From positions 1-34,743 of the IMG/VR virus record IMGVR_UViG_3300020045_006524: a stretch of DNA of 34,743 nt. One strand, given 5' to 3'. The notes beneath the pieces were generated by a model. The model was not told the DNA's origin. It worked only from the letters and a program-made list of their open reading frames with translations, and did no database searches. The position numbers and the translations under genes are program-made. This DNA is from a virus. Its lineage: Duplodnaviria; Caudoviricetes. Below, one piece after another: positions 1 through 34,743 of the stretch (within the stretch, counting starts at the first letter, position 1; every line of letters begins with the position of its first letter).

Positions 1-2
1 AC

Positions 3-98
3 AATGAGTACTCTATCTCACCAGCAGGTGGAATAACTGTTACCATTCCAGGGTTTGATGTTCACGATGGAAATAACTTCTTTTATATACTATACTAA
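3..98 (+). CDS. 3' end of an upstream gene truncated by the window edge (NEYSISPAGGITVTIPGFDVHDGNNFFYILY*)
   Basis: Open frame from 3 to TAA at 96-98; the stop overlaps the next ATG (TAATG). Confidence 0.6.
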   Translation, partial: NEYSISPAGGITVTIPGFDVHDGNNFFYILY

Positions 99-1051
99 TG
101 AGACAATTACTTACGATATTATTCATCTGCTTAGGATTATCAGCCTTTGCGCAGCCTGTGAAAGAGACTTCTCCTACATCTATTACGAGTCTTATACAGC
201 ATGGCATATTTGGTAGAAGCCTGGGTCTTCCTGTGGTTGCCGCCGTACCAACATTACGCCCTTCTCTTACAGCAGGTAAGGGAGTGGATAGTGTAGGAGC
301 TACTGTTTATTGTAAAGCAGATTCAAGTGTTTACAATTGGACCGGAACGCAGTGGAAGAAAAGTGGTGGTATCTCAGCCTTCACATTCACCCCGAACTAC
401 AACAATAAATTATTCTTACTCTACACAAACGGAGTGCTAACAGATTCAGTTCCATCCGGGGTGAAAGATGTGTACGGTATTAATGGCATAAGCGTAATAG
501 ATTCTATTGGTAATGTTTATATCAGTGGCAGTGGGTCGGGCTCTACAGACACTTCCCTTATTAGGGAGATTGTATCGGATTCGATAGCGGGTACATTAAA
601 TATCATTAATGATACATCTTATCGCTCAACAGAGCAACTAAACGATACGACTTTCAAGCAAAATAAAACGGTTACAAAAGGAACCGTTTTCATATTTGAG
701 CCTGGTAATATAGCTGCCCGGGATACCAACTACACATTGAAGCATTTACAAATAAATGTACAGACTTCTTCTTACACATTGCTGCTTTCAGATGATGGCA
801 AGATCATAAACATGAATGTAGGATCAGCCAATAATTTAACCGTTCCGGTAAATTCAAGTGTGCCCTTTCCCATTGGCACATCGGTTACCGTTGTGCAATA
901 TGGATCAGGTGAAACAACAATTAACCCTACCGTGGGTGTAACAGTAAGAACATCCGGTTCCCGCTATAAATTATTTGAGCAATACAGCACGGTGGTATTG
1001 ACAAAAATAGGAGTTGACGAATGGATTTTAAACGGAGATACAGAATTGTAA
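98..1051 (+). CDS. Signal-peptide-bearing tail-fibre-like protein
   Basis: N-terminal MRQLLTILFICLGLSAFA-Q; Gly/Ser/Thr-rich body; C-terminal ~100 aa (INVQTSSYTLLLSDDGKII...FPIGTSVTVVQYGSG...YSTVVLTKIGVDEWILNGD) resembles a recurrent phage fibre C-terminal module. Confidence 0.7.
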   Translation: MRQLLTILFICLGLSAFAQPVKETSPTSITSLIQHGIFGRSLGLPVVAAVPTLRPSLTAGKGVDSVGATVYCKADSSVYNWTGTQWKKSGGISAFTFTPNYNNKLFLLYTNGVLTDSVPSGVKDVYGINGISVIDSIGNVYISGSGSGSTDTSLIREIVSDSIAGTLNIINDTSYRSTEQLNDTTFKQNKTVTKGTVFIFEPGNIAARDTNYTLKHLQINVQTSSYTLLLSDDGKIINMNVGSANNLTVPVNSSVPFPIGTSVTVVQYGSGETTINPTVGVTVRTSGSRYKLFEQYSTVVLTKIGVDEWILNGDTEL

Positions 1052-1053
1052 TC

Positions 1054-3144
1054 ATGAAAAAACTAATCACAATATTATTTCTCATAAGTAGCTTTTGCGC
1101 CAATTGTCAATTGGTGAAGGGTGTTAGTAAAGTTCGCCGTGGTGTGGATGTATATGCCTACTCATTCGATGGTATAGATGCATCAATTACATTTCCTCAT
1201 AGTAGTGCGTTGAACTTTACCAATACGGACAAATGGACTTTTGAAACATGGGTAAACTTCCCTGATACAAATGGCGCAGTAAAATATCTTTACAGCAAAT
1301 TTGATGACGCTACCAGTAGAGGGATTCAGATATGCGGGAACGTTAGCAGGCTGAATATAAAAATACAAAATGGAGCCTCTAATAAAATTGACATAGCAAC
1401 AGCTCCATTTATTCTGAATGATATTTACGCTCTTGCACAGGATTGTCATTTTCCGGTAAATAAGTGGCTTCATATTATTATTAGTTACTCCGGTAATTCA
1501 TTGGCATCAGGAGTAAAGATTTATTTTGACGGTAAAGAGTATGTAACCCGTACAATCAATTCCAACACCTTGAGCGCTACTACTCAAAATACATCTTCTT
1601 TACTGATCGGCTCTAACGCTACCGTTTTTTCAGATCACAAGCAGGCTTTAACCAGAGTGTTCAATGATACATTGACATCAGTACAGATTGTTGCTCTTTA
1701 CAACTCCGGGAAGCCGAAATATACACATGGCCTCACAGGCTGCATATTTGAAATGAAAGTCAATGATGATGCCTTTGCATCAAACTTTATCGTGCTGGAA
1801 ACAGCAGGATCAAATAATGGTATAAGTGCCGGAATGTTATCAACACAAAAAGCAAGGTCAACAACTATAGACGGCTTGCTGGATATGGGTGTTCAAACTT
1901 ATACTGGAAATAATATCTATTATGAAACCTTTGCAAAAGCCGGAATGGAGCCTACATCAGCAGTAATGCATTCGCCTTTTTCGGATAAATTAAGAACACC
2001 CATCATTTACGATGCTTCAACAGGAAATACATTTATAGGCTGGCAGCAATCCCCAAATTTAGGGTACAACAGGAACAGCCGGTTACTATGTGTGATGCAC
2101 AATTCAAAGACAGTTACACCATCAGGAAGGGGGCATTTTTTAACACCAGGCGCAAACGATACACACTCTGCACCGGGAGTTTGCATCACGCCATCCGGGG
2201 AGGTTTTATTGGCACATGAGGAAAACCATAATTCACCGATTTATATCGAAAGAACTACCAATAAATCTGTTGGATCACTGGCTTCTATTTACACAATACC
2301 AAAGTATCACAGCTACCCAAATTTTGCTGTGATTGGATCGACAATATTTTTAGAATTGCGGGGATCTTTAACAAATGGCAATGGGCCACTGGAAGACGCA
2401 AGACTTTATAAAAGCACAGATAATGGCACTACCTGGGATGCAGGAATTAAATTTATAAGCACAGATTCTACCGTACTAGTTGAGCGGCCTTATGTTATGT
2501 CCGTGCATGATCCTGCAAAAATTTGTTATGTTATTACCATGCGAAACGATGGAGCCGGAAAGTTCACCCACATGTTTTATATAGAATCTTCAGACGGAAT
2601 AACATTCACTAATCGGAGTGGTTCATTTTCAAAAAATGTTGTCGCTGATGGTTTTATTACCAGGGCCGACCTTGTTAACTGTCGTGCAGATTTTGATCCT
2701 GCCAATGGCGATATACTTTGCAAGGCAGCAGTAAAAACGGCCACCGGAAATATCGTGTCAATCAATAATCATTCAACAACTGGCTACCGGATTACTTACT
2801 ACACTGGGGGAGTTTGGGCTACAAAAACTCTAAGCATCCCCACATATGTTGCAGCAGGACATGCTCCATCTTACAGAGCAGACTTCTTCGGACTATATTC
2901 TTATTCAGATACACATTTTGTTTTTTGGAGAATAGAAATAAGGGGCGGATTTAATGTGGTGGTTCAATATGAAACAACTGATTTTTTTGATACGATAGAT
3001 GCTGGAACAATTGTTAGCGCATCTAACAAAAATCACGAGCAATTGCAATGCACCTTTAATGTAACGGGAGCCGGTAAAATAGTGATTGCAGCAAACGTTT
3101 TGGGAGAATACAACAATTTATTTATTTACGAATACACACCTTAA
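1054..3144 (+). CDS. Secreted LamG/concanavalin-like plus BNR-repeat (sialidase-like propeller) protein; putative receptor-binding protein
   Basis: Start moved to MKKLITILFLISSFCANC-Q at 1054; LamG-like motifs (WTFETWV, WLHIIISY, IYFDG, LTSVQIVALYN); Asp-box repeats (YKSTDNGTTW, IESSDGITF). Confidence 0.7.
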   Translation: MKKLITILFLISSFCANCQLVKGVSKVRRGVDVYAYSFDGIDASITFPHSSALNFTNTDKWTFETWVNFPDTNGAVKYLYSKFDDATSRGIQICGNVSRLNIKIQNGASNKIDIATAPFILNDIYALAQDCHFPVNKWLHIIISYSGNSLASGVKIYFDGKEYVTRTINSNTLSATTQNTSSLLIGSNATVFSDHKQALTRVFNDTLTSVQIVALYNSGKPKYTHGLTGCIFEMKVNDDAFASNFIVLETAGSNNGISAGMLSTQKARSTTIDGLLDMGVQTYTGNNIYYETFAKAGMEPTSAVMHSPFSDKLRTPIIYDASTGNTFIGWQQSPNLGYNRNSRLLCVMHNSKTVTPSGRGHFLTPGANDTHSAPGVCITPSGEVLLAHEENHNSPIYIERTTNKSVGSLASIYTIPKYHSYPNFAVIGSTIFLELRGSLTNGNGPLEDARLYKSTDNGTTWDAGIKFISTDSTVLVERPYVMSVHDPAKICYVITMRNDGAGKFTHMFYIESSDGITFTNRSGSFSKNVVADGFITRADLVNCRADFDPANGDILCKAAVKTATGNIVSINNHSTTGYRITYYTGGVWATKTLSIPTYVAAGHAPSYRADFFGLYSYSDTHFVFWRIEIRGGFNVVVQYETTDFFDTIDAGTIVSASNKNHEQLQCTFNVTGAGKIVIAANVLGEYNNLFIYEYTP

Positions 3145-3146
3145 AA

Positions 3147-4352
3147 ATGAAAAGAATAATTACAGCCTTATTGCTATTCAGCAGTTTTCTAACTTTTGGG
3201 CAAATTGACACTATAAGAATAAAGACAGGGTTACTTATTGATACTATTCCCATGAGCGATAGGATTGATACCAAGTTCAATATTGTTGATACAACTGGTA
3301 AATGGGTATACACAGTTATTAAAATAAATGATAGCACCATCCGTGTTGGTAAGGGCGGAAGTTTTACGGACTTGTTAATTAGAGGTAATGGCGCAGGCGG
3401 TAGCGGTGGTGGAACTATTGCGCAATTCTTAGCATCAGCATTTGATACAAGCCATATTTATAGAAACTGGGGCTGGCTTGGTATTGGAGATACGGCAAAA
3501 TCAAAACTTACCATCACAAGTAAAGCAATAGGCGTATTGCCCTCTGGCAGCACGATATCTGATACAAGTGCTATCGTTATAGAAAACACTACTCCTGCAA
3601 CCAATGGTAATCAGCAGCAGTCCCCTGAGATATACTTAGATGGGCAGGGATTCCCTACAACATTAGGAGTTAGCAAGCGTGTAAGATTTGGGATAAGAGT
3701 TGTGCCAGTACAGGGAACTACTATTCCATCGGGGAGTTTAATTATTAGGACCGCTATAAATGCAACTAATTCAAATAGTCTAAACGACATCTTTATTTTA
3801 GGTAACGGCGGTACATTAACTCTGGCTGGGTCAGCAGCGGATCTTAATTGTCGAAATATCAGTCTTACTGGAAATATCTCGGCCGTATCTGCGGTGTTAA
3901 ACGGTGTAAGTTCATTAGGCTTTACAAATACAACAACTGTAGTAAAAGGCTGGAATTTAGTCACTACAGCTACATCAGCTGGAGTGCCTGTTAGGTACGG
4001 ATTAGGGTATTTTTCACAAGGCCATGTTTGGAACACCACAACTGCCGCTGATAATTTTGCAACTTTCGGATGGTATGTAAAACCTGTAAGTGGTGCTATA
4101 CCTACGGCGACTTATGTTTTGCAAGGAGGTGTTAATAATGTGGGAACTTCTTCTGATATACTCTCAGTTACAGAAGGTGGGGCATTAATTCTAAAAGAAT
4201 ACACTGTTGCTACATTGCCAACTATTGCATCAGGCACTGCTTATGCAACTGTAAGCGATGCAACATCACCAACTTATTTAGGAACGCTTACTGGTGGAGG
4301 GGCTGTTAAATGTCCTGTATTTTATAACGGTTCAGCATGGGTAAGTCATTAA
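3147..4352 (+). CDS. Signal-peptide-bearing tail-fibre/spike-like protein
   Basis: MKRIITALLLFSSFLTFG-Q; Gly hinge GNGAGGSGGG; C-terminal YTVATLP...VSDATSPTYLGTLTGGGAVKCPVFYNGSAW resembles phage tailspike C-terminal modules. Confidence 0.7.
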   Translation: MKRIITALLLFSSFLTFGQIDTIRIKTGLLIDTIPMSDRIDTKFNIVDTTGKWVYTVIKINDSTIRVGKGGSFTDLLIRGNGAGGSGGGTIAQFLASAFDTSHIYRNWGWLGIGDTAKSKLTITSKAIGVLPSGSTISDTSAIVIENTTPATNGNQQQSPEIYLDGQGFPTTLGVSKRVRFGIRVVPVQGTTIPSGSLIIRTAINATNSNSLNDIFILGNGGTLTLAGSAADLNCRNISLTGNISAVSAVLNGVSSLGFTNTTTVVKGWNLVTTATSAGVPVRYGLGYFSQGHVWNTTTAADNFATFGWYVKPVSGAIPTATYVLQGGVNNVGTSSDILSVTEGGALILKEYTVATLPTIASGTAYATVSDATSPTYLGTLTGGGAVKCPVFYNGSAWVSH

Positions 4353-4353
4353 A

Positions 4354-4434
4354 ATGAGATTTATCCTTACCATATTACTCTTTCCAATCATGCTAAACGC
4401 ACAGGACACAACCTATGCAGAGCAGCATAAATAA
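4354..4434 (+). pseudogene. 26-codon ORF made of a signal peptide plus 10 residues (MRFILTILLFPIMLNA-QDTTYAEQHK); probable remnant of a deleted cassette gene
   Basis: Read directly from the sequence (below the ORF-track cutoff); fills the gap between flanking genes; same signal-peptide-plus-Q layout as neighbours. Confidence 0.55.
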
Positions 4435-4440
4435 AACAAC

Positions 4441-4836
4441 ATGGAAAATTTAACCTGGCCGATCGTTGGCTTCATTATAACAATGCTATTCAGGCTTAAT
4501 CAGGATAGAAATACCATCCTAAACGGGAAAAATGTAAATCATTTATTAATGAATTTTATTTGTGCTGTACCGTTGGGTTTTGTCGTGTACGGATTTGCAA
4601 AAGCAGGCATAGCAGGATGGTTAATAAGTGCCGGAATGGTTTGTTCTGTTTGGTTTCTTTTATTCGATTTCCTGTTTAATAAAATACGGAGCCTTGAATG
4701 GTTTTGGAATGGCAATCAAATCGGTAAAAAGGCAGCATTTACAGACCGGATATTGAGAAAGATTCCTGCCATTTGGCAGTTGGTTTTAAAAGCTGGATTA
4801 GCTGCATTATTCATTATACTTTATATCGTTTTATGA
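4441..4836 (+). CDS. Small multi-pass membrane protein
   Basis: About four hydrophobic segments in 131 aa. Confidence 0.7.
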   Translation: MENLTWPIVGFIITMLFRLNQDRNTILNGKNVNHLLMNFICAVPLGFVVYGFAKAGIAGWLISAGMVCSVWFLLFDFLFNKIRSLEWFWNGNQIGKKAAFTDRILRKIPAIWQLVLKAGLAALFIILYIVL

Positions 4837-5225
4837 AAAAAATATTAGACGCAAGCGGATGGATTTTATTTATCATTTTCCTGATGTTTGGAATGGCTTC
4901 ACAAGGGCAAACAACGGCACAGCAATTATCTGCATTAAAAGCGCAGGACGTTATCATCAATAAGTCGATAGCAGAACTAAACGCAGCAATAGTTAAGCTA
5001 TTGGCAATAGTAGCTGAACAGGATGCGAAGATTGCAGCAATGCCCGCATGGAATCCTATACCTCAAAGTAATGCGTGGTTCACGGATAGCGTAAGGCCAT
5101 ACCGTATAGACCTACTATACAGAATTGAAAAAGTGCAAAGTGCAATACCTTCTTACCTGACTTTGTATATCGACACAATGACCGGATTGAAATTTAAAAA
5201 AGACACTTTATACTTTAAGAAATGA
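4833..5225 (+). CDS. Secreted or membrane-anchored coiled-coil protein
   Basis: Start moved to 4833 (ATGA overlap with previous stop); MKKILDASGWILFIIFLMFGMASQG-Q then a heptad-like helix. Confidence 0.65.
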   Translation: MKKILDASGWILFIIFLMFGMASQGQTTAQQLSALKAQDVIINKSIAELNAAIVKLLAIVAEQDAKIAAMPAWNPIPQSNAWFTDSVRPYRIDLLYRIEKVQSAIPSYLTLYIDTMTGLKFKKDTLYFKK

Positions 5226-8212
5226 AAATATTAATTACAATATTTAGCTTGTTCGCATTAAGCTGTTCAGCACAGGTACAATTGAAATTACAGGCTGGTA
5301 CTTACACGCCTCCTTATGTTCCCCCAACTCCTGTGCCAGGTAACACCGGGGCCTTTGCATTTACTTTAGGTAGCCAATTAAAGACATCAGCAGGGGTATT
5401 TCGCAATGATTCAATTCTTGTAAAAACTCTTTGGAATGACGAAAGCTATTCAGCCGGTACCTATACAAAATATTGGGATGGTACAGACGATTACGGCAAT
5501 GTAATTCCTTCGCCGGACGCAAACTACAAAGTGAAAGTATTGAGCAATAATGTGGCCCATACTTGGCAGGGTACAATCGGTAATACATCGGATTCAATGA
5601 CAGGATCAACTAAGCATCGGGGATATTATTACTGTATGCGTGGTTTAGTTTTCGCCGGGTCATACGGATATTTTTGCACCGGGTATTCAGAGGGTGGCCC
5701 GTCCATTGCAAAGTTCAATATCGCCACTCCAAACCAAAAGATTCAATTCTTTTCAGGTAACGCAAATTACAAGGCAGATAATAATTACGTAGCAACTGAT
5801 GGCACTAAAATATATTGGGGAGCATTCGATTCTAACAGTCCGAACAACACTTTTGTCTATGCGACAAATACAAGCGATGCCCTTGTAACTTTTAGTTCAG
5901 GTTCAGATTATATTATCACATACGGGAATGGTCAGACCTACAATTGCATTTCAAAATTAAACACAGCCAACTCTCTAATCACAGGGCTGGCAGTTCAAAG
6001 AACAGGTAATTATTTATTTGTGTCACGGGCTGCATTGAATCAATTACAGGTGCTTAACAAGAACACTGGTGCATTGGTGTCAACATTAACCTTTTCAAGT
6101 CCTACCGGCTTATGTGTCGATTCAAATGATAACCTTTGGATGACAGTTGCCGGGGCAGTTGGTAAGTATTATGTATCAGGTGCCGGCGTGGTTTCTTCGC
6201 AGGTTCTTGCATTGAGCGGAACGGATAATCCATTGGCTATTTCATACGGAAATAACAGAATAGCAGTGTGTAACGCAGGCACTTCACAGCAGGTCCAATT
6301 CTATGACACATCAGGCGTATTGCAAAGTACATTGGGCAGCGCCGGCGGGTATGCAACAAGTTCGGTAGTGAGTAATTCAAAGTTTTATTTCAGCGATGCG
6401 ATAGGTAACAAATTACCATTCGTAGCTTACCAATCAGATAATTCATATTGGGTAAATGATCCTGGGAACTTCCGGGTGCAGCATTACAATTCATCAAATG
6501 TTTTCGTAAATCGTGTGATGAATTTAGGTTCAACTTATTCCGTTTATCCTGATAAAAATAATATCAACCGGATCTTTGCCGGTTACCTGGAATTTAGTAC
6601 TGATTACACAACATTAACTGGATCTTCAGGATGGGCACTTACAAACAACTGGGGCGCAACGGTCAGTAATCTGTACGATGGGTTTGGACAAATGAGATTT
6701 CAAACAACGCTAAGTAATGGCAGGACATACGGAGTAATTCGCATTGGTAGCACTTATGAAATAGTGGAGTTAGTAGCCGGGGGGCAAACAAGATTTACAG
6801 GAGTTCTAGTTTCATTGTCAAAAATACTTTGTGATGATGGTAGTTTGCAGGATTACACAGAGAGCGGTGGCACTGCAACGCTAAGGCGATACCCGTTATC
6901 GGGCTTTAGTTCTAATAATCCAACATGGAGTAGCACAGGCGAAGTATTAGCCATTTTGCCCTACGGGAACAACCCGGTTACATATCCAAACAGTCAGGCA
7001 TTTTCAGGGCATAGGGTAGCATTTTTCAATTACAATTCATATCAATCCAACAGCGGGCCGGTTTATACAACAGGGTACCATTTATCAGGATCAACACGGG
7101 GCAGCAGCTCTACATTATTCAATACAGAAAAATCAACGCATCGTAATTACGAAGGCGGCTATCCCGGTGCAGGCTGGTTCGATATCGGAAACGGAGTTAA
7201 TAACTATGCGGGTGGATCAATGAGCATTTCAGGCACAAATATTTTCACATCTTATCATGGGGAATTTTGGAAAAACGGCCAAACAAATAAATTTAACCAT
7301 TATTATAAAAACGGGTTAGCTATCGGGCAATTTGGTACAACCCGGTTCGATGTAGGATTTCTTAACCATGCAGCCGAAGGAATGGCAGGGAACGCTTTAA
7401 CTCCGGTTTACATTTCAGCAGGTACGGATTCAGGTTATATGTATCATGGTGATGAATCAGACCATTCAAGTTTGCACAGGTGGAAGGTCTCAGGATTAAA
7501 TACAATTGCGGAACAATCCAGCAGCGTAGCATTCCCATCGGCTTACGTTGCACCGGCTTTGGGATATACCAATCTAATGGCCGGATTGCCTTTTGATTCA
7601 GATATTTCAACAGTTGGATTATGGAGTAAATCTGGTACAGGGTTAAGCGTTAAGACTTCAAGATTCAGTTACGACAAGTTGAAAGATAATGATGTACTTA
7701 TGTCATATTCTAATCCAAATACGTCTGCTGCATCAGCTACTCAAACGGTGTCCCTGGGTACCAATAACGTGACTACTAACTGGAAATTAACTGGCAGTAT
7801 TGCATACCCTGTGAACGCTGCTAATTATGGCCCAACGGCTCAGTACTTTGAAGTACTGGATGCGTTAGGTAAAGTACTTACTACATTCTACCCAATCCGG
7901 GATTTATCAGCATACCCATCTATCAATTATCGTTTGAAAGCAAATACATTGACGCTGATAAACATTACAGAAACAGGCGGAACATTTAACAGCTTACTGA
8001 AAGATTTGAAACCGTTTGAGATCAATTGTGTTGGTGGCTCGATAACATTCACTTATGGTAGCTATACAGGTACTACTACAATAAGCGATGGCACTGGAAA
8101 CTGGCGTACACCCACAACAGTACGGTTCAGATTTACAACAGTAGTAAGCGGTAGCCCTGTTGAAGGCGCAAATGTTACAGTACAAAATTTGAAACTTTAT
8201 AAAGAATATTAG
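5222..8212 (+). CDS. Large secreted protein with FlgD-like Ig domain and beta-propeller (NHL-like) repeats
   Basis: MKILITIFSLFALSCSA-Q; Pro linker; FlgD-Ig-like LVKTLW...AGTYTKYWDGTDDYGN; propeller repeats (PTGLCVDSNDNLW, PLAISY, VNDPGNFRVQHY). Confidence 0.7.
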   Translation: MKILITIFSLFALSCSAQVQLKLQAGTYTPPYVPPTPVPGNTGAFAFTLGSQLKTSAGVFRNDSILVKTLWNDESYSAGTYTKYWDGTDDYGNVIPSPDANYKVKVLSNNVAHTWQGTIGNTSDSMTGSTKHRGYYYCMRGLVFAGSYGYFCTGYSEGGPSIAKFNIATPNQKIQFFSGNANYKADNNYVATDGTKIYWGAFDSNSPNNTFVYATNTSDALVTFSSGSDYIITYGNGQTYNCISKLNTANSLITGLAVQRTGNYLFVSRAALNQLQVLNKNTGALVSTLTFSSPTGLCVDSNDNLWMTVAGAVGKYYVSGAGVVSSQVLALSGTDNPLAISYGNNRIAVCNAGTSQQVQFYDTSGVLQSTLGSAGGYATSSVVSNSKFYFSDAIGNKLPFVAYQSDNSYWVNDPGNFRVQHYNSSNVFVNRVMNLGSTYSVYPDKNNINRIFAGYLEFSTDYTTLTGSSGWALTNNWGATVSNLYDGFGQMRFQTTLSNGRTYGVIRIGSTYEIVELVAGGQTRFTGVLVSLSKILCDDGSLQDYTESGGTATLRRYPLSGFSSNNPTWSSTGEVLAILPYGNNPVTYPNSQAFSGHRVAFFNYNSYQSNSGPVYTTGYHLSGSTRGSSSTLFNTEKSTHRNYEGGYPGAGWFDIGNGVNNYAGGSMSISGTNIFTSYHGEFWKNGQTNKFNHYYKNGLAIGQFGTTRFDVGFLNHAAEGMAGNALTPVYISAGTDSGYMYHGDESDHSSLHRWKVSGLNTIAEQSSSVAFPSAYVAPALGYTNLMAGLPFDSDISTVGLWSKSGTGLSVKTSRFSYDKLKDNDVLMSYSNPNTSAASATQTVSLGTNNVTTNWKLTGSIAYPVNAANYGPTAQYFEVLDALGKVLTTFYPIRDLSAYPSINYRLKANTLTLINITETGGTFNSLLKDLKPFEINCVGGSITFTYGSYTGTTTISDGTGNWRTPTTVRFRFTTVVSGSPVEGANVTVQNLKLYKEY

Positions 8213-8213
8213 G

Positions 8214-8522
8214 ATGGAGCCAATTATAAAAACATTACTTGGACAGGGTACTATGGCAGCACTTTTCATATCCAGTTTATTGGTAGCGTTTGTGCTATTT
8301 ACTCGCTGGGCTGTGAAACTGCTGGATGAGCAGAAGGAGATGAACATCGCTCAGCTTAAGATTAAAGATGCAAGGATTGAAAAGCTTGAAGGGGAAATGA
8401 AAGAGATACAGAACTACGTGAAGAATGAGCTCCATGATACCATCGTAGCTACTCAAAAGATTATGGTACAGATCAATGACAACTTCATCCGTATGGAGAA
8501 ATACTTTAACAATTTAAACTAA
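8214..8522 (+). CDS. Holin-like protein (single TM plus coiled coil)
   Basis: One N-terminal TM segment and a charged coiled-coil tail; first gene of the lysis cluster. Confidence 0.5.
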   Translation: MEPIIKTLLGQGTMAALFISSLLVAFVLFTRWAVKLLDEQKEMNIAQLKIKDARIEKLEGEMKEIQNYVKNELHDTIVATQKIMVQINDNFIRMEKYFNNLN

Positions 8523-8528
8523 CGAACT

Positions 8529-8921
8529 ATGAACCAGCAAGCATTATTTCTACTCACCGGATTAGCCGGTTTCTTATTCCACAGCTTAGTTAAGCTTAAG
8601 TCATTGAAAGACGACTGGACAGCTGCTGCTGATAGCTCAAGCAGACCATTCAACGTATGGACGGACTATGTAGTGAAGGACATTTTTGGCATTTTGGCTG
8701 CATTGTTCTCACCTCTTATATGGCTTCTGCTGTTTGGTGAAATAGCGGCTAAGTACACTGCTCTACAAGAGTTCTCATTGACTTCCTTCTTCGTAATGGG
8801 AGCTCTCGGTAGCTACATATTGCAGCTGATACTTGGCCGGGCTAAAAAAGGCATCCGCAAAGTAGTAGATGAGAAAACAACTGAATTACATGCCCTTAAA
8901 GATCAAAGCAATGAAAACTAA
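8529..8921 (+). CDS. Putative holin (3 TM segments)
   Basis: Three hydrophobic helices and a basic C-terminal tail (GRAKKGIRK); adjacent to the spanin. Confidence 0.55.
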   Translation: MNQQALFLLTGLAGFLFHSLVKLKSLKDDWTAAADSSSRPFNVWTDYVVKDIFGILAALFSPLIWLLLFGEIAAKYTALQEFSLTSFFVMGALGSYILQLILGRAKKGIRKVVDEKTTELHALKDQSNEN

Positions 8922-9537
8922 TTTAAGATTCCTGCTGGCCATTGTGGTAGCATCCCTGTTGCTCATCTCCTGCAGTACAACCAGGAAAGATCAGAAAGCT
9001 GTAGAACGTGTAACTGCCAGCAGAAGTCTGCTTAATCAGGTGAAGGCGCCCGTGGACAGTCTCTGGCCTTGCATCGTGGACACAGTAACCAAGTTCAGAC
9101 CTGGAAAGACTGATAGCATTGCTTACGCAGTACTGGTACCCATAGAGATAGATACTGTTGACAGGCAACGTCTGCTGGATAGTATGCTGCAGAGTGGCGT
9201 CTGCTGGGAATCGGCTAAGACAGCCTACAATGAAGGTTTCAGTGCAGCTCGAAAGCAGATGAAAGATGTGAAGATACCTATGAAAGCTCCCGATACTGTA
9301 GAGGTCACACTCATAGACAGAAGAGGGCTGGACATTGCCAATGCGGCGAGACTGTCTGCTCAGCAGGAAGCAGCTACCCTTCGAGGGACCATCGCCACCC
9401 TTCAATCTACAGCAGAAGATTACAAGAAGGAACGCAACAAGTGGATGTGGTCTTTCATTGGACTGCTATTAGCTGTTGGAATCACAGCAGGTGTATATTT
9501 TTATCTCCGTTTTAAACCCAAACTATTACCCCTATGA
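8911..9537 (+). CDS. Putative unimolecular spanin
   Basis: Start moved to 8911; lipoprotein signal MKTNLRFLLAIVVASLLLIS-C and C-terminal TM WMWSFIGLLLAVGITAGVYFYL, the u-spanin topology. Confidence 0.7.
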   Translation: MKTNLRFLLAIVVASLLLISCSTTRKDQKAVERVTASRSLLNQVKAPVDSLWPCIVDTVTKFRPGKTDSIAYAVLVPIEIDTVDRQRLLDSMLQSGVCWESAKTAYNEGFSAARKQMKDVKIPMKAPDTVEVTLIDRRGLDIANAARLSAQQEAATLRGTIATLQSTAEDYKKERNKWMWSFIGLLLAVGITAGVYFYLRFKPKLLPL

Positions 9538-9815
9538 AGCTCACAGACATAGCCTCCGGATGGTTCAACTTCATTGCCGCTCCCATTGAGCACCAGCAGA
9601 TGATACACTTCCGGTTGGCCATCTGTGATAAGTGCCCCAGTAAGCGACAACTGAGCCCAATGGGAAAAACACTGGTAGAGGCTCTGAATAAAGAGGGTTC
9701 TACCTTCTACTGTAAGGAATGTGGCTGCCCGTTAGCGGGTAAGACTGCTGCTCCTCAATCAACCTGTCCGCTGAGTAAGTGGACCTATTGGATTAAACCT
9801 GAAACTCATTACTGA
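9534..9815 (+). CDS. Small Cys-rich (metal-binding) protein
   Basis: RLAICDKCP...CKECGCPL...TCPLSKW motif. Confidence 0.65.
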   Translation: MKLTDIASGWFNFIAAPIEHQQMIHFRLAICDKCPSKRQLSPMGKTLVEALNKEGSTFYCKECGCPLAGKTAAPQSTCPLSKWTYWIKPETHY

Positions 9816-10534
9816 TGACAACTACAATCATTGCCAAAATCAGGCAGATCATACGCTTCTTTGAAACCTCTAAGATTACAGGGGCAGACTATGCCGCCAT
9901 TGCCACATTCAATGACGGACCAGGGGGAAGACGCCAGGTAACTTTTGGCGCTTCACAAACTACTGAGTATGGGAATTTAAAAAAGCTCATTCAAATGTAT
10001 ATTGAAGCTAAAGGAAAGTATTCACCAGACTTTAGCAGCTATATGAGCATACTCGGAGATTTGAGTAGGCCCAGTTTGGCCACTTCCCCTAATTTCATTG
10101 CACTGCTGAAACTATCGGCCAATGATAAGATTATGCAGGATACGCAGGACCGGTTCTTCAATATCTATTATTTCAACCCTGCCCGCCAATGGTGTGAAAG
10201 GAATGGCTTAGTACTTCCATTGAGTATGCTCGTCATCTATGACAGCTTCGTACACAGTGGTAGCATCATGAACTTTCTGAGGGAAAGCTTCGGTGAGAAG
10301 GTACCGTCCCAAGGAGGCAATGAGAAGGAGTGGATCACTGCTTATGTGAACAGCAGAGATACCTGGTTAGAGAACCACAGCAAAGCCATCCTACAGCAGA
10401 CAGATTATAGAACAGACAGTTTCATCCATGCCATTAAGCAGGGGAACTGGAACTTGGAATTACCTTTTGCAGTAGTAAACTACAAGGACAAGGATGAGAA
10501 GACTACACCCATTGTGAAAGCTACTATTGTATAG
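9815..10534 (+). CDS. Putative endolysin, chitosanase-like (GH46, lysozyme superfamily)
   Basis: IIRFFETS (candidate catalytic Glu), NDGPGGRRQVTFG, MQDTQDRFFNIYYFNPA, YDSFVHSG; last gene of the lysis cluster; no signal peptide. Confidence 0.7.
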   Translation: MTTTIIAKIRQIIRFFETSKITGADYAAIATFNDGPGGRRQVTFGASQTTEYGNLKKLIQMYIEAKGKYSPDFSSYMSILGDLSRPSLATSPNFIALLKLSANDKIMQDTQDRFFNIYYFNPARQWCERNGLVLPLSMLVIYDSFVHSGSIMNFLRESFGEKVPSQGGNEKEWITAYVNSRDTWLENHSKAILQQTDYRTDSFIHAIKQGNWNLELPFAVVNYKDKDEKTTPIVKATIV

Positions 10535-10544
10535 CCGATCGGTT

Positions 10545-10572
10545 AAAAAATGGCAGAGCCCACTGCTCTGCC
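10545..10572 (-). terminator. Intrinsic terminator at the convergence point
   Basis: 8-bp stem GGCAGAGC/GCTCTGCC (10552-10559/10565-10572), 5-nt loop, U6 tract on the minus strand. Confidence 0.75.
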
Positions 10573-10580
10573 GAAATACT

Positions 10581-10802
10581 TTAACTGCCAATAGGAGTGA
10601 TCTCTACTTGCCCATTTCGGTATAGATATTTAAATACCCAACCAGAACCGGCAACCAAATTGATTGCTTCATTCTCACTTTTAAAGTGTAAGATATTACC
10701 TCCTTTGATTGCCACTGTGCCACTTGTTTGAACAGTAGTGGTAGAATTAATTGAAGCTAAGATATGTTCCTCTACTTTCTTAGCTGCTTCAAATACATCC
10801 AT
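10581..10802 (-). CDS. Hypothetical protein (73 aa), AT-rich, between two terminators
   Basis: ATG start, AT-rich leader, fills the gap. Confidence 0.6.
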   Translation of the reverse strand: MDVFEAAKKVEEHILASINSTTTVQTSGTVAIKGGNILHFKSENEAINLVAGSGWVFKYLYRNGQVEITPIGS

Positions 10803-10818
10803 AATAAGACTTTTTGGT

Positions 10819-10883
10819 ATTCCTGTACGGTGCGATTAATCAACATTTAAAATACTCTTTCAATTCCTGGGAGGTGCGATTAA
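10819..10883. repeat. Two 21-nt direct repeats ATTCCTG-NNN-GGTGCGATTAA with a 44-nt period
   Basis: 10819-10839 (attcctgtacggtgcgattaa) and 10863-10883 (attcctgggaggtgcgattaa); 18/21 identical. Confidence 0.8.
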
Positions 10884-10913
10884 ATGCTAAGGTAGGGGAA
10901 TTATTCTGAAATG

Positions 10914-10939
10914 AAAAGAGAGCCTGTTAAAGGCTCTCT
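10914..10939 (-). terminator. Intrinsic terminator overlapping the stop of 10927..11454
   Basis: 9-bp stem AGAGAGCCT/AGGCTCTCT with the TAA stop in the loop, followed on the minus strand by TTTCATTTC. Confidence 0.7.
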
Positions 10940-11454
10940 ATTGTAATAAAACTTGATTCTGCTGGCGGTGAAAGTAGTTCCTCAGGTATCCACTGATCAG
11001 TTGTGTTAATCAGTTCAACCCATTTCCTTCTTAACACCGGATGATTATCCAGGGCCATCAGTATGGCATCTGTTAGCTTGTTGCCGTTCTCATCGGCCAC
11101 TTCATACTTCAGCCCACTCATATCTCTGATCTTCTGCTTAGCCCCTTCGCTCATCTTACTATATTTCCCACTGAGAAACTTCTCATAGTCTTTCCTCCAC
11201 TCTGCCGGCACCTGAAACAGCAGGTAATCATTGTTGCCAATGGTTACACCTGAATCATAGTACTCTGAAAGCAATGTCTCTGCACATAAGTGCATGTCCA
11301 GTACCCGTATGGATATGAGGTAAGTTCCCTTGACCTGGTATCCGTTTACGAAATTGGAAATTCCGAATGCTTCCACATTCAAGTCCAGCAGAGGTAGGAT
11401 GTACCAACTACATAAATGCTTCTCGTTCAACTTCTCTATGAATGGATCTGACAT
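10927..11454 (-). CDS. Hypothetical phage protein
   Basis: Long ORF in operon orientation; start at MSDPF (11454) or 11463. Confidence 0.7.
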   Translation of the reverse strand: MSDPFIEKLNEKHLCSWYILPLLDLNVEAFGISNFVNGYQVKGTYLISIRVLDMHLCAETLLSEYYDSGVTIGNNDYLLFQVPAEWRKDYEKFLSGKYSKMSEGAKQKIRDMSGLKYEVADENGNKLTDAILMALDNHPVLRRKWVELINTTDQWIPEELLSPPAESSFITIESL

Positions 11455-12265
11455 AATCTGCACTGTTCTTTACTCCGGCCAAATAATCTTCAACGTTAAA
11501 CCCGAACTTGTTCCACAAAGGATGATCAGGTGTAACCATTTGAATTGTTTCTAACGTCTGCTGATAGATGATGTCACCATAATGCGGGCCGTACTGCTTC
11601 TGGTACGCCATCTTCACAGCGTTGGTCCACATAAGAGTATTGGTCTCATTGAGTAGCTTATCTGCTTTGACAGCTCCCATTCCGGCTACCCCGGCTATGT
11701 TATCCACGCCATCCCCAACTAACAGCTGGTAATGCATGTTTCTGCTTGCCTGCTTCATATCAACAGTCTCCAGTCCCTTGTGCTTCTCACTACCAAAGTC
11801 TTTGTAGTTGTAGAAGTACCCGGGTATCTGACGAAGGTCTTTATCAGGTGAACAGATGATGGCTTTGGGATTTCCGAGTGCTAATGTAGCAACAACATCA
11901 TCAGTTTCCAAATAATCCGGTGCATATTTAAATCCCCACTTGCTGATGAGCCTCTCCTTAACGATTGGCTCCCAGTATTTGATCCATGGTTCCTTCTCCT
12001 GTCTGTTACCCTTGTACGGCTTGTACTTGTAGATAGCATACCTGAAGCAATGAGACTGAGGCGCTGCCAGGACACCTACAAACTGAGGTGCAGCAGTGAT
12101 GGTGAGGAAGTCATTCATCCAGCTATCAACAGCAGAATGCATTATCTCAACTTCTGAGTGCTCCCTGTTGAACCAGCCGAGAATGTACGGGATAGCATCT
12201 CCGTCAATGACCAGCAGACTACAAAAGTCTTGCTGCAGCGGAATTGATTGTTTCGATTCTTCCAT
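11408..12265 (-). CDS. 5'-3' exonuclease / flap endonuclease (PIN-like)
   Basis: VIDGD, FRY...YKGNR, LETDD, SPDKDLRQIPG, GDGVDNIAGVAGMG (helix-hairpin-helix). Confidence 0.9.
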   Translation of the reverse strand: MEESKQSIPLQQDFCSLLVIDGDAIPYILGWFNREHSEVEIMHSAVDSWMNDFLTITAAPQFVGVLAAPQSHCFRYAIYKYKPYKGNRQEKEPWIKYWEPIVKERLISKWGFKYAPDYLETDDVVATLALGNPKAIICSPDKDLRQIPGYFYNYKDFGSEKHKGLETVDMKQASRNMHYQLLVGDGVDNIAGVAGMGAVKADKLLNETNTLMWTNAVKMAYQKQYGPHYGDIIYQQTLETIQMVTPDHPLWNKFGFNVEDYLAGVKNSADYVRSIHREVEREAFM

Positions 12266-12518
12266 GTGCTAATTTATAGTACACTTCAGTTTTGATTGAT
12301 TCTCTCCTGACTACTCCCAGAGCTATGAGCTTGGTAAGCCTGTACTGAACAGCAGACAGTGGAACTTTACTGTTGGACATGAATCTGGCGGTGCAAGTTT
12401 CCTTGCCGCTGTACTCATTCAACAGAGTCAATATGTGAAGTGATACTGGGTGTGATAAAATTGAAAATACGCTTGCTGCCTGTTTGTAGGCTGCAGAGGC
12501 TATGACATTGTCTGACAT
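12219..12518 (-). CDS. ArsR-like winged-helix DNA-binding protein
   Basis: FSILSHPVSLHILTLL...SAVQYRLTKLIALGVVRRE...VYYKL pattern. Confidence 0.7.
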   Translation of the reverse strand: MSDNVIASAAYKQAASVFSILSHPVSLHILTLLNEYSGKETCTARFMSNSKVPLSAVQYRLTKLIALGVVRRESIKTEVYYKLAHGRIETINSAAARLL

Positions 12519-12895
12519 ACTCGTTGTTTACGTTCTTCATTGGTTTTCTTCTGATGACAACTTTTGCAAAGTATCTGGTAAGCATCAATGTTCTCCGGTG
12601 TAAGCTTTTGAATGAACCCGGCAATGTCCTCAAGAGTATTGAGGGAACCGCAGGGTTGTACATGATCTATCTCCACTTCCTTCCGAGGGAACCAATTAGT
12701 GCACTTACAGCAGACGTACTCAAACTTCAACCGTTTATTACTACTGAGTGATGTACGCTTAGCTGCCTCCAATGCTAACCGCATGGGAGTCCACCACCTG
12801 AATGCTCGTCTCAGAGTAGTTCTCAGTTTACCAAAGTATTGTGCTTCTGTCATCGTGCCGCCATTGCGGGGCTTTGGAGTTTTCGTCTTTGCCAT
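12500..12895 (-). CDS. HNH endonuclease
   Basis: CCKC, EIDHVQP and LCKSCHQKKT motifs. Confidence 0.8.
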   Translation of the reverse strand: MAKTKTPKPRNGGTMTEAQYFGKLRTTLRRAFRWWTPMRLALEAAKRTSLSSNKRLKFEYVCCKCTNWFPRKEVEIDHVQPCGSLNTLEDIAGFIQKLTPENIDAYQILCKSCHQKKTNEERKQRVCQTMS

Positions 12896-12913
12896 AGGGA
12901 ATTGTAAGGAGTG

Positions 12914-12993
12914 AAAAGAAGAGATTGATCTCAGGGTTCGAACGTTACCAGTATTGCTACCACACTACTCTAATTACCTGAAATCAACCTCTT
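12914..12993 (-). other. Long intergenic RNA stem-loop downstream of rIIB (processing site, terminator or structured RNA)
   Basis: 17-bp stem 12977-12993 with 12919-12935, including two G-U pairs valid only on the minus strand; 41-nt loop with an inner hairpin; followed by CUUUU. Confidence 0.6.
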
Positions 12994-12999
12994 ACAAAT

Positions 13000-14166
13000 T
13001 TACAAAAGATTCTTCTTCTCTTCCAGGTCAGCAGTGATCTTATCCACATCCTGTTGGGATGCTTCTACTGCTTCTTCAATCAGTTTAGCGTATTCAGCAT
13101 CTGTTACTTTCGCATACTCGCTACTGTGATAGATAGATTTGTTCACACCTGCAAAGCTGCTATGTACAAAGTATCTCTTTACAGTCATGGCTCCATCATT
13201 GCCGTAGCCTAAGCCACCAACTGTATGAATGTCCATCGGGTCAACAAAGATGTTATGGGTAACAGTGCCTTCCTGCTGGTAACCGGCAATGTATTTCAAG
13301 CCACCGCAATGAAGACCTTTGTGGCCGGGAGAACTTACTTTATCCCAGCTATCCAGGTAATGCGGCATACCTACACGGATGAAGTGACCTGCTTTATCAC
13401 CACAGAAGAATTCATCCCCGCCCTTACCCATTACATAAGGCTCGAACAGGCGCTCTTCTACGAACTTAGGCTCGTCATAAGTGACCATGCCGGTATCAGG
13501 ATCAACACTTTTCGTGTACCTGCTTTTGGTAATCACATCTTCATCATCATTTAATTCATACCTGGTAAGAACTTCCTTGCTAACCTTGTAGCATACCAGC
13601 AATCCTTCCTGAGTGATAGCCACCTGCTTAGAGGTAGCACGAACAGCAGCAACTTCAGGTGCCAACCCGTTCTTTTGCACCAGTTCAGCAGCAAATGCAG
13701 AATTGGTATAATCCGCATCAATATACTGGGCAAACATATTTCCTGCTTCAGCAGAATACTTTGGCCTTCCGGGAATAGGACGGATGTAACGAGCCCAGGC
13801 TTTCACCAGAGGTAACACATCAATCTTCTTCTCTACAGATGCAATGATGCGATTCACCAAAGCCTTAGGAATAGGGATGCTGCTCACCTTACCGTTGATG
13901 GCTAAGTAAATCTTACCGGTGTGATTGTTAACCCACAGAAACTGCCCACCAGCAGAATGCTCTACAAGTTCTTTGTAATCTTCTTTGGTTAACATTTCAA
14001 AATCTTCCAGGATCACTTTCAGCTCATCCATAGATGTAGCTAAATTAGCCTTGGCTTCCAGATCTTTCATCTGGGCATACTTTTGTTCAGAGAATTGTAC
14101 TCCGAATGGTTTTCCACCATAAGATCCGACTAGCGAATCGTTCACAACGTTTACGATGATCATCAT
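13000..14166 (-). CDS. rIIB: rIIB-like protein
   Basis: AITQEGLLVCYK, GLHCGGLKYI and FVDPMDI motifs; downstream of an rIIA-like gene. Confidence 0.75.
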   Translation of the reverse strand: MMIIVNVVNDSLVGSYGGKPFGVQFSEQKYAQMKDLEAKANLATSMDELKVILEDFEMLTKEDYKELVEHSAGGQFLWVNNHTGKIYLAINGKVSSIPIPKALVNRIIASVEKKIDVLPLVKAWARYIRPIPGRPKYSAEAGNMFAQYIDADYTNSAFAAELVQKNGLAPEVAAVRATSKQVAITQEGLLVCYKVSKEVLTRYELNDDEDVITKSRYTKSVDPDTGMVTYDEPKFVEERLFEPYVMGKGGDEFFCGDKAGHFIRVGMPHYLDSWDKVSSPGHKGLHCGGLKYIAGYQQEGTVTHNIFVDPMDIHTVGGLGYGNDGAMTVKRYFVHSSFAGVNKSIYHSSEYAKVTDAEYAKLIEEAVEASQQDVDKITADLEEKKNLL

Positions 14167-14191
14167 ATACTTGTTTAAAAATTACGAAATG

Positions 14192-14473
14192 TCACTTAAA
14201 AGAAGCTAATGCTTCTTCTCGTGTTTGATAGTACTTACCAAGCCAACCATTTGAAATGGTTATTTCATTAAACCACCATGGGTAGTCTTGAGAATTAAGG
14301 TCGCCTTTTTGCTCCCCCTCAAGTATTCTGTTTAGTTTAACTTGAAGTTCGTATTTCATACAGGCAGTTTTAAAGTTTACTGATTCTACTTTTGCTAAAA
14401 GCTCTGGCTCATTTGAACCATGATGACCTTGCCCTAAATGATAGCTTCCTACCCAAATTTCAAATTGCTGCAT
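14192..14473 (-). CDS. Hypothetical protein, AT-rich, between rIIA and rIIB
   Basis: 93-aa ORF filling the gap. Confidence 0.7.
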   Translation of the reverse strand: MQQFEIWVGSYHLGQGHHGSNEPELLAKVESVNFKTACMKYELQVKLNRILEGEQKGDLNSQDYPWWFNEITISNGWLGKYYQTREEALASFK

Positions 14474-14489
14474 ACTATGTAGTTTTAGA

Positions 14490-17168
14490 TTAAATACTCA
14501 CTCCACGGTATTGACAGTACCGGACAATCTCCTCCTGCTGGTCATTGGACATGTCTACACTGTGTGTCAATGGTCTTACCATATTGAACATCACTTGTAC
14601 AGGCTGTGCCCAATCCACCAACTCCAGGTACATATCATACAGCTCAGTGTCAATAGCTCTTCCATCCTGTATCTCAACTCCTGCTTCAGGGTTGAACAGT
14701 TGTGTAGCCAATGCAGCAATAGACTCTGTATCTTCAGGATTATTCCTGACGAACAACTGGAACTGACCTACCTTATCCAGGTGAGAGATGAGTTGACCTG
14801 TAGTTGTATCATCAGCTCCAAGCACGTTGGTACCAATCCTGATTTCACGCCAGTAGCTACTGACATAATCTGACAGCTTCTTCCACTGCTCATGCTTTTC
14901 CTTAGAGATGGAATTGAATCCTTGCAGAAACTGTAATTCTGCTATCTTCTCTTGCAGCAGACGAGCTGTGTTCCATCTTACCAATGCATTACTCATTGTG
15001 ATCGTTTTATTCTTGATTTCTTTGAAGAACTTGGTGATGTGCTTGAAGTCCTTGTAATACTTCACATTGTTCTGTGCTACCTTGATGAGCCGGACTGGTG
15101 AGTCTTCATGGAATGCATTACAACGCTCATACTCATGCGTATTTAAGTAGGTAATACCTTTCGCTCTAAGTTCCAAGCATTCTTGGCCCATATCAGCATT
15201 GTAGCCAGTTATCCCTTCTGCAAACCGGGTAAGTAAGCCTGCTGTGTGTAGAAGAGGCTCATAGTCCTGGTTACTCCAAAACACTTCCTCATTCTTCCAC
15301 GTATCAACCAGATGAATAGGCATTTCAATCTTCTGCATCTCATATATCTTCTGACCATTACCATTAAGCACATGGACGCTATCCTTTGTACAACTGGCAG
15401 TCCTAATCGTATGCAGCACAGTACTACCACTGGCTTTCCTTCTCTCAGCAGCAGACTCAACAGCTTCCTTCGTATCTTCTTCCACTTCTTCCTCCTCATC
15501 TTCATTGCTAGCTTTGAAGTCATCAGGTACTACAATACTCTCGTACATTACCTTGTCTGCTGAGGCCATGATGTAGTTGGTGAGCTTAATTATCTTCTCC
15601 TCAGCTTTAAGAGTCTGCTTTTCAAGTGACTCTAAAGAATTGCGCATACCACGAGCCTCTTCAATCCTTTGCTCACTTGGACCTTCAGGTTGTACCTGAA
15701 TCATTACAAACCCTTGAGTATGCATCCTGCTTAAGATGAACTTGTTCTTCCGGTTGTTAATGTCGCCATTAACTATCAGCAGAGGGAGTCCTTCAGTGAG
15801 TGCAGCTCTCCAGCTTGCCTGGTACTCTACCTTCTTCACTATCTTAGATCCTTTACGGGTAGTAGTGAACTCAACTCTCTGTACCCTGATGCCATTCATC
15901 AATCCACTGTTGAACTTGAGTGTAGGATCAGGAGAGTAAGCCAATTCTACCTTGCTCATGTCTACTATCTTAGCCAGACGGCCAATGACTGTGTTCTCAT
16001 CAGCAGACGACCATAGACTGTTGGCAGCAGATGCATTGGCACATACCTTCAACCACTTTAGGAAGTCTGTCTCTCTCAGTTCCTGGTTGATGGTAGCTTG
16101 CGCTATTCCTACAACTTCATGGAATCTGTTAACTACTACTTCCCGGGTTTTGTCATCCCATATCAGAGATTCTCTGCTGGGATTGATGTTAACCAGATCA
16201 GGATTCACCTTGATTCCGATGTTACCCAGCTTGTCCTCAAGCTCCAACTCCTGGAAATTAATGTAACCGTAATTGACACCATTGAGCAGCAGATGTGGTT
16301 TAGAGAACGGACTATTGGTTGATAACACGATCATGTCATCTTCATACATGACGTTGGCCTTCACCGGTTGTTCCACTTCCTTACCAGCAGGTCCGACAAA
16401 GAGCCTGACATTCTTGAAGTATAACAGTTGAGTCTGAACAGCATCAATGTACTGTGCCTTGTGATGTTTCTTGGCAGCTATCTCAATCTGTAGCATATTA
16501 GGCTCACTGGTACGTTTATAGTAACACAGGTAACCGTTAGCAAATGTGTAAGGTGGATTCTCGATCATGAGATCAGTATCATACCTCGGCACCAGGCTTT
16601 CAACCCGATGAGCATACACATTGAAACAGAACTCTGTCCCATTGTATCTGCTGGTGATTGTGTAGAAGGGAACTCCCACTGATAAAGGAGCCTTGGCACC
16701 AATGCCGAACTTGCCCAAAGCCTTGCTCAGCAGACGTTTGCTGGAGTAACCTAAATTAAAATAGCTCTCCAGTCTGTTACCTCCGAGGCCAACTCCATGA
16801 TCCCGGATAACGATGCTGTCCTTTCCCATCTCCCCACCATCTGTGTAGATGATGTCCACTTCATCTACAGCAGACAGATACTGTAAATTGTAATAATCAG
16901 GATTGAAATGACTGTCTTTGTACAGTGCTCCTTCTCTCTCTACAAAGTAATCCTCTACCTTAGCCTTTCCCGTTAAGATTTCCCGAGCGATATGCTTTTC
17001 TGTAAGGCTATCCAGTCCATTACTCACAATCTCTCTGATTGTAGACTTGAACGGATATGCGTACTGATGCTGCTGAAGAATTGAAAACATCAAGTCTTGA
17101 GCGCCGTTATCTATAATTTTCGAGAAACCACCTGATATTTCGCTTGTCTCCTGTGTAAGTATCGCCAT
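14490..17168 (-). CDS. rIIA: rIIA-like protein with N-terminal GHKL ATPase domain
   Basis: IREIVSNGLDS, IRDHGVGL, SSKR, GKFGIGAKAPL and NINPSRESL motifs; start moved to MAILTQ (17168). Confidence 0.85.
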   Translation of the reverse strand: MAILTQETSEISGGFSKIIDNGAQDLMFSILQQHQYAYPFKSTIREIVSNGLDSLTEKHIAREILTGKAKVEDYFVEREGALYKDSHFNPDYYNLQYLSAVDEVDIIYTDGGEMGKDSIVIRDHGVGLGGNRLESYFNLGYSSKRLLSKALGKFGIGAKAPLSVGVPFYTITSRYNGTEFCFNVYAHRVESLVPRYDTDLMIENPPYTFANGYLCYYKRTSEPNMLQIEIAAKKHHKAQYIDAVQTQLLYFKNVRLFVGPAGKEVEQPVKANVMYEDDMIVLSTNSPFSKPHLLLNGVNYGYINFQELELEDKLGNIGIKVNPDLVNINPSRESLIWDDKTREVVVNRFHEVVGIAQATINQELRETDFLKWLKVCANASAANSLWSSADENTVIGRLAKIVDMSKVELAYSPDPTLKFNSGLMNGIRVQRVEFTTTRKGSKIVKKVEYQASWRAALTEGLPLLIVNGDINNRKNKFILSRMHTQGFVMIQVQPEGPSEQRIEEARGMRNSLESLEKQTLKAEEKIIKLTNYIMASADKVMYESIVVPDDFKASNEDEEEEVEEDTKEAVESAAERRKASGSTVLHTIRTASCTKDSVHVLNGNGQKIYEMQKIEMPIHLVDTWKNEEVFWSNQDYEPLLHTAGLLTRFAEGITGYNADMGQECLELRAKGITYLNTHEYERCNAFHEDSPVRLIKVAQNNVKYYKDFKHITKFFKEIKNKTITMSNALVRWNTARLLQEKIAELQFLQGFNSISKEKHEQWKKLSDYVSSYWREIRIGTNVLGADDTTTGQLISHLDKVGQFQLFVRNNPEDTESIAALATQLFNPEAGVEIQDGRAIDTELYDMYLELVDWAQPVQVMFNMVRPLTHSVDMSNDQQEEIVRYCQYRGVSI

Positions 17169-17397
17169 ATAAAATTTCTGTGTTTTCGTTAAAATACCTT
17201 CTGTCCACTTCATACCTTCTCATCTCTTTACCTCCAAGCATGAACGTTACCATTACCTCTCCGCCATCAATGTTCACAGAGAGTCTTTGAACCATGCCTA
17301 CCACCTGCTTGGAGTGAATGGTTAAGAAGGAGACCATCTTACCTACCAGTCCTCTTTCCAGGCGAGACTCTATATCACCTCTTGTAAGCATTTCCAT
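17107..17397 (-). CDS. Hypothetical protein
   Basis: ORF in operon orientation; overlaps the rIIA start. Confidence 0.6.
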   Translation of the reverse strand: MEMLTRGDIESRLERGLVGKMVSFLTIHSKQVVGMVQRLSVNIDGGEVMVTFMLGGKEMRRYEVDRRYFNENTEILYGDTYTGDKRNIRWFLENYR

Positions 17398-17525
17398 ATA
17401 AGTATAATTGAAAGTACAATCATGTGAAATCTAGTTGATCTCAGCTCATCTTTACATCTCTTCAATTCTATGTCCTTCAACTCCAGCTTATATTTAAATA
17501 CCTCCTCTTCAGTCAATCTGCTCAT
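17370..17525 (-). CDS. Small protein not in the ORF track (51 aa, MSRLTEEEVFKYKLELKDIELKRCKDELRSTRFHMIVLSIILIWKCLQEVI)
   Basis: ATG overlaps the primase stop (ATGA); fills the gap; charged helix plus hydrophobic C-terminus. Confidence 0.55.
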   Translation of the reverse strand: MSRLTEEEVFKYKLELKDIELKRCKDELRSTRFHMIVLSIILIWKCLQEVI

Positions 17526-18469
17526 TGTATGATTATGTTGAGCAGCTCCTTAGCCGCTTGTGGTGAATAATCCCGTGTGAAATCTGATATGTCCTTACTG
17601 CCAGTTTCAACCGGCACGTATATCTTGTTGTAAGGGTACCATTCCCCACGGTGTTTCATGTCATTGTCAAACAATACCAGCTTCTGCTTGTAGTGGGCAT
17701 CAGCCCAGTTGAAGAAGCTCTCCGGCATTGGTGTGTTCTCACTTCTGGGACTCACTGCATCATACCCGTAGCTTCTCAGGCACATTACGTCCTTCATGCT
17801 CTTGGTGATAATCAATGGGCCATTGTAAGTGAGCTGTTCCATTCCCAATACATGATGCTCCTGCATATCATTTCTTAACTTCTTACCCTTTGGTTTATCC
17901 GGGAAGTACAGTTGATACCTGTCATACACACGATAAACATAAGAGAGCCCCGATGTAAACACCGGAACTCTCTGAGATGGGTTTAGCCAATAACAATATA
18001 ATGCTGAAGTCTTGTACTGATTGAGAATGTCCTTGCTGATATTAAACTTTTCCCACCATTGCAGATCTTCCTGTCTGAAGTTCCTTGTCCTGATTCTATA
18101 GTCTGCATCTGATCTGATTTGTGGTACCTGTTTAATAACTTTCTCCCTTGCAGGAGCTCCCGGGCCTAAGTCGAAATCACTCATTACCCTGGCCAGCACT
18201 TCTCTACTTGTCTCATATCCGTATAACCGTTTTATCAGCTTGAATACATCTCCGCTATCTCCGTTCGCCCCACTATCTTTCCACATGAACTCCCTGTTTG
18301 GTTTCTTACAGTTGTAGATTCCAAAGGAGGGAGCTTCATCCCCGTCACGGAGAGGAGAATTGTAGTTCACTCTGATCTCAGGCTCAAATTCCAGGTAGTG
18401 ACAGTACAGTGTGTATTCGTCAATATGCTGAAGGAGGACTTCCTCATCAGCTAAGAATCCAAGCATCAT
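17522..18469 (-). CDS. DNA primase (TOPRIM)
   Basis: N-terminal SPLRDGDEAPSF...WKDSG...GDVF; TOPRIM-like IITKSMKDVMCL and LVLFDND; KDISDF. Confidence 0.8.
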   Translation of the reverse strand: MMLGFLADEEVLLQHIDEYTLYCHYLEFEPEIRVNYNSPLRDGDEAPSFGIYNCKKPNREFMWKDSGANGDSGDVFKLIKRLYGYETSREVLARVMSDFDLGPGAPAREKVIKQVPQIRSDADYRIRTRNFRQEDLQWWEKFNISKDILNQYKTSALYCYWLNPSQRVPVFTSGLSYVYRVYDRYQLYFPDKPKGKKLRNDMQEHHVLGMEQLTYNGPLIITKSMKDVMCLRSYGYDAVSPRSENTPMPESFFNWADAHYKQKLVLFDNDMKHRGEWYPYNKIYVPVETGSKDISDFTRDYSPQAAKELLNIIIQ

Positions 18470-18480
18470 AGGTGTAGGTA

Positions 18481-19215
18481 TTAGGACTGTGGAGCAAACG
18501 GATTGGCATCAACTGCAGCTGTCTGCTTGGCTTCTGCTGTACCAGCTGAGATAGGAGTGCCATCATTCAGCCCTTCCTTGATCTCATACGGAGAGAACTT
18601 AACCCGGCTCTGATCTTTTGGCACTGCCATCAGTTCAATGAACGGGTTATCAGAAATGAACCTGCTGGGAATTGAAGCGTAATGCTTGTCCTTCGACTGA
18701 CGGATCAGCTTGAAGCGAACAGCATTGCTCACATCATTCAGGAACGGTGTGATCAGGCGGATGAACTCAGCAGCGATGTTGTCATAGATGCGATTCAGTA
18801 CATCCTGATCCAGGATACGTGCTTCAAAGCTGGCAGCATCAGTGATACCAGTGTTGGCAAACTGCACATCAACTGTCTCCAGGGTAATGTTGTCAACCGG
18901 AATGAATTGCTCCAATATCTGTCCCAGCTGTTTGTGCAGCTTAGTCAGGTCAAGGCCAATCAGTTCCTTCTTCTTCTCCGGAGTCTGGTCATCTTTCTTA
19001 GGCAACAACGGGCCAAAGATGCTCAGTTTGAAAGATAGATTTCCTTCTTCTGCTGTCCGGGCAGTTAACAGCGTATCAAATACACTCTTCTTTACTACGC
19101 CCAGCTTGTCTGCTTCAATAAGCTCAATTTCAAGACGCTTCTTGTCATTGATTACAGCAGATTTGATCACGATGTTGTCCCAGATACCTACCGGGCTTCC
19201 TTGCGTTAGACTCAT
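18481..19215 (-). CDS. Putative single-stranded DNA-binding protein
   Basis: Next to primase and near an AAA_24 ATPase; flexible tail ending DANPFAPQS; start at 19215 overlaps the GIY-YIG stop (ATGA). Function inferred from context. Confidence 0.45.
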   Translation of the reverse strand: MSLTQGSPVGIWDNIVIKSAVINDKKRLEIELIEADKLGVVKKSVFDTLLTARTAEEGNLSFKLSIFGPLLPKKDDQTPEKKKELIGLDLTKLHKQLGQILEQFIPVDNITLETVDVQFANTGITDAASFEARILDQDVLNRIYDNIAAEFIRLITPFLNDVSNAVRFKLIRQSKDKHYASIPSRFISDNPFIELMAVPKDQSRVKFSPYEIKEGLNDGTPISAGTAEAKQTAAVDANPFAPQS

Positions 19216-19880
19216 TTTTTGCATTTTATATTGTGAATAATGTATCCATTAATTGCGGAGAATGGAAGATCTCCTGCCACTACTTTTACGACTGTGCGTT
19301 TTTTAATTCCAAGATGCTCAGCTACAGTTTTAGAACTATAGTAAGTTCCTTTAAAGGACATTGTACCACGTTCAAATAAGTAGTAAAGTGTTTGTTTTGG
19401 GTGAACCCTTGTAGCCATATACTCCCTACGCTTTTGATTTGAGGCTTCAGAATTTTTATGCCCTTTTAAACTGCTTGAAATTCTATCTCGCATCTCTTGA
19501 GGAATAACTTTACCCTTATGTCTTTTTGATGTGGCTTGTCTCATTTTATCACTCTTTAAATGTGGAGAAACAAACCCGTACATTCCCCCACCTCCTTCAG
19601 TTTGATTAGTAAGTGAAAACCCCCAAGCTCGACACTGTGCAATCCAATACTGTTCATCTCTTGTAAAATCACTAACTGAAGATTCTTCTACTACTTCCAT
19701 TATGGGGCGTAACCCCGCCTTGCGTAAAGAGTACAACCAATTAGTAGTATGAGTCCTAACTTTAGGGCGCATACAATCTGAACAATGATTTGCGAAGCGT
19801 CGTTTAAGATGAGAGGTTTTCCCAACGTATCTGATTTCTCCTGTCAAAGGATGCGATAAAGTATAGATATAAACTACCAT
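19212..19880 (-). CDS. Free-standing GIY-YIG homing endonuclease with NUMOD3-like repeats and C-terminal HTH
   Basis: YIYTL...RYVGKT...RFANH, EQYWI, LTNQTEGG; HKGKVIPQEMRDRISSSLKGHKNSEASNQKR; AT-rich. Confidence 0.85.
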   Translation of the reverse strand: MVVYIYTLSHPLTGEIRYVGKTSHLKRRFANHCSDCMRPKVRTHTTNWLYSLRKAGLRPIMEVVEESSVSDFTRDEQYWIAQCRAWGFSLTNQTEGGGGMYGFVSPHLKSDKMRQATSKRHKGKVIPQEMRDRISSSLKGHKNSEASNQKRREYMATRVHPKQTLYYLFERGTMSFKGTYYSSKTVAEHLGIKKRTVVKVVAGDLPFSAINGYIIHNIKCKK

Positions 19881-19893
19881 AATATTATGTGAT

Positions 19894-19928
19894 AAAAATG
19901 GGCAGGGAAGTAGTTGTACTCCCTGCCC
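19894..19928 (-). terminator. Intrinsic terminator just upstream of the GIY-YIG gene
   Basis: GGGCAGGG-AGTA/TACT-CCCTGCCC stem followed by ATTTTT on the minus strand. Confidence 0.7.
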
Positions 19929-19994
19929 GAAAAAGACGTCTAAGCTACTGGTGAAATGAGGCGATACCTAATCCCACTTATAGAGCTTACATCC

Positions 19995-20762
19995 TTACAA
20001 TTGTACCGGTGCGAATGGAGATAGATCATTCACAAGCACTTCGTTTTCAGCAGAAGGCTCTGCTACCAGGTCGGTAGTGTTTCCAACTGATTCAGCCTCA
20101 GGCGCTTCCTTCACATCTACCATTACAGCAGGCAGGAATGCGTAGAACTGAGGAGCTTCACGACGCTGGGTAGTTACCTGGCCCTTGTCCTTTCCACGGC
20201 TTACGCTCTTTGGAATGTAAGTTACAGGCTTACCTGCCCATGGCTCACCGGTGGATGGGTTAGCTACGAACAGCATGTCCACATACTCCACACCTTCAAC
20301 AGCAGGCTGATCGTCCTTAGCTGACTTAGCGAAGGTGATGCCATAGATAGCTTCGATGGCCGGGATCAGATCATCGGCACCAAAAGTCTTACTACCCTGA
20401 TCCAGTACAGATGCTTTAGGCTTACCTGCTTCATCGTAAGTAGTGCTGCCAAACAGATCCACTTTAGGAAGTGTCTTGCTCACTGCGCTGATGATTAAGA
20501 TACGGTTGTCCTTACCGATGCTGAAAGACGGGTACAGATCAGTGTCAATGACATCAAATCCCATGGTACCTTTCTCGGCTCCCTTGTCGGTGTACTCCAG
20601 ATTGAACTTCTCAATAAGTTCTGTGGATGGAAACACACTTCCATCTCTGAATACACGAATAGCCAATCCTTCAGGATTGCGTTGCTTACGAGGTCCGCCT
20701 GTGCGTCCTGTGGTCTTTTCAGCTACATCCAAGATGGTAACTGTGTTCAAAAAGTCTAACAT
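19995..20762 (-). CDS. Hypothetical phage protein with acidic tail
   Basis: 255-aa ORF ending in an acidic disordered tail NDLSPFAPVQL. Confidence 0.75.
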   Translation of the reverse strand: MLDFLNTVTILDVAEKTTGRTGGPRKQRNPEGLAIRVFRDGSVFPSTELIEKFNLEYTDKGAEKGTMGFDVIDTDLYPSFSIGKDNRILIISAVSKTLPKVDLFGSTTYDEAGKPKASVLDQGSKTFGADDLIPAIEAIYGITFAKSAKDDQPAVEGVEYVDMLFVANPSTGEPWAGKPVTYIPKSVSRGKDKGQVTTQRREAPQFYAFLPAVMVDVKEAPEAESVGNTTDLVAEPSAENEVLVNDLSPFAPVQL

Positions 20763-20775
20763 AATTATAGTTGAT

Positions 20776-21291
20776 TTATAAATCCGTGAGTGATAATTCC
20801 ACCTTGAGATGATTCCAAGGTTTAGTTAATTTGCCTGCTGAATCGAGAAGAAGAAACACTCCATTCCTTGGTAATACCGTAGACTGTGTAAATCCTTTTG
20901 CTCTTGCAGTGTCCTGAGCATGTTCAATAGAACTATGAGCTTTACTCATATTGTTCTGATGAACCAGGTCAAAGTTCTTATCAAAAATGTGATGCATCCC
21001 AGCTGTGATGATCTTACCATTGAGTACATACTGAATATCACATAATGCGTCAAGCTCTTCAAGCCGATCGACGTCGTCTCCATCTGTTCCGGCACCATCT
21101 TCTAAATGTCCAGAACATAATTCTGATAAAGTATATCTGCAGTCACTGGCTTGTGCTAACTCCTGCAATTCCTCAAACAGCAGACGTATTCTAAGTTGTC
21201 TCATAGCCAATGGTTCCAGCTCGTTAATATTCCCAACTCCCTGGTCAAACACCTGCTGGAATTCAAGGACTTGCTCTAATGATTTGTTCAT
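20776..21291 (-). CDS. MazG-like / PRA-PH nucleotide pyrophosphohydrolase
   Basis: LRIRLLFEELQEL, EELDALCDIQYV, VHQNNMSK and GKLTKP motifs. Confidence 0.85.
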   Translation of the reverse strand: MNKSLEQVLEFQQVFDQGVGNINELEPLAMRQLRIRLLFEELQELAQASDCRYTLSELCSGHLEDGAGTDGDDVDRLEELDALCDIQYVLNGKIITAGMHHIFDKNFDLVHQNNMSKAHSSIEHAQDTARAKGFTQSTVLPRNGVFLLLDSAGKLTKPWNHLKVELSLTDL

Positions 21292-21293
21292 AG

Positions 21294-22049
21294 CTATGCA
21301 GTTTGAGCAACAGCAGGAGTAGTTACGTCTGCTGGCGATTTAACAATGGGTTTAATCTCCTCTCCGGTTTCGTAAGCAATGATTGCATTGCGTACAAACT
21401 GTAGATCATTGGGTATTTCCTTCTCAGGAAACATGCCTCTTGGAGACTTGCAGGTATCATTGCCATTGGTCTGGGTAGCGAAGACATACTTCATCTCTCC
21501 ATCATTGGCTTTCTTTACCTTGTTGAACAATACGATAGTGAACAGACCCTCAACTGTAAGCTTCTCATCTACCATCTTACCAATGGTTTTGGCTTTCAGC
21601 TTACGCCGGCCTTCCAAATCTAAGCTCTCTTCTGCATGAGTAAGAAAGAATACCATCAGGTCTTCCCTGAGTACCCGGGGCTTCTTCACAATCATTGCCA
21701 GGTTAGCTCCGATCTTGGTGAACTTTTCAAAGCCCTTCTCATCAATCTTGTCAAAGAATTCAAATGAGGACATGTACTGAAAGTCATCCACCACGATGTT
21801 TTTGATGTGAGGCATGTTAGAAGAAATGAAATCCATGCAGCTTGCAATTACAGCAGGCGATGCTGTAGCATACAAATTACCTGTAGGATTCTTTGAGGCG
21901 TCCCACGCCAGGTACTTAGACTTCCATCCTTTGAACGGCAGTGACTTATTCACTACGTTGATGATAAAGGTCTCTTTGGGATCGAGTGATTCTACACTCG
22001 TTGATTTGCCCGAACCGGATTCACCGATTATCAGGATGCTTTGTGCCAT
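21294..22049 (-). CDS. AAA_24 / Sak4-like P-loop ATPase
   Basis: Walker A GESGSGKS, Walker B IVVDDFQY, FLTH, CKSPRGMF. Confidence 0.8.
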   Translation of the reverse strand: MAQSILIIGESGSGKSTSVESLDPKETFIINVVNKSLPFKGWKSKYLAWDASKNPTGNLYATASPAVIASCMDFISSNMPHIKNIVVDDFQYMSSFEFFDKIDEKGFEKFTKIGANLAMIVKKPRVLREDLMVFFLTHAEESLDLEGRRKLKAKTIGKMVDEKLTVEGLFTIVLFNKVKKANDGEMKYVFATQTNGNDTCKSPRGMFPEKEIPNDLQFVRNAIIAYETGEEIKPIVKSPADVTTPAVAQTA

Positions 22050-22055
22050 GTGTTC

Positions 22056-22331
22056 TTATTTAGGTGAATTGAAAGACAGACATACGTTTTCTATCCTTTT
22101 AGCTTCTGTGATATAAAAATTGATTCCGGAACTCATTGGGTCGAGTGGCATGTCGTAGAACATACCTGAGATGGGATTCATGAACAGTGGAATCATGCGG
22201 TCTGCTGGTCCGTAACGGTTCTTCATGAGGTAGAGGGCTATGAAATACTGACCAATATCTTCCATACTGTAGCCCATGAACGTCTTGAGATTGTACTGTA
22301 TCGGTTTCACTAAACCGAATACGAGATCCGC
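22056..22331 (-). CDS. dnaB: DnaB-like replicative helicase, exon 2 (ADLVFGLVKP...LMKNRYG)
   Basis: Contains the KNRYG arginine-finger motif; joins exon 1 in frame to give ...YTFRD|ADLVFGL. Confidence 0.88.
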   Translation of the reverse strand, partial: ADLVFGLVKPIQYNLKTFMGYSMEDIGQYFIALYLMKNRYGPADRMIPLFMNPISGMFYDMPLDPMSSGINFYITEAKRIENVCLSFNSPK

Positions 22332-23498
22332 CATTGTTATTATCGCCCAGGCTCTTTATCCTGTGCTTCTGTAGTTTCATCAGTTATATCTACAGTTTAG
22401 ACTATATCTTCATTGTCAAATGACAATGCCCCGCTTTCGTGTGAGAATTATTGTCCGGTCTGGACTCACTCTTAGTCGTTGCACCTTTCCAATGCATTCC
22501 TGCAAAGGCTTGGCTCAGGATTACCTTACTCTAAGGCTTCCCCTGAATTAACGGAGTTACGTGACTGCGGTGTAGTTTGTATTGCATTGAAGGGATCATA
22601 TGAGGTAAAACAAGGTTAGCAAAATGTTGTGCTGACCTCTTTTTGATATAAACCATTCCTGATTTAGGAATAGTAATTTCAATATTAAACTTTTTGAAAA
22701 TCTGCCAAAGTATATGATGATGTTTAAAACATTGAGTAGCTATATAGTACCCTCCAGACTTTCCTAAAAATCCATCATCCATAAACCAAACTGCTAAAGA
22801 CAATTCTGAGACACACATCGGAAGAGAAGGACTAAGTTCTTTATACCCATTGCTATAAAACATATCATACATCCAGTTTAATTCTGAATTTGCATAAATA
22901 CTTGCGTCAGCAGATGAATAGTAGATTCCAGTTCTTTTATCAACGGTCTTGCGTTTATAGATTACCATATCCGAACAAAGAGGTTTTAATTCTTTAACTT
23001 TCCACTCAGTGTATGGTATTTGAGCAATTCCTTGAGAAATTCGTCCGGTAGTATTCGCATTATCTCTCCTTAAATGACCATCTCCAAGAGTATGTCCAAT
23101 TAGAATTTCTAATTGTCTTTGTGTGTACCCTACAGGTTTACTATAAATCATTGAAGGTCTTTCCAGTTTATAAAATTTTCTAGCTTGATGTATTGTTCTA
23201 GCATCGTAGCCAATAATATCTGCGATCTTATAATCACTCAATCCTTGTTCAACCAAAGGTTGTAAAGTCTCAAGTTTAATTGCAGTTTGTTTAATATGAA
23301 CTCCATTGATTGTTACTCCTTGATTTGAAAAAAGACCTAATGCCTTTTTCCTATTTCGAATTGTCTCTGCATTGCAATTAAAGTAAACTGCAATTTTAGA
23401 ATTCGATAAACCACGAGTGTGTAATAACATCAATCTTTTAGAGTTAATTTCAAGTTTTACCATAATGCAAAATTACATTACAAACTATTCGATTTTCT
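22332..23498 (-). mobile_element. Group I self-splicing intron (1167 nt) in dnaB
   Basis: Exon 1 ends in U (23499) and the intron ends in G (22332); P AAUUCAGGGGAA (22538-22549), Q AAUCCUGAGC (22513-22522), R GUGCAACGACUA (22473-22484), S AAGAUAUAGUCU (22399-22410); P3 CUCCGUU/AGCGGGG; P8 CAUUGUCA/UGACAAUG; IGS GUCACG pairs with exon end CGUGAU. Confidence 0.93.
22531..23463 (-). CDS. Intron-encoded LAGLIDADG homing endonuclease with two N-terminal HTH-like repeats
   Basis: EILIGHTLGDGHL and LSLAVWFMDDG motifs; repeats GLSNSKIA...ETIRNRKKALGL and GLSDYKIA...RTIHQARKFYKL. Confidence 0.9.
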   Translation of the reverse strand: MVKLEINSKRLMLLHTRGLSNSKIAVYFNCNAETIRNRKKALGLFSNQGVTINGVHIKQTAIKLETLQPLVEQGLSDYKIADIIGYDARTIHQARKFYKLERPSMIYSKPVGYTQRQLEILIGHTLGDGHLRRDNANTTGRISQGIAQIPYTEWKVKELKPLCSDMVIYKRKTVDKRTGIYYSSADASIYANSELNWMYDMFYSNGYKELSPSLPMCVSELSLAVWFMDDGFLGKSGGYYIATQCFKHHHILWQIFKKFNIEITIPKSGMVYIKKRSAQHFANLVLPHMIPSMQYKLHRSHVTPLIQGKP

Positions 23499-24407
23499 AT
23501 CACGAAAGGTATAAGAGCTGTCCCCAAAGTCCAAACGTTGGGGCGCAATTGCTACCTCTGATTTTTTCTGCTCTCTATACGCTGACATCATTGAAGTGGA
23601 GAACTGCTGGATCTGGATAAGCGTAGTGCCAAAGATGTTCCTCAGTTGTACGCTATACATACTCCATCTGTCCATGATCTGCTTGGTAGTGGTGCAACCT
23701 CCTTCCACATTGATAAGAGCTAAGTGATCAACAATGACCAGAGTCATAGCTGAAGGATCGTTGGCTTTGTAGCTTCTGATCATTCCCTTCTTATGGGAAC
23801 CTTTAGGCTCATCTCTGACAACAGTTCCAATCTTCTCATAGTGCTCTTCTACCAGCTTATTCAGCATTCCTGTGGGATGAAGCATGTGGTCAATCATAGT
23901 CACATCTTTCATCACTTCCTCAACAATGGTGTATGCACGCATCACCAGCCGCAGATGCTCTTTAGTCAACAGCAGACCGGGTATTCTACCCATCACATAG
24001 TCAGTGGAGAGATCAATGTTGTTGACAGCTTTGATCCACTGACATACCCACTTAGCCTTCTTCTCTACAGCAGACAGTTCAAAGGAGAAGTACTTGATAT
24101 ACAACTTCATTCCTTTGAGCTTAGCTGCTCTCCACAGGGAGTAGAAGTACATGAAGTCAGCTATTGTAGTCTTACCCACGCCGCTATCAGCGCCGATGAG
24201 GATGTATCTTGCCCGGTGTGTTCCGTGTATGTGAGCATTGATATTCTTCATCCCGTTATCAAGTCCCTCATTCAATCCTTCCATACCACGTTTCACCTGA
24301 GCAATGAGTCCATTGTCCTCTTCATACTCATCCCACTGCTGTTCCAGTTCTGCCCACTCCACTTCATCATCTGGTAGTTGCCAGATCACTTTAGGTTGTT
24401 CACTCAT
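23499..24407 (-). CDS. dnaB: DnaB-like replicative helicase, exon 1 (spliced product 394 aa)
   Basis: Walker A GADSGVGKT, YFSFEL, Walker B VIVDH, IQQF, PQRLDFGDS. Confidence 0.88.
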
Positions 24408-24640
24408 AGTAGAATCAGTGGTTTAGTAAGCTTTTTTGGGACTTGGGTTATAGATAAAAATGAGTACACTTCAGACCAAATCATATCGTACCCTCCAGCA
24501 GTATTACAAGCTTTCAACAGATTGGCTGCTTTCAATTTCACATCGTTTTTGGAATGATTTGTAGCAATCTTCAACAGCAAATTCCAGTACGTGTAACGGT
24601 ATTTATCCGAGCTTGAATCTGCTGAATTCTGTGTTGTCAT
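24404..24640 (-). CDS. Hypothetical protein
   Basis: 78-aa ORF; stop overlaps the dnaB start (ATGA). Confidence 0.55.
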   Translation of the reverse strand: MTTQNSADSSSDKYRYTYWNLLLKIATNHSKNDVKLKAANLLKACNTAGGYDMIWSEVYSFLSITQVPKKLTKPLILL

Positions 24641-25151
24641 CTATCTCTTTTTGAATGTGATTAACAATTGTTCCATCTTCCGCTGATGCCAGCAATGCTT
24701 CATAGTCACTTCTCCACGCACCATCAGCTATGTAATTCCCAATCTTGAGTGGGTACTGTCTCCTGGTCTTGTAGTAGAGCATTGTACTCTTTACCAACAC
24801 AGGATATTTCACTCCACTCTCGATTGCTTTTCTGAACGCTTTCATTGCTGGTTCAGAGTACTTGTTGAGATCGTACCGGCCACTCCCGCCTTCTCCATAA
24901 GAAGGCACTTCAGCTTCCTTGATGAAGTTGAGATAGAGTTGTGGCCAATCAGAGATCGCCGTCTGGAGTATCGGGACTGAGGAAGAACCCTCCTCTAAAA
25001 CTCTCGGCTTCCCGTTCACTACCAGCAGGCCCACTTCCTTCCCCGTCATCTCCTTGTTGAACTTCGCTGTCACCTTGTACTTTCCCTTGATCGAGACCAG
25101 GTAGCCCTGTTCCATCAGTTGCTGGACTGTTTCCTTGAGGTTCATCTGCAA
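24603..25151 (-). CDS. Hypothetical protein with winged-helix-like N-terminus upstream of dnaB
   Basis: LMEQGYLVSIKGKYKVT wing-like pattern; position suggests a replication role (inference). Confidence 0.7.
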   Translation of the reverse strand: MQMNLKETVQQLMEQGYLVSIKGKYKVTAKFNKEMTGKEVGLLVVNGKPRVLEEGSSSVPILQTAISDWPQLYLNFIKEAEVPSYGEGGSGRYDLNKYSEPAMKAFRKAIESGVKYPVLVKSTMLYYKTRRQYPLKIGNYIADGAWRSDYEALLASAEDGTIVNHIQKEIDDNTEFSRFKLG

Positions 25152-25356
25152 ATAGAGTTTTAAAGTAATCTTCTTGTCCAGGCATTATTGAAATACGTTT
25201 CTCAAACAGTAATTGCTTAATAAATTTTGTAGACATACTGAGTACAAAGTCTTTCTTCACATAATTTACTCCTTCAGGATGGGTTTCGCTTACAATATTT
25301 AAAACATCTAATGCATCAAACTCTTCTTGAGTTTTATCATATTTGATTGTTATCAT
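24949..25356 (-). CDS. Hypothetical protein; last 203 nt overlap the next gene
   Basis: ATG overlaps the SF2 helicase stop; fills the 25152-25352 gap. Confidence 0.5.
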   Translation of the reverse strand: MITIKYDKTQEEFDALDVLNIVSETHPEGVNYVKKDFVLSMSTKFIKQLLFEKRISIMPGQEDYFKTLFADEPQGNSPATDGTGLPGLDQGKVQGDSEVQQGDDGEGSGPAGSEREAESFRGGFFLSPDTPDGDL

Positions 25357-26606
25357 GCTGGTACGCTTTTAGATGAATAATATGTTATCTTACTCTGGTC
25401 GAATCCCTTGAGACTCTTCTCCAACCAGCGTTCGTCTGCTGTGCCTTGCACACACAGGATGTAAATGATTGCCTTGTGACCATCTCTCTGACGTAAACAG
25501 CGGCCCACTCTTTGAACAAGGTTACGTTCATTGCTATCCACCTGAATGATGAGGCTCTGATCCAACTCAAAGAAATTCAGACCTTCATTGGCTGCATTCA
25601 CCACTCCTAAGATGTTAATCTGGGCCGTGTTGAATCTGTTGATAGCAGTGCTACCACTTTTACTGTGATATACATTCTCTCCCAGCAGTTCCTCACACTG
25701 AGCTATGCTACCTGCAAACACCAGTGTTCTCTTTCCAGCAGATATGCTCTTGATACACTTGGCAGCCAATGCTGTCTTGCTAGGTAAGTTGTAGAGGAAC
25801 CGGTTCCTCGCCATTGTAGCGAACATGGCCAGCTTCTCCAACGATGCCTTCTGCTTGGGAGTAGCGGCACCACCTGCTTGTGCCCGGTACTTCTTGATCT
25901 GCTTTTCCATGTAATTGTACTGAGCATACTCGGTAGTCTGGAATGGAGCAGTCTTGGTGCCGGCAGTGATATTCTTGGTACTGTCATCCAAATAGGTTTC
26001 AATCACCCTGATCTCATAGTCTGCTATCATTCCATCAGCAACTCCCTGATCCAGACTGTAAGTGAATACCACTGGTGCTATCTTGGCAATGATGGCAGCC
26101 TTCTCCGGGTCACGTTTGGGATCAGGCACTGTGGCTGTGAGGCCCATGACTGCATCGGCTAAGTTGGTGGACAGGAATGTGGTGAGTACATCTTCTCCTG
26201 TCTGCAGGAAAGCTGTAGCTGAGAGCTCGGTCAAGCGGTGAACCTCATCTAAGATGATGAGCTTGTACCTAGTTGGATTGTTCATCTCGTTCTTGAGCGA
26301 TGCAAAGCAGATAGCTTTTACATTCCTATCATACATGTAATGGCAATCCCAATCAGAGAATTCCCTTGGCCAATTCTCATCTCTCAACTTCTCAGTAGGA
26401 GTGACAAGTAGTATTGGCTTAGACTCATTCTGCAGGTAATGCTCAAGTAAGATTAGCTCCCTTTCCATTCTTTGGCACTCCATAACAGCTACTTTACTCT
26501 TGCCAAACCCGGTACCCGCAGCCATTGTACCTACTCTACCAGCAGCAAGCCACACGGCATGAGCCTGCTGCTGGATCTCGTCTTTGACGCTATTGATCTC
26601 TTTCAT
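25353..26606 (-). CDS. Superfamily 2 (DExH) helicase
   Basis: GTGFGKS, ILDEVH, GLTAT, NEGLN and QRVGRCLR motifs; start moved to MKEINSV (26606). Confidence 0.88.
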   Translation of the reverse strand: MKEINSVKDEIQQQAHAVWLAAGRVGTMAAGTGFGKSKVAVMECQRMERELILLEHYLQNESKPILLVTPTEKLRDENWPREFSDWDCHYMYDRNVKAICFASLKNEMNNPTRYKLIILDEVHRLTELSATAFLQTGEDVLTTFLSTNLADAVMGLTATVPDPKRDPEKAAIIAKIAPVVFTYSLDQGVADGMIADYEIRVIETYLDDSTKNITAGTKTAPFQTTEYAQYNYMEKQIKKYRAQAGGAATPKQKASLEKLAMFATMARNRFLYNLPSKTALAAKCIKSISAGKRTLVFAGSIAQCEELLGENVYHSKSGSTAINRFNTAQINILGVVNAANEGLNFFELDQSLIIQVDSNERNLVQRVGRCLRQRDGHKAIIYILCVQGTADERWLEKSLKGFDQSKITYYSSKSVPA

Positions 26607-26607
26607 A

Positions 26608-26892
26608 CTACTGTTTAAATCCCTGCTCTTTCGAGTAGAGTGTTGATAATGTATCCGGGCATAAAATTGGAGTGACCGCATTCTGAGCATGGAATACACT
26701 ATCCCATGGCTCATCATCCTGTAGTTCACTTTTACCAGCTTGTAGTCCTCGTTGGAATGCGGCTTCTACCCAGCCATTGACCAGCAGAAGTACATCTTCG
26801 GCCTCATCCTGCTGGAGATTGTAAAAGGAAGCTACAATGAGTTCCTGCTTTCTCTGCTGATGCTTAGTCAGCTTTTCAGTTGTTGTACTCAT
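26608..26892 (-). CDS. Hypothetical protein
   Basis: 94-aa ORF tightly packed between neighbours. Confidence 0.6.
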   Translation of the reverse strand: MSTTTEKLTKHQQRKQELIVASFYNLQQDEAEDVLLLVNGWVEAAFQRGLQAGKSELQDDEPWDSVFHAQNAVTPILCPDTLSTLYSKEQGFKQ

Positions 26893-27140
26893 GGTTCTTT
26901 GTTTAATTCGGTGATGAGGGCTTTGGCATACTGTACCGATTGCTTTGCAACCAAATCAAAACTTACTGCAGCTGTAGTATCGTTGAAGTCGTTTCTACAC
27001 CAATGATTAGCAAGTATCCCCTGCATGGCCATTGCTGACCACTTCTGCAATAGAGTCTCGCCTTCAATTGTAGTCCAATAGTCTGGGAACTGATTTCTTT
27101 GCTCCATAGTAGGATGAGCTGGTTCATTTCCTGTTATCAT
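26889..27140 (-). CDS. Small phage protein of a widespread family
   Basis: EPAHP...TLLQKWSAMAMQGILAN...AKQSVQYAKALITEL resembles a common phage 'AMQG' protein pattern. Confidence 0.7.
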   Translation of the reverse strand: MITGNEPAHPTMEQRNQFPDYWTTIEGETLLQKWSAMAMQGILANHWCRNDFNDTTAAVSFDLVAKQSVQYAKALITELNKEP

Positions 27141-28573
27141 GTTTCAATGTATAAAGTTGAAGCGGCACGGGTGCAGGCTGTGTACAGTATCCTGTTCCTC
27201 TCCACCGTCTTCTTGTTAGCTAATATGTCCCACTGTAGGACGAGAGCGTTCTGAAATGTGCTTCCCTGACTGTTGTGGCTCGTTAAGGCATAGTTGTATT
27301 TCACCCAAGCAGATTCACCCATCACTTTGTAATACTGTTTCCACATCTTACCACGTTTGTCTGCTGGTGCCTGAAGGGCCATGTTCTTTAACTGGTCCAG
27401 GATCTTGGTGAACAGCATCGTAGAGTCATCATGGATGATAGGGATGTGGCCTTGCTTGGTTTCCTTCTCCGTAGACCACTGAATGCCTACATTGTAGAAC
27501 TTCAATGTTGCTCCGTCTAAGGCTCCGTAAGCATCTGCCCAGGTTATCTGCTTGTTGAGAGTGGCAATTACTTTCACCTCTACCTCATCATTCTTAGTCA
27601 ATAGCTGACGTGGACTGATGGCGTAAGGCTTCTCCATGATGAGCTTCTCATTGAGCATGATTTTGCTGAGGTAAGGAGCACTGCTGTAGATGATTCCACG
27701 AATGGTATCATTGTAGTTGTTCACAGTTACATTCCTCCAGGCTACCACTTTCATGAAGTCACTGTCACGGTTGAACGCCGGGTCAGTAAACATCTGCTTG
27801 AGGATAGCTATCTCCTTCAGGGAGCCACTATCCAGCAGACTGATACCGGTACCATTCTCCAGCAGATGTTCCCTTGGAGAGAAGTCCTCTGATGTGAGGT
27901 TGTTCCTGATCTCGGTGACATACTCAATGATAGGATTACCATTCTTCTGTCTCATAATTTCAGTTAACTCCCATGTAGGCATTCCCCATGAAGCAGCATT
28001 GCGAAAGGGCACACAATCTAAGTGTTTCACAGGCGGGATTTGTGCAGAGTCACCAGTAAAGATCACTTTCAATCCCTTCTTCACCCACGGCACCAGGTAT
28101 GTGAATAGCTGATCCGTGAGCATAGATGTCTCATCCACTATCAGCAGATTGATGTCCGTGATTGGGGGGGGAGTAGAGGAGAATTTCTCCGGCTCATACG
28201 TTACCTCTCCGGTGAATTCATTGACCTGCTCACGAAGAGCAAGCATTGAATGAAGTGTACGGTAGTCTACTGTTTTGATGGCGTGTTTACGCAATACTTT
28301 GACAGCCTTATGAGTTGGTGCTGTCATCCCAATGCTGTACCTGCCGGAGTGTAATCTGCGGACTTCTTCCACAAACTTGGAGAGTACTGTTGACTTCCCT
28401 ACTCCGGCATAACCTTTAAATACAGCAGGCTTGGTCTGACTCCTATCGGTGAGCCAGTTCAGTAACTGATCGAGGACTGTCTGCTGCTTGTCGGTTAGTG
28501 TTATTCCAGCGGGGGCCGCTAAGGAATCTACCGGCTGGATGATTTCCTCTATGAGGGAGTTTGTTGTATCCAT
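27137..28573 (-). CDS. Dda/RecD-like SF1B helicase
   Basis: GYAGVGKS, APTHKA, IVDETSM, GDSAQIPPV, LTEIMRQ, HNSQGSTF and YTACTRA motifs. Confidence 0.9.
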   Translation of the reverse strand: MDTTNSLIEEIIQPVDSLAAPAGITLTDKQQTVLDQLLNWLTDRSQTKPAVFKGYAGVGKSTVLSKFVEEVRRLHSGRYSIGMTAPTHKAVKVLRKHAIKTVDYRTLHSMLALREQVNEFTGEVTYEPEKFSSTPPPITDINLLIVDETSMLTDQLFTYLVPWVKKGLKVIFTGDSAQIPPVKHLDCVPFRNAASWGMPTWELTEIMRQKNGNPIIEYVTEIRNNLTSEDFSPREHLLENGTGISLLDSGSLKEIAILKQMFTDPAFNRDSDFMKVVAWRNVTVNNYNDTIRGIIYSSAPYLSKIMLNEKLIMEKPYAISPRQLLTKNDEVEVKVIATLNKQITWADAYGALDGATLKFYNVGIQWSTEKETKQGHIPIIHDDSTMLFTKILDQLKNMALQAPADKRGKMWKQYYKVMGESAWVKYNYALTSHNSQGSTFQNALVLQWDILANKKTVERNRILYTACTRAASTLYIET

Positions 28574-28880
28574 CTCCTAAAAATGTTTTGAGATCGCTCT
28601 CTCTGATGAAATAAATCCCGGCAGTCAGTGTGACATCCGGTTGTCCGTGTTCATACGCATGTTTGGCATTAAACGCAATGGCATAGCCTGTTGGCTTCTT
28701 GTGAACTTCATTGCTGTTGTCCTTCACTTCTATGAAGAACGCATGGCCCTCAGTTAACAGCTTGTTACAGCTATCGCATACATACTGGGTGCCCTTGCCG
28801 CAGCATCTGCAGTCCTTGTCCATTGTCTTGAGTTTGATGAAGGATTGAGGCTTAGCTCCCTTCTGTTGAATTGTACCCAT
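28443..28880 (-). CDS. Hypothetical zinc-binding protein
   Basis: CRCC...CDSC; alternative start at 28823; tail overlaps the Dda-like gene by 131 nt. Confidence 0.55.
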   Translation of the reverse strand: MGTIQQKGAKPQSFIKLKTMDKDCRCCGKGTQYVCDSCNKLLTEGHAFFIEVKDNSNEVHKKPTGYAIAFNAKHAYEHGQPDVTLTAGIYFIRESDLKTFLGDGYNKLPHRGNHPAGRFLSGPRWNNTNRQAADSPRSVTELAHR

Positions 28881-29622
28881 TTGAATTAAGATTTGATATG
28901 ATTGGTAATAGTTTCTGTGCTAAATCCTCAATCGTCCCGTTGTTTTCGACCACAAAGTCGAAGTCTGCTGTGTCCAAAGATGTCTCTGATGAGTGCTGAA
29001 CAGTGTGTACATTCATGTTGAATGGTAAAAGGTCACGTTCTATTCTGATGGTGACTCCGCCTGCTTTCTTTACAGCAGACAGCTCATTTGGAAACCTGGT
29101 ATCCGTGATAATCCAGTTAGGCCACTTTGGTGGGTGCTCTATATAAAATGGAGTTGGTTTGTACTCAGCCATTAATGCATTCACCCATGACTGTTCATGA
29201 AGTTGGTTACGGATAGCATCAGTGCCGAGCTTTTGAAGAAATTGACGACCTGACATACCAATAGAAAGTGTATGAACTCCAGGCCGACCTGCAGTTCTTG
29301 CCCAACACTCCGGTAAAATACTTTCTTTAAATTCAGTTGTGTACAAATACTCTTCATTCATACCGAGTAAGATTGCCGCTATCTTACGAAGAGGATCTGC
29401 CCACTTCTTGATCTGCCAGCCTGAATGTCTCCCATTAATGTCTCCCCAACCTTCAATATGCTCGGTTTCAACCCAAGTTTTTAAGGATTGCCCTTTAGTT
29501 AATTCAAGAGTCTTTGGTAAATACAATTTTTCTAATGTTTGTTTCCAAACTAAGTATTGTATTATTTTTCCTGCTGTGTCTTTACCAGCTCCGCATTTTC
29601 CCGACAAGCTAATTATTGCCAT
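28852..29622 (-). CDS. Deoxynucleoside monophosphate kinase
   Basis: ISLSGKCGAGKDT, ADPLRK, RQFLQKLGTDAIR, ITDTRFPNE and HSSET motifs. Confidence 0.9.
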   Translation of the reverse strand: MAIISLSGKCGAGKDTAGKIIQYLVWKQTLEKLYLPKTLELTKGQSLKTWVETEHIEGWGDINGRHSGWQIKKWADPLRKIAAILLGMNEEYLYTTEFKESILPECWARTAGRPGVHTLSIGMSGRQFLQKLGTDAIRNQLHEQSWVNALMAEYKPTPFYIEHPPKWPNWIITDTRFPNELSAVKKAGGVTIRIERDLLPFNMNVHTVQHSSETSLDTADFDFVVENNGTIEDLAQKLLPIISNLNSNGYNSTEGS

Positions 29623-30125
29623 TTGTAACCTCCTGTTGTTTTTGATTGTAAAAGTTCCCTTGCACCTTCTATCTTCTTTCGGTTGCTGACCATTGTCATC
29701 CAGACTTCTGTAAGTCTTGTATTCGTTATGAACACAATTTTATCAATGTCCCTTGAAGACAGTCTTTGTATCTTGGGATCAAGCCGGTTTGTAACCTCTT
29801 GTATCCCATGCATTACTGTTGTGTGATCATACTGCTTACCAATAGCAGGGTTGTAATAAATGAATCTTCCAATTCCTTTTAAAGTAGCATCCTTAAACAT
29901 TTCCAATTTAGCCACGTAACAGAACAACTGTCTTGCTTCCGGAAGTGGAGTGGTTCTGTCTTTAGAATGGAACTTTTCAATTTCAATTGTATAAAATTCA
30001 CATACTACATCCCTCAATTCCTGGTAGCATTTCAGTTGTTCTATTCTGAACAGTGTCGTCACATCAAACTTGTACGCTTCCTTTATCCCGGGGTATCCGA
30101 AATAGGTAATGTTTGGTTTTTGCAT
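29613..30125 (-). CDS. Protein with DnaA C-terminal (domain IV)-like HTH
   Basis: SKDRT...EARQLFCYVAK...TLKGIGRF...DHTTVMHG matches the DnaA domain IV signature; no AAA+ domain. Confidence 0.75.
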   Translation of the reverse strand: MQKPNITYFGYPGIKEAYKFDVTTLFRIEQLKCYQELRDVVCEFYTIEIEKFHSKDRTTPLPEARQLFCYVAKLEMFKDATLKGIGRFIYYNPAIGKQYDHTTVMHGIQEVTNRLDPKIQRLSSRDIDKIVFITNTRLTEVWMTMVSNRKKIEGARELLQSKTTGGYKWQ

Positions 30126-30142
30126 TGTGACTAATTAAGTTG

Positions 30143-32350
30143 TTATTTTTGCCAACGCAATGTAATTGTGGTCTCAGCCTTCAGGATACCTGTAGGAATG
30201 AAGACCTTGGCTGCATCTTCCAGCAGCTTAGTTTGAACCGGTGCCCACTCATCTTTGAAATCATCTCTCACTACACAGTCGAGCTGGTCATGCACTTGCA
30301 TTACCATGTGTACTTTGTCTGAGAGATTGTTATTGTGGATATGATTGTACACTTTACCGATAGCTACCTTCATCATGTCTGCTGCTGTACCTTGTATAGG
30401 TTGATTCTTAGATGCTCGTTGCACCTCGCCCAGTCCTGGATGGTATTGAGCACCAGAAAGATGACTGTCAATAAAACGTGTATAGAATTGCCAGTTAGGA
30501 AAGAATCGACGTCTGTAGTAAGGCCATACAGTTTGTATATACCCATTCTTCACGCCGAAATCTCCTAAGTATTCCAGCATCTTACCAATGCCTGGAAATG
30601 CTATAAAGTAATCTACAATTATCTGCTTAGCTTCAGGTACAGATATGTGAAGAGTGCTTGCCAGCTTGAATTCAGACATGCCAAAAGCTAACCCAAAGTC
30701 CACAGTTTTTGTACCAGTTCGCATTGGCTTATGTCCAGGACATTTACACTTCTGCTTAGCATACTCTTTTTTACCATCTACCATTTCAACATGGTAATAT
30801 GCACAATCAGGAGACGCTGCATTCTTCCATTTCTTACCAAACACCTGCTCAGCAGCAGCACTATGCAGATCCTGTCCCTTAGTCAACACTTCAGCCCACA
30901 CCGGGTCTTTAGATAAGTAGGCTATCACAACCAATTCCTGACTCGCATAGTCAGAAGAGACAAAGCTCCAACCCCGTGGGGCGACGAATGCGTTGCGATA
31001 TTTATTGCCTACACTTTCCTTAGCCGGTATGTTCTGCATGTTCGGACCAGCAGACGAGATACGTCCGGTGGTCAACACCTGCTTGAAGTTGGTTCTCACA
31101 TGGCCATCAGGTTCAATCTTGGGTAGCTTCTTTTCAGTACCATAGATGAATGACTCACCGTATGTGCTCAAGAGCTTGGTACTATCCAGGTAATCATCTA
31201 AATCAGTGATAGATGGGTGCGCTGTCCTTCCTTTCTCTTCAGCAGACAAGCCCTTCAATCTCGGCTCAACTGTTTGCATCAGTGGTAGTACCTGATCAGT
31301 GCTATTCCAGTTGATAGTTGGCGTACCAGCGGGTATCAGTTGCTGCTCAGCAATGAGATAATCTCTATGCTCATTGACAACAACCTTAGCCACTTCTGAA
31401 CAATCACCATCAAGGTAATAGGGTAACCAATCAGGGACTGCCTGCTGTGCTTTAAGTTGAGTGGACTGCCACTTCTTCAATACTGCTTTACTCGTTCCCG
31501 GTAGTTCAGGGAACAAGTCTTTGAATAACTGCTCCTTCTGCTTAGGACTGTTCCAGTTGATCAGTACTCTATCCTCATCAGAGAGGTAATTGAGCTGATA
31601 TGCTACTGTCCTGAATGGCTCCTGCTGTAACCAACTATTGAGCTTCTCCTGTGCTGCTGATACCAATGGCTCAGCTTCCCTGGCCAATCCAATCCACCAC
31701 TCCTTGTCCACTTCCATTCCATGGTACACCATCTCGGCGAATGCCGGTACGATAGAGTTCTCCAGTTCCACTACTTTATCGAATGTCTCATAACTCTTGG
31801 CTGATGCCTCAAGCTTGATACTCTCTCTTAAAGCAGACAGATGCTTCACATCCTGTGCAGCGTAGACGACTTTCTCCGGAGTGAGGATGTTATCTCCAAA
31901 CAGCAACTGCTGTGACTTATCCAATACGACATCCAATCTCTTCAAGCAGATGTCATCCAGGCCATAGCCTACTGTGTGCTCTCCTCCCTGCAGTACCATC
32001 TCAGCCAGCATGGTATCGTAGACGTTTTGTACACGGATGCCGTGGAAGAGTAGCACTGTACATTCAAAAAGTGCGTTATGGATGAGCTTTAGCAGATTGT
32101 TATCTTCTAATCGTTCTCTGATCCATGCCTTATGCATATCTTGGCACTCACTCCATTGTATTACCCATTGATCCTGATCATCTCCAAATTGCACAGTAAT
32201 AACCTTCTTCTCACACCACCATGGAGACACTGTAGTTTCAATATCAAACTCTATTTCAGTCTTTGGGAGTAACCATTCAATGAGATGCCTCCATCTATCT
32301 GCTTGGTACTCAGCAGACGGTTCTGTCGGGTTTCCTATTACGTAGATCAT
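30143..32350 (-). CDS. polA: Family A DNA polymerase (3'-5' exonuclease plus polymerase)
   Basis: FDIETT, IHNALFE, YAAQD; TGRISSAGPNMQNIP; motif A DYASQEL; motif B KTVDFGLAFG; NQPIQGTAAD; motif C QVHDQL. Confidence 0.95.
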   Translation of the reverse strand: MIYVIGNPTEPSAEYQADRWRHLIEWLLPKTEIEFDIETTVSPWWCEKKVITVQFGDDQDQWVIQWSECQDMHKAWIRERLEDNNLLKLIHNALFECTVLLFHGIRVQNVYDTMLAEMVLQGGEHTVGYGLDDICLKRLDVVLDKSQQLLFGDNILTPEKVVYAAQDVKHLSALRESIKLEASAKSYETFDKVVELENSIVPAFAEMVYHGMEVDKEWWIGLAREAEPLVSAAQEKLNSWLQQEPFRTVAYQLNYLSDEDRVLINWNSPKQKEQLFKDLFPELPGTSKAVLKKWQSTQLKAQQAVPDWLPYYLDGDCSEVAKVVVNEHRDYLIAEQQLIPAGTPTINWNSTDQVLPLMQTVEPRLKGLSAEEKGRTAHPSITDLDDYLDSTKLLSTYGESFIYGTEKKLPKIEPDGHVRTNFKQVLTTGRISSAGPNMQNIPAKESVGNKYRNAFVAPRGWSFVSSDYASQELVVIAYLSKDPVWAEVLTKGQDLHSAAAEQVFGKKWKNAASPDCAYYHVEMVDGKKEYAKQKCKCPGHKPMRTGTKTVDFGLAFGMSEFKLASTLHISVPEAKQIIVDYFIAFPGIGKMLEYLGDFGVKNGYIQTVWPYYRRRFFPNWQFYTRFIDSHLSGAQYHPGLGEVQRASKNQPIQGTAADMMKVAIGKVYNHIHNNNLSDKVHMVMQVHDQLDCVVRDDFKDEWAPVQTKLLEDAAKVFIPTGILKAETTITLRWQK

Positions 32351-32360
32351 ACTTTAAAAT

Positions 32361-32471
32361 TTAATCATCCCACAGATTAGTTACTATATGCTGTTCTGAA
32401 TCATTGATGTAATCAATAACATCTTGCAGGCTAATAATCCCCTGGTCAATAAGCTCTTTGACTTTCTCCAT
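32361..32471 (-). CDS. Small acidic protein not in the ORF track (36 aa, MEKVKELIDQGIISLQDVIDYINDSEQHIVTNLWDD)
   Basis: Fills the gap upstream of polA; ATG within the end of the previous gene. Confidence 0.5.
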   Translation of the reverse strand: MEKVKELIDQGIISLQDVIDYINDSEQHIVTNLWDD

Positions 32472-32910
32472 GTTCAACATATTGAAGTGTAAATAATTCA
32501 GGCTCCGGTTCTCCATCATAACGCAGATCAATGTCCGCTGATGTGGTCCCTATCCTGCTTGCTATGTAAACGTATCTCCCGAACTCGTCTATGTACCAGT
32601 CTCCATCTTCATCTCTCACCCGTTGCCTGTCGGCAATCTGTGACCTGGTTGTTACACCTGCTTGTATCAATGCTTCGTCTGCTTTGGATAACATAGGCTC
32701 ATGGTCAATGATGGTGTAGATGTGTAGAGACTGATCTTTCAGGTACTCAAGTACCTGTGAGTCCGGAAATGTTCTTTGAAATTTCACTGTTCTCAGATTC
32801 GAGAATCTTTGATACAGTGTGTTGTACCAGTTAGGAGTTACCCACTTTGTTAAAGGGAAACTCTCTGCCAGTGTTACGCTGCTCCGGTCGCTTGTCAGTA
32901 TCTTTACCAT
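32446..32910 (-). CDS. Hypothetical protein
   Basis: 154-aa ORF in operon orientation. Confidence 0.65.
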   Translation of the reverse strand: MVKILTSDRSSVTLAESFPLTKWVTPNWYNTLYQRFSNLRTVKFQRTFPDSQVLEYLKDQSLHIYTIIDHEPMLSKADEALIQAGVTTRSQIADRQRVRDEDGDWYIDEFGRYVYIASRIGTTSADIDLRYDGEPEPELFTLQYVEHGESQRAY

Positions 32911-33130
32911 AACCCAATCGGTTTGCTGTGTATAAACGAAGTGTTCTTACTACTCCCTGTGGTAATGCTCCTACCAGCTTGTAGAGAAATGTTGCCTGAG
33001 CTTTCGGGCTCATTGACTTCAATACCTCTACTGTTCTGTCAAAATCCATGACTGCGTGCTCTTCACCCAATCCTTCTTCATGCACCTGTTCTGTCTTAAC
33101 AGCAGGAGTCTTCTTGTTAAATAACCACAT
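32831..33130 (-). CDS. Hypothetical protein
   Basis: 99-aa ORF in operon orientation. Confidence 0.6.
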   Translation of the reverse strand: MWLFNKKTPAVKTEQVHEEGLGEEHAVMDFDRTVEVLKSMSPKAQATFLYKLVGALPQGVVRTLRLYTANRLGYGKDTDKRPEQRNTGREFPFNKVGNS

Positions 33131-33137
33131 GTTTCTT

Positions 33138-33611
33138 TCATTTACGCTGATGATTCATAAGGGCATTGTTGTTAAAGTCTTCCGGTGTCAGTGTGTTCAG
33201 AAATGAACTCTTGACAATCTTTCCCTTGTTCTGCAGTTGCTCATACCGGCCATTGAAATATGGAGTGATGTGGGCTGCTGCACCATGATAGAAAGAATTC
33301 AGAAATACTGTAAACAACCATACCCGTTGCTCTGTCGTGAGGGTTGGAAACCCATCAATTAATCCTGCTACCAATTCCTTGAATGAGATGGTCATGTACT
33401 CAATCTCTACTCCTTCAAGTTGTTCCACTGTGGTAACTTTTTGCAATTCCTCCCTGATCTTGAGGCTTGCGAGGTAATCATTCAAGACAGGCTCAGCTTT
33501 ATCCTGAAGTACCTTCTTAATCTCCTCATATAACGCTGGCCCATTCTTACCGAGAACTATCTCGATTGGGCTTTCTCCTCTTAAATCCAGGATGTCTTTC
33601 AATGCTGTCAT
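33138..33611 (-). CDS. Hypothetical protein
   Basis: 157-aa ORF in operon orientation. Confidence 0.7.
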   Translation of the reverse strand: MTALKDILDLRGESPIEIVLGKNGPALYEEIKKVLQDKAEPVLNDYLASLKIREELQKVTTVEQLEGVEIEYMTISFKELVAGLIDGFPTLTTEQRVWLFTVFLNSFYHGAAAHITPYFNGRYEQLQNKGKIVKSSFLNTLTPEDFNNNALMNHQRK

Positions 33612-33623
33612 AGAACAGTTTTA

Positions 33624-33848
33624 TTAGTTATCAATGAAGGCGCCTCTCGATACTACTATGTACCGGACACCGTCTTTTACGAACAGCTTCTTCCTGCTGT
33701 TGTTGAATGTGGCAGAGAGTTCTCTGTAGTTGTCTCCCCACACATTGTTGGCTTCATTCGGAGTGAAGTTGATAGCCCGTTCACCATTGTAGATGTAGTG
33801 GTTACCGTTAGCCTCGCTCCTGAATATCATCCATTTTCTCATCTTCAC
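33624..33848 (-). CDS. Hypothetical protein
   Basis: 74-aa ORF; start at 33848 or 33842. Confidence 0.6.
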   Translation of the reverse strand: MKMRKWMIFRSEANGNHYIYNGERAINFTPNEANNVWGDNYRELSATFNNSRKKLFVKDGVRYIVVSRGAFIDN

Positions 33849-33996
33849 ATTTTTGAATTGTTAAGAAATAAGTACTACCATCTTTCATTTCGATCCAGGT
33901 AGTGCCACAGTTCTCTGCTACAGAGGTTACATCTGCTGTGTCGAATGGAAGTTCCAGCTCTCGCTTCAGCTCCATCCAGAACTCTCTGTTATCCAT
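33808..33996 (-). CDS. Hypothetical protein
   Basis: Start moved to MDNREFW (33996). Confidence 0.55.
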   Translation of the reverse strand: MDNREFWMELKRELELPFDTADVTSVAENCGTTWIEMKDGSTYFLTIQKCEDEKMDDIQERG

Positions 33997-34609
33997 GTTG
34001 CGGAGTTTTAAAATTCTCAACCAGCATGTTAAACATAGCCAGCTGCTCAGGTTTAAGGTTTTCAATGATCCGTACTATTTGTAACATATCATCAAGACGA
34101 TACTTGCTCACTCCCTGCAGTTGAACATCAATCTGCTTAATGCCTTCAGTGATAGGGATAAACTCTTTAAGAATCTTCTGCACCTTGTCTTGGAATGTAG
34201 GCAGCCCTGTGTATAAAGATTGCCAGAACTCTTCCTGCTTTGTCAGATGTTCCTGATAAGCCTCATTAAATTTCTCTCTTGTCTTGGAGAGTATAGCTCT
34301 GTACTGGAGAGCCTCTTCATCAAGTTGCTCCAATTCCCCCTTCTTCCATTTCTTCTCCCTGGTGAAAATGTCATTGATAAGTTCTGATAGCTTTATTGCA
34401 TGTTCATCAGTGATCTTGCTTAATGGGGTAAGGAGTAGTTCAATCCCGTCAACTGACTTGTCATTAAGTACCCTTACAAGTCTCTCCGGTAATAGTTTTG
34501 CGCCGGTAGCCCAAACTCCCGGCTCATAGTCTATATATCGGTATCTAAAATTGCAATACAAATACATAGCAAATACTGTTGCAATTTCTTCATTCGTTAA
34601 TTTTTTCAT
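33989..34609 (-). CDS. Hypothetical protein with coiled-coil C-terminal half
   Basis: Start moved to MKKLTNEE (34609) after an A-rich leader. Confidence 0.65.
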   Translation of the reverse strand: MKKLTNEEIATVFAMYLYCNFRYRYIDYEPGVWATGAKLLPERLVRVLNDKSVDGIELLLTPLSKITDEHAIKLSELINDIFTREKKWKKGELEQLDEEALQYRAILSKTREKFNEAYQEHLTKQEEFWQSLYTGLPTFQDKVQKILKEFIPITEGIKQIDVQLQGVSKYRLDDMLQIVRIIENLKPEQLAMFNMLVENFKTPQHG

Positions 34610-34659
34610 TTTTTTTATTTTTAAGTGATTCAATTGATGTTTTAATTTTAGCTTAATTA

Positions 34660-34743
34660 TTAAGTCCAAAAGCCCTCATCATAAGTTTCTGTACATTTAA
34701 TAATCCTATATTTATATTCAGGACTTACTTTTTTTTCATCTTC
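34660..34743 (-). CDS. 3' end of a gene truncated by the window edge (EDEKKVSPEYKYRIIKCTETYDEGFWT*)
   Basis: Open frame from the window end to TAA at 34660-34662. Confidence 0.45.
   Translation of the reverse strand, partial: EDEKKVSPEYKYRIIKCTETYDEGFWT

Follow-up and report, generated by a model that had tools for sequence, protein, structure and literature searches.

Gene content of the late block

The window analyzed here, a stretch of 34,743 nucleotides, is a piece of a ~90-kb crAss-like phage genome, and the host of this uncultured phage is likely a member of the Bacteroidota. The window is a fragment, within which the crAss-type terminase, portal, and capsid genes are absent. In its relatives G001 and G002, the portal (E = 1.5e-47 and 5.3e-43) and the capsid protein (E = 1.6e-13 and 3.4e-13) match those of crAss001, and PHROG 6681 and 11589 are matched as well. 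Homology to the crAss001 ring protein is likewise present in the relatives. The complete relative G002 also holds a 3737-aa ORF. The features at the start of the window are listed in Table 1.

Table 1 Features of the late block and its downstream boundary
Feature	Position	Strand	Description
Conserved gene without leader, 3' end (full protein 236 aa in relatives)	3..98	+	31 residues, 61% identity to G002 protein
ORF98, 317 aa	98..1051	+	leader 1-18, ~70-residue N-terminal domain, linker, tail-protein module 216-314
ORF1054, 696 aa	1054..3144	+	leader, LamG/ConA-like lectin domain (40-209), then likely BNR-type propeller
ORF3147, fiber-like, 401 aa	3147..4352	+	leader, Gly/Thr-rich body, C-terminal ~55-residue module common to other phage genes
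ORF4354, 26-aa remnant	4354..4434	+	what remains of a longer leader-bearing gene: the leader and 10 residues
131-aa protein	4441..4836	+	three predicted membrane helices, no leader
ORF4833, 130 aa	4833..5225	+	weaker leader or anchor, helical-looking segment
ORF5222, 996 aa	5222..8212	+	leader, ~22-residue extra N-terminal peptide with Pro-rich linker, all-beta body
Pair of small membrane proteins, with one and three predicted helices	8214..8921	+	holin candidates, by position
Lipoprotein-like protein, C-terminal membrane helix	8911..9537	+	unimolecular spanin candidate
GH46-family endolysin candidate	9815..10534	+	no leader; PF01374, E = 9.6e-18
GC-rich hairpin	10552..10572	.	between converging late and replication blocks

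The cassette genes are separated by gaps of 0-7 bases within the late block, and the stop codon of the first, truncated gene lies on the ORF98 start in a TAATG overlap. From 98 to 10534, neighboring ORFs touch or overlap, so the cassette would be transcribed late, along with the lysis genes. The hairpin that follows received a terminator-like score for the minus strand, in a search that found 11 sites compared with 6.9 ± 3.2 in shuffles.

The lectin domain of ORF1054 matches PF13385 (E = 1.2e-10), and its propeller is a weak lead from ESM Atlas BNR_4 clusters (score 0.81, under the 0.9 bar); the searches run for ORF1054 found no relative. The C-terminal module of ORF3147 is the gene end in 10/10 viral loci among the matches listed. 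Together with residues 216-314 of ORF98, which match PHROG 8780 ("minor tail protein," E = 1.5e-20) and are matched in 245 phage records, it upholds the earlier observation of two fiber-type C termini. The DNA of ORF4354 resembles a 173-aa leader-bearing gene of another phage (locus L031), and the similarity breaks off sharply a few codons ahead of the stop. The 131-aa protein matched no family in Pfam or PHROG.

N-terminal leaders and glycosylation motifs

The preliminary description had proposed a cassette of six ORFs with Sec signal peptides ending at Gln. The six starts and cleavage motifs were confirmed: SAFA-Q (ORF98), CANC-Q (ORF1054), LTFG-Q (ORF3147), MLNA-Q (ORF4354), ASQG-Q (ORF4833), and SCSA-Q (ORF5222). 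The makeup of the cassette was corrected, as ORF4354 is a remnant and the leaderless 131-aa gene sits inside. We scored leaders by a home-made rule, written after the sequences were seen, that combines a basic n-region, an 8-residue hydrophobic core with a mean of >=2.0, and small residues at -3/-1. This rule was positive for 6/7 cassette ORFs, all six with Gln at +1, for 0/35 ORFs on the opposite (minus) strand, and for 1/5 ORFs of the lysis block, namely, the lipoprotein-like 8911, which lacks the Gln and was used as an internal control for exported proteins. The rule is imperfect, since it finds just 28 of 46 host homologues bearing a T9SS domain, and in two complete relatives it accepts 4/120 and 9/103 ORFs, several of them probably spurious ORFs. 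The probability of a Gln site arising by chance after each ORF's own n- and h-regions is 0.027-0.040 per ORF (product 1.8e-9), a figure computed for ORFs that had been chosen partly for Gln. Because the protein starts match the host secretion signal, the fibers likely mature outside the cytoplasm.

Of the six leaders, that of ORF4833 is the weakest: an Asp stands in its n-region, and the segment may instead be a membrane anchor. In principle, uncut leaders might tether all of the fibers to the inner membrane, where particles would collect them directly or with membrane fragments. Cleavage is a prediction, and the ORF4833 leader does score as a membrane helix. However, this arrangement is very unlikely given that the hydrophobic cores are short, that the small residues at -3/-1 are kept across diverged leaders together with the Gln (Gln in 13/14 aligned homologues), and that P0152, a leaderless member of the ORF98 family, begins at the point expected for the N terminus of a cleaved chain. 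Moreover, the mean Q-value of Bacteroidetes SPI substrates is given as 71% in the cited part of PMC5837995. By eye, no Cys fitting the lipobox pattern was found in ORFs 98, 3147, 4354, and 4833. A Cys of ORF5222 can be read as a lipobox; its close homologues retain the Gln, and several are without the Cys.

The D-[ST]-[AILVMT] motif of Bacteroidota O-glycosylation is modified in non-cytoplasmic proteins, according to the relevant section of PMC12871550. It occurs 19 times in the six leader-bearing ORFs of the window (9.1 expected, p = 0.004), 22 times in the minus-strand ORFs (19.6 expected), and 229 times in the ORF98 family (79 expected). Within the cassette, the excess falls on ORF98 (5 versus 1.4 expected), ORF3147 (5 versus 1.6), and ORF4833 (3 versus 0.4), which together with ORF4354 hold 14 motifs against 3.5 expected, whereas ORFs 1054 and 5222 are not enriched (5 versus 5.9), a split between fiber-like and large proteins that was made after the per-gene values were known. 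The spanin candidate carries 6 motifs (0.8 expected), and one cytoplasmic helicase is also enriched (5 versus 1.7). Export to the periplasm, as predicted earlier, is well supported: the sequences and their conservation point to it, and so does the excess of a motif whose modification by the host is confined to non-cytoplasmic proteins.

The T9SS sorting domain TIGR04183 was found in 0/6 cassette proteins scanned (the 26-aa ORF4354 was left out), whereas 2/2 controls scored, and the T9SS domain PF18962 gave no match among the cassette proteins. The proteins thus have no evident outer-membrane route. The preliminary description had left two destinations, the virion at lysis or the surface of the infected cell; the first is favored and, because of the missing sorting domain, the second is less likely. 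Accessory proteins acting in the cell envelope during infection or lysogeny, by receptor masking, superinfection exclusion, or adhesion, are quite unlikely in our judgment. Such a role does have precedents: Q-rule genes of Porphyromonas prophages are read as outer-membrane modification in the cited section of PMC10367356. In addition, the MAT fibers of Bdellovibrio, as presented in the portion of Caulton et al. 2024 cited here (PMC10769870), combine a signal peptide and a conserved N-terminal domain with variable phage-fiber-like C termini, some with S74. This layout is the same as that of the ORF98 family, and the MAT case demonstrates that signal peptides can occur on fibers of this kind. 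The MAT fibers are chromosomal cell-surface adhesins, whereas the genes of the window are phage-borne. The GC content of the cassette (0.402) is also under that of the replication (0.432) and lysis (0.447) blocks, and because G002 encodes an integrase, the proteins may act in lysogens. Against an envelope role, the genes are tightly packed in the late block, and no ORF of the window, itself a fragment, matched the integrase ORFs of G001 and G002. Furthermore, a scan of 185,579 genomes for the ORF98 anchor returned two loci, one on a phage-like contig that carries these hub genes too and the other a weak unrelated match.

The ORF98 family and the tail hub

In relatives, the ORF98 gene lies two genes after a gene whose product was modeled (pLDDT 87.2) as crAss001 tail hub A, with the 236-aa gene sitting directly between them. 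The model matches chain 7qoj_G, tail hub protein A gp38 of crAss001, over 158 aligned residues (rmsd 5.5) with a Z of 9.4, which is middling and tied with a fibronectin-type domain from an unrelated enzyme; the match is joint first among 48,161 chains and gives the longest alignment among the 50 matches listed. By position only, the 236-aa gene is assigned as hub B. According to the cited part of PMC10172136, the gp38/gp39 hubs of crAss001 grip the N-terminal 26 residues of fiber gp22, so the fibers attach through a short N-terminal segment, as proposed for ORF98, and the relatives likewise encode the hub-A-like fold upstream of a fiber gene. However, the crAss001 fibers gp22-gp26 are leaderless, unlike ORF98, and the product of the gene at the hub-B position is extended at its C terminus by ~140 residues relative to crAss001. 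No sequence similarity was seen between the ORF98 domain and gp22. The fibers of phi38:1 are leaderless as well.

A fiber-like gene with leader and Gln comes next after the 236-aa gene in 6/6 distinct loci that have downstream DNA (the window, G001, G002, L021, L022, and L029), counting L029, whose leader was judged by eye, and L022, where a 72-aa leaderless gene intervenes. The mature N terminus of ORF98 is conserved, and the leader kept, in a long fiber-like gene of the two complete relatives, G001 (1193 aa) and G002 (1104 aa). This is their sole long late-strand protein of fiber-like composition besides the muzzle-like protein, a leaderless product of 1502 aa that contains tandem-95 repeats and could be a receptor binder in its own right. 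Two small leaderless genes directly follow the fiber gene in G002.

Across the ORF98 family, the N-terminal domain is conserved and the C termini are variable, one of them ending in a Peptidase_S74 chaperone (E = 1.3e-8). The expected conservation of signal peptides in related phages was borne out, with 24/28 members passing the leader rule and 23 having the Gln, a count that is biased because the family-finding profile contained the leader. Export is not universal, since P0152 is leaderless and 7/10 genes having the ORF3147 module fail the rule. The conserved ~70-residue domain is likely a virion anchor, and the cassette is likely the receptor-binding module of the phage.

Host-related cargo and proposed assembly at lysis

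ORF5222, with an NHL-type propeller at about 131-422, is ~53% identical to a Ferruginibacter T9SS cargo, and 46 of the 120 homologues among the matches listed bear the T9SS domain. Its matches to Chitinophagaceae T9SS cargo (PF18962, TIGR04183) span 96% of the protein, reach 54% identity, and include the same leader and Gln, but ORF5222 is without the sorting domain and the PKD/PA14 extensions and has gained a short N-terminal peptide. This peptide is present in the homologues nearest the window and missing from most T9SS forms. A 90% identical copy occurs in an unrelated phage, and in 3/3 viral loci with homologues, runs of leader and Gln genes precede lysis-like genes; the run in L032 opens with a PHROG tail-spike match.

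The preliminary description had named host-derived cargo as a case that would count against it. The homology of ORF5222 to host T9SS cargo agrees with that case in part, and ORF4354 is a remnant. Even so, decay of the cassette into cargo with no present function is extremely unlikely: five long frames are intact, an intact ORF5222 recurs in 3/3 other phage contigs, and the ORF98 counterpart is kept with its leader in phages whose replication proteins are just ~28-73% identical.

Alternatively, the proteins could be stored in the periplasm and set free by lysis without ever attaching to a particle, to serve as soluble lectins, enzymes that cut glycans, or decoys, and so aid the escape of progeny or their access to new cells. 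The host ancestry of ORF5222 speaks for this, as do the absence of the ORF98 N-terminal domain from ORFs 1054 and 5222 and the signal-peptide-bearing lyases remarked on in the annotation of Cellulophaga phages Ingeline and Nekkels (cited section of PMC8776804). Those lyases, like the Porphyromonas prophage genes, show Sec leaders in Bacteroidota phages, but the cited sections do not link them to virion fibers. As an account of the whole cassette, free release is unlikely, because it leaves unexplained a conserved N-terminal domain with swappable C termini after the hub genes, would leave G001 and G002 lacking a long fiber, and does not account for the extra peptide of the nearest ORF5222 homologues. 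It may hold for the host-derived ORFs 1054 and 5222, with ORF98 still being a virion fiber.

A comparable arrangement is found in Cellulophaga phage phi18:3 (GenBank KC821620, Pachyviridae), where three consecutive leader and Gln genes, gp085-gp087, stand ahead of lysis-like genes. All three are marked as structural by MS/MS in the record, a note that could stem from co-purification, while 0/9 other MS-annotated proteins tested have leader and Gln. However, phi18:3 differs in family and host, its three proteins show no motif enrichment, and its record does not mention leaders. Joining the virion is favored because ORF98 corresponds in position to the long fiber-like gene of G001 and G002, downstream of a tail-hub-like gene, and because these phi18:3 leader proteins are annotated as structural.

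We therefore consider it probable that fibers exported through Sec reach their mature form in the periplasm and are added to virions when the cell lyses. The host Sec system would export the cassette proteins, signal peptidase I would cut before the Gln, and the new N-terminal Gln would be cyclized. The proteins would then fold in the periplasm, where the fiber-like members may be O-glycosylated. Once lysis opens the inner membrane, the fibers would attach to finished particles, the mature ORF98 N terminus docking on the cytoplasm-built tail hub region in the manner of gp22 in crAss001. More speculatively, the short ORF98 may be an adaptor that carries ORFs 1054 and 5222 and the second fiber ORF3147 through short N-terminal peptides, an arrangement modeled on branched tailspike systems. 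The broader idea that many Bacteroidota phages are two-compartment particles, with a cytoplasmic head and tail and periplasmic, glycosylated receptor gear joined at lysis, is tentative and rather doubtful at present. Under this idea, the window phage would also recruit host secreted proteins as new receptor-binding tips, by loss of the T9SS tail and gain of a short N-terminal docking peptide that fits into an exported adaptor fiber, and such tips would be traded among unrelated phages.

Tailed phages are taught to complete their assembly in the cytoplasm ahead of lysis. If the favored reading is true, passage of a fiber through Sec adds an assembly step that occurs only at or after lysis, the particle gains host-made glycans and pyroglutamate ends, and infectivity depends on genes of the host for export and glycosylation. 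Such a route would further account for the reuse by Bacteroidota phages of secreted host lectins and enzymes, which fold in the periplasm, as receptor-binding parts. The literature searched notes leader-bearing Bacteroidota phage proteins, and a periplasm-then-lysis fiber route was not found in it. With phi18:3 on Cellulophaga baltica, a cultured system makes the idea directly testable, and the C-terminal domain of ORF98 and the N terminus of phi18:3 gp087 share a match to PHROG 16053 ("tail fiber protein").

Leaders and sequence motifs of the cassette

The window is a single virus contig of 34,743 bases, with its replication genes on the minus strand and the cassette and lysis block on the plus strand (1 to 10534). 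A search with its rIIA-like protein returned four loci, two of them in the relatives G001 (91,265 bases) and G002 (87,118 bases), whose genomes are complete and have terminal repeats. Because the portal, capsid, and one ring protein of these relatives match crAss001 and their replication proteins match those of the window (about 28-73% identity), we call the phage crAss-like, a provisional name. Its host likely falls within Chitinophagaceae, as the named homologues come from Ferruginibacter, Hydrotalea, and a Flavihumibacter bin.

The preliminary description had read six leaders, Sec-type signal peptides ending before Gln, in the cassette ORFs (named here by start coordinate), and all six are present as described. 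Under our own leader rule, 6 of the 7 ORFs in the cassette were called, compared with 1 of 5 in the lysis block and 0 of 35 on the minus strand, so the contrast predicted between the cassette and the replication genes was seen with this home-made rule. The rule misses real leaders (28 of the 46 T9SS-bearing homologues of ORF5222 were called) and also makes false calls, some of them among the 4/120 and 9/103 ORFs called in G001 and G002. The chance of a Gln site after each ORF's own core is 3-4%. The DNA of ORF4354 matches a 173-aa leader-bearing gene of another locus, L031, in a match ending shortly before the ORF4354 stop; judged by sequence, ORF4354 is a 26-aa remnant. Besides the leaderless ORF4441, membrane-protein-like genes lie near the cassettes of three other loci (L022, L031, and L032).

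The two fibre-type C-termini proposed earlier were likewise recovered. The ORF98 module matches PHROG tail and virion families as well as 245 phage records, and that of ORF3147 closes the gene in 10/10 viral loci, where 3 of the 10 genes sharing it pass the leader rule.

According to PMC12871550, Bacteroidota add glycans at D-[ST]-hydrophobic motifs of proteins that are not cytoplasmic. The six window ORFs hold 19 such motifs against 9.1 expected (p 0.004). In a post hoc split, the excess lies in ORFs 98, 3147, 4833, and 4354 (14 against 3.5), with none in 1054 and 5222 (5 against 5.9). The spanin candidate has 6 motifs against 0.8 expected and the ORF98 family 229 against 79. For the minus-strand proteins the count is 22 where 19.6 are expected, though one of them, a helicase, has 5 where 1.7 are expected. 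This enrichment may be a sign of passage through the periplasm.

Features of the window, its complete relatives, and other loci
Feature	Genome or locus	Coordinates	Strand	Remarks
ORF4441	window	4441-4836		membrane protein, three helices, leaderless, no known family, inside cassette
Endolysin candidate	window	9815-10534	+	GH46 (chitosanase family); other lysins fill the same slot in relatives
Interrupted helicase-like gene	window	22056-24407		in two ORFs, with a 310-aa endonuclease-like ORF between them; unsplit in relatives
Small leader-bearing gene	G002	3645-4088 (L010)		147 aa, Gln
Small leader-bearing gene	G001	7095-7607 (L005)		170 aa
Muzzle-like protein	G002	L014:104-4609		1502 aa, leaderless, tandem-95 (cadherin-like) repeats
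Small leaderless genes flanking fibre	G002	20228-20854 (L011:1228-1854)		
Small leaderless gene flanking fibre	L022	157-375		
Integrase	G002	21893-23017 (L011:2893-4017)	minus	PHROG 1, E 4e-26
Integrase	G001	79433-80557		
Cassette genes common to the window	L031	2703-6555		two genes
Leader-bearing gene with Gln	L033	9135-9899		254 aa, no PHROG family, between two lysin-like genes, unrelated phage

The ORF98 family and the tail hub

A profile search for proteins with the N-terminal (anchor) domain of ORF98 returned 47 proteins, 28 of which carry the domain by our threshold. Conservation of the signal peptide in related phages, raised in the preliminary description, was borne out: the G001 and G002 fibres keep leader and Gln, and among the 28 proteins the leader rule is satisfied by 24 and the Gln is present in 23, counts that are biased because the search profile contained the leader. 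Two of the four misses have a leader by eye and one starts inside the domain. The fourth, P0152, has no leader and begins at what would be the mature N-terminus after cleavage, although its start codon may be miscalled. We regard it as very improbable that the leaders stay uncut and serve as anchors. For the search hits P0152 and P0190, the longest contig of P0152 measures 9911 bases (JGI) and a homologue of the 236-aa gene upstream of ORF98 lies on an equally long one, so the two genes may be neighbours.

Family members measure between 123 and 2244 aa and do not share related C-termini; among the latter are an S74 chaperone and a weak match of the pectate-lyase type. Tail fibres are typically built this way, with a constant N-terminus and exchangeable C-termini. 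Searches of viral contigs with whole ORF98 or P0152 gave no relative. On the late strand of G001 and G002, no other long protein has a fibre-like composition except the leaderless muzzle-like one, a possible second adhesion part that could also bind cells. In both genomes a small leader-bearing gene lies between two giant late genes, and the two show no obvious mutual similarity.

Bases 1-95 of the window hold the 3' end of a gene whose product is 61% identical to the 236-aa protein of G002. In G001 and G002, a 257/262-aa gene is followed by the 236-aa gene and then by a long fibre-like gene (1193/1104 aa), whose mature N-terminus, behind the retained leader and Gln, aligns with ORF98. The model of the 262-aa protein has a confident fold, and among 48,161 chains searched, 7qoj_G, the tail hub protein A of crAss001, tied for top rank (Z 9.4, rmsd 5.5, 158 aligned) with the longest alignment in the best 50 rows. 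On this model the protein is likely hub A-like, an assignment short of certain, since an unrelated fibronectin-type domain occupies the tied row. Sequence and profile comparison linked neither the hub-A-like protein to gp38 (probability 0.6%) nor the 236-aa protein to gp39 (probability 0.2%), both crAss001 tail hub proteins. Foldseek with the hub model against the PDB gave nothing at E<=0.001, nor did sequence searches of the PDB, started from the hub and anchor alignments and from the ORF98 C-terminal domain, give anything significant; this last domain might, speculatively, be T4 gp10-like. Phage-fibre leads for the 236-aa protein in the ESM Atlas were all below threshold.

A leader-bearing fibre-like gene with Gln follows the 236-aa gene in 6/6 distinct loci with downstream DNA; two such genes stand in succession in L021 and three in L022. 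Loci left out of the analysis were L023 and L030, where bacterial DNA of no relation gave weak matches, and L016-L020 and L024-L026, which repeat G001/G002. The notion that the cassette is dead cargo seems to us extremely improbable. The distant crAss-like contigs L027 and L028 have a short hub-A-like match, followed in L028 by leaderless genes. Small leaderless genes also flank the leader-bearing fibre in G002 and L022, and compartments would be mismatched if these were fibre chaperones. The leaderless 87-aa gene of G002 and the leader-bearing 118-aa gene of L033 have no detectable kinship (E 0.22).

According to PMC10172136, the crAss001 fibre gp22 has its first 26 residues held by the hubs. 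Complex prediction with two hub-A-like chains, one 236-aa chain, and three anchor domains, all from G002, scored 0.50, 0.00, and 0.00 in its runs, which speaks neither for nor against such an assembly. Free release of the cassette proteins at lysis appears unlikely.

The large members ORF5222 and ORF1054

ORF5222 has 211 homologues; among the 120 listed, 46 have a T9SS sorting domain, with identity reaching 54%. The domain is absent from the window's ORF5222 protein. In most homologues with the domain, the folded body starts a few residues past the Gln. Those nearest ORF5222 have no sorting domain and carry a further peptide, about 15-30 residues long, that often includes an [LVI]RIKAG-like motif resembling the start of ORF3147 (IRIKTG), a likeness noticed after the fact; some other homologues have neither domain nor peptide. 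The ORF5222 model, confident from residue 40 onward, includes a propeller of the NHL type (Z 24.2, rmsd 2.6, 236 aligned), which gives no function. Foldseek and VIA returned generic propellers only and barely covered the part after residue 436.

Homologues of ORF5222 occur in three viral loci. The L031 copy is 90% identical and belongs to a phage whose replication and lysis genes differ from those of the window, and consecutive leader-bearing genes with Gln number five in L032, where the first matches a PHROG tail spike, and four in L033. The hub-A profile matched 0/3 of these records, two of which are incomplete. Since the homologues sit in such cassettes of phages unlike that of the window, the ORF5222 gene travels between unrelated phages, landing in similar cassettes. 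The L031 phage has integrase-like and repressor-like genes. Two of its cassette genes are common to the window, one at 90% identity and the other complete in L031 but reduced to a remnant in the window, which suggests that unrelated phages exchanged genes recently. For ORF1054, a LamG domain was detected, along with a weak BNR-propeller lead; as a query it found no relative among viral contigs and cultured phages.

Probable maturation route and late expression

In the Cellulophaga phage phi18:3, the GenBank record marks gp085, gp086, and gp087 as structural by MS/MS. Leader and Gln are present in 3/3 of them compared with 0/9 other MS-annotated proteins tested. The three proteins are not motif-enriched. 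The fibres of crAss001 and phi38:1 are leaderless, unlike ORF98, and the leader trait is thus patchy among Bacteroidota phages. In PMC10367356, Q-rule genes of Porphyromonas prophages are interpreted as outer-membrane modifiers, and PMC8776804 reports signal peptides on lyases of two Cellulophaga phages. Action of the cassette proteins in the cell envelope strikes us as distinctly unlikely.

We consider Sec export, a periplasmic stay, and docking on particles at lysis to be the probable course. The leaders would target the proteins to Sec, after which cleavage by signal peptidase I would leave the Gln exposed; Bacteroidota cyclise Gln at such sites (PMC5837995). Having no T9SS domain, the proteins would be retained in the periplasm until the holin opens the inner membrane and particles meet fibres, whereupon the conserved ORF98 N-terminus would dock at the hub region. 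More tentatively, ORF98 might act as an adaptor for the other members.

Leader-bearing Bacteroidota phage proteins are already in print as remarks, and the supplements of PMC10367356 and PMC8776804 list leader-bearing genes that may bear on the novelty of exported fibres. The maturation route proposed for this tail-fibre cassette is one that we did not find described: export and late attachment of tail fibres met no description in the literature searched, with supplements and most subscription journals outside its scope, and the available portions of PMC8143477, PMC5723332, PMC13704836, and PMC12014285 contain nothing on exported fibres. The MAT fibres of Bdellovibrio are a cellular analogue (PMC10769870, in its accessible text). 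The window adds a link between a leader-bearing fibre and a tail-hub fold, a leaderless family member whose start coincides with the predicted cleavage site, and a mobile cassette gene derived from a homologue of host T9SS cargo.

Because the ORFs from 98 to 10534 abut or overlap, the cassette is likely made late together with the lysis proteins. A sigma-70 promoter scan of the window gave 37 sites against 30.0 +/- 5.3 expected, near chance, and one match (n=1) at 4027, within ORF3147, is to what we take to be the Bacteroidota-type -33/-7 promoter. The lysis block terminates with the endolysin candidate, and its spanin candidate found no relative in G001 or G002. Both relatives have an integrase inserted into their lysis block, in a slot that is empty in the window. 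The interruption of the window's helicase-like gene is likely a self-splicing intron; in G001 and G002, it is the rIIB-like gene that is split around a similar ORF.
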